Of a DNA stretch of 64,000 bases, positions 1 to 64,000 are shown piece by piece. The position numbers were made by a program, and so were the translations under genes. Position 1 is the stretch's first letter. Each line of letters opens with the position of its first letter. Under the pieces are notes generated by a model, which had not been told where the DNA came from, did not search any database, and worked only from the letters and a program-made list of their open reading frames with translations. The DNA is from Hydrolagus colliei (Eukaryota): NCBI GenBank assembly GCA_035084275.1, contig CM068745.1, positions 41,726,001 through 41,790,000 on the forward strand. Direction: 5' to 3'.

Positions 1-78
1 ATTATTACCTTTGAAATGCTTAAAATGACCCTGAAGTCAATTAATGTGAGGAGTCGAAGTAATAATGAACGTACTTAC

Positions 79-156
79 TTGGCAGCAGTTTTTTCTTGAC
101 TTTCCGTATCACTATTGCAAGTATCACAGCTACAGCTCCAGCTCCAGCAATTGATA
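79..156 (-). CDS. Transmembrane exon: (V)SIAGAGAVAVILAIVIRKVKKKLLP
   Basis: 78-nt phase 1-1 exon with acceptor tttcaattcaaaacag and donor CCAA|GTAAGT. It encodes a hydrophobic run followed by the basic stop-transfer RKVKKK. Confidence 0.9.
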
Positions 157-541
157 CTGTTTTGAATTGAAATAGATGATACAGTACATAAGGACAGGAT
201 AGTGTAACACATTACATATAGGATAGAGTAATATATAATATACAGAGCAATGATAAAGTAATAGATAATGCAGAGGCAACTGATAATGCATAGATACAGT
301 ATACAATAATAATTAATGATTGTAAATTGTATCTACTGTTTTTATTATTTACTAAATATGGGTGGGGATTGGAGGCTGTATTCACAGTGATAATTAGCTA
401 AATGTGGTAAAAGAATATATCTGCAATTTACTTTTAACATCAGGTTTGGAAACCCCATTCCCCACTTCTAGGGAATGGTTTGAGCCTCTCAAAATGGTTC
501 TCTTATAATATTGTATTATACAGTTTTTTTTTCCATGTTAC

Positions 542-610
542 CAACAAAAATGAAGGTATTTGTGTTAGGCATTAGAGTAACATATTTTAATTTCATTTTC
601 AATCTCAATT
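542..610 (-). CDS. Possible additional 69-nt juxtamembrane exon: (E)LRLKMKLKYVTLMPNTNTFIFV
   Basis: Phase 1-1 open frame ending in hydrophobic residues, donor TTG|GTAACA. The acceptor AG has a competing out-of-frame AG 8 nt upstream. Confidence 0.3.
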
Positions 611-1124
611 CTAAGACACTGTAAGAAATGTAAGTGTTTTATAGCCTTTCAATGTAATACACTAATTATCACCACATGCTAATTGTGGTCAATGAAAATT
701 ATTACAGATAGAGTCTGCATTGAATTGTGTGATGACTGAATGATGACTTTGGGCAGAACAGCTTTCCATCCAACTTTCAGAGTATATTTTTTATAGTCAG
801 CTGGTCATCTGCTTTTAAGTTTTTAAATGCAACATCAAGATTTAAATTTTAAACTCTTCAATTGCTAAGGTTTTATGGTTTGAGAAATAAATGCAATGGA
901 AAGGATTTGAAGAGTTAACAGTTCAATTCTTCAGTGTATATGTAACATGATTACTTAATATTGGTGTAAAATTTGCAGCATTCGTTATTCAATGTTGATG
1001 TAAACTATCAGAGGACAGGACTCAATTCAAACTAAACAGTTTCTTCCATTTCAGAATCTAATTTCAGATCTTTTGTGTTGCATTATTTTCTAGATTATTT
1101 GATCTACCAATGATGTCTGAAATC

Positions 1125-1340
1125 TAATAATAATCCTTGCATTTTGATATAGCGCTTTTCACGTCTTCTAGGCGTGTTTAAAATATTATCACCTGATAAG
1201 TAGGTTATTAAATATTTCACGTGAAGATGATTTGACGTGTCTTTGTCATCATCTATTGATTAAAAGGAAAGTTAATAATCAAAGTGCTTCACAGAATATA
1301 CTGGTAAAGTTAATTGACTATATTTGTTGGTGAAATCTGA
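1125..1340 (-). mobile_element. 3' fragment of the tRNA-Thr/Deu SINE, split by the 109-bp exon insertion
   Basis: SINE tail aataataatccttgca...cacgtcttctaggcgt runs to 1175 and resumes at about 1279 as tcaaagtgcttcacagaatatactg. Confidence 0.85.
1193..1252 (-). CDS. 60-nt juxtamembrane mini-exon, copy A (identical to B, embedded in a SINE)
   Basis: 1174-1282 is identical to 1702-1810 and includes both splice sites. Usage in transcripts is not shown. Confidence 0.6.
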
Positions 1341-1720
1341 TAAAATTAACCTTTTAATGTTCTAATGGGCTTGGCTGGAAACCCTCAAGCCCTTTGATAG
1401 TTGGCTGAGAAGAATGTGGATTCTTGTTCAAAACTAAACATCTAACAAAAACATTAATTTGAAGCAGCACTCTGTTTCCTTAGCGTTGTGCTATAAAATG
1501 CACAGAAAAATCATTCACCATGGATTTTTTTTAAATGCGTGATAAGGAGGCAACTGCTTGTTTGAAGAGATGGGCTGCCACCTCACAGGTGCCACAAATT
1601 TTACCTTCTAAATCATAAGGGGTAGACGTTAAGATGCATGATATAAATACATCAGAGTTGGTACAAAATACTTAGTGAACATTTAAATAATTTTAAAAAT
1701 TGTGTTTAAAATATTATCAC

Positions 1721-1780
1721 CTGATAAGTAGGTTATTAAATATTTCACGTGAAGATGATTTGACGTGTCTTTGTCATCAT
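1721..1780 (-). CDS. 60-nt juxtamembrane mini-exon, copy B: (D)DDKDTSNHLHVKYLITYLS
   Basis: Acceptor tttccttttaatcaatag, donor TCAG|GTGATA, phase 1-1. Its flanks are homologous to those of copy C, 265 bp away. Confidence 0.78.
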
Positions 1781-1985
1781 CTATTGATTAAAAGGAAAGT
1801 TAATAATCAACTACTGATTAAGTTCTTTTGAAAGCATTCTTGGGCACTACCCCAGTTGAAGGGCTTTATATAAATGCAAATTGTTGTTCCTCTAGATGTT
1901 CAGATTTCTTATGTTGGATGATTACAAGTGACTTAGTGAACATTTAAATCAGATAAAATTTTAATTTTATTTAAAATATTATCAC

Positions 1986-2045
1986 CTGAGAGGTAGGTTA
2001 TTAAAGGTGTCATATGAAGATGCTTCGATGTGTTTTTGTCATCAT
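1986..2045 (-). CDS. 60-nt juxtamembrane mini-exon, copy C: (D)DDKNTSKHLHMTPLITYLS
   Basis: Acceptor tttcttttcaatcaatag, donor TCAG|GTGATA, phase 1-1, open frame. Diverged paralog of copies A and B. Confidence 0.75.
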
Positions 2046-3037
2046 CTATTGATTGAAAAGAAAGTTAACAATAAACTATTTTTTAATGTTGAGTAGATTC
2101 TTAAGCAATTAACAACAAGTGTCAACTTGGCACAATCAGTATAACTCTTATCTCTAGTTCAGAAGATTGTGGGTCAGGTGATCATATCAGGTGTGGATCT
2201 TATAATCTGGGTTGACAGTGCAGTGCTGGGGAAAAGCTGCATTGATGGAGATGCACTCTTGACATTCGCCAAACCAAATTCCAGTTTACCAACCCTCAGC
2301 TAGATGCTGGAGATAGAGTGACACTATTTTTCTTCTTGTATACAAGCTTACAATTCACCAGAAAAATTAACCATTCACTCCTTGATTGTTAGTGGACGTT
2401 GTAGTCTGTAAAATTGGCTGTTTTATTTGCCTACTAAAACATAGTACAGTACTTTACTTAAACCAGGAATTACTGTTCCATAGAACCACAGATATCTACA
2501 ACACAGATATACTACAGCACAGTAGGGGGGGATTCAACAATGTATTCGTATTAGTTCCTTTGATAAATTCATCTTCTAATCCCAATGGTCTGCTCTTGCA
2601 TCCTCGAATATCATTCCTGTTTATCTGCTAATTTAATTATTTTAGAAATCCAATGAATTCTGCTCCAACATCTATCCCTGGTAAAGTATTCCAGACTCTA
2701 ATAACCCACACAGAACATTTAACGATTCTATTCATAAACTAAAACATGTTTTTAATGTGGACATGTACCCATACATATGAGAACCCTATATTCTAGTTTT
2801 AATATTCATAAGAGTGGTTTGTGGTTTTGCATGTGATAAGTACTCAGGTGTCCAAAAAATACATAAATTATCTTTTTTGTGATTCAATATTCCCCAGAAA
2901 GTGAAGAAAAGTGCAAATAGTCAATTGTATTATTAAAGGACAACTCTACTATGAATTTAAATATTGTAAACTTACACTTCTTACAACTGTTTAGAATTCA
3001 TTTGAAATGTTTTTACAAATAATTATATATTTTTTAC

Positions 3038-3376
3038 CTTGGATATCCAAATAGAATTTCTGCACTATTTTTCCTTCTGGAAAAGTGTGAACTTGGCAGG
3101 AATACCAGCCTCTGTCAGATTCTTGAGCTTCTTTAATAATAATGGTGACACTGTTATTGGTGACTTCCAGTGCTGCTCTTGACTTGTACGAAGAAGCAAG
3201 TGATTTGTTAAGTGATGGACTGTAGATTGCAATCATTGTGTTGTCATCGTCCTTATTCACTTGAAATTGTACTGGTGTGTTGGAAGCTTTAGCAGGAACT
3301 TCACATTTCAAGGCAGCTTCATAACCTTTCACTACTGTTACATTTATAACACCTGCAATCTGCTGTGTTTCAAAGC
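3038..3376 (-). CDS. IgV-set exon of a nectin/PVR-family receptor (TIGIT/CD226/CD96/CD200-like)
   Basis: 339-nt phase 1-1 exon with acceptor ttttctttcctttcaatatag and donor CAAG|GTAAAA. It encodes the B-strand Cys (LKCEV), the D-x-G-W-Y-S-C motif, the TFPEG motif and AIYSPSL (compare CD226 AIFSPTHG). The exact ortholog cannot be assigned without a search. Confidence 0.93.
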
Positions 3377-3619
3377 CTATATTGAAAGGAAAGAAAATGC
3401 AATTACCACAAAGAATCATATCAATGCTTCTTTATTAATCCTGGCTCAATTTGTAACACTAATCTATGTCACAATTCAAAAATAGAAGGGAGTTCCTTGG
3501 TTTGCCTGGCCAATAATCTCCCAAATAAAGTTCCTCACTCACTCCATAGCTGTTTCTGGGACAACTTGGCTGCTGTGTTTGCCTACAAAATACACACAGT
3601 CACACAAATTTACAGGATA

Positions 3620-3769
3620 TTCTGTAGACATTTATTTGGGGAGGACGGCTTTGTGCGGTTATGGGGAGAGAGCTGTGGGTGGGATTGAATTGCTCTTTTC
3701 AGAGAGCCGGCACAGACTCGATGGGCCAAATGGCCTCCTTTTGTGCCGTAAGATTCTATGATTCTATGA
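3620..3769 (+). mobile_element. CR1 3' UTR fragment; others near 13715-13803 (+), 14140-14281 (+), 21740-21845 (+), 22200-22410 (+), 50417-50560 (-), 57500-57570 (+)
   Basis: gagccggcacagac..gatgggcc.aatggcctcct..tgtgccgtaa.attctatgattctatg. Confidence 0.85.
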
Positions 3770-5264
3770 GGTGTATTGACAAAATGGTATGGTATTATAT
3801 CACTTGCACAAATTATTATACTATTGTTATTGATTTGAATTAAGGCTCTTTAGCCCAATTGATCTCTACTGTCCTCCTATTACAATATTAAACTACTTTT
3901 CAATTGAGTCCTGACTTCAAACACCTGTCTTAGCAACCCATTTCCAGTTATTAATTAAACATAAAGAAAAACATCCTGGTATCAATCTTGAAATTGCCTT
4001 TTGTAACTCTAAACCTATGTCCTATTTTACTTCTATCTTGATACATTCTAAAGTATTATCTTGGGTTCATTTTCTCAATCCTTTTTAATATATATATATG
4101 CATATATATATCTATAAGTTGAGTCATTTTCTTTCAAGGCTGAGGAACTCTAGCTATCTAATCATTGATCATACCTCATTCACCTCAAACCTCTTCCTTG
4201 CCCCTCCTTCTCCCTCTTCAGATCACACCTGAAAACCTTCTACTTGAACCTTGCCTATGGTCACCTCTCCTCTCCTGCTGGTTCAGGTTTGAGCTCCGCT
4301 ATTGTTAAGCGCTCTGGTATAAGACCCTCACTGCTGGGCACTATATAAATACAAGTTGTTGTTGTTCTTGCTGGCTCACATCATTTTGGCTTAGTAAGCG
4401 ACGAGTTAACTAATACCCTGAGATCTCTTGGTCGCTCTTGGCAAGTTCTATCCTATCCAAAGAGAATTTATACTTCCTTAAAATAGTCTATGATATAGGT
4501 CAGACAATACCTAAGCTTTATGAGCTCATGTCATCTGTCACAGACGCTGAATAAAGAAATTGTAATAGTGTCTCTAAATTAGCTCAATTATGTATAAAGT
4601 CAAATATTGTATTTCTGCTCCACTGTTTAAAATGTTTATGTTGCACCCTTGTACTTGCAGCAACCAAGTCAGCATCTGAGGCACTGGAGTTATTATTGGT
4701 GCAAAAAGGTGTTTCTTTGCATTTTCCGAATGTGCATAAACTTCTTCGCTACAGTAAACAATTTAGCAATGACTGTAAAGATTTGTTACATATTTTCCAA
4801 CTGCAGCTTTCAATAAACATCAGTTTCTGGTTTCAAAAGAGAAGTGAAGTGATACTTTACAGAGAGAAAAGGCTTTTTTAGCGATTTAGTTACAGTAGCA
4901 GTGAGGAGGAGGGTCTGTGCAATCCTTTGACTTGTGTTGAGCCTTCAATAATGTATGGATACAACAGGAAAGGGGCAGATTCATATCTAAATTGCTTCTA
5001 CACATCAGTTGGCATTATCATAGAAGTGTCTCTTTACCATAGAAGTGAGATCATGTTACTTTTACTCATTTCAAGAACTGTACTAATTAAATTATCAAAA
5101 CTGCATTTATTTTGCTCATCACATGTCGGACTTATGGGGAAGCCCATCATGATGATTAATCGTCTCCAGACCACACTGCTGACAATTCCACATATGTACA
5201 GTTTCCATTGGACTGGCATATTGCATACTCTCTCGTTCTTGCTTCTTTTGAAGATAATGTGTCT

Positions 5265-5586
5265 ATAATAATAATCCTTGCATGTGATATAGCGCTTTTC
5301 ACGTCTTCTAGACATCTCAAAGCACTTCACAGAATATACTGTAAAGTGAATTGACTGTATACTTGTGGGCGAAACGTGGCAGCCAATTGCGCACAGCAGT
5401 GTCCCACAACAGTCATGAATTGAAATAACCAATTTTATTATTGTTTTCTTTTGGAGGGATTATTATTAGGCATGTGGAGTAAAGAAACTTGCCCAAGGTT
5501 TCACTCTGACCTGCCTGGATTCGAACACATATTCGAATATATGTGTTGTAAGGCGAGTGCTCTAACCACTGAGCTACAGGACTCCA
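5265..5586 (-). mobile_element. tRNA-Thr(TGT)-headed Deu-domain SINE with L2-like tail
   Basis: Head TAGCTCAGTGGTTAGAGCACTCGCCTTAC..GTTCGAATCC, Deu-like core (c/t)GACTGTT..GGGACACTGCTGTGCGCAATTGGCTGCC, tail GTGAAAAGCGCTATATCA..TGCAAGG(ATT)n. Confidence 0.9.
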
Positions 5587-5687
5587 CAACCGAGTTAAGA
5601 CAATGTATTTACAGTATTTACGGACTCCTGTATTTAAGTACGGTAGTGCATTGGCTAAATTCTGACTTCTCTGAATGCTTCATTACT

Positions 5688-5980
5688 ACTAATAATAATC
5701 CTTGCATTTTGATATAGTGCTTTTTCACGTCTTCTAAACATCTCAAAGTGCTTTACAGAATATATTGTAAAGTGAATTGACTGTAAATTGCGCACAGCAG
5801 TGTCTCATAAACAGTCGTGGATTGAAATGACCAATTTTTTTAAAAAAATTTGGAAGGATTATTATTAGGTGTGTGGAGTAAGGAAACTTGCCCAAGGTTT
5901 TGCCCTGACCTGCTTGTATTCGAAACACAGGTCTCATGTTTGTAAGACGAGTGCTCTAACCACTGAGCTATAGAACTCCA
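5688..5980 (-). mobile_element. Same SINE family
   Basis: Head, core and tail present; small core deletion. Confidence 0.9.
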
Positions 5981-6290
5981 CTAATAGACTAAAATCTAGA
6001 CGCTAGGTGGAATTTTACTCCTAAAATAGCAAATACAATCCACGGAATTTTAAAACAACATTAAGGGAAAAAGCTTCTACACTCTTTACAAAACAGTTGG
6101 TGGACGTTCAAGAGCTTTCAGAGATGTGAAAAACTTGTGTACATTTTTTTTATCAAGAATGAAATATCTATTTCAGAATAAAATGTTCAAAACAAAGCAA
6201 TATTAATTCTACAAGTTATTATTTCATTCTGCAAAATGCCATTTTGATTTAAGTATTTGTCTTATAGAGTAATAGGAATCGTATACTTAC

Positions 6291-6348
6291 CAAGTCCAAA
6301 AAGAACATAAATATGAATGATCTTTAACATCTTAGGCATGGACACCAT
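6291..6348 (-). CDS. Leader (signal peptide) exon of IgV receptor gene: MVSMPKMLKIIHIYVLFGL(G)
   Basis: ATG at 6348, 19 codons plus 1 nt, then the consensus donor TTG|GTAAGT. Phase 1 matches the V-exon acceptor, and the hydrophobic core is typical of a leader. Confidence 0.85.
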
Positions 6349-6389
6349 ACAAAATCCTCTATTAAATCTGTTTTAATGAAAATGTGGGC

Positions 6390-6480
6390 GCCAACAATCA
6401 GATAAGCTGTGATATAGGCAACAGGAACTTGCTAGTGCAGTCAAAGCAAAACTATGATTTGACCGAGTTAGGGAAGTGGA
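6390..6480 (-). promoter_or_regulatory. Putative TATA-less proximal promoter of the IgV gene
   Basis: AGATAA (6400-6405), CAGGAA (6422-6427) and GGAAGT (6472-6477), i.e. GATA/ETS-like words, lie within 130 bp upstream of the ATG. Motif matches only. Confidence 0.3.
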
Positions 6481-6625
6481 TAACGCTGTGTGCAATACCT
6501 TCACGTCTTTATTACCGTACTGTAGATAGTTTTCTCGAGAAGTGTATGTGGGTGCAGACATTGTGAGACTATCTGTGGCTGATTAACGTAAGCAACAATG
6601 ATAATTTGGGCAACTTGAGGAACTG

Positions 6626-7027
6626 GTGGAATCTGTAGCTCAGTGGTTAGAGCACTTGCCTTGCAAGCGATAAAACCTCATTTTGTTCTTGTTCTTGTTT
6701 TGTTGTTGTTGATGTTCATTGATTCCTGGGCAGGGCAAAACGTTTGGCAAGTTTCCCAACTCCACACAGTTCTGTTCACCTAACGGTGAGGAGGAACCTG
6801 GTAGTTAGTCGATTGGTGGATCGCTTTTCCAGCTGTAATAATCCCTTTAAAAAACATAATCTGGTCACTCAATCCACGACTGTTTGTAGGACACAGCTGT
6901 GCACAATTGGCCACACAATTGGCCCACAGAATATACAGTCAACTCACTTTACAGTAGCTTCTGTGAAGCACTTTGAGATGTCTCAAAGATGTCATAAGGT
7001 CCTAAATGAAATGCAAGGATTATTATT
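6626..7027 (+). mobile_element. Same SINE family, long variant with extra ~65-bp internal segment
   Basis: Head at 6626, extra segment 6770-6834, tail at 7027. Confidence 0.85.
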
Positions 7028-7069
7028 CTAGGTGTGTTGTGTGAGTCGGAGGCCCACTTGATTGGCTCA

Positions 7070-7810
7070 CTCGTGACTTGGTAGCTCAGGCACTGGCAGC
7101 ATCAACTTCCATGGATGCATATTCAACCTCACCAAGCCAGTCAGGAACATAGGTGTCTTGTTCAATCCTCAACTGTCTTTTCTCCCACACATCCATGCCA
7201 TGACATGCTCGGCCTTCCCTCATCTCCACAACATTACCTTACTCTGCCACTATCTCACTCCTCAGGCTGCTGAAACTCTCATTCATGTCTTTATTATGTC
7301 TAGGGTTACATCAATATGCCAACATCCTGCTTGTTGGCCTCCCCAATTCCTCTCTTCATGGTCTGCAGATCATCTAGAACTCTTCAGTCTGTGTCCTCTC
7401 CTGCACCATGCTCCGCAATCCTATCACCATCTCCACTGGAAGATTCAACTCAGAAGATTCAATTAAAAATCCTGGTCCTCCACCTTTAAAACCCTCCATG
7501 GCATAGCCACACTTACTCCTGCAACGTCCTCACCCACCCTACCAACTTGTCCTCTCCCTCTGCTCAGCGGGCTCCAGCCTGCTCCATGTCCCCCAACCCA
7601 CCTGCACCACTATCACAAGCATTCAGCCACTCGGCCCCCAATCTCTGGCATTCCATCCTGTAATCCCTCCACCTCACCCCCTCCCTAACCTCCTTTAAGT
7701 CCCGTCACGATCCTCCTCTTTGACCATGTCATCGGTCATACCCCTGGCCCGCCCTTCCCTTCAACCTCCCTGATCCCGACCCCAGCTCAGATCTGAAACA
7801 CTGACTGTCC
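7070..7810 (+). mobile_element. L2 3' fragment
   Basis: LSFLPHI..FPHLHNI..LTPQAAETLIHVF, then the 3' UTR. Confidence 0.85.
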
Positions 7811-9869
7811 AGGATCTTGAGGTGGACTGGGTGGGGGAGGGGTACAAGGTGGAGGAGGAGAATAAAGTTCCTCCTGGTGTTCTGGCCAATAATCCCCAAA
7901 TAAAATTGATCATTCACTTCCTGACTGCGTGTGGGATGGGGATCTGCAAAAAATGTAGTCACTAACCTTTACAGTATATCTTGTGAAGCACTTTAAGGCA
8001 TCCTCCCGATATGAAAGGCAATAAGTCGAATATAAGGACTAACATTATCAATACGAAAGCTGATTAAATAGCTTTAACGAAGAGTTGATTGAGAAGATAT
8101 GACAGATTCAAAGAGTACATTCTTGTCATTGCTGTCCTCCCCACAGATTAGCAAAACACTACCCTGCCCCAAACCATCTACTTTACCACACTTACAGTAC
8201 ATTCATTGTGAAATTGCATTCTTAATTTACCTGAACCCTCCAACTAAAAAGTTAAGTGTTATCACCTGAGACAAGCTGTTAATGAGATATGTGACAATTT
8301 AGTGGATGTCAGGAAGAATAAATTATGCTTCAACTGTAAAGGATTAAAGATTGTTATCAGGAAGAAACACTGCCTGGATATTTTATTGTCAACTGCCGGT
8401 TAGTTTTCATCTGCCCAGTAGTGATCTACAGCAGTTGCAATATGCTAGGTAGAAACTACAATGTTTATTAACCACAGTTTCCTGTTTTCTGAGGTACTTA
8501 CCGGTTATCTCATCAACCTCATAATTCAGTGCTTAGAGAAGTTATAGAGAAGTATAGTATATGACATGAATGCAGTTGTTTTTGTTGAAATTACAGCAAG
8601 TATAAATTATGCCGTATCTGTTGAAACATGTTTGGGAATAATGGTAGCAACATTTAGATGAAAGTAACAAACAGGCAAGTGCAAACAAGAATAAAATAAA
8701 TATAAAATAAGATATCATCCATATTACTGACTGAATTAATATTGTGTATCATTTACAATGCTTGTTCATTATGAATCGTGTTTATTATAAAATGGAAATA
8801 ACAATAACTTTTTTCAAAATGTTAATGTAAGCAATCAGAGCTTCATTAATAATGTCAAAATTATATGGAACTGATTTAATGGTACATTTTTTGAAGTACT
8901 GTCAAAATAAAGGCTTGGAAATAGAACAAAGGCTGTTGAATCTTTGCTGAAATACAGAATGATCCATGACTGACACTGAAGTGGCACTTGTGTGTTCAGT
9001 AAGTAATTTTACTTTTTGGTTGCTAGTGGAGATTCAGAAAATGAATGAATATAGATAGATTCTGCCAAGCAACGTAAAGCAATCTGATATTCATAACACT
9101 GAGGCTTGAAGCAATGACATTCAGTCAGACTTTCTTGCCTGAAAATGCTATTTGCAGCCACAGATATCAGGGTGAAATTTGCAATTGGATGTGCAAAAAA
9201 CAGAACTTGCATTTAATGCACCAAATACAGTTTGTAAATTTAGCATTTTGAACTTTTTGTGGGGACAGTGGATTAAAATACAGTAGCCTTAATTTTTTCT
9301 GCCCATATTCAGCCACTACTTCCTGAAACTCAGGAGTACTATTCCTCTATCCCTCCCACTTGCCCCTGTCTTCAGATCATGCCTGGATTCAACCCCTTCG
9401 CTATATAAATGCAAGATGTTGTTGTTGAAGACCTTCCTCTTAGACTGTGCCTTCTGCTGGAAGAAGTATTGTTGTCACCTTACTTCTGTTGGGTTCTTTG
9501 ATAAATCATTCTCACTCTTCAATCATCATGAGACTGAATGGTACTATGTCACTTGTTTTTAATAAGCACGTGCAAGAAACTCTTAGTAGCGATTGAACAG
9601 TTGAAGACACCCTGTTGTAAACAGATCATATCCTTATAGACAGTTTTATAACAGGTTATTCCATGGTGGAAAGACAGTGATCTCATTGTTATATCTAGCT
9701 CGGTTATGTCACAATTAACGATTTTATTGAAGGTCAGCAGTTAGCCACAAAAGCTTTAATGACAATCAATTACTAATCTATTCTCAAGTTGTGTAATTGC
9801 ACGTAATTTGCAGATATATTGGCAGTCCCCTATAATTTCCCCAAATGTCCAAAATGAACATCCAATCTG

Positions 9870-10110
9870 AGGCAGGTCAAGGAAGACAAAGGATAAAAAG
9901 TGGTAGATGACAGGCGATGATGGGTTAAAGAGGTGTTAATCGTGCAAAATGTTTGCTCTGTCTCCCCCTCCTCTCCGTTAGTCCTTAAACACCTCTCCTT
10001 CCCAGCATGTCACAGTTCTTTCTCCATAGATGCTGCTTGACCTGCTGAATGTTCCCAGCAATTTCTGTTTTTGTTTCAGATTTCCAGCATCTGCAGTATT
10101 TTGTGTTTTG
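9870..10110 (+). mobile_element. Probable Penelope-like pLTR relic
   Basis: ttctttctccatagatgctgcttgacctgctga..ccagcaatttctgtttttgtttcagatttccagcatctgcag resembles a chondrichthyan PLE-associated repeat (recalled, not searched). The hammerhead core is absent. Confidence 0.5.
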
Positions 10111-10269
10111 TCTCAGAAGAAGAGCTGCCTTACAAGAAATAGTTAGATATTGACATTGTCAATAAGACATTGTTGCTGGAGCATGACTTAGTTTATTAAT
10201 GCAGTTTGGAAGTGTAAACATGGGTGTCTTCTTAACCTTATAAGCCAAATAAGGTTGTAGAATCCAAAT

Positions 10270-10660
10270 TCACCTTCAAAGCCCTCCATGGTCTTGTTCT
10301 CCACCACCTCTCCAACTTCCTAACCTATATCAGCCTGTCCACACCCTCTGCTCGGCAAATACCAGCCTGATTCATGTCCCCCACACTTCCTAACGTAACA
10401 TTGGTGGTTGGGCATTCACCATCTCTGCTCCGCACTTTGGAAATCTATCCCACAATCCCTCCACCTCATTCCCTTTCTTGCCTCCTTCAAGTCCAGTCTG
10501 AAGACCTTCCTCTTCGACCATGTCTTGGCCACCCTTTCACCCCCACCCATGCTGCCCTCCTCCCCTTCTGACCCCAACTCACAGCTTGGGTCTAAAGTCC
10601 CCTGACTGTCCAGCACCCCAGAATGTCTTACCAATGTGAAGGGCGCGATATACATATAAT
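10270..10660 (+). mobile_element. L2 3' fragment
   Basis: ttcaaagccctccatgg...gaccttcctcttcgacc...gtgaagggcgcgatata. Confidence 0.8.
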
Positions 10661-11375
10661 TATAATGAGTTACAAATTACTGGAGCTTTTTTTATGGTGC
10701 AGTTGATTTTTAGACCCCAACCCAGGATACTGTACTATATCTAATCAGGTTGATCTGTGTTCTCCAGAGGCCTCTTTATTCATGAAGCAAACTGTTTTGT
10801 AATGTATACCAGGTTGGTAGAAACACAGCTAAAATGAGGCTGTTTTTGTAGGATTTTTGAGACACACACATAATCTGCAGAGACAGGTGCTTAAGACCAC
10901 AGAAAATATTACAATATTACACCGATTTTTAAAAGATAAAAGTACCTAATTTAGAGTGACATTTTTGTTAAGTACAGATCCAAATGCAATCTATTAAATG
11001 TTAATTTACAGATAGGCTCGACTACAATGGAATATCTGTGCATGCATCAAACTCTAAATCATTTATTACTGCATGAGTCATTAATTATTTCTACAGTTGG
11101 ACCCTGAAATAGAGATCTCCAGCCAGAATATGTTAAGTTCTTTAGTTCAAGGAACACATTTTTTTTACACACATATGTTACTTTCTGTACCATCAGTTGA
11201 CAACATTTTATTTTCCTCTAATTTGTATAACCAGACAAGCATTACCACATTAGTGAAGAATCAATTAATAGTTCCTGCATCTGAGTCCTTACAATCCTCA
11301 GAACTACTTGTGTTACTGGCTCTGCACAATCATAGTCCTCTCACTATTATTAAACATTGCAATGCTCAGAGTATA

Positions 11376-11683
11376 GTGGAGCTCAGTGGTCATTGCACTC
11401 GCCTCACAAGCGAGAGACCTGGGTTTGATTCCTTGCAAGGTGAAATTTTGAACAAGTTTCCTTACTCCATGACTGATAATAATCCTTCAAGAAACAAAGA
11501 AAATAATAAATTGGTCATTTCCATCCATGACTGATGGTGGGACAGTGCAGTGTGCAATTAGCTGCCACGTTTCACCCATAAATTTACAGTCAATTCACTT
11601 TACAGTATATTCTGCAATCCACTTTGAGACATCTAGAACATGTGAAAAGCGCTACAACAAATGCAAGGATTATTATTATTATT
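11376..11683 (+). mobile_element. Same SINE family, followed by a 123-bp shared 3' flank
   Basis: Head, core and (ATT)n tail present. Confidence 0.88.
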
Positions 11684-13242
11684 GAAGCTTTCAGGTGGTG
11701 GAGGCCTAGACCTGAATTAACATGTGAGAGTGTCAGCTGTGAAGGAAGTGAGATAAGGGACAAGTGGGCAATGTTTGAAGATGGGAGAAGATTTTATGTA
11801 AAGAATAAAGTTTTAGCTATCGCTAAAACAAACAGAAATGCTAAAGAAACAAGCAGTACTTAAAGAAACATTTGCAAAAAAATTTGGGATAGTGAAAAAA
11901 TTACATCCCCGGCTGATGCGATCAAACTAATCTTTAATAAAAAATAATCTAATGCATCAGCGGGTCTACATTATATCTCACATAAAGAAGAGTTGAAAGA
12001 AACAAACACATTTTTCTTTGCATCTTCATCCTTCAGCTAACAAAGACAGCAGACAGCTATTAAAGAATAGTAAAAAATAAACTCAGATATACTGCATGGA
12101 GAAGCAATGAGCAGAGGCTTGGCATTTCTCTGCAGTACTACAGTGGTCAGCCTGTAGCCCACAGGGCCATGAACAGTTGAATGTCTGAACATTTGCACAA
12201 GTCTAGGTAAGTCCATGTTCAATTGTTAATGCTTTTTCAGTTTTTTCTTGATGGAATGTTTCTTGAATTATTCCATAAATCAAGAAATATTTAATGATGA
12301 AAATTTATTCTGTTGGCCTACCATGAATAGGGATGAAAAGGACTATTGGGGAGGACATAGGCTGTTCTCATACATCTCCTGACATGAAAAATAACAACGT
12401 CATTATCAGAGGTCTATGGTCAGACTGTTCTCATTCATGCAGCTGTAGCAAGTATTTAGTGGAAGAAGAAAGGAAAAATGGCCTGGTAAGATGAGAAATG
12501 GAGTTCCAGAGCAATACATACTCATCAAAAAAAGATAGTGCTATTACTGTCACTAAACCTTCACTACAATGATCCTATTAGCGCAGTCAGGACATAGCCT
12601 GTGCAGCATCAGTTTTTATGTTGAATAGTGCTGTGCCCTTAAGGTACCACATAAATATTGATTGTTTGTAATAGATAACATAAGATTGAGGCAAGAATGT
12701 GATCTAGATCTTTGGAAAGCTAAGAGGCATTAATAATATAGGTGTAAGCTATTACAGTTAGACTGTAACACAGGACCTCACTGCTATGTGCTGAGCACTG
12801 GGAGTGTATTGCATTGTCAGAGGTGGTGTCCTTCGGATAAGCCATTAAACCAAGGTTCTTTCTGCATTCACTGCATTTGCCAGGAATAGCCCGTTAAAAT
12901 ATGTTAGTTACTTAGAAAATAAACAATTGTTATCAATTATTGTATTTTTTATTCACCAAATATAATTCATTTTTATTTGTAACTATTTGGGACTATAACA
13001 CTTTAGCTGTTGGTTGGTTACTGGTGTCTCATTGACTAATGCTTCATTATTAGCAACAGAGCAGATAAATCTTCATATATCAGGATATTGTCATCACATC
13101 TAGTCTGCTTGAGCGAATATACTATGAGAGCAGCACTTGAGTGCTGCTTTGCAGGATACCAGATGAATCAAGTAAATTTCCTAGCTCTCTAACTCTCTTG
13201 ATGTTCAGAAACAGTTTCAAAGTGGTAAATACCGAGGCCACC

Positions 13243-13540
13243 AAGTCCTCTAGCTCAGGCTACTCGCCTTACACCGAGAGACCTGGGTTCTAACCCAGGC
13301 AAGACGAAACCTGGGCAAGTTCCTTACTCCACACGCCTGATAATTAACAAGAAAAAACCAAGAATAAATTGGTCATTTCAATGCACGACTGTTCGTGGGA
13401 CACAGATGTGTGAAATTGCCTGCCGCTTTTAGCCCACAAATATACAGACAATTCATTTTACTGTATATTCTGTGAAGCTCATTGAGAAGCCTAGAAGACC
13501 TGAAAAGTATAGTATCAAATACAAGGATTATTTATTATTT
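13243..13540 (+). mobile_element. Same SINE family
   Basis: Partially deleted head, core and tail. Confidence 0.85.
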
Positions 13541-16134
13541 ATAAAGGCTGAGGGTTTATGGTGCAGAATAGCATGATCGAAAGGAGTAACAGAGAAACAA
13601 GATAAGTCTATCTTGTTAGACTTGATAAAGAAATTATGGTAATACAGTATTGAGTTTCAAGTCTAAAGTTTGCTTGAGGTAAGGGTTAAGTCTTAAGATC
13701 CTGATAAAAAAAAATGGATTAGAACAGTCTTGCAATACGGGGCAGGCTCGATTGGCGGAATGGCCTATTCCTGCTCTTACTTATGTTCTCCTATTTCTTA
13801 TGTACTGATAGCAGCCCACACAAGTAGAGTTACATTGTCCCTTTGGCACTGGCCAAGATACAGCGTTACCACCACTGGAATAATACAGCTGTCAAGCATA
13901 AACCAGACAAATCCTCACATTATGAGTAATGTCCTCCCTTTTTTAAAAAAAACAGGCTACACATAACATAACAGATTAAAATGTGCCAACTGTATCTGTA
14001 GCCAGCAAATGGATTACATTAATTTTGTGGAACGTTTAATCGTAAACTTACCGACTACTGGAAAGGGAAGTAGGCTCAGAATAATCCCCTTTAGAGGTAC
14101 AATTTCACATGTATAATTTCTTTCATCAGTCAACTCTGTGGTCTGTATCCTTAGTCATGTTAGGCTATGGGGAGCGGGCAGGGCAGTGGGATTGAATCGC
14201 TCTTTTCAAAGAGCCGGCACAGACTAGATGGGCCGAATGGCCTCCTTTTGTGCCGTAAAATTCTATGATTCTATGATTCTATGTTCCAAAATAGCATATA
14301 ATCTCATTTACAGAGTTCATAGGGCCCAAATTAAACTATGTAAAATGACTGGGACTTCCATATTATTGAGTGACCATATTAATTTCTTCAGAAACCTGTT
14401 CGAGAGAGCAATTTAGAATAACCTTCTTGCTGAAGACTCGTATTACGTTGTTTACAAGTACGCCATCTGTTCTGTTTCTTAGAAAAGCAAACCAGATGTT
14501 AGACATGTAAACAGGTGATTTAGCTATAAATAGTTGAACAAAGCAATCTATAGATTCAAGCTATTTGCTTAATATTATCACAGGAGGATAAGCAATTACC
14601 TTGGGTAGTTGAGATGTTTACAATAAATTAGTTTTTCCAATAACCAAAGTATAGTTGTTTTTTTTAACAACTATCCAGAAATATACTTAACATCTTTGTT
14701 GATGGTTGGATAATGATTCCCAAGAAACGAATGTTCAAATTTGATAAATTACTCACAGCAATTCTTCTTATGTCACAATCATATCAGGATGGTGTAACTC
14801 TATCTGGTCTATCAGAACAAACTTGATGCTCAAATGTTTTTAGTTTTGTTCCTTAAGGTTTGCTTCTCATAGCTGTATGTGGGACAGTGCTCTGCACAAA
14901 TTGGCTACTGAGTTTGCCTACAAATACACAGTCATTACATATAACAGAAACTTCTGTAAAGTGCTTTGGGACATCTCGACAAACTAATAAGCAATTATAT
15001 ACAATACAAATTTACATTTACACAATGCTTTTCAAAGGACATTGTACAATACAGTGCAGGGTTGGCAGCCTACGAAATTCAAGGACTATTATTGCTATTA
15101 TTTATACAATATGTGTTTGTAATTGTACAACAAATCTTCAATATCTAGAGGGAACCCACCTTAATTACAAAAGATTGAAGGATAGCTTAAAAAAATTAAA
15201 ATCTAAGTTGAAGTAAAAAGCATTCAGAAGCCACTGTATGCTCAAGCTGTGATCTCATAGTTTGTTTCATCATCTGAATCCTTTGATTTCTGTAAAATGA
15301 TGCTTAAATATTAGTTGAAGTCATTACCATCCATTATCATATGTATAGTATTACAACTCTCAGTGATTCATGGGTTTTAATTAACAAAATACAAACAAAT
15401 ACATCTGCTTTCACCACCCATCTAGCAGATCATGTAACATACATCTAGCAACTGAGTTTGCAGTCATCAATGTAGATAACATTGAGAGTGATGTATCCCA
15501 TCCTAATTAAGAATCTGCTTGTGAAAATAAAATTATGGTCTAAATGTGAAAGGAGATAAAGAAGCAAATGTCATAAATGTTTTAGAAAGCAGGAAATCCA
15601 TTCCAGAATCTAATAACAAATCATTAGTCGCCTAGAGTTACGTAAAGCGGTGCTGATTGGAAACAGCCTATTCGGCTCAAGCAGTCATTGGCAGTAAATG
15701 GCTTGGCTCGGACCCTTCAACTCAAATGAAAGAGTAGTTTGGGGGATATCGTCATATCTGCTTACAATGATACGAGATGTTAGATACAAGGAACTTGACC
15801 ACCGAGAAACTTGCAAGGAATTCCATGTACCTACCATCTATTTAGTAAGGGCCCAAACAGCACTTGTCAGATGCCGAATGACCAACTAGTGACTATGGGG
15901 CAGGTAAGTTGGGTTCCTTCAAGCTGAACTGGCTCCAAGTTGATATGCTTGGCAATGGAATCTCAGAATTGAGCCAGCCCTCTGTGGTGGTCTCTAATCC
16001 AGTTCCTGGGCCAGGCAGGGTCACAGTATTTCAGAGTACTGCTGATGATAATACAGCCAGCTTGACTCATTGTCAGGACCTGGGAGGGCAGAACAGTCAC
16101 TGGAGGCAGGGAATGATCTCATTCAGCTCCTATA

Positions 16135-16440
16135 GTGGAGTCCTGTAGCTCAATGGTTAGAGCTCTCACCTTGCAAGCGAGAGTCCTGGGTTTGATTGCA
16201 GGCAGGACAAAACCTTGGAAGTTTCCTTCCTCCACATGCCAGATAATAATCCCTCAAAAAAAATGTATTATCTCCATCCAAGACTGTTTGTGGGACACTG
16301 TTGTGTGCAATTGGCTGTTGCAGTTCGCCTATAAAATATAGTCAATTCACTTTACAGAATATTCTGTATTCTGCTTTTGAGGCACCTGGAGGACATGAAA
16401 AGTGCTGTACCAAATGCAAAGATTATTATTGTTATTATTA
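16135..16440 (+). mobile_element. Same SINE family
   Basis: GGAGTCCTGTAGCTCAATGGTTAGAGC head through to the tail. Confidence 0.9.
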
Positions 16441-17068
16441 ACTGTGCAAGCCAAAGCCCTAATATCTAGAGTGCTCCTAGCTGCACTACAATGGAAAAGC
16501 TTTGCAGGCAGCAATTTCAATGGCAAGCAATGTGATCTTAGCTGGTGAGACTCCGGCAGTATCCCTATTCACACTCTGGGGTCCCAGAACTTTGGTTCTT
16601 GCTAACTTGCACCTAATACTTTCCAGAATCAAGTAAGCAGGATGAATCCCTCCAGGGAGAGAATACACATTCCAACAATCAATATGTGCAGGTGGAATGC
16701 ATGGAAATTTCAGCTTGGTTTGGATACTCTTATGCATGGTAATGCATTTCTGCAGGTGTCAGAGAGCCGACTGACCCCCCAAAAAAGAGAGCCAGCCAAG
16801 AAGATGAGGCCGTTAGGAAGAAAAAAGGTTACATGATCAAGCATCTCAAGGCTGTTAACAGTTTGAGAAATACTATTAATAAGAGGATTAGGAATCAAAT
16901 AAATCAATTGTAAGGAGATGTGAAATGAAGATACAACTTAGGAAACAAAACTATGTGTATGGAAATGTCTGTTTCTGTGGAAAGGAGGGACACACCCTGG
17001 TTACCTAATCTAAAATTTAGGCAGCCCTGCAAGCCAAGCCTGGTTTAGGCAAGAGCCAAGGCTTGAGG

Positions 17069-18220
17069 ATCATAGAATCATAGAATTATCCGGCACAAAA
17101 GGAGGCCATTTGGGCCATCTAGTCTGTGCCGGCTCTTTGAACAGAGCAACTCAATCCTACTGCCCAGCTTTCTCCCCATAACCTAACAGACCTACTCTTC
17201 CTAAATAAAGATCTAGTTCTCTTTTACAAGCTGTTATGGAATCTGCCTCCACCATCTTTTCAGGCAATGCATTTCAGATTCGAACAACCCGCTGAGTGAA
17301 AAACTTTCTCCTCAGCTCCCCTCTTCTTCGCTTTGAAACTATTTTAAATCTGTGACCACGAGTCACTGATTCGCCCACCAGTGGAAACAGTCTTTCCCTA
17401 TTCACCCTGTCAAAACCTCTCATAATCTTATAACCTCTATTAGGTCTCCTCTCAATCTTCTTTGTTCTAGAGAGAATAAGCCTAGCCTATCTAGCCTTTC
17501 CTCGTAGCTGAAGTCCCTCATTCCTGGTACCATCCTAGTAAATCTCCTCTGCACCCTTTCCAATGCCTTAATATCCTTCCTAAAGTGTGGTGACCACAAT
17601 TGTACACAGTACTCCAGCTGAGGCCTAATCAAAGTCTTATAGAGGTTAATCAGCACTTCCTGACTTTCTATACCCCTATTTATAAAGCCTAGTATCCCAT
17701 ATGCCTTCTTAACGGGATTTGTCTACCTGTCCTGCCACTTTCAAAGAGTCACTAACACAAATCCCCAGGTCTCTCTGTTCCCTCACACCCATTAAAATTG
17801 TGCTATCTAGCCTATATTGCCTCCCCTCAATTCTATTCCCAAAATGTATCACCTCACACTTCTCTGTATTAAACTTCATCTGCCATGTGTCTGCTCACTT
17901 TACCATTTTATCTATATCCTCTTGCAGATGGCTACTATCTTCCTCACTATTTACTATTGTCCCTAACTTAGTATCATCTGTAAATTTGGAAACCGTACTC
18001 CCTAAACCCAAACCATTAATGTATATTAAAAAGAGCAGTGGTCCCAAAACTGATCCCTGAGGGACGCCACTGCACACTTCCCTCAGTCTGAAAAGCAGCC
18101 ACTCACTACAACTCTCTGCTTTCTGTCTCACAGCCAGTTGTGGATCCACGTTACCACTTTCCCTTTAACGCCGTGGGCCTCTATTTTCCTAATAAGCCTG
18201 TCATGCGGTACTTTGTCGAA
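17069..18220 (-). mobile_element. 5'-truncated, internally deleted CR1 LINE
   Basis: SGVPQGSVLGPLLFLIYIN..KF(T)DDTKLG and YCVQLWSPHFRKDIKALERVQRRFTR..LFSLEQRRLRGDLIEV, with an (ATTCTATG)n tail. Confidence 0.93.
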
Positions 18221-18988
18221 GGATATCATATGAATAGAAAAAAATCAATTGTGGAATTTTACAGCATAGAAGAAAGCCATTCACTCCATCATCCAACATA
18301 CCTTTCAGAGACAGAACCACTTTAGATGAAATCAGGGCTGCAGTTAGACAAAGCCGGGGAGAATCATAATACACAAAGGAACTTCCAATAAGTCTACACT
18401 ATCTGATACACTGTGCCATATGAAGGTCGCTATATAATTGTAAGTTGTTGTTGTTGTTGTTGAATAAGTGTCTTGAAGATACATCTTCTGTGTCTGATAC
18501 CTTCATTCAGGCTCCGAGCTTCAAAGTGCTTCATTTCCCATTTTTTTGTTTTCGTTGGTACATTTGTCTGAATGCTAAATTATACAGTTTGCATAGTAGT
18601 AATGATTCAAACATAAATCCACACAGTTTCATTTCTCTCTGGCCTCTGTTGTGTTTTATAAACAGTGAAGTATTTTAAATTAGGCTGAAAAACTGGAAGT
18701 ATGGCAGTAAAATTGCAATAATATGCATCTTTTTTACTGGTCTAGCAAAAACAAATTTAATCCCTAACACCTCTTTAAATTCAGTCTTGTACATACAGAA
18801 TTAATATTGAAGTGTTATAGGCCCTTAGAGCTATTCATTTTAAAAGTAGTGTACCCTTTGTTAAATTTATTCAGGGTACATTCTACTTCAGATAAACAGT
18901 TATGTTCTACAAGACCCTTAAGGCTGATTTTTTAGCAGGGCACTATGTTATGCACACACAGAACTTCTAGAAATGACTCCCCTTTATG

Positions 18989-19162
18989 CAGTACCTTCCA
19001 AACTTTGAATAGCGATGCCCCCCCCCCCCCCCCCCCCCCCCCCCTAACTCAGCCTCAGCTCCACACGCACTCAGGGGCTCGAGACTCTAAAGCTCCGCGC
19101 CCCACCCAGCCAAAGGTATGCGCGCCCCAAGGGAGGCATGCCCCACAGCTTGGAAACCACTG
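18989..19162. mobile_element. hAT Buster/Charlie-type MITE with a poly-C tract
   Basis: TIRs CAGTACCTTCCAAACT / rc CAGTGGTTTCCAAGCT; TSD CCTTTATG / CCTTAATG (7 of 8 match). Confidence 0.75.
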
Positions 19163-19868
19163 CCTTAATGTATGTTTCCTTCAGTTTGTTTTGTGTGGAC
19201 ATTGAAAGGTATTACTTTTGCTTTTGAACCCTTAATTTTGAACAATTGCTCAAACATTAGAACAATGTTATTACTGTACTATAATATCAACATTGACTTT
19301 AAATCACTGAATAAGTCTTTGTTTCACAGGCTAGCATGTCTGATTATTTTTCTATTTCCTCCATTTTGGCATATGTCTCTATACCTAACCCTCAGGTAGC
19401 CTCCTTGTGAGGGGTACATTTCCATGGGCACTGGCTTGCCTCAGACACACGGACAATGATTATCCTCAGATACCCCACTACTTGGCAGTGAGTGTTACAG
19501 CTGAGCATGATCTCTCCTCATTCAGCCACCACATAAACACAAGTAGAGGATGCTGAAGAGGGCTATGGACCCTGGCTGGCTTTTCTCCATCAAGCACTCA
19601 TGCTCGTGTCCTGACCCTTGACTGTTCAGCACCTTAGACATCCTCCCGATGTGAAAGGCATTCTACGAATGTAAGTTTTTGTTGTTGTTGAGGACTGACA
19701 TGAATATAACCTCTCAATGCAGTTTAAACTGAGACCAGAATACTTAGCACAAGATTTGAACCAGTGAGATCCCAGGCCATTCAACTGCACACCATTCCAT
19801 TGGGACTACCCTAAAAGGATAATTTTGATTAAATTAGAAGTAAAACAAAAAGTAAGGTCTTTGGTTCT

Positions 19869-20017
19869 ATTTTTCCTTCTTCCCTAATTTCTTTCTGAGC
19901 AGTGATTATTTTAACTCTCTTTTTCTATTAATGTTACCTTTAACATTTTTCCTTCTTCCCTAATTTCTTTCTGAGCAGTGATTATTTTAACTCTCTTTTT
20001 CTATTAATGTTACCTTT
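19869..20017. repeat. 76-bp period tandem duplication (two perfect copies over 73 bp)
   Basis: atttttccttcttccctaat...atgttaccttt starts at 19869 and again at 19945. Confidence 0.95.
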
Positions 20018-20580
20018 TCTAATTACTGTGGATTTTTTCTTTGTTTTTAAAATTATTTTTAGTATCCACTTGGCATAAGGTGAGTGAAGAGTCTCTTTGG
20101 AATTAAGATGGCTCCAAGATTACATGGCTGGCAATAGCTGGCAATAGAAAAGTAAAATTAACTCAAATATCTGCGGCGGTATCAGTAGTCCATTTTCTGA
20201 ACCAGGTAGATTTACGTTATTGCAAGCAGTGTTGACGATAGACCGTCCACTGGCAGCCTGTTAGAGGCACTATGAAAGAGCAGACTGGACACTGGAATCT
20301 AAAATTATTCCCACTAGTCTGTTAACCATGCAGGTCAAAGCCCTAACAGGTAGCGTGATGCTACCTGGACAAGCTAGGAAAGAAGCTTGCCAGTGTTTGC
20401 ATTGGTAGACTGTTCAGTTTTAGCTAGTAAAACTCCAGTAGTATCATCTGCACATTCTGAGGTCATCAAATCTTGCCTCTTGTCAACTTGCACTGTAATT
20501 TTCTGGTTTTAGGTACTCTGCATTATATTTGCTTGATATGAAGACTGCACACTCCATATCAAGCAAATGGACATCAAATA

Positions 20581-20992
20581 TAGTAGATCCTTGCCGAACG
20601 CGGGAGTTACGTTCCTGGAAAACAGCATACTTGGTAAAGTCACGTTCAGTAAGTTTAAAAAATAATGGGAAAAAGGGGTTAAGGGAAACCATCCACAGGC
20701 TATCCAACCTCCAGCCTCCAGGCACATCCACAACCGACCAACGCAAGGTAGTACTGAGGTGGGCTACAGCCAGCTGGCCTGCTCTCCCCGCTCATCACTC
20801 TCCCCGCTCTCACTGACTCACTGGAGACAATAACACAGCACCTTACACAATCACAGCTTGGCTAAGTTGGGAGCTGCCAGCCAATGAGTATACTCAAATT
20901 TTATTCGCGTTTCGCAAAAAAGTGCCACATTTATTTCTTCACATAAAGTTGAATTCACAATCCAGAAAGTCGCGTTCGGCAAGAATTGACTG
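20581..20992. mobile_element. Tigger/pogo-like MITE
   Basis: TA flanks; TIRs (T)AGTAGATCCTTGCCGAACGCG / CAGTCAATTCTTGCCGAACGCG. Confidence 0.8.
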
Positions 20993-21299
20993 TATATGAA
21001 ATTCTACATTTATGCAAACTCTCAGTACTGTAATTTGGTTCAGAAATTTGGTTTTGTTTGGATATTTTAATAGTTTCAAGAGGATGCTAGGTTATCTTTT
21101 TATTCATGAAAGTAATGTATGAGAATAAGCTATAAGGATATGCTGGAGATGTACGCTTCCTCTTTTATACAAGACTTTGTAATTATTTATATATATCATC
21201 CAAAATACTTTTGAGAGACAGAACCATTTTAAATGAGATCAGGGTTATTGTTAGTTGGAGCCAGATAGAATCACAAAACACAAAGAAACGTCCAATACA

Positions 21300-21595
21300 T
21301 AATAATAATAATCCTTGCATTTGATATAGCGCTTTTCACATCTTCTAGACGTCTCATAGTACTGTACTTCACAGAATATACTGTAAAGTGAATTGACTGT
21401 AGAGTTGTGGGTAAAATATGACTGTCTGTTGCGCAGTGTCTCAGTTGTAGATTGAAATGACCAATTTATTATTGTGTTTTTTTTGAGGGATTATTATTAG
21501 GCATGTGGAATAAGGAAACTTGCCCTGCCTGGAATTGAACCCAGATCTCTTGCTTGTAAGGCGAGTGCTCTAACCATTGAGCTACAGTACTCAAC
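21300..21595 (-). mobile_element. Same SINE family
   Basis: Tail at 21300, head at about 21592. Confidence 0.88.
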
Positions 21596-22426
21596 TGAGC
21601 TACAGGGCCCCACACCGAGATGCTTTGAGACACTATCTTGTGTGAGGGGTATTATATAAATGTAAATTCTTATTGTTGAACGACCCTTCTGGAGATATAC
21701 CTTCAGCACACACAAATTTGCAAATTTGCAGTGGTATAGAGAAAGATCAGGGAAGTGGGACTGAATGGGTAGCCTTCCAAAGAGGTAGCACCAGCGTGAT
21801 GGGCTGAATGACCTCCTTCTGTGTTATTATATTCTATGATTCTAAATTGTGGTCTGTGGTGAATTAATTGTTCTCATCTAAGGTGATATAATGGTGCTAC
21901 AATTGGTTTCAGCACCTTTGAGTTGAAAATCAGCCTGATGTTACTAACCAGTAATCACTGATTGAAACTGCATGTCTGTGAATGCATAGTGTTTTCTTGA
22001 AACTATTGGTAAAGACCAAATCATGCTTGGTTATGATATCCTTTATAGACTGATATCACTGCCGAGATTCACGCATTAAGGTGTGAAAGTAGTGGGTAAC
22101 CAAGACTCATAGAACCAGACCCTAACATATCCATCTTGTATCACTTGTAAGAGATGAAAGCTAGAGATGGCAGGAACAAAATTCTGCAAACTAAAATATG
22201 GTACAGAAGAGATTTACGAGAATGCATGAGGGATTATAGTGATGAGAAAAGATTGAGTCTGTTTTCATTGTAGCAGAGAAAGTTGAGAAGCAATATTTTA
22301 GAGGTGTGCAAAGTATGATGGGCTTTAGCAAGGCAAATAGGGAGAAGCTATTTCTACTGGTAGGGGAATCAGTGATGAGTGGACAAAGCCAGTCACAAGA
22401 AGAGTGAAAGGAAAACTTATGAGAAT

Positions 22427-22900
22427 TTATTTCAACAAAAGCAACAAATTGCATTTATATAACACCTTTAGTTCAGGAGGATGTCTGATGGTGCTGGAGT
22501 ATGAAAGGTTTGTACAAGATTCAATTCGGGAGTAGTATGGCATCAATGGGGCGAGAAGGTATAAGAAAAGAAAGGTCTCAAGACAGATCTTGAAGGAGGC
22601 AAGAAAAGAGGTGAGGCGAAGGGACTTGAGAATGGAATTCCACAGACTAGAATGCGGATGATAGGGTTCGGTATGTATGTGAAGCAGGCCAATGCCCACT
22701 GGGCAATAAGAGCATGCAGGTAGGTAGGGTTTTGATAGGTTACAAAGGTAAGGTGAGGCAAGTCCGTGGAAGGATTTAAAAGTGAGGACAAAGATCTGGA
22801 ACTTAATTTTCTGGGTGATGGAGAACCAGTAGAGTTGTGCAAGAATAAGGATGGAGGCAGAGACCATGGTGGGTTAAATATGAAACATAAAGACTTGAAG
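22427..22900 (-). mobile_element. L2 3' fragment
   Basis: KIKFQIFVLTFKSFHGLASPYL. Confidence 0.8.
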
Positions 22901-23972
22901 GAATATGGAGACAAGGCAGTGGATTTGAACACCTTGGTCTGAGAGCTAGTGCAAATTCAATCAAATCAATCAATCAAAAATTACATTTATATAGCGCCTT
23001 TCACGTCGGGAGGACAATCCAAAGTGCTGAACAGTCAGGTAGGGACCAGAGCAGTGGGGGAGTGGTCGGAGTAAGGGGAAGGAGAGTAGGAAAATTAACT
23101 GTATATTCGTGGGCGAAACATTTAGTATCAATGAAACAAATGGCCTCATACTGTGCTTTATATGTCTATAATTCCATGATATTGGAGCATAGTCATCCGT
23201 TCACCAGGCCTCAGAAAAGCTCCTTCTCCAACAAACTAGTCATCACGCTATAATAGAAAACAGATTTGCCATTAAACAGCCAGCACTAAATCTGGGGAAG
23301 GTGGGTCACAGACCTAAAATGAAACTCTACAGCCATCATAGTTTGTTAACAGAAACTTGCACATATAACAGAATAGTTTTCAAATGTAAACTTGATAACT
23401 TCAAAACATCTTCACATGACTTCTTGGGAGTTATTCTCTCCTGTATATTTTAGAAGGGAACTGGGAGCAGAATATTTCCCATTCCTTATCTCTTGATAAT
23501 ATGGATACCGTTCTTAATTTCAGTGGTTTCATATATTTATTCAGCGCTGAATTTTGGAACAGTACTTGGACCCAGCACATATTGTAAGAGAGTTTCTCTA
23601 GGGCCATAATTTTCCAAAGATTACTTAATAATGTGTCAAATGTTGGAGTACTATTCATATTTTAGTAGCACATGGCAGCAGTGAACAACACAAATCCATA
23701 TGTCAGTTCAGATGGGGGTTCTTAATTTATTCTTTGGGCATCACTAACAGGCAGGGCTCTCTGTGATGTTTAGCTTAGTGATTATGTATATTGATGAGAG
23801 ATCCTTCAAAAAAAATGTGTGTTTTTGAGACAAGTCCAAAATACCCATAGGCATTTCCATCTCATTAGGTTCAATTATAAACATCAATATTGATTAAATA
23901 TGTCATCTACCTATTGATGGGCAGGTAGATGTTCAGATTCAAAAGTGAAGGTGAGATTCAGAAATGGACAGA

Positions 23973-24325
23973 CTTGCATGTATTCATATCACATCTTCTA
24001 GACATCTCAAAACGCTTCACAGAATATACTACAAAGTAAATTGATTATGTTTTGTTGACAAAACGCGGCAGCCAATTATGCACAACGGTATCCCAAAAAG
24101 AATCATAATTAAATTTTCTTTTAATGTTTTTTCGCAAGGATTACTAAACCTGAAAAAGGCATCTGCCAATCGACTAACAACTGGGTTCCTACTCACTGAT
24201 AGGTAAACAGAGGCATATTTAGTAAGGAAACTTGCCTAACATTTCACCCTGCCCAGATTTGAACCCAGGTATTCTTGCTTGCGAGATGAGTTCTCTAATT
24301 TCCAACCACTAAGCTTTAGGACTTC
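23973..24325 (-). mobile_element. Same SINE family, long variant
   Basis: Extra internal segment 24146-24215; more diverged copy. Confidence 0.8.
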
Positions 24326-25781
24326 ACATATGTCTCAAAGCACTTCACGGGATTTTATTTTAAAGTGTAGTGGCTGTGTATTCGTAGAGGAATAATAGGG
24401 GTATTGCACCATCATTAGAAGGACTGTGCACAGGATTTGATGTGGGCCAAAATATTTTATGGGCTTCCCTTAACTCTCTTTCAAAGCAAAAGTACTTTTT
24501 ATTGTACAAATCATTTCTGAACAAATGTAATTGCAAACACATTTGACTGTGAGACAGAGAAACACTCTCTACACAAAGGATTCTGTTAATATTTGATTAT
24601 AATTTTTTTTAAAGTGTCTGCAGCAATGCATAAGTAACATTATGAGACAGTTTGCATTTCTAAAATCTTTCTGACATTGAAATATTTGTGAGGTACCTGA
24701 GAGCTTCTTGTACCTTGTACATCCCAAAAGCCTGACTAACAGGCTTGAGTAAAGTTAATTAATGATGAAGAATTTAATGTAGATAGTTATGCATAGCATT
24801 GGTTGATAATGGAAATCTAGTGAATGAGAAAGTTTACTTAAAATTGAACAAGGAGTGTGCTTAATGCAGGAAGGGTTATTCTCCATACAGTCAGTGAATC
24901 TACATCTGCTTCTAATGGAATTTCCTGCACACTGACAGAGAGAACATGACCAGGATTGTTTGAGTGCAGCAAGTAGATCGAGCTTGAGTTAGCACCACAA
25001 GAATAACAACATGGGTGGAATCAGTAGAGGTTAGAAACTCTCTCAATGATACTAATATGGGTCTATGAAGTGTGTGAGGAAATCATAAATGGCACAGAAT
25101 ATTAGACCTGTCTTCCCTGGACCATTCTGTCCTCCATGTATGTAGGGGCTCTTGCACAGTTTCATTTCTCAAATAAATAACAGTAAGACATACCTCTTTG
25201 ACTAGGCTTTAGATTGTCTTCCTGTCCCCACACAATTCAGTGTCCATCTGCAGCTCATCTGCCCAGTGTTAAACGCTTTGGTATGTCTTCCTGATGTGAA
25301 AGGTGTTATTTAAAAGTAAATCGGACTGTATAATGACACTTATTTGATTTGATACAGTCTTTTCACATCAGGCGGACATCTCAAAGTGCTGCCCAGGATA
25401 TACTGTGAAGTATAGTGACTGTGTATTTTGGTACGCAAATGTTGGAACCAGTAAATGTTGCAACCAATTTGTGAATAGCAAATTTATTTATTTTGTGAGT
25501 TATTGGCTAGGAACTGGAAGAAACTCCCTTCTCGCTTTGAGTATGGCCATGGGATCTCTAATGTCCAGCTGAATTGGAAAATAGTACCTCGGTAAATATC
25601 TCATAATAATAACATTAATAATAATTCTTGCATTTGATATAGTGCATTATCATGTCTTCCAGATGTCTCAAAAGCACTTCACAGAATATAGTGTAAAGCA
25701 AATTGACTGTACATTTTGTGGGAGAAATGCAGCAATTATGCAACTGTTAGGTTACAACTCTGATGACGAGTCAGTTCAGAG

Positions 25782-26692
25782 TAGGGTCCGTCTATATGGA
25801 AATTTTCCGATTTAGATATATCGATGGGTTCATATCAAGATATACCTAAATATCAATATTTTCGGGTTTTTTGTACTGCATTCGGGTCCCATCCTTTCTC
25901 TTCTGTCTAAAGTTGTCTGCACTTCTGTATCAAGTTTGAGTACCAAATTGTGGAGCTCCTGTGGCTCAGTGGTTAGAGCACTTGTCTTGCAAGCTGGGGA
26001 GACCAAGCTGGGGAGACCTGGGTTCGTAATCCAGGCAGGTCAGGGCGAAACCTTGGGCAAGTTTCCTTACTCCACACACCTAATAATAATCCCTCCAAAA
26101 AAAACCACAATAATAAAATTGGTCATTTCAATCCACGACTGTGTGTGGGACACTGCTGTGCGCAATTGGCTGCCGCAATTCACCCACAAGTATATACAGT
26201 CAATTCATTTGACAGTATATTCTGTGAAGCGCTTTGGGACGTTGATAAGATGTGGAAAGCGCTATATCAAATGCAAGGATTATTATTATTATTATTATAT
26301 TATCACATCCACCCCGTCTCTCCCCCCCCCCACCCCCCCACCCCACCGCCGCCGTCCCTCTCTCCGACCCTCCCCACCGCCGCCGTCCCTCTCTCTGACC
26401 CCCCCCCACCCCCCCCCCCCCACACACTATCTCTCTCCCCCCCCCACCCCTTGCATACCTGTGTATTGTATTCGAGTACTACGAATACAATAGGGCGGCT
26501 TTGCACCTCGGTCTGTGCATTGTGTATAGAGATGAGCATTCTGGGTCTTGTAGTTCAGTGTGCGGCATTCCAATTTTTTACCTCGATATACCGTTGTTCG
26601 ATATATCGATATTTTTAAAATGCCTATATCGGCATATTGATATGAAAATTATATTGGGTTTTAGTGATGTATCGATATATCGCCGGACCCTA
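25782..26692. mobile_element. hAT (Ac-type) MITE containing a nested SINE and a C-rich tract
   Basis: TIRs TAGGGTCCG(T/G)C, perfect TSD GTTCAGAG (25774-25781 / 26693-26700) and GATATATCG subterminal repeats. Confidence 0.92.
25950..26302 (+). mobile_element. Same SINE family, nested inside hAT MITE
   Basis: Near-consensus copy with a short internal duplication (gctggggagaccaa). Confidence 0.9.
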
Positions 26693-27829
26693 GTTCAGAG
26701 CATCCAGCTTTGTTCACAAACCCAATAAAAATATCTTGTAGGACACAATGATAATAATCCTTTATTATCTCAACAATGTTCTGGAGAAATCTCTCTTGTG
26801 ATCTCTTGTGTGGTTTAACCTTATTCTGTGCAATGCTCCTGAAATGTGTATTTACAGTTATTAAAAGCTAGTGATACAGAAATGTCTACAAATAGAATCA
26901 CAACCTACTGAGATATAAATTATGAGGAAGAAGCAGTGAATAAATTGTAAACAGAATGCACTCATACCAACTTACTCAATCCAACCTACTATACACATAG
27001 TATGATACCGGTTACAGAGTCAACGTGAACGTGAAGGACAATAACAAAATATTTTATTGGCAGCAGCAAGTGGATCTACAGATTTCTTTTAGATGTATTG
27101 GCAGTTGTTGGCATGTTAAAGACCAACAATATTAAATGGAACATCAAGAAATGGAAGATGTTTTCAATCGATTTTCCATATAATTTGTCATGAATGAAGG
27201 CAATAGTTGAGGTCAAACCTACCCACTTCCTCCCACCTTCAAAACACACTTTAAGATGTTCTGTCAGCACCTTGGGATGTCCTCCCGATGTGAAAGGTGC
27301 TCTATAAATGTAATTTTGATGTTGTTGTTAAGATATTGCATATCTTTTTGACGCATTTGGACACCTTTCCCCATCCCTGTGATCCCCCTCCTCAGCTTCC
27401 TGATCAATTCTGTCAGTTGTGAGAAGCTCTTTGAGACATCCTGTTGACAAGTAATATGCTATATAAATTGTTGCTATAGTTCCATATCATTTGTGTTGAC
27501 TCAGGTCATAACTGAAGCTCCTTCTGGCTAAAGTTATGAAGAAATTGAAAGAAATTTCAGCTAAAATGGTCCTCAGGCTTCTTATATTAGCAACACATGA
27601 TTTCAATTTGTGTTTGTTGTACAAAAGTCCATTTGCACACAAGGAATTACAAGCCTTTTTAACTATGCTTAATTATATTGTTAACATCAAATGTAAAGAA
27701 TTGCAGATTCTTGGTTTGCCTGCAGCTAACCCAACTGCTTTTGTCAGGGGTATCTAATGCCATAGTTATTGGGAGCTCTGAGGCAACACTTAAGGAGCAA
27801 CTTGTTCTGGGATGTAAAATAGCACAGAA

Positions 27830-28270
27830 CAACAACAACAACAAAATTACATTTATAGAGCGCCTTTCATGTTGGGAGGATGTCCCAAGGTGCTGAACAG
27901 TTAGGTTGGAGCCCGAGCTGGCGGGGAGGGGGAAGTGGGGGTGGGGGTCAGGTTAGGAGAAGGAGAGTAGGAGTGGGGGGAGAGTTAGGAGGGGAGCAGA
28001 AAGCACAGTTGAAGAGGAAGGTCTTGAGACTGGCCTTGAAGGAGGAAAGCGAGGAAGCGAGGTGAAGGAATTGTGGGGTGGAGTTCCAGAATGTGGGGCA
28101 GAGAGGCTTAAAGCCTAGTCACCGATGGTAGGGTGGTTTGGGTGGGGTATGTGGAGCAGGCCAGAGCTAGCTGAATGGAGGAAGGCTGATAAGGAGACAG
28201 CAGGTATAGGTGAGGCAAGGCCATGAATGGCCTTGAAAGTGAGGATGAGGATCTTGAATTCGACCCTCTT
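27830..28270 (-). mobile_element. L2 3' fragment
   Basis: (CAA)n tail and L2 3' UTR. Confidence 0.82.
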
Positions 28271-28799
28271 GAAGATGGGAAGCCAGTGGACACGGGTGGG
28301 AGTGATGTGGTCGCGGAGCCTAGTGCGGGAAATCCCATGGATACAATTGCTAACTGGCTATATTTTGTGCTACTCCATGCATGCAAAGTATGGTTAAATA
28401 TTTTAATAATCACATAATACAATGCATTTTAATAATACACAATGTTCTATGCTTGGTGGTTTCTGTGATGCTTAACATTAAGTGGTGACTGAAGCTGGCA
28501 AGATAAAGTGATAAATAAATGAATGACTACAATGGTTTCAGGCCCGAGCAAAAAGGTAGATGGTCATGCAATTGTATGGGAGAGTGTAGAAGTTTATGAG
28601 ATTAGATTTATGGTAGTGTGGGTGGTTGTATGACTAATTGACTAAGTAATATCAAGAGTGAGACAAAAAAAGTCTATTGTTAGATGTACTTGTAACTCAT
28701 TAACTGCAACTTACACTTAGAAACATAATGTTCCAAGTTAACTATTCAGACTACTGTATATATATTGTGTATATATACAGTATATAATTGAATTAATGG

Positions 28800-29642
28800 T
28801 GTACATTTACTCAAATGTGAAACTTTACCCCTCCGCTCTCGCCAAATCATCCTTCTATTCCAGCATAATCCTGGAAGCCAAGAGCAAACCCCAGCTCCTG
28901 TTCTCCAACACCAACTGGCTCCTCTGCCTTCCCCACCATGCCTCGCAAATTCTTTCCTCTGATTGCCACCGCGAAGAGATGCGGGATTTCCTCGAGTCCA
29001 AAATTGAGGGATCTGCTCAGCTGACACTGTCCACCCAACTTCCTCCCCCACCTCACCTCCCCCCACACTCCGAATCCTACCCATCCCTCCTTCCACATCT
29101 TCGAACCTGTCACTCCCTCCTCTGTCATCACCACCATATTCACCATGAAATCACCTCTTGCTACCTGGACCCCATCCCCACACCTCGCCTTACCTCCGAG
29201 CTCCAGCTCCTGACTCACTACCCACCAACACCATCAAACTCATCGAGCACCATTCCCACTCACCTCAAAACAGCCACCATTACCTACACCCTAAAGAAAC
29301 CTTCCCTTGGATGCATCACAACTCCCTCCGTTCAGCAGGCTCCAGTCTGCTCCATGTCTCCCTCCCAACCTGCCCTACCATCGGTGGCCGGGCTTTCAGC
29401 TTCTCTGCTCCCACAGTCTGGAACTTGATCGCACAGTCCCTCTGCCTCGATTCCTCCCTTGCCTCCTTCAAGCCTGGTCTCAAGACTCTCCTTTTCAATG
29501 GTGCCTTCAGCTGCCCCTCTCACTTCTCTGCCTCCCCTCACACCTCCCCTCCCCATGCTCGGGTCTCGACCTCTGACTGTTCAGCCCCTGAGGACATCCT
29601 CCCGATGTAAAAGGCACTCTATAAATGGAATTTTGTTGTTGT
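28800..29642 (+). mobile_element. Internally deleted L2 (RT N-terminal region fused to 3' end)
   Basis: SALAKSSFYSSIILEAK..PQLLF matches the 45.0-kb element, then the sequence jumps after KKPSL to the ORF2 end, 3' UTR and gttgttg tail. Confidence 0.85.
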
Positions 29643-30662
29643 AGTCAACTCAACTTACAGTATATTCTGTGAAGTGCTTCGAGACAGCTAGAAGACATGA
29701 AAAGCGTTATATCAAATGCAAGCATTGTTATTATGAACATTCAATCTGACACTATTGGTAAGTTTTTCTCTCATTGTCTTTGTTAATAATCGTCCTGGAA
29801 AATTGGTCATTCACTCGCTAGTTGACCATTGCTGCCGTGTTTGTCTACAAATCCACAGTCACCTCACTTGATGGTTCAGTAATTACTTGTAAAGCACTCT
29901 GCAATGTTTCAACATCGTAATCGCCATATCACATGCCAGGATGATTATTATTTATTATTTATCCGTAGCTTAAATTTCAATCTCCAAGCAAACTAATGCC
30001 TTAACTTGTATTTTAAACCTTTGTTTACAGTTTAAAAGCACAAACCGAACAACTATGCAAATCAAGCTGGTAGAGAAATGCGTTCCTTGCAACATCAAGC
30101 TAGATTCAATTAGAGCAAAGGAATAATTTTCTTTGAAATGCAAATGGAGGGAAGGTGAATAATTTTGAATATGAAATGAGCGCACAGCCACCGCTGTGAA
30201 TCAACTTAGAATCTCCATTGTTATGAAACTAGTTGTTTAATAATAATTAATCAACAAATCAAATGCAGTGGTGAGGTTATATAAATGTCATATCGGATTA
30301 TCGGTGGGATATATACATTTTATTTGTATGGGTGAAGTGAGGAAGAAAACCAGGTAAGATTCTGAAATATGTATGAAGTAAGTTATTCATGAAGCTGAAA
30401 CAAGGAAACGGATACTCCAGAATGATACACATCGAGGAACACAAAATATCACTACAAAATGCATTTGCTGTAATGCCCTATGGATGCATATGTACTGGTG
30501 AATGCTTTTTGAATCATTAACCAGATGAAAATGTGAATGTATAACCATCTCTAGCATAGGTTTCTTTAATGTACCAGCCCAGGGACAGTGTCAGGGTGCA
30601 TCTGGAATTGAGCACATGCTGCAGTGTGATCTCATTTACTTCCAAATTGTGCTGCTCATTTG

Positions 30663-30965
30663 AGGAGACTTGTAGCTCAGTGGTAAGAGCACTCAGCTCG
30701 CAAACGAGAGACCCGAGTTTGATACCTTGAACAAGATTCCTTACTTCACACATCTGATAATAATCCCTCAAAATAAAGATTAAATAAATTGGTAATTTCA
30801 ATCCACAACTGTTTGTGGGACACTGCTGTGAGCAATTAGCTGCGGCATTTCACCCACAAAATGTACAGTCAATTCACTTCACAATATACTCTGTGAAGTG
30901 TTTTGAAACGTCTAGAAGACGTGAAAAGCTCTATATCAAATGCAAGGATTATTTATTATTATTAT
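30663..30965 (+). mobile_element. Same SINE family
   Basis: Head, core and tail present. Confidence 0.88.
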
Positions 30966-31679
30966 ACTTTATGTTCAGTATACTGTACTTTTTTGTGACT
31001 TACTACAAAAACCACTGTAAAACCACCCATAATACTTGAACATCATGTAAAATTAGCTGATGTTTTCAGTATGTTTCAATGCATTGTCTTCTTAAATTAA
31101 AGATCAAGCTACAAGCTTCTTTAATGTATCATGCAAGAAAAATTTGGGAGGTTTTATACTTAAGATGGACAAAGTATTTCATTCGATAGCAATTTTAGGT
31201 TCAGCATTTTTTTGACCACGTAAATTATTGTTAAGGTATTATGATAGCTGGAAGGATGCGGCACAAAACAAAGTTATTGTATTTTTTGCTGAACAAATAG
31301 AGCCAAATATTAGTCAGTCTATCATACGTATTTGTAAAGTCCATGCCAATTTTCAAAAAAATATGCTTATCTGGCATACAAATTGATTTGTATTTATTTT
31401 AACCTTAGCACTGTGTTATTAATCAACAAAAGTATGCTTAACTACAATATTGCAGCAGGAAAATTTGCTTTCACCATGGAAAGAATTAATTGCAAAAAAT
31501 ATGAACTTTCCTGTAATGTACTGAAGTACTTAAACATTTCTATTATTGACGTAAATTCTACTTTGTCAAAGCTTTATGATTTGACCCAATATTTTTCCCA
31601 TTCCTGGTGTTATTTCTTATGTTCTGACTCTTTATACTTAGGCAGAATAAAACTTTTAATAATAATGCATTTGATATAG

Positions 31680-32290
31680 TACCTGATCCTCAACTGTCTT
31701 TCTTCCCCCACATCCAAGCAATGACCTGCTCTGCCTTTCCCCATCTCCACAACATTGCCATACTCCACCAATACCTCACCCCCAAGGCCGCTGAAACCCT
31801 CATCCACGCGTTCCTAACATCCCAGCTCGATTACACAAATGCCCTGCTGGTTGGCCTTCCTAATTCCTCCCTCCACAGGCTGCAGATAATCCAGAACTCT
31901 GTGCCCCATGTCCTCTACCATTCCAAACTTCATGACCCCATCTCCCCCATCCTCACCCGACTCCACTGGCTCCCCATCACCCAGAGGACCCAATTCAAGA
32001 TCCTGGTCCTCACATTTAAAGCTCTCCATAACCTCGCACCACCCTACATCTGTGACCTCCTAACACCCTAGCAACCTGCCCATCCCCTCCGCTCAGCAGG
32101 CTCTGGCCTGCTTCGCATCCCCCGATCCACCCGTCGCACCATTGTTGGGTGAGCCTTCAGCCACTCTGCTTCCAACCTCTAGAACTCCATCCTGCAATCC
32201 CTCAACCTCACCCTCTCTCTGGCCTCCTTCAGGTCCTACCTCACGACTCTCATCTTCGATGGACCCATTGGCACCTCCTAATCCCCCCTA
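31680..32290 (+). mobile_element. L2 3' fragment
   Basis: LTPKAAETLIHAFLTSQLDYTNALL..HWLPITQRTQFKILVLTFKAL. Confidence 0.9.
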
Positions 32291-32369
32291 CATAATGGCT
32301 ACTTGCCTGCTCTTTTAGGTTTATTTACATGCCAGCTGTCAGCCTTATTCCTTTGGAAGCACTCTTGCC

Positions 32370-32760
32370 TGGTGGAACATCAGGTTGTAGGTTCAAGACA
32401 CACTCATAGAGTCGAGGCTGACACTTCAGTGCATTGCTTGAGATTTACTGCATTGTTGAAAGTGCCATCTTTCAGATGAGACATCAGACCAAGCTTCTAT
32501 TTTCCTATTCAGGTCAACTTTAAAGATCCCATGGCACTATTTGGAAAGAGAAGAGAGTTTTTCCTGAGTGTCTTGGTCGTAATCCTCCAGACAATACTGG
32601 TCATGCACTTGAAGGCTGTTTGTGGAACATTGCTGTTTGCAAATTGGCTGCCATATTCAGCTACCATCACTAACTACACTTTATAGTAAAAGGTATTGTG
32701 AAATATTTTAAGCCATTTCAACAATATGAAAAGATGCTATACAAATACAATGGTTATTAT
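32370..32760 (+). mobile_element. Older Deu-domain SINE (SacSINE1/AmnSINE1-like); further relics near 3490-3620, 7860-8030, 12770-12890, 29770-29940, 53760-54045, 60510-60810
   Basis: gctgacacttcagtgca...gtgccatctttcagatgagacat..acc, then ctgtttgtggaacattgctg..caaattggctgcc and an L2-like tail. Confidence 0.65.
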
Positions 32761-33929
32761 TTTAGCAATGTATTGAAGGTTTTTATGAGAAGTCCAGTAT
32801 TTTCATATTTTACGTGCTGAAGTCATAAGTTGACATTAACATTTATATTAGTAATATATTATTTCCAATAGTTAACTTTCGGAACGGGTGATGGAATTTG
32901 AATCAGTCTCATTTAAAAATGGTCCACAAAAACTAAATGAAGCCAGCACCAATTAACATATTTCTACACAGACCTTGAGATCATCTCAATACACATCCAC
33001 AGAGATCATCCGAGCTCTGCTGGAGGGGAAAGTGGAAATCAAACTTCCCATTTCAAACAATTCTATTGCTGAAAGTAATAACAAATTGTGACCAACTATA
33101 TAAAATGGGCATTGGTCACTAAGTTAAACAAATCTTTCTGTTGAATAGACTCATTGTGCTCTGCTGGATATTTCAGTTTGTTATTATGTGGCTTGAGGCC
33201 TCCTTGAATATAAGACCATTTAAAAATAATGCCTTTTATGATCATGTCCTGGTCATGGTTCCCTTCCTGAATTTCTTTGTTCAACCTATTCTTCATCACC
33301 ATTCTGGTTCCCAATTTAATATCTGATTCAAAAACGTTTTAATGCATTCTAATAATGGAGCTTTAATCGTCTCTTTTTAATATCACCTTATTTTACTGAA
33401 TGTTCTATTGAATATTTTGGTCTTGTTACATCATTTTTCCTGTATGTTAGGTCAAGGCAACTTCTTTTTCTGTTTCAGAAACTTCAGAAATATAAAATAG
33501 TCTGGAATGGTATTGTTAAAATGAGTATTTTTTGTTCTGATATTTATTTAACTTGATTGTTGAAGTTTTATTTGCAAGTCAATGTCTCTAATCCTTTATA
33601 TACTCATCATTTTAAAATACATGGCAAATACAGTATATAGTCTGCTCAGCAGCTTGGTGCGTCCTCATGATGAGACAGTTGTTGTACAACTATTGTTGTT
33701 GAAACCTTTACTATTTTACTAGGAAAACTTGTGAAGTTATAGCAGTTAATTACCACCAGGAAGGAACCAGAAATTGTCCAAAGTATGTACTTTCATAGTT
33801 CTTGTTTTGTTGTACAAACCTATTGTGATGTGAACATTTGCATTTTTGATGCAGTTCTAAGGTACTTTATGGGCAATTGTCTGTCAAACATTTCATTGTT
33901 TTTTCTGATGTGTGGCTTTGCAATATTGT

Positions 33930-34447
33930 TAATCCATGACTGTTTGTGGGACATTGCTGTGCGCAATTGGCTGCTGCATTTCACCCACAAATATACAGTC
34001 AATTGACTTTACAATATATTCTGTGAAGCGCTTTGAGACGTCGATGAGTTGTGAAAAGCGCTATATCAAATGCAAGGATTATTATTATTTTTATGTCAGT
34101 TTAATTGACTTAGATGGATAATAATCATTGCATTTGATATAGCGCTTTCCACATCTTCTGGACATCTCAAAGAGCTTCACAGAATACAACAACTTTGATT
34201 ATTATAGCGCCCTCCATGCCGGATAAAACTTGTCGGGGAAACGCGGCAGCCAATTGCACACAGCAGTATCTCACAAACAGTTGTGGATTGAAATGACCAA
34301 TTTTATTATTGTTATTTTTTGGAGGGATTATTATTAGGCGTGTGGAATAAGGAAACCTACCCAAGGTTTCGCCCTGATCTGCCTAGATTCGAACACAAGT
34401 CTCACGCTTACAAGGCGAGTGCTCTAACCACTGAGCTACAGGACTCC
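33930..34447. mobile_element. Tail-to-tail pair of SINEs (3' half on + at 33930-34090; full copy on - at 34118-34447)
   Basis: Core and tail motifs occur in opposite orientations. Confidence 0.88.
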
Positions 34448-34699
34448 TGTGGATATTACCTTTAATAAATTAATAAGATAATATAGACTTATTGTAGACT
34501 TTGCAGTTTCTACAATCTGCAAACCATCCAGAACTCTTCAGTCCTACCCCAATCGGCCCTGAAGCTCATCAACCCACTCCCTAGATCAATTCTTGTCCTC
34601 ACTTACAATTCCTTCCATAGATTTACCCCAATCTATTTCTGTAATGTTTTGCAAGCCTATTGCTAGTGAACAGCCTGCTTCATAGTGTTTTGTATGACC

Positions 34700-35390
34700 T
34701 TCAACTACCTTTCCTCCCCCACATCCAAGCAATGACTCACTCTGTCTTTCCTCATTTCCGCAATATTGTCCGACTCCGCCACTAGCTCACCCCCAAAGTC
34801 GCTGAAACTCTCATTCATACCTTCATTACATCCTGGCTCAACTATGCAAATGCCCTGCTTGTCGGCCTTCCCAACTCCTCCCTCTACAGGTTGCAGATAA
34901 TCCAGAACTCTGTGGCCCGTGTCCTCTACCGTTCCAAACTCCGTGACCCCATCTCCTTCATTCTCGCATGACTCCATTGGCTCCCCATCACCCAAAGGAT
35001 CCAATTCAAGTTCCTAGTCCTCACATTTAAAGCACTCCATACCTCACCCCACCCTACCTCCATGGCCTTCTAACCATTTACTCGCCACTTACACTCAGCA
35101 GGCTCTGGCCTGCCCTGACCCATCCGCCCCTACCATTGGCAGGTGAGCCTTTAGCCAATCTGCCCCCAACCTCTGGAACTCCATCCTGCAGTCCCTCCGC
35201 CTCGTCCCCTCCCTGGCCTCCTTTAAGTCCTGCCTCAAGATTCTCCTATTCAATGGTCTCATCAGCAACTCCTAATCCCCCACCCTTCTCCCCCACCCCA
35301 GCTCGGGTCTGACACAGTGACTGTCCAGCACCTTGGGACATCCTCATGATGTGAAAGGTGCTAAACAAGTGTAATTTTGTTTTTGTTGTT
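34700..35390 (+). mobile_element. L2 3' fragment
   Basis: Same ORF2 C-terminus and tail as the other L2 copies. Confidence 0.88.
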
Positions 35391-36844
35391 ATGCATGGTG
35401 ATGGGTTTTTGCATTTGTCAGACACCCAGCTAACCAGAACCCTTTAAAATGCAGCCTCTCTTTATCTGAAAAGCAAATGTCATTATTTTTCATTTGTTCC
35501 CTAATTGTGTCATCCCACTTCAATTATAATAATTATTGCATTTGATATTCTGTACTGCCAATAATATTGGGAAAAAAAGCATAGTTAATTAGAACCAATG
35601 CTAATTTAAGGGGCATTTTGTGGGCAAATACAGCAGACAAGTGTGCCAACCAGATCACAAAGTCACGCAGTGAATGATCAATTTATCCAGAAGTTTGATT
35701 ACCAGTAAACATTTCAGAAAACTCGTGACTGTTCATCTGCTAACTAAAGTGCTCATTTATCTCACCAGATCATGGAAGGGGTTAGAGATAAGAGCAGGGG
35801 ATTTTGTTTTATCAACTGCGTAATAGTTTTCTTTATACTATGTAACAAGTAGGAGCTGTGGCCTGATCTTTCACTTTCAGTTTATGTTGCGTGTTCTTTT
35901 GGAATAAAAACACTCAAGGTAATTTGATTTTTAATTATGTGACACATCTATAATCATTTACCTGTCGAGTGCTGAGCACAAGTGTAGATTAGGGTTAAGT
36001 TCTCAACATTATCAATTACTAAAGCATGCTGTAAAGGTCCCAAGTGAAATGAATTCTGAATGTTTAGGTCTGAGTGGATGGGAACTGACAGCAAAACTAA
36101 TGTTAATTAAGAATGGTCCACTTCAGAAGAGCTTAGTAATCCTTCATCCTATGTAAGCATGAATCATAATTAAGTTTGAGTTGGAAAATGTTTTTCCATA
36201 GTTTAAAACTTTTGCGATAAGATGTGAGGAAAACAAAAGACTTCCAATAGCACATGATTTAGAAGGACTTAATGCAGCTTTTAATTCATATAGTAATCAA
36301 TTAATCACTTTGTTATCTTAAAGATAATCTGGTCCAATGTGAATAAGCTTTGCATTCATTTATTTTGATTTTGGAAAGAATATTGTCTATTTTCTCAAAC
36401 ACACAATGGGGTTGAAAATTTGTTTTTCGTAGCCTGGTCCCAAAGTAAAAAACAGTGACTCCTGACAGTAACAAAAAGGGTTCACTCTGAATCCAACACA
36501 TAGAATCTGTGCAGAATCTTTGGGTTTTGCTCAAACTCTCCTTTAAATCTTTTACTGAGCTCTGACTAAGGTTGCTTCTCTCCATCGCTACAACATTGCC
36601 TGCTTCTGCAATCACCTCAACTTTCCCCCTTCCTCCATCACACAGCTAAAGCCTCTTCCACATGTTTGCCACTCCATTCTCCACTGTCACAATACTATGC
36701 ACCCCTTCTCAACCCTCCAGCAGCCGCAGACCATCTCAAGCTCTGTAGCCCACATCCTCTCCTGCACTCGGCTCATTTGTTTCCTCATCTGTTGCCTATC
36801 ACCCAGAGCAGTGTATTTGATTATCTTATCTTTATATATATATT

Positions 36845-37142
36845 ATAATAATAATCCTTGCCTTTGATGTAATGCTTTTCAGATCTTATCGACTTCTTAA
36901 AGCGCTTCACAGAATATAATGTAAAGTGAATTAACTGTATATTTGTGGGTGAAACGCAGCAGCCAATTGCACACAGCAGTATCCCACAAACAGTCATGGA
37001 TTGAACTGACCAATTTTTTTGAGGGATTATTATTAGGCATGCAGAATGAGGAAACTTGCCCAGGGTTTTGCCCAGTCTAGATTCAAACACAAGTCTCACA
37101 CATGTAAGGCAAGTGCTCTAACCACTGAGCTACAGGACTCCA
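36845..37142 (-). mobile_element. Same SINE family
   Basis: Tail, core and head present. Confidence 0.9.
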
Positions 37143-37689
37143 CAAATCAAGGAACATTCAATCAGAAAAAAAATTAGGAGCAAAATATTGATTTAAAACA
37201 GACTCACATTGACTAATGAGAGTGTTTGGGGGGATCATTTCTTGATAGCCATGCAGGAAATTTCTGGTTCCTTGGGCCATATTGGCCATCACTGCCCCAG
37301 AGGGTCAACTTTAAGATACTCATCCTTACCTTACTATGTTCATCCCATAATGTTTTCTTGGGGAACCATGAATTAACTCAACTCGGTGTGAATGTCCCAC
37401 AATGAGATAATTATCATATCACATTACACATTTCTCCATCTTTTAATTTTACCTTTCTAATTCCACCCTCAATTGCAAGACCACCCCTGTTCTGACAGAT
37501 TTCCTTAGACATTCACATTGTCTCCTAGAGATTTTCAGAATCATAATGGATTTGTATAGAGTACATCACTTCAATCAGTAAATTTATTGAACTGAGGCAG
37601 CAAATGAATCTTATTCTCCATTGGTTGGTAACCTGACAAATTCACTGCCATATTCATGTACACATACAGTCACTACACTTTACAACCCT

Positions 37690-38170
37690 TTCCGATCCCT
37701 CCTGAGATGAAAGACACGATACAAAACAAAATTACATCAGTATAGTGCCTTTCTCATTGGGAGGATATCTCAAGGCTCTGGACAGTCAGGGATTTGGACT
37801 CAAGCAGAAGGTGGGCGATGGGGGGAGGTGGTGAGATAGGGATAAGGGAGTGTTAAGGATGGGGAGGGTAGAAGGAGGAGAAGGGTCCTGAAGGAGGCAA
37901 AGGAGGGAGCAAGATGAAGGGAATATGGGATGGAATTCCAAAGAGGGGAGAGAGAGGTTGAAGGTCCGACCGCCAATGTTGAGGTGGACTGGGCGATGGA
38001 CATGGAGCAGACCAGTGCTCCTGAGTGGGGGGAGCTAACAGGTTGATAAAGGGTTTGCAGGTTACAGAGAGAGTAAGGGCCAAGGCCAATGAGGGCTTTG
38101 AATGTGAAGACAATAATTTTCACCTCTCTCCTCTGAACAATGGGGAGCCAATGGAGCTGGGCAAGGCTGG
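37690..38170 (-). mobile_element. L2 3' fragment
   Basis: KIIVFTFKALIGL.. plus the 3' UTR. Confidence 0.8.
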
Positions 38171-38593
38171 GGTTACATATACATACCCAAATATGTAAGG
38201 ATTAACCTTGTGCTTGGAACTCAAAGTGGAAATATACTTACAAAGTTTTTTTGATTGGACATTTATGTCGGAATTAACATAGATCTGCCTTTTGAAAATA
38301 AAAACATTATTATTTCCTGTAAGGCTATGAAGTATCGGACAATAAAATGATGTGAATCTTTTTTCTTTGCATTTAAAGTTGAAATAAAAGTCTGCAGAAA
38401 AGCGATAAAATATTTTTTGCTCTCCCCACCACACACAAATAATGTAAAGAAAACAGGAAAGAGCAAGGAAATATCATATATCAGAAGCTAGAGAAAAATT
38501 TCACTGGATGGATAGTATTATTTTCCACTTTTGATATTTTCACTTGAAAAAAAAACAAAATGCTTTAATTTAGAATATATTATTGCACATACT

Positions 38594-38905
38594 ATATATC
38601 TCTCCTGCAGCTCTGTGGTTAGAGTACTCGCCTTACAAGCATGAGATCTGTGTTCAAATCCAGGCAAATCAGGGTGAAACCATGGGCAAATTTCCTTACT
38701 AGTACACCTAGAAATAATCCATCCAAATAAAACACTATAATAAAAAATGCTAATTTCAATCCACGACTGTTTGTGAGACCCTGCTGTGTGCAATTGGCAC
38801 CCACAAATATACAGTCAATTCACTTTACAGTATATCCTGTGAAATGCTTTGAGAAGTCAATAAGATGTGAAAAGCGCTATATCAAATGCAAGGATTATTA
38901 TTATA
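38594..38905 (+). mobile_element. Same SINE family, followed by an inverted copy of its own 5' end
   Basis: Head at 38594, tail at about 38905, inverted head at 38917-38961. Confidence 0.88.
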
Positions 38906-38995
38906 ATTATAATATTGTAAGATGAGTGCTCTAACCACTGAGCTACAGGAGATATATATAGTATATATTCCTTGATAAGATAACCAAATAGAATA

Positions 38996-39729
38996 CAGGT
39001 ACCCCGCCTCAACCGTGTTTTTTTCTACCATTAATTTCACTTATCCACGGTTGGCTCGCTGCGATAAACCTTGCTAACCATGGCAATGGTTATTGCTTAA
39101 CCCATGCTTATCCACAGGTTTTAACACTAACACTAGTGTTTGGCGCTAGGACCCAGTTGCATCAACCAGTTTCGCACTAGCGTCTGGCGCTAGGACCCAG
39201 TTGCGATGTCTCAATTAACCAGCGAGATGTCGCTTCTCTCTTAGGATTAAGGTAAATCTCCATTGATTTCTCTCTCTCTCTGCATCTGTGCATCTCTGTG
39301 TCTGCAGATCCTTGCAGCCAATGCTCCCAAACTTAGCCTCCCTATCCCCATGTCACCACAACACCTTCTCCACATCCCCCCACCTCTGTGTCACCCACCA
39401 CACCACCTTATGCACATCCCACCACACCCTCCGTGTCACCCACCACAACACCTTCTCCATTGATTTATCTCTATCTCTGTCTGTGTGTATGTAGATCAGT
39501 CAGTCAGACAGCGTCGCGGATTGCTGCAGATCCTGGCAGCCAATGCTCCCAAACTTACCCCCCCTATCCCCATGTTTCCCATAGAGCCCTGCATTTTCCA
39601 ACCATGAAAAAGCAAATATACTCTCCCTATCCCCATGTTTCCCATAAGGCCCTGTATTTTCCAACCTTGGTTTTACCAACTGCGAAGGTTTTCAGGAATG
39701 TATCCCCCGCGGTTGGGGAGGGACACCTG
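38996..39729. mobile_element. Tigger/pogo-like MITE with internal tandem repeats
   Basis: TA flanks; TIRs CAGGTACCCCGCCTCAACCG / CAGGTGTCCCTCCCCAACCG. Confidence 0.85.
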
Positions 39730-39739
39730 TATAGAAAGT

Positions 39740-40853
39740 ACAGAGGAGAACTGAAAAAGGAAATAAGAGAGATTGTATGAACAAAGATTAGCAGGTAACA
39801 TAAATGAGAACCCTAAGATATTTTATAAGGCTATAAAGAATAAAAGCTAGTCAAAGGTAGGGTGGATCCAATTAAGGACCAAAGGGGAAATATTTTTGTG
39901 GAGGCAGAGAGCATGGCTGATGTACTGAATGAGTACTTTGTATCTGTCTCCACAAAGGAAGAGGGTGCAGTCAATGCCACAGTATTGGAAGAGAGGATAG
40001 AGATCTGGATAAGATAAGAATAAACCAAGAGGAGGTACTAACAAGGTTGTCTGTGCTTAAGGTAAATAAGTCACCCAGTCTGGAGGGGATGCATCCTAGG
40101 TTACCAAGGGAAGTAAAGGTGGAAATAATGGAGACTCTGGCCACAATCTTTCTATCATAAGAACATAAGAATTAGGAGCAGGAGTAGGCCATTCGGCCAT
40201 TCGAGGACTTTGATGTTCAAGGACTGAGCATCTACAGCCTTCTGGGGTAGTGAATTTATCGAATTCACTACCTTCTGAGTGAAGAAATGTTTTCTCAACT
40301 CTGTTCACTGGGTGGGGGGTTCACATAAGTAAATATTTGAGGGTGGCAAGGCAGGTAGATAAAGCAGTTTTTTTTTTTTAAAAAAGCATACAGGACACTA
40401 GGCTTTATAAATAGAGGCATGGAATGCAAAAGTCAGGAAGTTATGATGAACCTTTACTGGTCGGACTTAGCTGGAGTACTGTGTTCAGTTCTGGGCACCA
40501 CACTTTAGGAAGAATGAACAAGGAGAAACTATTTCCTTTAGCGAATGGGTTAGTAACCCAAGCACACTGATTTAAAATAGTTTTTAAAAGAAATAGACGG
40601 GAGGGGAGGAGAAACATTTTCACACAACGAGTTGTTTGGGGCCTGAAATGTTTTACCTCAAAGGATTGTCGAAGCCGATTCGATAACAATATTTAAGAGA
40701 GAACTAGACACTGTAGTTATTTGGGCAGGACAGGTTTGCATGGTTGTGGTTAGAGAGCGGGGAAGTGGGATTAATTAGAACAGCTTTTTCAAAGAGTTGG
40801 CACAGACATGTTGGACCAAGGCCTCCTTCTGTGCTGTATAATTCTATGATTCT
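39740..40853 (+). mobile_element. CR1 LINE relic with an inverted CR1 tail (about 40156-40305) inside
   Basis: NPKIFYKAIK..VLNEYFVSV segment, then YCVQFWAPHFRK segment and attctatgattct tail. Confidence 0.8.
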
Positions 40854-43074
40854 GTATTGTCAATGTAGACACATTCAGCAAGGGCAGTGCTCATTTGTTT
40901 AATATTTTTTTCTCCGCATGCAGAACCAAGATGTACCTGCTCAATATATATAAGGAGACAAGTGGAAATTGCATCCAATTGTTTTCTAGCTGCTATTTGT
41001 CTACAACAGATTTCATTCTTTGTTAGTGCAAAACACACATACAAATAAATTGCAAATTTTCAGTTTCTATTTCTATTTCAATTATTTTGACTAATCGGTC
41101 ACCTATGCTCTGCATTAGAAAATATATCGATTTGGAGCATTGTATACAGTAAGTTACCAGGAAATATAATTTCCAGAGATGCTTATTCCAAGTATGCCAC
41201 GGTAGAATTACAGCTGTTTGTGTCTTTGATGTTTCTATGACAACATAACATGAGTTAAGTGATTAATAATCTGAAATTGAAAAATATCAGGAGTTTGGAA
41301 TAGCTAAAAGAAGTGAGGATAGTAAATACTATGACAATTGTTCACATATTCTACCCCGCATCAAAATATTAAAACAACAGGACTAAAGATTACTTGTGTA
41401 TCGAAACTAATGAAGTGTTGTTATCTAATTGGTGAAATTTCTCTCATGTCTGGCTTTTCTCTCTCTGTGTCAAAACCATTCCTCACTTTCCCTATTTGTA
41501 TTTGATACCACTACAGTCATTGTTCCTCTGAATCTATCTCCCTGGTACCTCTAAAATTCAAATACATCAACCTACATCATGCTTCCTACTTGAGTTCCAG
41601 CCATGTTTAAACCAAGATATCATTCTATTTCTTATTAAAATTCACTAAAGTACTTTTGAGATACCGGCATTCCTTAAATTCCTTAAATTATTCTTTAAAT
41701 TATTTAATGAACACAATCATATTTACGTAGTATGTTACAGCACGGAAACAAGCTACTTGGGCAATCTCGTTCATACTCAGGAAGTGTTTTTTTTTCCTCT
41801 CTAGGTCCTTCTGCCCCCATTTTGTGACTTGAGAGTGGTTTTATTTTGTGGAGCTTCATGGTTGTTACATTGGGCTCTATCTGACTGACTCCCAACTGTG
41901 AACTTTCAAATCGAGTTTCCCCTGGAACTTTACCATTATGCTAAGGCTTTAGCTTTTCATAAAATTAAATCCATGTTAATTCAACAGTGCTGACTGATGC
42001 CTCACAATGCAGAATGAAACTAAGCTTTACTGCATTCGCAACCTGAGTGTGCTCAGGTTCAGTGTTGCAATCCCACAGCAAATTATATAAATTCTGACCA
42101 CAAAGTTCTCTGAATAGTACTTCAGTTGCAAATTTAAATTTCTGTAGCAGCAAGTGAGGTGGAACTATTCAATCGTATTTCACACCTACTCTCACCACTT
42201 GTTATTGCGGTTACCTAAGCCGAGGAGGCATAAGATTTGTCTTTAGAATAGTAATAATAATAATAAATAATAATACCAGTGAAGCAATTATCATTCTTCT
42301 GACAGTTGTTACTGATCAAATAAAGGAGTTTGGACAACTATATTGGAGACTGCCCATTCATCTATAGGGCCTGAGTTTACTTCAACTTAGAATGATGTTT
42401 CACTCTTTCTGATAGTCATATGTGATGAGCACTCGGCTTAGTTCTCAGTACACCCACATCATAACAGTTCCATCAACTTGGCACACATTATCATTAAATT
42501 ATTCATTTCCTACAGAATTATTTGTGCGAGAAATGGAGCAAAGTCACATTGATCCAGAAAGGGATGATTTTCTGAACAAACTCATCTTCAAACATATTGT
42601 TAAGGCAGAGTGGAAGGAGCCCTGTTCCATTATATACAATGGAAATGTTCGATACTAACAACCTGGACGTAAGCATGTGCTTTGCCCAGGTACCATAAGA
42701 CTTATAATAAAACACTTAATTGCATTACATACCCCAAGATGATCACATCTACAAAGCTGCAGCTATAAATGGAGTTCTGCATATTTTATTCCTGAATTTA
42801 AAATCTGAAATTAAATGTCATATCCTATTAGGCTTCAGGACAGAAACATGGACTCAGCCACTAGCAAGAGCTGAGTGTTCCATGTTGATGATGCTTGATC
42901 TGCACTCAATGCTTTAGCAGAGAATATAGCTTCTGACTTCAGCAATTCATGCCTCGGGGATAATCTGTCAATATTGCCTGATGCCTGGTACTCTAATGGC
43001 CATATGTGCTGGGTGGGTGATGCTGGAGGAAAGGTCTCAGCCTCACTTTCACAAAGGTTAGAGTTTAGGTCAAC

Positions 43075-45140
43075 AACAACAACAACAACTTAAACTTATA
43101 AAGCGCCTTTCACGTCGGGAGGATGTCCCAAGGCGCTGCACAGGAGGCGTGTGACCCGAGCTGGGAGGGGAGTATTCGGGAAGGGGTGAAACACGTAGGG
43201 GAGGTTGAAAAGTTCGGTGGGGAACAAAAGGCACGGTCGAAGAGGAAAGTTTTCAAACCGGCCTTGAAAGAGGAAAGGGAGGAAACAAGGCAGAGGGATT
43301 GGGGGATGGAATTCCATAGGGTGGGAGCAGAGAAACTGAAGGCCCGGCCTCCGATGGTGGGGCGGTTCGAGCGGGGGCTTGGAGCAGGCCAAGTTAAATA
43401 GGGTGGGGCAAGGCCGTGTAAGGCCTTGAAGGTGAGGACGAGGATCTTGAACTCGATCCTATGGAGGATGGGGAGCCCGTGGAGACGGGCGAGGGTGGGG
43501 GTTATGTGGTCGCGGAGGTGGGTGTGGGATAGTACACGGGCTGTAGAGTTTTGGATGACCTGCAGCCTGTGAATGGAGGAGCTGGGGAGGCCGACGAGGA
43601 GAGAGTTTCCGTAGTCCAGCCGGGAGGTGATGTATGCGTGCACGAGTGTTTCGGCAGCGTGGGGGGTGAGATAGCTGCGGAGCCTGGCAATGTTGCGCAG
43701 GTGGAAATAAGAGGTGCCGGTCAAGGCACGGATGTGGGGGAGGAAGAGAGTTTATGGTCGAACGTGATGCCGAGGTTGCTGACTGGCTTTGTGAGGTGGA
43801 GAGTACAGCCTTGGATGTTGAGGCTGGCAGGGCCTGATGTGTGGAGGCGCTGGCTTGAGCCAATCAGGAGGGCCTCGGTTTTGCTCACGTTGAATTGGAG
43901 GAAGTTGTCCCTCGTCCAGGACTCAATGTCGGACAGACATGCTCTCAGAACATCGATGGTCTGGGGGTTGAGGGATAAGGTGGAAAGGTACAGTTGGGTG
44001 TCGTCCGCATACATGTGGAAATTTACCCCATGTTTGCGGATGACATCCCCCAGAGGGAGCGTGTAAATGGTGAAAAGGAGGGGGCCAAGGACAGAGCCCT
44101 GGGGGACGCCATGAGAAACTGTGCGGGGGTTTGAGGAGAAACCTTTGGAAAATACAAAATGTAGGCGGTGGGTCAGGTAGGAATGGAACCAGTCAAGTAC
44201 TGTGCCTTGAAGGTTGAGGTGGGAGGAAAGACGTTGGATCACAAAGACGTTGTGATCGACTGTGTCGAACGCAGCAGACAGGTCAAGGAGGATGAGGAGG
44301 CAGAGGGAGCCCTGGTCGCAGGCGGTTAGGATGTTGTTTGTAACCTTAACCAGGGCAGTTTCTGTGCTGTGAGCAGGGCGGAAACCTGATTGGAGGGGTT
44401 CAAGGAGTGAGTGAGTTGAGAGGAAAGAGCAGAGCTGGGAGGCAACCACTCTTTCAAGGACCTTAGATAAAAACAGGAGGTTGGAGATGGGTCGGTAGTT
44501 TGATGGCTGCGACGCATCAAGGGAGGGTTTTTTCAGGATAGGGGTGATGGTGGCTATTTTAAGGGAGGTAGGGATGGTGCCTGAGGAGAGGGAAATGTTG
44601 ATGGTGTCAGAAATGAGCGGGGCCAAAAGGTGGAGCTGGGTGCGGAGGAGGGTGGTGGGGATGGGGTCCAGTAAACACGTGGTGGGTTTCATGGAGGTGA
44701 TTATTTTTGTGACTGAAGACGGGGAGGTGGGGATGAAAGTATGAAAGGTGGGGTGGGTGGGGGTTGAAATAACGGATGGAGGGGCGGAGGTGGAGGAGAG
44801 GTGGGGGGAGGAAACCGCAGAGCGGATTCTCTCTATTTTTGACTCGAGGAAGTCCAACATCTCCTCGCAACGTGCGTTTGAGGAGAGGATCTGCGAAGCG
44901 AGACGGGGGTGGGGGCGGAGGAGCTGATTGGTGGTGGCGAAGAGGAGGCGGTGGTTGTCCTTCACTTCCAGGATTATCTTGGAGTAGAAGGCTGATTTGG
45001 CGGTGGCTAGGGCGGAGCAGTAAAATTTGATGCGGTCCAGCCAGATTTGGCGGTGGACCGTAAGGCCAGATTTGAGCCAGGTGCGTTCAACTGCTCTCAC
45101 TTGGCTTTTGAGGGAATGGAGGTGGGTTGTGTACCACGGT
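43075..45140 (-). mobile_element. 5'-truncated L2-clade LINE, relatively young, with RT domain
   Basis: 459-aa open frame (45100-43721) with PQGSVLGP and HMYADDTQLY motifs, a frameshift near 43722 into the ORF2 C-terminus (FHLRNIARLR..TSRLDYGNSLL), then the 3' UTR and (TTG)n tail. The endonuclease region is absent. Confidence 0.95.
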
Positions 45141-45589
45141 GATGATCAACAACAAAATTAATTTAAAAAAATTACAACAACAACAACAAAACTTACATTT
45201 ATATAGCGCATTTGTATAGTCCTTTCACATCGGGAGGATGTCCTAAGGCCAAGGCAGCAGAAGGCTCAAAAAGAATTATATACTGTAAAGTAGGGAACGG
45301 CGATATGGGATTTTTCCGGATATGGATATATCGGTTTGCTCATACCTGCTTAAACCGATCTATCGAGTTTTTATACTGCGCATGCGCGTGCATTCGAAGT
45401 GCGCGTGCATTGATGGCGCGCGCGCATTTATGGTGCGCGCTCAGTCGCGGTGCACGCGCATTGACGGTGCGTCTGCACTGACGATGCGCGCGCAGTCGCG
45501 GTGCACGCACATTTCGAAATGCGTGCTCTAGGTCCAGAAAGTTTGTAATGTTGGTGTCAAGGTCTGTTGAATTATACGATGTTGTTTGC

Positions 45590-46150
45590 TCCCTACCTCC
45601 CCCTCTCCTTCTCTCCCTCCTCTCCTTCTCTCCCTCCTTTCCCCCTCTCCTTCTCTCCCTCTCCCTCCTCCCTGTCTCCTCTCCCTCCTTTCCCCCTCTC
45701 CTTCTCTCCCTCCCTCCCTCCCCTCTCTCCTTCTNNNNNNNNNNNNNNNNNNNNNNNNNNNNNNNNNNNNNNNNNNNNNNNNNNNNNNNNNNNNNNNNNN
45801 NNNNNNNNNNNNNNNNNNNNNNNNNNNNNNNNNNNNNNNNNNNNNNNNNNNNNNNNNNNNNNNNTCTCTCCTTCTGTCCCTCCCTCCCTCCCTCCCCTTC
45901 TCTCCCTCCTTTCCCCCTCTCCTTCTCTCCCTCATTTCCTTCTCTCCCTCCTTTCCCCTCGCTCCTTCTCTCCCTCCTTTCCCCCTCTCCTTCTTTCCCT
46001 CCCTCCCTCTCCTCTCTTCCTCTCTCCTTCTCTCCCTCCTTTCCCCTCGCTCCTTCTCTCCCTCCTTTCACCCTCTCCTTCTCTCCCTCCCTCTTCTCTC
46101 TTCCTCTCTCCTTCTCTCCCAACTTTCCCCCTCTCCTTCTCTCCCTCCAT
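45590..46150. repeat. Polypyrimidine/polypurine minisatellite (CTCCCTCCTTTCCCCCTCTCCTTCT-like units) with 130-N gap at 45735-45864
   Basis: Direct inspection of the sequence. Confidence 0.95.
45735..45864. other. Assembly gap (130 N)
   Basis: Run of n in the sequence. Confidence 1.
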
Positions 46151-46469
46151 CTCTAAACACAAAATAGAACACACACACACCAAAAACAAAATCTAGAGAT
46201 TTATTCTCCTCCATTTCTTGCTTGAAAGTAGCATGTAATGTCCACGTGTAAATGAGATCTATTACAATAGAAAAGAGAGAGACAGACAGTCTGACTGTCA
46301 GAGTTAGAAGCCAGATTATCACTGCTGTGTGTGTCTGACTAGACACACACATAGAGGCAGTGATAGTTTGGCTTCTAACTCTCTCACACACAAAAATAAC
46401 ACTTACAGCCACAAAATGCCACTTATTTTTATGTAGTCTGAAGTCTGAATTAATGTCCTTCGCCATTGG

Positions 46470-46811
46470 CAAGCTTTCCTTTGCTATGCAAAAAGTGACA
46501 GCGTTCGTGATACTTTGCCACTTTTTGTCCCCTCTCTGGTACAATGTTCTCCTCTTAAATAAAGCAGGAATTGTTTGAGCTGCACTGGCCCCACTACCTG
46601 TCGCTTTCTCCGAAGCGCTGGTTCGACTTCGTTCTGTTGTCGACAATGATTTCGCTCTGAGGGCAGCGTGCTGGGCGGGGTGGTGCTGCTTAATGTGTTG
46701 TCGCAGGTTGCTCGTGCTCGAATCAGATGTCTTAACCAAGACCTTGCAAACTGTACATCTATACACACCATTACTGACTGCATTGTTTTCAAAGTAGTCC
46801 CATACTACCAT
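46470..46811 (-). pseudogene. Truncated hAT transposase N-terminus (BED zinc finger)
   Basis: MVVWDYF..YRCTVCK..SSTSNLRQHIKQHH (W-x-x-F, CxxC, HxxxH), then ITNAVTFCIAKESLP. Homology stops before the DDE domain and the frame runs on into repeats to 46068. Confidence 0.88.
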
Positions 46812-47765
46812 TCTTTTCCCTATGATGAGAAAGGTCAATTTTCAAACTACAATTTTCAGCGATGCGACTTTGTTAAGACGCCACGACTCACGTCGAGTAT
46901 ACACAGTAAAGTGTGCGCGCGCATCGGATGTGGGCGCCCGTTAATTGTGCGCGCGCACCGAATGTACGCGCATTCCATGCTCTAGATCTAGGAGGTTGCA
47001 ATGCCGGCGACAAGGTAAGCTGGAAAAGATCGCATTACACTGATAATACCAACAATATTGATATATTGCCAGGAACGATATTAAAAATATATCGATGTAT
47101 ATTTTTAAAATCGAATCTCTCGATATAACAGTTTTTTTAGAATCACCATATCGGCACACCGATCTGAAAATCATATCGGGTTTAATCGAAAAACCGATTA
47201 ATCGCCGTTCCCTACTGTAAAGCATGTAACACAGGTTTTAGTTTTTTTTCTGTGTATGTTCCTTTCGTGTACTATGGCTGATTTCATTTGCCTGCAGTGA
47301 TGTAAAAGAAGTTGGTAGACAAAAGCTCTTTGGCAAAGTAGAATCCAAGAGGTTTGTTTAGAAACTGGTGTCATTTAGTAATAAAAATAAGAGATAGACA
47401 GATTGGTAACTAGCTAAAACAAAGAAAGCAAAGGGATTTGATTGGGGTGCTGGAACAAAATTGGAGGAGGTATTAAATGTGTGGTGCCTTAAGAGTTAAT
47501 GCTACTCCTCGTATCCTTTAAATACCTTGATTCGCATACTCGGTATAAGGCAGTTGGGTAATTTTGCAGGTGGCAGCAACCGTATAACTGTATAAACAAT
47601 ATAAACTCCATATGACTAGTTGGGGTGAGTGAGGCCTGTTTCTGTGCTGTATATATCTTTTCAACAAAACTGAATCCATCTTGTTCAGCTCTCATCTACG
47701 CTCTCTTGCCTCTTTCTTCAACCTCCCCAGCTGCTTACTCTATCTAATAACGCATAAACTTGGTA

Positions 47766-48318
47766 CAGTAAAAGCCCGTTTATCCAGCACCCGCAGGACC
47801 TGGCCAATGCCGGTTAAAGCGCTTACTGGATATTCGGGCGGCCCGCCGTCAAAAACCCACCACAAAAAAATTAAAGTTATTTTAACGCACACCATACACA
47901 CCAAACTAAATAATAACATAATAACAGAATATTGTATTGGTACTTATTGTTAAAACTACTCTCTTGCGCTTCTCACTTTTACTGGTTGAGGTTTATAGTC
48001 CAGCGATTCTTCTTAAAATGGAGGACGCCGAGCGGGTTAAAAAAATGGCAGCGCGAATTTAAAGCCTTACTAGTGGCAAGCTGATAACCCTAGACTCTAC
48101 TAGTGGCAAACCAATAACTCTAGACTCTACTATCAGCAAACCGATAACTCTAGACTCTCCTAGCGGCAAACCGATATACTACGTGACAATGATTCACAAA
48201 TGCTCCACTGCTATTGTTCCGAGTAAGTTCCGGTTTATCGAATGGGGACATTTTTTTTGGTGTGCCAGTTATACGGAAGTGCCAGTTCATCGAGTTATGA
48301 ATAAATGTGCTTCTACTG
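47766..48318. mobile_element. Tigger/pogo-like MITE with a 30-bp x ~4 internal tandem array (48068-48177)
   Basis: TA flanks; TIRs CAGTAAAAGCCCGTTTATCC / CAGTAGAAGCACATTTATTC. Confidence 0.85.
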
Positions 48319-48491
48319 TATTTTATTTTGCTGGACCTCAAGCACGCTTTGAATCCTACATTCATCCAATTCTTTAAATAAAATCTTCTCCCATCTTCAA
48401 ACATTGCCCACTTGTCCCTTATCTCACTCCCTTCACAGCTGACACTCTCATGTGTTAATTCAGGTCTAGGCCTCTGCCATCTGAAAGTTCC

Positions 48492-48769
48492 AATAATAAT
48501 AATAATCCCTGCATTTGATATAGCACTTTTCACATCTTCTAGATTTCTCAAAACACTTCACAGAATATACTGTAAAAGGAATTCACTGTATATTTTGTGG
48601 GTGAAATGTGACACCCAATTGCACACAGCAGTGTCCCACAAACATTCTTGGATTGAAATAATCAATTTTTTTTTTGGGGGGGAGGGATTTTTATCAGGCA
48701 TGTGGAGTAAGAAAACTTGCCCAAGGTTTTGCCCTGCTTGTTCTAACCACTGAGCTACAGGACTCCACA
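48492..48769 (-). mobile_element. Same SINE family, with the 123-bp shared flank
   Basis: Head partly deleted; core and tail present. Confidence 0.88.
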
Positions 48770-51700
48770 ATTCCATCTAAACTCAGCAGCACATACTCTT
48801 CTCCTGCTCTACGCTGTGTTCTCAACCCTACCGGGTTCCACCTGCGCCCAGTATCCAAAGGGATGTACTTTAGTATCCTCATTGTTGCTTTTAAATCCCT
48901 TCATGGTCTTGAACCTCCCTACCTTTTTCTGCCAGTGCCCTCTGCTCTTATGACTCTGGTCCACTGCTCATTCTATCTCTTATCAGCTCTCTGTCCGACT
49001 ACTGATCATGGAACCTTCAGCCACTGTGCACTGTTCTCTGAAAGTTCCTCCCCAATTGCTCTTTCTTCCTACCTCTTAAAGCACTACCTGACTACGCTTT
49101 TGTCAGCCCCTTAAAATTCTGCTTTCCTCATATTCTGCTGAGTGTTTCCTTATCATCTCTGTGGAGAGTTTTAACAATGTTTCATCCTACAATGATAGGT
49201 GCTATATAAGCGCAAGGTATTTTTGATGACTATGTGTTTTGATGGCTTAAATAAACAATCATCATACTAATCCCTCAGTGTATCAGTCCCACAACAAAAC
49301 AACAAAGAAAGAGCAGAATCAGCAAAAGTAGCATTACTCCAATTAACATTTTTAAAAAGCAGGGACTATGTAATGAGGTCACAATATAAACAGATAAACA
49401 CATTTTTACTTAAGATGCTTTAAAAAATAGAGGATGTAAAAAATATTTTAAAGCTATTTTGTGAAGTACTGTACTTGGAAAAGGCATTAAAATAGCTACA
49501 TTGCCACCAAGAGGATTTTATAAAAATTAACACAACCATTGAATGCACAAAATATATACACACTATATGTCAGTACATAAATGTTTTCTTTTAACTTCAA
49601 ATGAATGGAAATTGCTATATTGCCCTCTAGAGGGAAATTGAGACAATGACCGTAACTAAAACTTGAATAATAATCGTAACAAATAAACGTTTTCACATTA
49701 TTCTTCACTCTGTTTCTTTATTTTTAAAGTACTTTCGCACAAAGGATTGACTCTAAGGAGCAGTGAGCATGACCATAAATATATTGAAAAATCCCCTTTA
49801 CTTGGAGTGTTGGTGTTCATTCAGTATTGCTTCCATACAGTGCTTATCACTTTACCCCTGCGCAAGTCTCTACCCATCATATATCTGTCTCCTTCCATTT
49901 TGTAACCCACAGTATAGTCTATCTCTACCAATATTTATTGTCTACTCCTTCCTTTCCAGTTTGGAAAATGTTTACAACTGTTCTTCATAGAATTCTTACT
50001 GAGACTTGAGATAAATTGGTCTTTCCATCCATCTCAATACGAGTACAAAAGAGTCTTAGCGGTAGCAATGGAAACCACACAGGCAATCCTAACTTGAGAA
50101 TGATCACGTTCAAACAAGATAGTTTTTTTTAACGTGTGCAGGCAGCAATGTCATGACCAACTTCTTTCAGTGTTGGGACACCTCATGAATGTAACATTTC
50201 AAAACTATTTCCAGAAGCGACGGTTTAGAAATGTTATTGCTAAAAGATTAACTCATGTTCTTAAGACTGGTAATAAAAGAGACTGTATTTTTATATCACC
50301 TTTTACATCAAACCACCTAAAAGTGCATTACAAAAACACCATTGAGTGCTTGAATGTTTTTGTAGACACAACGGTCATTTTTAGCACAGCCCAATCCCAG
50401 AAACAACCATGTTTGTCATAGAATCATAGAGTTATAAAGCCCCGAAGGAGGCCATTCGACCCATCATGTCAGTGCACGCTCTTTGAAAAGAGCTGTCCAA
50501 AGCAATCCCACTCCCCAGCTCGCTCTCCATAGCTCTGCACACCTGTCCACCCCAAACAACTATCTATCTAAATAATTATCTGGAAGATTGTTGACAAGGC
50601 AATGAAAGAAGTTCTGTTCATTTTTGAACAATGTCATGAGATTTTCAACTGAAGACGGGCAGAAAAAAGTCACTTGCATGTATCACTCCTCTAATGCAGT
50701 ATTGGAGGGTTAGCTTAGACAGTAAGCACCAGCCTGAACACACAACTTTCTTATCCAGAGGTAGATGTTAACAACTTCACCAAGCTGACATCCAGTAAAA
50801 GCATGAAACATGCAGATTATATATTAGTATATGAAGAAAAACTTAATTGATGATTATGGCTTTTAATGGAAGGTGCAAATGTATTTTTATATTGCTACAA
50901 TGCTCTTTAACTTCCCAAGATGCTGAGGCACAGTTTGCAACAATTACATAAATAGTTGTGGATGTTTTGGAGCATATGTATGTTGGTGGTTCAAATACCA
51001 ACCACCATAGCAGCCATGACAGCATTGTTTCTGAATAGGTATCGTATAAACCCCTAAAATTAAATCACAGCCTCATACTCATTCTCTTCCGATATTATCG
51101 TGAATTATGTTAAAAGTAAAATAACATTATGGAGTACTATGAGAGGCCAATATGAAACCGAACAATAATTTTGTGTGATTCACAGGAGATATGATGGGAT
51201 AAAGTTTTAAGTCATGACGTTTAAGCTGGTGTACTGACCGGGAACATAAATGGTGTACCAGATCGCTGCTATCCTTAATACTCCTAAAGTGGACATCAGC
51301 GAAACAACTGCAACAAAATTATACTTGTATAGAGATTTCACATCAGGAGGACGTCTCAAGGCGCTGGGTAGTCATTGTTTCAGTCCCGAGCTGGAGTTGG
51401 GGTCAGTGAGAGTGGAGGGAAAAGCAGGGCGGGATTTGGGGTGACCGATAGGACCATCGAGAGAAGGGTCTTAAGGTGGATCGAGTGTTGAAGGCAGCAC
51501 AGAGGTTGAGGAGGATAAGGAGATAGAGAGAGCCCTGGTTGCAGATGTTAAGAATGTCGTTAGAGACTTTGACAAGGGCTGTCTCCGTACTATGGGAAGC
51601 ACAGAAGCCAAAGTATAAATGATAAATTGTGTTATATAAGTTATAGATTAAGTGCAATTATAAATTGTAGGTCTAGAGTGGTGTGAAGTGCTTTGAGATG

Positions 51701-54089
51701 TTCTCCCAATGTGAAAAACATTACGTAAATTGTTGTTGTTGACACGCACTATTGAAATGGTGTGAATTCAAACACTTCCACAACACTGCCAAATACTTAC
51801 TATTGGGCCCATTCACTTGAATGCACATGTAGATTTCCATTCTGTTGTTTGCTATGAAACTTTGGGTGTATTTTACTGTAACAATAAAGTGAATTAACAG
51901 AAGTATTGGTGAAGTTATTCCTTTCAATAATCATTCATTGTTTAAATGAACCAAGGTACATTCAGACTGACATTTTTGGTTCAGATAACAGAAGAAATGT
52001 GGTGGCGGGTGGAATTTGAAGACAGTATTCATTCAAATGAACATATCTCAGTCTGTAAATGTAGAACTGGAAGGAAGCAGTCAAATTGCTGATACAGTAC
52101 ATTCATTAATGCATGAAAAAATAAACCCATATTCAATATAACAGTAATAATCAAATGAGGTTCATAGTGCACTGGTTATGCAATGTAACCTGTATTTTTT
52201 TAAAATCTACAATGGCTCACTGTGATGAATGTGACACACTGAGTGCTTATAAATCAGTCCACATGAATAGAGAGAGTCTGCACTCTCTGACAGCTGTATG
52301 AATCCTAAATACAATCTGGGCAATTGTAATGCAGTCTCTAGTGGCCATTTGTCCATACAACAAAGGTCCATAAATTGGAACAACTCAGCATTCAATTGGC
52401 ACATCACTGATGGGGAAGAGTTCTAATAATATGATAATAATTCTTGCATTTGGTATAGGGCCTCATCACATCTTTGAGATGTCTCAAATCACTTCACAGA
52501 ATACACTGTAAAGTGAATTGACTGCTTACTTTGTTGACAGCAAATTGTGCACACCAGTATGGCACAAACATTGTGGATTGGTGAATCCTGGGCCTCAAAC
52601 AAAATGTCTTACAAATAAACTTATCTAGGAGGTAGAACCTGAAAAGCATAATGACATTGAATTTTGAAACATATTTATGGTACCTTCATGAATTGAATTA
52701 TGTAATATAAAGAATGCATTGCTGCAAGAGTATCTTCTGAATGGCCTTTAACAGGACTATGATCAGATAAATTCATCTTCCGCACCCTTTTTATTGAAGC
52801 TTTTAACTCTGAGTAGAAATGCTGAGGGTAATGCTGATTTGGAATCTTTGGTGAGATTTCCTAACATTCTGTCCTTGTTTTCTCACATTTACATTTTCAC
52901 TAAGATTAGCTTGCACAGAAAACAAGTCAAGGTGACAACACAGACAACGCAATGAAATTGAAGTGCGCAATATATTGTGGCATAAGGAGGATCTCAAACA
53001 CACCTTTAACAAAATGAGGCATTTGTGTAAGAAAAACAGTTCAACAATAAACAACAGTTCATTCGACAATGAATTCCAATTGTATTGTGCATTTTACATC
53101 AGGAAGGCATCCCAAAATGCTGGATAGTCATGGATTTGGACTCGAGCAGGGGTTTTGGCATCAAAAGGGGTGGAGGAAGGGCAGGGAGAGCAGGCATAGG
53201 GCAGAGTTGTTCAGCAGAGGGAGTGGACAGGATGATATGATGTTAGCAGGTCACAGAAGTGGGAAGGAACAAGACGTGGAGGGTCTAAGTTCAAAACTTT
53301 TCACATTACCTGCAGCAGACACAACACTACTTTCTTACTCTTTTTGCACTTCCACTCCCCACCCCCCATGCACTATTCAGTCTTACAGCTCCCAGAATAC
53401 ATCAGACTGCTGATGCTGCAAGGCTCATAGTGGCATTAGGGGTCTCTGCTCACTGTTGCTTGACATCTCCCTGAATGATGATCAGACCCAAAGTAAATCC
53501 TCCTTCCATCCCACTCCTGTCTGTTAAAATATTTTCTAATGCAAGGAAATTATGGAATTTCTTAGGTCTAAAATCTAGAGGATTCCTCTGCTGCTTCTGG
53601 CCTTTCTGGAGCTAATATCCGTTTGGAGGAGCAGCTATTAGTGGTTGCTGAATCAAGAGACGAATGCCTTATATCTTGTCTCATGTATCTTTGTTTTTCT
53701 TCTTGTTTACTTTCTTCTAGTATTACTCAAATCAACAATTTAATTCGCAGTCCACACACTACGGCACTTTTGTTGCGTTGAAGTAGGTACCATCCTTCAG
53801 ACCAATCTTAAACCTGTCTGCCTGCTCGGATGGTTAAACATTCTATAGCATTATTCAAAAACAGATGGGAGTTTCTCTTGGTGTCCTGGCCAACAAATGC
53901 CCTAATTAAAATTGGACACTCTCTCTCTCCGTGGATGTTTGTGGGACATTGTTGTATGTAAACAGGCTGTCTGATTTCTCCCACAAGATATGTAATCAGT
54001 TCATTTTGCAGTGTATCCTGTGAAATGCTTTAAGACAGCTCAACAACGTAATAAGGCAAGGGTTATTATTATCACCTTTGTGCCCTTCT

Positions 54090-54842
54090 TAAACCTTACC
54101 AACCCGTCCACTCCCTCCGCTTGCCAGGAACTGACCTGCTTCACAACTGCTCCCTGCCACCACCATCGGCAATCAGGCTTTCTTCCCCCACTTTCTGGAA
54201 TTGCATCCCAGAGTCCCTTCATCTCATCCCCTTTCATTGTGGCTTCAGCCATCTTCCCACCCCTATTCCCTATGCCCCCACCCACTTGAAACAATTCCCT
54301 CAACCATCCAATAGCTTAGATCATCCTTCCAATGTGAAAGGTGCAATTTGGAATTTGTTGTTGTTATTATTATTATTCAATATTCAACAGCAGATTTTAA
54401 TGACTTGTCAGAATTTGAAAATATTCGTTTAAAATTTGTAAACTCCATGAACCTTGTTTGCAAATTCCTCCACTCCTCTGCACCCCGCTACCTCTCCAAC
54501 TGCCTTTCTCCTCAAAACAGCACCCATGTCTTCGCTTTACCGAGTCCGGCCTCCTCCTTGACCTCCAAATCCTCCGCTCCACCATTGGGGGCCGTGCTTT
54601 CAGCCACTATTCCCCGAGGCTCTGGAACTCCCTTCCTCACTCCCTTCACCTTGCCCCTCTCTTCCCAGTTTCAGGTCTCGGCTAAAGAGGGCATAATTGT
54701 TCTCTTCTCTTCGACCGCGCCTTCAGTAACCTTTCTCCCCCGGCCCCTGGCTCGCCCCTGGGATTTGTTATTGTGAAGCACTCTGAGACACCATCCAGTG
54801 TAGAGGGCGCTATATAAATCAAAGTTGTTGTTGTTGTTGAAG
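54090..54842 (+). mobile_element. Two tandem L2 3' fragments; other short L2 tails near 4180-4370, 9340-9430, 19560-19690, 27220-27330, 51310-51570, 53060-53250, 62720-62930
   Basis: Motif ccaccat(t)ggyggccgtgctttcagc and gtgaaaggtgc..gttgttg tails. Confidence 0.78.
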
Positions 54843-55648
54843 CCCACATTCTTCAAAAGGATACCAATTTTAGGAATCATTTTATTTTTTACACTAGAAT
54901 AATTGGGGAATGAATGTACAAATGAAGCTAATCCTATCTCCCTATATATCAATTATGCTAGTCAGTATATTACATTCATTACTGTATAAACTGTTACCAG
55001 GGAAACCGGTCAGGCCAGAGATTGGCAGGGGACGTATTGCTGCAGTCTGTCTAACCTGCTCGCCTATAAGAACAATAGCCTAACAGTACATAATTGAAAC
55101 AGAAATAATGGGAAGAAATTTCCAACATTACCACAAAAATGATAATGACCACAAAGAATACTTAATTAAACAATGAATGTTTGAACAATTATGCCCTGCT
55201 CCACTGACATGTTACCCTTCCCATCAGATCCCCGCTCCCTACTGATTCCAATCGCTATGAGCTCTATCTTGGTTTTGGGTCCACCGAGGCTCAGTCCCAT
55301 CTGCCATCCAGCAGGCAAATTTTGAGTCAAGGAGAAGAGGGAACTATTTTAATATAAATTGGTCTCCTGTTCTGCTCTACTGAAATATTGAGGGTTTGTT
55401 CAGCATGGATTCCCACAGGCTTGAAATTTCAGCTCAATATTTTCAAAATTACTTTAACACAATGCATTGATTGCTTCTAAAATGTAATGAATCAATAATT
55501 TAATGTGTTTGATATTAAATATGATAAGATGATTTACATTTTATATTGAAGTGGACACCACATGTATAAGTACACGTTTGCTTGTGCATTGCACATTTGT
55601 TCATTCTTTCCATTTTTGCCCCATATTGTTTTAACATTCTTAATACTG

Positions 55649-55956
55649 TAATAATAATAATAATTCTTTCATTTGATAGCACTTTTCATGTCTTCTAGAC
55701 ATCTCAAAGCGCTTCATAGAATATACTGTAAAGTAAATTGACTGTATATTTGTGGGCTAAATGTGGCAGCCAATTGCCACACCGCAGCATCCCACAAACA
55801 GTCGTGGATTGAAATAACCAATTTTTTTTGGAGAGATTATTATTAGGTGTGTGGAGTAAGGAAACTTGCCCATGGTTTCGCCCTGACCTGCCTGGATTCA
55901 AAGATAGGTCTCACGCTTGTAAGGCAAGTGCTCTAACCACTAAGCTACAGGACTCC
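55649..55956 (-). mobile_element. Same SINE family
   Basis: Tail, core and head present. Confidence 0.9.
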
Positions 55957-56544
55957 GCTGCCCTTAAAATGAGCATACATCCCAATGTACATAATATAGT
56001 TTTACTTTGACATCTTACTCTATTTTTACTTCCTTAATCATTTTAATATGTTTTCCTAATGGTGTCAATCATAACATAGACAATTTTATATAAAACACAC
56101 ACTTACCGTTTGCATTAAGCATGAAAAAAACAGATGAATGCTGAATGAATTGACAAAACCGACAGAATGCATTTCAGTTTGTATGGTTGGTGGGTGGGGG
56201 TGGACGCGATGTGGTATAAATTCCACCAACACAAAAGAATGGTTCTGCAGACAAATGTAATGCAAATATTATATCCTCCTATTCTCATTACATCTGCTGG
56301 CGCCTACACAATCACCCATGCTCTTTTTAGCATCAGATAAAATCTGAAGGCATGGCAGTACTTGAAATTTTTTAAGGGGTTAATTCAAACTTCAAAATGA
56401 ATGGATTACATGTAACTTCACTAAGATAGATACATTTGATGGTAATCTTTAGTTATTCAGTTTGTCTTAATTCTTCTTTCAAATTTTGCTGGTTGATAGA
56501 GTATGACTAAACTGTGAGTATACTTTTGCAATGCTAACATTAGG

Positions 56545-56860
56545 ATAATAATAATATTAATAATCCTTGCATTTCATTTCGTGCTTTTCACATCTTCCAG
56601 ACATCTGAAAGCGCTTTCCAGAACATACTGTAAAGTGAATTGATTATATTTGTGGGCGAAACATGGCAGCCAATTGCACACAGCATTGTCCCGCAAACAG
56701 CCGTGGATTGAAATGACCAATTAAAAAAAAAGAATTGGGAGGGATTATTATCAGTTGTGTGGAGTAAGGAAACTTGCCCAAGGTTTTGCCCCGCCTGGAA
56801 ATGAACCCAGGTCACTTGCATGCAAGTCAAGTACTCTAACCACTGATTTACAGGATTCCA
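56545..56860 (-). mobile_element. Same SINE family
   Basis: Tail, core and head present. Confidence 0.88.
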
Positions 56861-57016
56861 TGTGACAATACATCCGTGCAGAAGAAGAATTTCTGGAGGT
56901 TCTGTTTGGATCAGAGAATATTAATCTGCAAAATTATATGGAGCTGGGTATCAAAAGCATTGTTAAACCCTCTGAGATGCCACCTGGCATGGAGGGCGCA
57001 ATATAAATGCAAGCTG

Positions 57017-57353
57017 GTGGAGTCCTATAGCTCAGTGGTTAGAGCACTCATCTTACAAGCATGAGACTTGTGTATCAAATCTAAGCAGGTCAGAGCGAAA
57101 CCTTGGGCAAGTTTCCTTACTATTAATAATAATTATTACTATATGCCTAATAATAATCCGTGCAAAAAAAATCAATAATAAATTGGTCATTTCAATCCAC
57201 AACTGTTTGTGGGGCATTGCTGTGCACAATTGGCTGGCACGTTTCGCCCACAAATATACAGTCAATTCACTTTACAGTATATCCTGTGAAGTACTTTGAG
57301 ATGACGAGAAGACGTGAAAAGCATGATAGCAAAATCCAAGGATTATTATTATT
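57017..57353 (+). mobile_element. Same SINE family
   Basis: Head, core and tail present. Confidence 0.88.
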
Positions 57354-58495
57354 GTTGCTGTTCCACTTCCGTGAGCGGGTAATAAACTAGGGAGACATTC
57401 GAAGCAGAAAATGTTGTTTGTTTCAAGAACAAATTAGATTTCTGCTAAACAAAAATAATGTCTAGGGAAACAGTATATAGTTTGGGAAACAAGATGTCAA
57501 GCAACCGCCACAGTGGTGGAAGGCGAACTAGATGGACCTTGTTCTTCTTTCACCTCCTTATGTTCTTATATGGCATTGCAAAGGTTTAGAGTAAATTCCA
57601 GCCACAGAGCAAACCAGTTCTTCCTGCTGCACCTTTGCCAACTACCAAGCCAGTTACTAAGCAACTGCCAGCTATGCAATGAAAGGTCATGAACTGCTGC
57701 CTTGACAAGCAAGTGAGGAAGTTGCTAAGCTGTATTATGCAATTATTTAACATCAACTGGAGGCCTTGCTGGAGCAACAATGTCTACACCATGAACAAAC
57801 AAAACACTGCTATATTTTACATTCGATTAAAAGTCAGCTCTTTAACACCAATGAAACAAAACCTCTGATATCATTTATTTTTCAACAGTTCCTCCACTTG
57901 CAGGCCAAGAGGCACCCAACACTGCAAACTGACAATACCAACATAGTGTGCATTTACTATCCTTTTTTTTGACAACTTTCACTCGAATCATCCATGACTA
58001 CACATGCAATTCAAAGAATTGTTGGAATTGTAGCACTGGAATATTTTTGGAATATTTATTGGAATATATGCTTTGTGGAGGACAAGCAGTTGAACACTTT
58101 AATTTCATGTCTGCAGGCTCTCTAGCTCTCACAGTAGTAAGCGTTGAGATCCACTACTATCTAAATGCTCCTTAGATAAAGTATGGCTCACGTAGAACTC
58201 AGCTCCATGAAAAACATACCACACAAAGATAATCTGCAGCTGCTCTCAGTGCTAAATGTAGCTGTGCCACAATTATCAGCTCCTGATCAGAGGGCTTCTT
58301 CATATCCCTTCTCCTGCCCTGCCCCCCACACACATATCCCCGTCATAACCCCACATCAGGAACATTATTGCTTATTTTATGCATATCTTATTCCAAGTGC
58401 TCAGGAAGATTTTCTATTAGATAATTAGCTTTTGGGGAACTATGGTGTGCGCTCTTACTCCAATGCACATTATTGCCTCTTTGTAAGATTGCATA

Positions 58496-59420
58496 CAGGT
58501 AAGCCCCGATTTAGGATGCTTCTATTTAGGATGTTTCAGTTGAATGAACAGGATTTTGTAACACCTTCTTATCGATATAGGACACTTGGTTTCATTTTAA
58601 CGAACAAAATTCTTTTTTGAGCATGCGCAGTACGTACTTTGAATATCGCAGGTGTTTTTGGTGTATCCTTTTTGTTCATACACAGTCCATAGTGTGTTCG
58701 CGGGTAAATTACATTTGCACCTGATATAGTGTATCCAAGTGTTTGAACTGGCCAATAGCACATTGTTAGGTCATTATTTAAAAGCCTTTAAAAAGCGACA
58801 CCGCACCACGTCAGTATTACAGTAATTTCCTAACATTCCTGAGCAACTTCGGGCGATTTACAGCCTCTACCGCTTTTATACCAAGTCGGGAAAAGAGAGC
58901 AGTAAGGGAAATGAGCAGCGGTAATACCGCTAGCGGCCAGAAACCCCGCAAAGTCATCACTTTAAATACTAAATTGGAGGTGGTAAAGCACATCAAGTCT
59001 GGCAAAAAAGGTACGGACGTCGGGAGGACTTTAGGGCCAGCTAGATTAATAGTGGCTACTATAAAACAGAATAAGGACAATATACTGGCAAGTTCAAGGT
59101 GTGTTACAGGTACAGGTGCAAGCAGATTAGCAAAACATAGGATTGTATTAAAGTTTGCCAGTATTAAAGTACAATACTGTAAGTTACCACAAATACGCCT
59201 TCTTGCCTATGTGTGTTATTTTGTCTGTTTTGTGTGTCATTTTGTGTGTTTTATGTGTTGTATGTTATTTAGTGAGTTTAAGGTCTGAAAATTTTGTGAA
59301 AAGAACGCATCTCGGGTTATATAATGGGACTGCATGGGAAACCGCATTTCGATTTAGGACATTTCGATCTGAGAATCGTTTTTCAGGAACTCAACCCCAT
59401 CCTAAATAGAGGTTTATCTG
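58496..59420 (+). mobile_element. Internally deleted Tigger element
   Basis: TA flanks; TIRs CAGGTAAGCCCCGATTTAGGATG / CAGATAAACCTCTATTTAGGATG; repeated TTTAGGA subterminal words. Confidence 0.9.
58911..59288 (+). pseudogene. Truncated Tigger transposase: N-terminal CENP-B/psq-type HTH only
   Basis: RKVITLNTKLEVVKHIKSGKKGTDVGRTLG..VATIKQNKDNI matches the Tigger/TIGD N-terminal HTH pattern; homology is lost after about 59140. Confidence 0.85.
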
Positions 59421-61810
59421 TACTATCAAACTGATAAAGAGTTCACATGATTCATTAGGATATCTTGGCAGTTCTGAAGCAATGATTCTCTGGTTCACTT
59501 GGGAGGAGCACTCCAGTATTACACCTATAAACTTGAGGGTTTTATTGTTTATCACATTTCGCTCAACATGATAATATTTGTGGTATTCCTTTCGTAATCA
59601 ATACAAGGAATGAATGGGTTAATAAGTTCTGTAATTTACTGTTTCTTAATTAGACCCACCCTTGCTAATGCTTGTATGTGAAGAACATAATTTAGGTTAC
59701 AGTGCTGTGTATCCACATCCCAACTGTACATGGCAACTTATCCACATCAGAATGCAAAATTAGAGGGAAGAAAAGAAGGGTTGGCACAAAATGATACAAT
59801 TCTACAGTGATAGAATAATTGATGGGATGATGTTTTAGTAAGCACTGTAGCCAATTGTTTTTTGTGCCATGACCAGTAATCTGCTCAGTTTCCATTTTTC
59901 TAATGAGCCCAATAGTACATATATCCAGATCTCCACTGCAAATGATAAATTGTTTCTGGCAAATTATTTCCTGAGGTGTAACTCCAAATACCTTACTGTT
60001 TTGCTGATCACTGGTTGCTACAGACGTTTTCTGCAATGCACAATTGGAACACCATTTTCATGTGCTGTTGTCAAATTAGCAGCTTGCTTAAGCAATTTAA
60101 AGCACCACTAATTTTGTTATTACCATTACTCCCCCATTGGCTCAAATTTCAGTGTTAGGTTTAACACTTACATAGTTTCAATTAGCACTGAGTGAAATAC
60201 CAGCACATAACTTGGTTGGCGCTATGAAAAACATAAGTTATATATGCAATCCATTTAGTACATGCATTGAATGTGTTGCAAGATCTCACCCCTGAGATCT
60301 ATCTATCACAACTGAAACACACTAACTGCTGGCATGTGACTGAAGCAGATGAATTTAACCCGAAGATTACTGGCTACTCAAAGCAATTGCAGTTCTGATC
60401 AAAGCTGGTTGTTTTATTTTAAAAGGTTTATAGAATAGCACATAATAAACCTGAAAGAAATCCAACCCTCAAGCTCAAAGTCAGGACAACGATCTCACAA
60501 TTTAACCGGAAACTCTGATCAGTGCTGGGGGAGCATTGCATTGTTGGATGTGCCATCCTTTGGAATGAGACATCAAACCGAGCTAAAGTCTCCCTGATGT
60601 TCAAGATGTCATACTGTTATTCAAGAAGAGAAGAGTTTCTCCTGGTGTACTAGCCAACAATTATTCAGATACAAATGGTCATTCACTTTACGGTTGTGGG
60701 GCACTGGTATGTGTAAATTGGCTACCATATTAGCCTTCAAAATACACAGTCACTATGCCATGCAGTAAATCCTGTGAAAATCATTGAAACATTCTGATGA
60801 TGTGATGAACGCTATTGCTAGAATTAAAGATACCCAGACATAACCAGTTAACCAGACATCAAGAATATCATTATTACTGTTAATATTGGGGGGATATTTG
60901 TACGTCCATAATTGGGTTTTTTAACGGTAATTATTGCCATACGCTATTAGTCCTTCGGATATGACCAAGGTCCCAGGGCATTCTGAAAAAAGAAATGAGT
61001 TTCTATTGATATCCTTGCCACAGTCCCCAATAAAATTGATTATTCACTTTAGGGCTGGTTATGCTGTCCACCTAAAAATATATCAATACAGTACTACACT
61101 TCACAGTAAAATCCTGTGAAGGATTTCACATGAGATATTCACAGAAGGATTTCTTTGAGACATCTCGATAATCTGATAAGAAGTTGCTTGCTTGTCTAAT
61201 GGTGAGTACTGATTGTATGTACACAAGGATAGAATTTGCAATGGTTTGGTGTTTGACACCAAATAAACACTAGGTGGTAGCAAATCCGTCACAGAGAGTG
61301 GTTTTCCGCACCAGCTTCTTTCTCAGATGATCAGCCGACATTTTAAGAATGTTTAGATTACATTCTACATTTCACTATATTGTTTGATGAAGAAAAGCAA
61401 ATTCTCTCTGAACCACAAATACATTTTTTGCCATTCATGGGGCACAAGCTCAAATAGTAAAACATATTTGTGTGCTTCTTCATTAGATCATTTCTAGAAG
61501 TTAAATATTCGACAAAAGTATTAAATTTAACCATGTTCCAGTGACTAGAATATAATGTACAAAAAAATGCAGTGTAATAGGAGTATATCACGATAAGGAG
61601 GAGATTATATGGGCCCTAGGGCTTTCTTTATCCAAACAAGAGTCTTGTGAACTTGAAGTTTTCGACCGATCATTTGAGAAAGCGGCAGATGGAAGAAACT
61701 ATTCTGGGAGAGGTATGCTATCCCCTCGTGGTCAGAAAAATGGTAAAGACTGAACCATCGCAAATTATGTCCTTGAGTTAATTAGCTATTGTATTAATTA
61801 CAACACTGTG

Positions 61811-62152
61811 ATAATAATAATCCTTCAATTTTATATAGTGCTTTTCACTTCTAGGTGTTTCAAAGTGCTTCATAGAATATACTGTAAAGTGAAATGACTG
61901 TATATTTGTGGTTGAAACATTGCAGCCAATTGTACAAAGCAATGTTCCACAGACAGTTGTGAATTAAGAGACCAATTTTTTTATGAAGGGGTTATTATCC
62001 ACTGAAAAGTAATATGCTAACCGTCTAACAACCAGGTTCCTACTTACTGCCAGGTAAACTGGCATGGGATTAAAGAAATTTGCCTAATGTTTTACCCTGC
62101 CTGAGATTCAAACCCTAGTCTTCTTATTGGTGAGGTGAGTGCTCTAACCAAT
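61811..62152 (-). mobile_element. Same SINE family, long variant
   Basis: Extra internal segment at about 61999-62066; diverged copy. Confidence 0.8.
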
Positions 62153-64000
62153 ATGCTATTTATATTATTCAATTAACTCAAATGTATCATCATATATATA
62201 ATGCTGTATAATTATAATGTCAAACACTTAAAATTTCATCCAACTATTCCTAGACTACAAAATAACCATGTAAAAAATGATATGAAAATGATATAAAAGC
62301 AACACTACCCTCTGTTGATGGGAGAGGAACAACAGTCATTTGAATTACAGAACAATAATAATCCTTCCATTTGATAATAGCACCTTGTCACCTGTTATTG
62401 AGACATCGCAAGGCTCTTCCAGAATATCCTCTTAAGTGAATTAACTATAATTTAAGGCCAAAAGAAGAACCAAAACTTGCAGCAAACAAAAGTTAACCTG
62501 TATCACTCATCGCACCCTTGACCAATAAGTCTACCATACATGCTATTACAAGATCACAAGATTAGTTTGGATAAGGAAACACCTTTGGCCTGTTGATCTC
62601 ATCCTTACAGATTACTTCACCTATAGTCCCTCCTTCACAGCATCAAGTTATTTTTTAAACAAGTCCAGCGTACTCGCCTCAACCATCTTGGCAACCTGTT
62701 CCAATCGTCAATTACCTTCCTAATCTTTCCTTAATTCCTTTGCCTCGCCCCCTCCCTGGCCTCTTTCAAGTCCCACCTCAAAATTCTCCTTTTTGATGGT
62801 CCCATCGGCAACTCATAATGCCCCCCCATCCCTCCCCACCCCATCCCCAGCTCAGGGTCTGACACAGTTCAGTACCTTGGGACGTCCTCCTGACGTGAAA
62901 AGCACTATACAAGTGTAATTTTGTTGGTGTATAGTATCTTCAAGGATTATCATATCTGTTCTGAAAATGCCTTTTGCAACTCTAAATTGATATCCTTTTG
63001 ATTTGCACCCTGGTGCATTTTAAAGATTTCAATTCAATTAAGAATTTTGTGCAGCTCTAGGAGATCCCTCTGAAGCAACTTCTCTCCAGATTGGAGACTG
63101 CTTGCTTGTCTAAACCAACACAAGAAATCATCCTAATTGCTCTCCTCTGCACTTGCTCTGGAGCCTGGGAAGGAGCTTTATGACGCCATGACCAGAATTG
63201 TACATTTTCAACTGTCCCAACAATTTGAATATTGCAAGTTTGATAATTAGAAACAAGTAAATATAGAAAATGTTGACTGTGTTCAGAGAAAATGAGAGAA
63301 AACTGGCATTAAATATAATCTTCTCAATAGGAATTAAATTGGATATGGGAAGAGGGGACAGGGGGGAGCACAGATACTTTCAATCAACTCTCTTAAATTA
63401 CTGACTGAACTCTTTTGACTGAAGAGTCCGGCATGGAGGGCGCTATATAAATCAAAGTTGTTGTTGTTAACATAGTTGAATAAAGATATCTGAGACAGTA
63501 GTTGAAAGACGCTATACAATTGTAATTTTGTTGTTGATTATTGTTGTTGTTCTTAATGAGAAGGTTATATTTGCATATCACTTTTTGTCACTTGCTTTAA
63601 ATATAGTCAACATTTTTTTATATGTACAAGTTCTAACTTACAATATCCAAATTGCCAGATCAATTGAAGCTGCATGACCTCTGATCAACCTCGATCTCAT
63701 TGCCTGGTGTATTTTTATTCTATCGAGGCTTGAGTTTGGTATCATTTGGCAACATCGTGAGTTTCCATGCTGCCTGACAGCCTCTGATGGTTTGTGGACA
63801 AGCTTGCTCTATTCAAAATGGCCTCTGTTTTCACAAATACATTATCTGAAACCTCATTTATATTTCAGCAGCAACAAATTACAATTATAGTTTACCCATC
63901 ACACAGAAATGCATCTTGGAGTACTGCAGTTATAGTTGATGTCAATAGGAATGAGGTTTTAGACCATGCATTGAAAACATAAATAGAATTTATGTTTATC

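Follow-up and report, generated by a model that had tools for sequence, protein, structure and literature searches.

A second copy of a stalk exon within a SINE: a probable repair-mediated duplication in a putative TIGIT/CD226-like receptor gene of a chimaera

How can a gene obtain a further copy of one of its own exons inside a transposable element, and can such a copy serve as an exon again? This question is raised by a locus in the window analysed here, i.e. the whole 64-kb stretch of chimaera DNA, in which pairwise alignment found positions 1174-1282 to be identical to positions 1702-1810 at 109 of 109 nucleotides. The first segment, called copy A in the following, lies in a SINE, and the second, copy B, comprises a stalk exon of the host gene. 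A third match to the same block, copy C (1967-2075), agrees at 92 of the 109 positions.

The host gene and its older stalk exons

The block belongs to what is, judged by homology, probably a chimaera TIGIT/CD226-like receptor gene on the minus strand, in which the exons are arranged in the order signal, IgV, stalk C, stalk B, copy A and transmembrane (TM). A conceptual protein assembled from the IgV, C, B and TM exons was used as query and matched three proteins, all of them from the elephant shark Callorhinchus milii, with LOC103184848 (P0001) as the best hit (E = 1.9e-68); a protein identical to that of the window's gene was not found in the database searched. The closest solved relatives of the homologue P0001 are CD226 (3.3e-07) and TIGIT (1.4e-06). 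The IgV exon (3038-3376, minus strand, 339 nt, phase 1-1) sits in an open reading frame at 3419-2991 of the minus strand and encodes an immunoglobulin V-set domain according to Pfam (E = 5.8e-10). The host gene carries a TFP motif (HTFPEG), which may be a hint of kinship with TIGIT/CD226 receptors. The TM exon (79-156, minus strand, 78 nt, phase 1-1) reads VSIAGAGAVAVILAIVIRKVKKKLLP. Phase 1 is shared by the end of the IgV exon and the beginning of the TM exon, whose frames are thus compatible with 60-nt phase 1-1 stalk exons. A probable signal-peptide exon was located at 6292-6345 (minus strand) by tblastn with residues 1-18 of P0001 (83% identity). This exon reads VSMPKMLKIIHIYVLFGL, where C. 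milii has MSMLKML..., that is, the first Met is replaced, and translation therefore probably begins at an ATG located two codons later.

The stalk exons are each 60 nt long, of phase 1-1 and located on the minus strand: exon C at 1986-2045 (DDKNTSKHLHMTPLITYLS), the older paralogue of B, exon B at 1721-1780 and the exon of copy A at 1193-1252. All of them have AG and GT boundaries and are open in the phase-1 frame only; exons A and B, identical in translation and splice-site context, read DDKDTSNHLHVKYLITYLS in this frame. The homology between B and C reaches past the 109-nt block (1662-1821 versus 1923-2086, approximately 160 nt) with a period of approximately 262 nt and an identity of 78-84%.

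The comparison with C. milii permits a relative dating of these exons. The genomic locus of P0001 (L001) is collinear with positions 1-11000 of the window, on the minus strand and introns included; the identity amounts to 73-84% in the introns and rises to 88% and 94% in the IgV and TM exons, respectively. The window locus may be the orthologue of L001 in another chimaera or a C. milii paralogue. L001 contains two stalk-exon copies, L1 being collinear with C (82%) and L2 with B (79%). The L2 exon (18274-18330) encodes residues 132-150 of the RefSeq protein P0001 exactly, which means that exon B has an annotated counterpart. Since the two copies in L001 are collinear with C and B, the B/C duplication is older than the divergence of the window locus from that of C. 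milii, and the gene already possessed both stalk exons by then. The use of these exons seems to be variable. P0001 carries one stalk repeat, DDKDIWNHLHMTSLITYLS, and in a second C. milii model, P0002, the IgV exon is joined directly to the TM exon, both stalk exons being skipped. L1 (L001 17993-18099) is intact, with an open frame and AG/GT boundaries, and occurs in neither annotated protein model. Because the intact L1 is absent from both models and P0002 skips both exons, the C. milii stalk exons look like optional cassettes.

Some minor observations belong to this part of the gene. A preliminary description of the window had named an additional acceptor at position 610, where an open 69-nt phase 1-1 stretch exists; this acceptor is unsupported, because the homologous C. 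milii model joins the stalk exon straight to the TM exon. A short repeat between B and C (1857-1888), considered as a sign that the older B/C duplication might likewise have landed in a transposon, is a 30-40-nt tail fragment that is also found in C. milii and thus uninformative. Furthermore, five substitutions are clustered within approximately 10 nt at 1741-1752 of exon B and 1213-1224 of exon A, which read CACGTGAAATAT versus CATATGACA(T/C)CT in C, L1 and L2. The cluster, which may be a multi-nucleotide mutation, turns H-M-T-S/P into H-V-K-Y and pre-dates copy A.

The duplicated block and the interrupted SINE

On the minus strand, the 109-nt block consists of 30 nt of acceptor-side intron (1282-1253), the 60-nt exon (1252-1193) and 19 nt of donor-side intron (1192-1174). 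The identity between A and B ends sharply on both sides, with c versus t at 1173/1701 and a versus c at 1283/1811. Both copies have the same orientation, are offset by 528 bases and leave a gap of 419 bp between them. They represent the sole non-transposon duplicate of at least 100 nt and at least 93% identity within the 64 kb, and exon-unit copies other than A, B and C were not found in the window. Chance is excluded as the source of the A/B pair.

To judge from its surroundings, copy B (1702-1810, minus strand) is the donor in its ancestral position, and copy A (1174-1282, minus strand) is the derived copy. This polarity is based on the flanks of B, which are homologous to C beyond the 109 nt, and on the position of B, which is collinear with L001 18245-18350 and sits where L2 sits in that locus. 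Moreover, it follows from the fact that the C. milii locus has both old stalk exons without the SINE and copy A.

The flanks of copy A, when joined to each other (1126-1173 plus 1283-1330), give an unbroken alignment to approximately 20 SINE 3' regions in the window, and they are continuous in 28 SINE copies once two C. milii loci (L001 and L002) are included. Hence, the 3' part of a 5'-truncated tRNA-derived SINE can be assigned to 1126-1175 (minus strand), with the tail ...AAGGATTATTATT in SINE sense; it has matches among the SINE copies of the window, of L001 and of L002 and is missing from the C. milii locus. The 5' part (1279-1330, minus strand) is continuous with 1126-1175 in the family alignment, with one base missing. 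Without the insert, the SINE would read ...CTTCTAGGCGTCTCAAAGTGC.... Compared to the family consensus, the fragment shows 7 differences in 96 positions, or approximately 4% when a 2-nt indel near the 5' end is discounted. An insert-bearing SINE subfamily, or any other copy with the insert, was not found in the window, L001 and L002.

The SINE itself is flanked by a target-site duplication, TGAAATCT, at 1118-1125 and 1331-1338, which was recognised by pairwise alignment with the empty site in L001; the first 6 nt of the second copy also match the SINE consensus at the truncation point. L001 lacks the entire segment 1126-1330, and its empty site reads ...TTTTATC/GGATTTCAGAC..., the slash marking the position of the SINE. 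Thus, a SINE of approximately 100 nt, 5'-truncated and tRNA-derived, was retroposed in sense orientation between exon B and the TM exon with a target-site duplication of at most 8 bp. This retroposition is of the ordinary type and later than the divergence of the window locus and the C. milii locus, and SINE insertions common to the window and L001 were not found within the 11 kb of collinear sequence. As a side observation, the motif TGAAAT (within 1324-1338) is common to the 5' truncation point and the target site, i.e. it represents microhomology at the 5' junction of the truncated retroposition. Full-length copies of the family (e.g. 5587-5266, minus strand) begin with a tRNA-like head containing A-box-like and B-box-like motifs; despite these visible motifs, ARAGORN called no tRNA on the SINE heads. 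Two full-length SINEs, at 5266-5587 and 5689-5981, lie head to tail with starts approximately 400 nt apart, and the block intervening there is absent from the collinear C. milii locus.

The junctions of copy A can be read base by base against the 28 SINE copies. The family consensus at the insertion site is CTTCTAGACGT-C-TCAAAG, and the window reads CTTCTAGGC-GT-(103 nt)-TCAA-AGTGC. The bases GT (1174-1175) and TCAA (1279-1282) are assignable to the SINE or to the donor, being at the same time the first two and the last four bases of the block shared with B. The unambiguous insert therefore comprises the 103 nt from 1176 to 1278, the rest of the 109 nt being bases common to the SINE. Exactly one SINE base is lost, where the pre-insertion sequence is taken from the family consensus and not from an orthologous copy. 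When the junctions at 1174 and 1282 were read directly, no target-site duplication, poly(A), A/T tract or filler was found around the insert. A microhomology of at least 2 nt at one junction plus at least 4 nt at the other was seen in 0.7% of the donor/target pairs picked at random from the window, and a total of at least 6 nt in 1.4%; the 2 nt on the left are unremarkable when taken alone (P approximately 0.2).

Finally, the age of the insertion can be bounded. Zero differences in 109 positions correspond to a pairwise A-B divergence below 2.7% at 95%, to be compared with 14-19% mismatches between the introns of the window and L001. An age equal to that of the SINE would predict 4-15 A-B differences for copy A, and 0 were observed (P from 0.013 down to <1e-6). 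Copy A must hence have arisen later than the SINE, provided that the identity of A and B is not maintained by gene conversion.

The preliminary description had already given the 109/109 block with its 30 nt of intron, 60-nt phase 1-1 exon and 19 nt of intron, and all of these coordinates were reproduced here. It had also named B as the source, which is now backed by the B-C flank homology and the collinearity of B and C with the C. milii locus, and had recognised that the block interrupts a SINE, in agreement with the family tails running continuous across the joined flanks. Likewise, the donor microhomology which it reported, GT on the left and TCAA on the right, holds, and its loss of about 1 nt of SINE becomes exactly one base missing relative to the consensus. 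Its dating as very recent and possibly polymorphic should be read with more reserve: copy A is young, but the divergence of less than 2.7% is only a bound and need not mean polymorphism. In humans, 10 species-specific duplications of a comparable kind, four of them with identical donor and acceptor, were genotyped and one was found to be polymorphic (Pace et al., 2009; PMC2671141).

Possible routes to copy A

We consider it probable that copy A is a repair-mediated duplication, i.e. a microhomology-guided templated insertion during the repair of a double-strand break. Several observations point to such a repair event: the sharply delimited 109/109 identity, the continuity of the SINE, the microhomology, the lack of a target-site duplication and of poly(A), a donor that is near and in the same sense, and the age gap. 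In particular, microhomology at both junctions, together with the loss of 1 nt and the lack of a target-site duplication and of poly(A), is what microhomology-guided templated repair leaves behind, which supports the mechanism already proposed in the preliminary description. There the route had also been separated from unequal crossover and SINE exonisation; the junction signature agrees with this separation and is unlike retroposition as well.

The event may have proceeded as follows. A break would have occurred in the SINE near ...CTAGGCGT/C/TCAAAG..., and one 3' end would have paired via 2-4 nt with the region of exon B, which lies at a distance of approximately 0.5 kb and could have been that of the same chromatid or of its sister. 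From there, 103 nt would have been copied by a polymerase, namely 19 nt of intron, the 60-nt exon and approximately 26-30 nt of intron. Once released, the new strand would have used the other microhomology to anneal to the second end of the break, and one SINE base pair would have been lost. The structure and the order of events are visible in the alignments; the break, the priming end and the enzymes are what we infer. Either end may have primed the synthesis, and the sequence would fit synthesis-dependent strand annealing as well as polymerase-theta-type end joining. Inserts of polymerase-theta end joining are short, and 103 nt is probably longer than its typical templated inserts. According to van Schendel et al. 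(2015; PMC4490562), this pathway operates in germ cells and is a source of natural indels; in it, minimal pairing primes synthesis from sequence near the break and the copy is joined to the other end, which resembles the case of copy A, but its events are small deletions of approximately 7-13 bp with occasional inserts. Copy A, in contrast, is an insert of 103 nt with a loss of 1 nt, and the phenomenon, although related, is mostly of shorter range.

Duplications of this kind have been described before. Pace, Sen, Batzer and Feschotte (2009) searched genomes for transposable elements interrupted by a copy of unique sequence and reported 824 human proximal "repair-mediated duplications" whose donors lay no more than 5 kb away; their length was 147 bp in the median and reached 619 bp (PMC2671141). 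All 39 proximal cases inspected were without poly(A) and showed microhomologies of 2-9 nt, deletions of 1-15 nt and/or filler, "microhomology + deletion" being among the commonest junction classes (PMC2671141). Repair-mediated duplication was also found in mouse, dog, cow, chicken and zebrafish (PMC2671141); copy A belongs to Holocephali, a lineage beyond that survey. In every testable respect, copy A agrees with this class. A transposable element is interrupted whose consensus is continuous across the site, with one SINE base missing. The insert of 103-109 nt exceeds 50 bp, its 103 unambiguous nt fall within the length range of the class, and the donor is 419 bp away (more than 50 bp and less than 5 kb), where the parental copy was judged within the 64 kb; the sole related locus found, C. 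milii L001, pre-dates the SINE itself. Neither poly(A)/T nor a target-site duplication surrounds the insert, since the TGAAATCT duplication belongs to the SINE, and the junctions consist of GT (2) plus TCAA (4) with a 1-nt deletion and without filler (p approximately 0.007-0.014). The similarity thus extends to an acceptor inside a transposable element, a unique donor less than 5 kb away on the same chromosome, a size of approximately 100-150 bp, "microhomology + deletion" junctions and the lack of poly(A). The differences concern details: copy A is in sense, lies in its own gene, preserves the frame, extends an array of two stalk exons and shows full identity with its donor to this day. Only two of the 824 human cases comprised complete exons together with flanking intron sequence, one of them antisense and neither with evidence of coding constraint (PMC2671141). 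The novelty of the route that the preliminary description implied was hence too high, because the route, whole exons included, has already been described (PMC2671141). Copy A reveals neither a new mechanism nor a new question.

Replication-fork template switching (FoSTeS/MMBIR) is a possible alternative, to which we give clearly less weight than to break repair. According to this explanation, a fork stalled or collapsed in the SINE would have switched to the region of exon B, copied 103 nt and switched back. Such a fork is predicted to leave the same signature: each of the two switches would be marked by microhomology, the template would come from close by, and the target would lose next to nothing. 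Templated insertions tied to MMBIR have reportedly been documented (PMC8421209). Break repair and fork switching would therefore give the same product and would be inseparable on this evidence. However, nothing in the sequence favours the switching fork, as there is neither an inversion nor a second template or a larger change in copy number, and such switching is usually invoked for larger or complex rearrangements, whereas copy A is a single simple insertion. Moreover, synthesis-dependent strand annealing was the explanation given for a large collection of comparable events in the germline (PMC2671141).

It appears unlikely that copy A is an old insertion made by the same mechanism and that A and B were held identical by gene conversion, in which case the event would be neither recent nor polymorphic. 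The two copies are only 419 bp apart in the same orientation, and zero differences fit homogenisation as well as youth. Nevertheless, B and C, which are closer together and homologous over approximately 160 nt, are now only 78-84% identical, and each tracks its C. milii counterpart (C-L1 82%, B-L2 79%), which argues that gene conversion is not frequent here. In addition, 109 nt is a short substrate for gene conversion. It is marginally less likely still that copy A is an artefact of assembly or polishing and absent from the animal. Such an artefact would be in line with the zero divergence between A and B, and a look-up via the IgV open reading frame found no independent contig. But assembly errors usually merge exact repeats or produce large false duplications where contigs are joined, which is unlike 103 nt set into a SINE that resumes at the next base but one, with microhomology at both ends. 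Furthermore, there is no N run within approximately 44 kb, the only one of the window being at 45735-45864.

A switch of the reverse transcriptase during SINE integration is very improbable. Here, the LINE enzyme would have jumped from the SINE RNA to nascent unspliced host pre-mRNA and back again, which would agree with the common orientation of SINE, gene and copy A and with an insert of unspliced gene sequence, the form in which nascent pre-mRNA would be present there. This scenario requires a return to the SINE RNA one base from the departure point, and it makes A as old as the SINE, against 0 differences between A and B where 4-15 would be expected.

The remaining candidates can be dismissed. 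Helitron or DNA-transposon capture would leave terminal repeats, TC...CTRR ends or a target-site duplication, and none of these was seen; for LINE-mediated retroposition of a gene fragment, neither a 3' poly(A)/LINE tail nor a target-site duplication exists at 1174 or 1282. Repeated exons that preserve the frame can also be produced in tandem by unequal crossover or slippage, and the older B/C pair looks like this kind, but A is not in tandem: the 419 nt between A and B (1283-1701) are not duplicated and SINE sequence stands on both sides of A. SINE/Alu exonisation likewise produces a potential new exon within an intronic SINE; in copy A, however, the exon and both splice sites are derived from the gene and the SINE was merely the landing site.

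Copy A as a candidate exon

The exon of copy A follows B at a distance of 468 nt and precedes the TM exon by 1036 nt, in sense and in frame. The copied block holds the AG acceptor, the GT donor, a polypyrimidine tract and a TTAAC branch-point candidate approximately 20 nt upstream of the AG. All positions scored by standard splice-site models (-20..+3 and -3..+6) are inside the copied block, so the core signals of A equal those of B. By its identity with B alone, copy A would be splice-competent; the birth of an exon, as announced in the preliminary description, is to be taken as a possibility. If it is spliced in, 20 residues (DDDKDTSNHLHVKYLITYLS) are added to the stalk. The predicted junction between exons B and A, ...CCTACTTATCAG/ATGATGACAAAGACACG..., arises only when both identical exons are included, and the junction between C and B reads ...CCTACCTCTCAG/ATGATG....

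We regard it as a tentative, rather doubtful proposition that copy A is indeed spliced into mRNA, giving rise to an isoform or allele of the TIGIT/CD226-like receptor with a three-repeat stalk that is possibly still segregating. If true, a coding exon would have been caught just as it was born, by a route that is repair-mediated and not tandem. A protein with three stalk repeats was not found in a search of 5.8 billion sequences. In C. milii, the homologue of B occurs in a RefSeq model and the homologue of C does not, and one isoform skips both; this apparently optional use of the homologous exons argues for caution regarding copy A as an exon. Moreover, the exons of B and C are identical at 49 of 60 positions and the adjoining splice-site flanks at 43 of 49, and because the exon is less conserved than its flanks, there is no sign of strong constraint on the peptide.

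The locus represents an unusually clean natural case, in which an old exon pair, then a SINE with its target-site duplication and then the templated insert can be followed in order. If the break-repair origin is correct, it would show that break repair is able to return a complete, in-frame, sense and splice-competent exon to its own gene. Since whole exons were involved in only the two human events mentioned above, neither of them shown to code, a case with zero divergence permits a direct test of recognition by the spliceosome. It is also a hazard for annotation, as two identical exons at a spacing of 528 bp mislead both the mapping of reads and the gene models.

Other repeats in the window should be mentioned as well. 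A perfect 73-nt tandem duplication is present at 19869-19941 and 19945-20017 (100% identity, 3 nt apart), which is very recent and of the tandem type. A 52-nt direct repeat with 94% identity is located at 39302-39353 and 39524-39575, 222 nt apart, in the region of a Pro/Thr-rich ORF. Finally, a LINE reverse-transcriptase ORF (43721-45100, minus strand; RVT_1, E = 6e-33) and a BED-zinc-finger ORF (46068-46838, minus strand) flank a GA/CT-rich low-complexity stretch, which holds the N run at 45735-45864.
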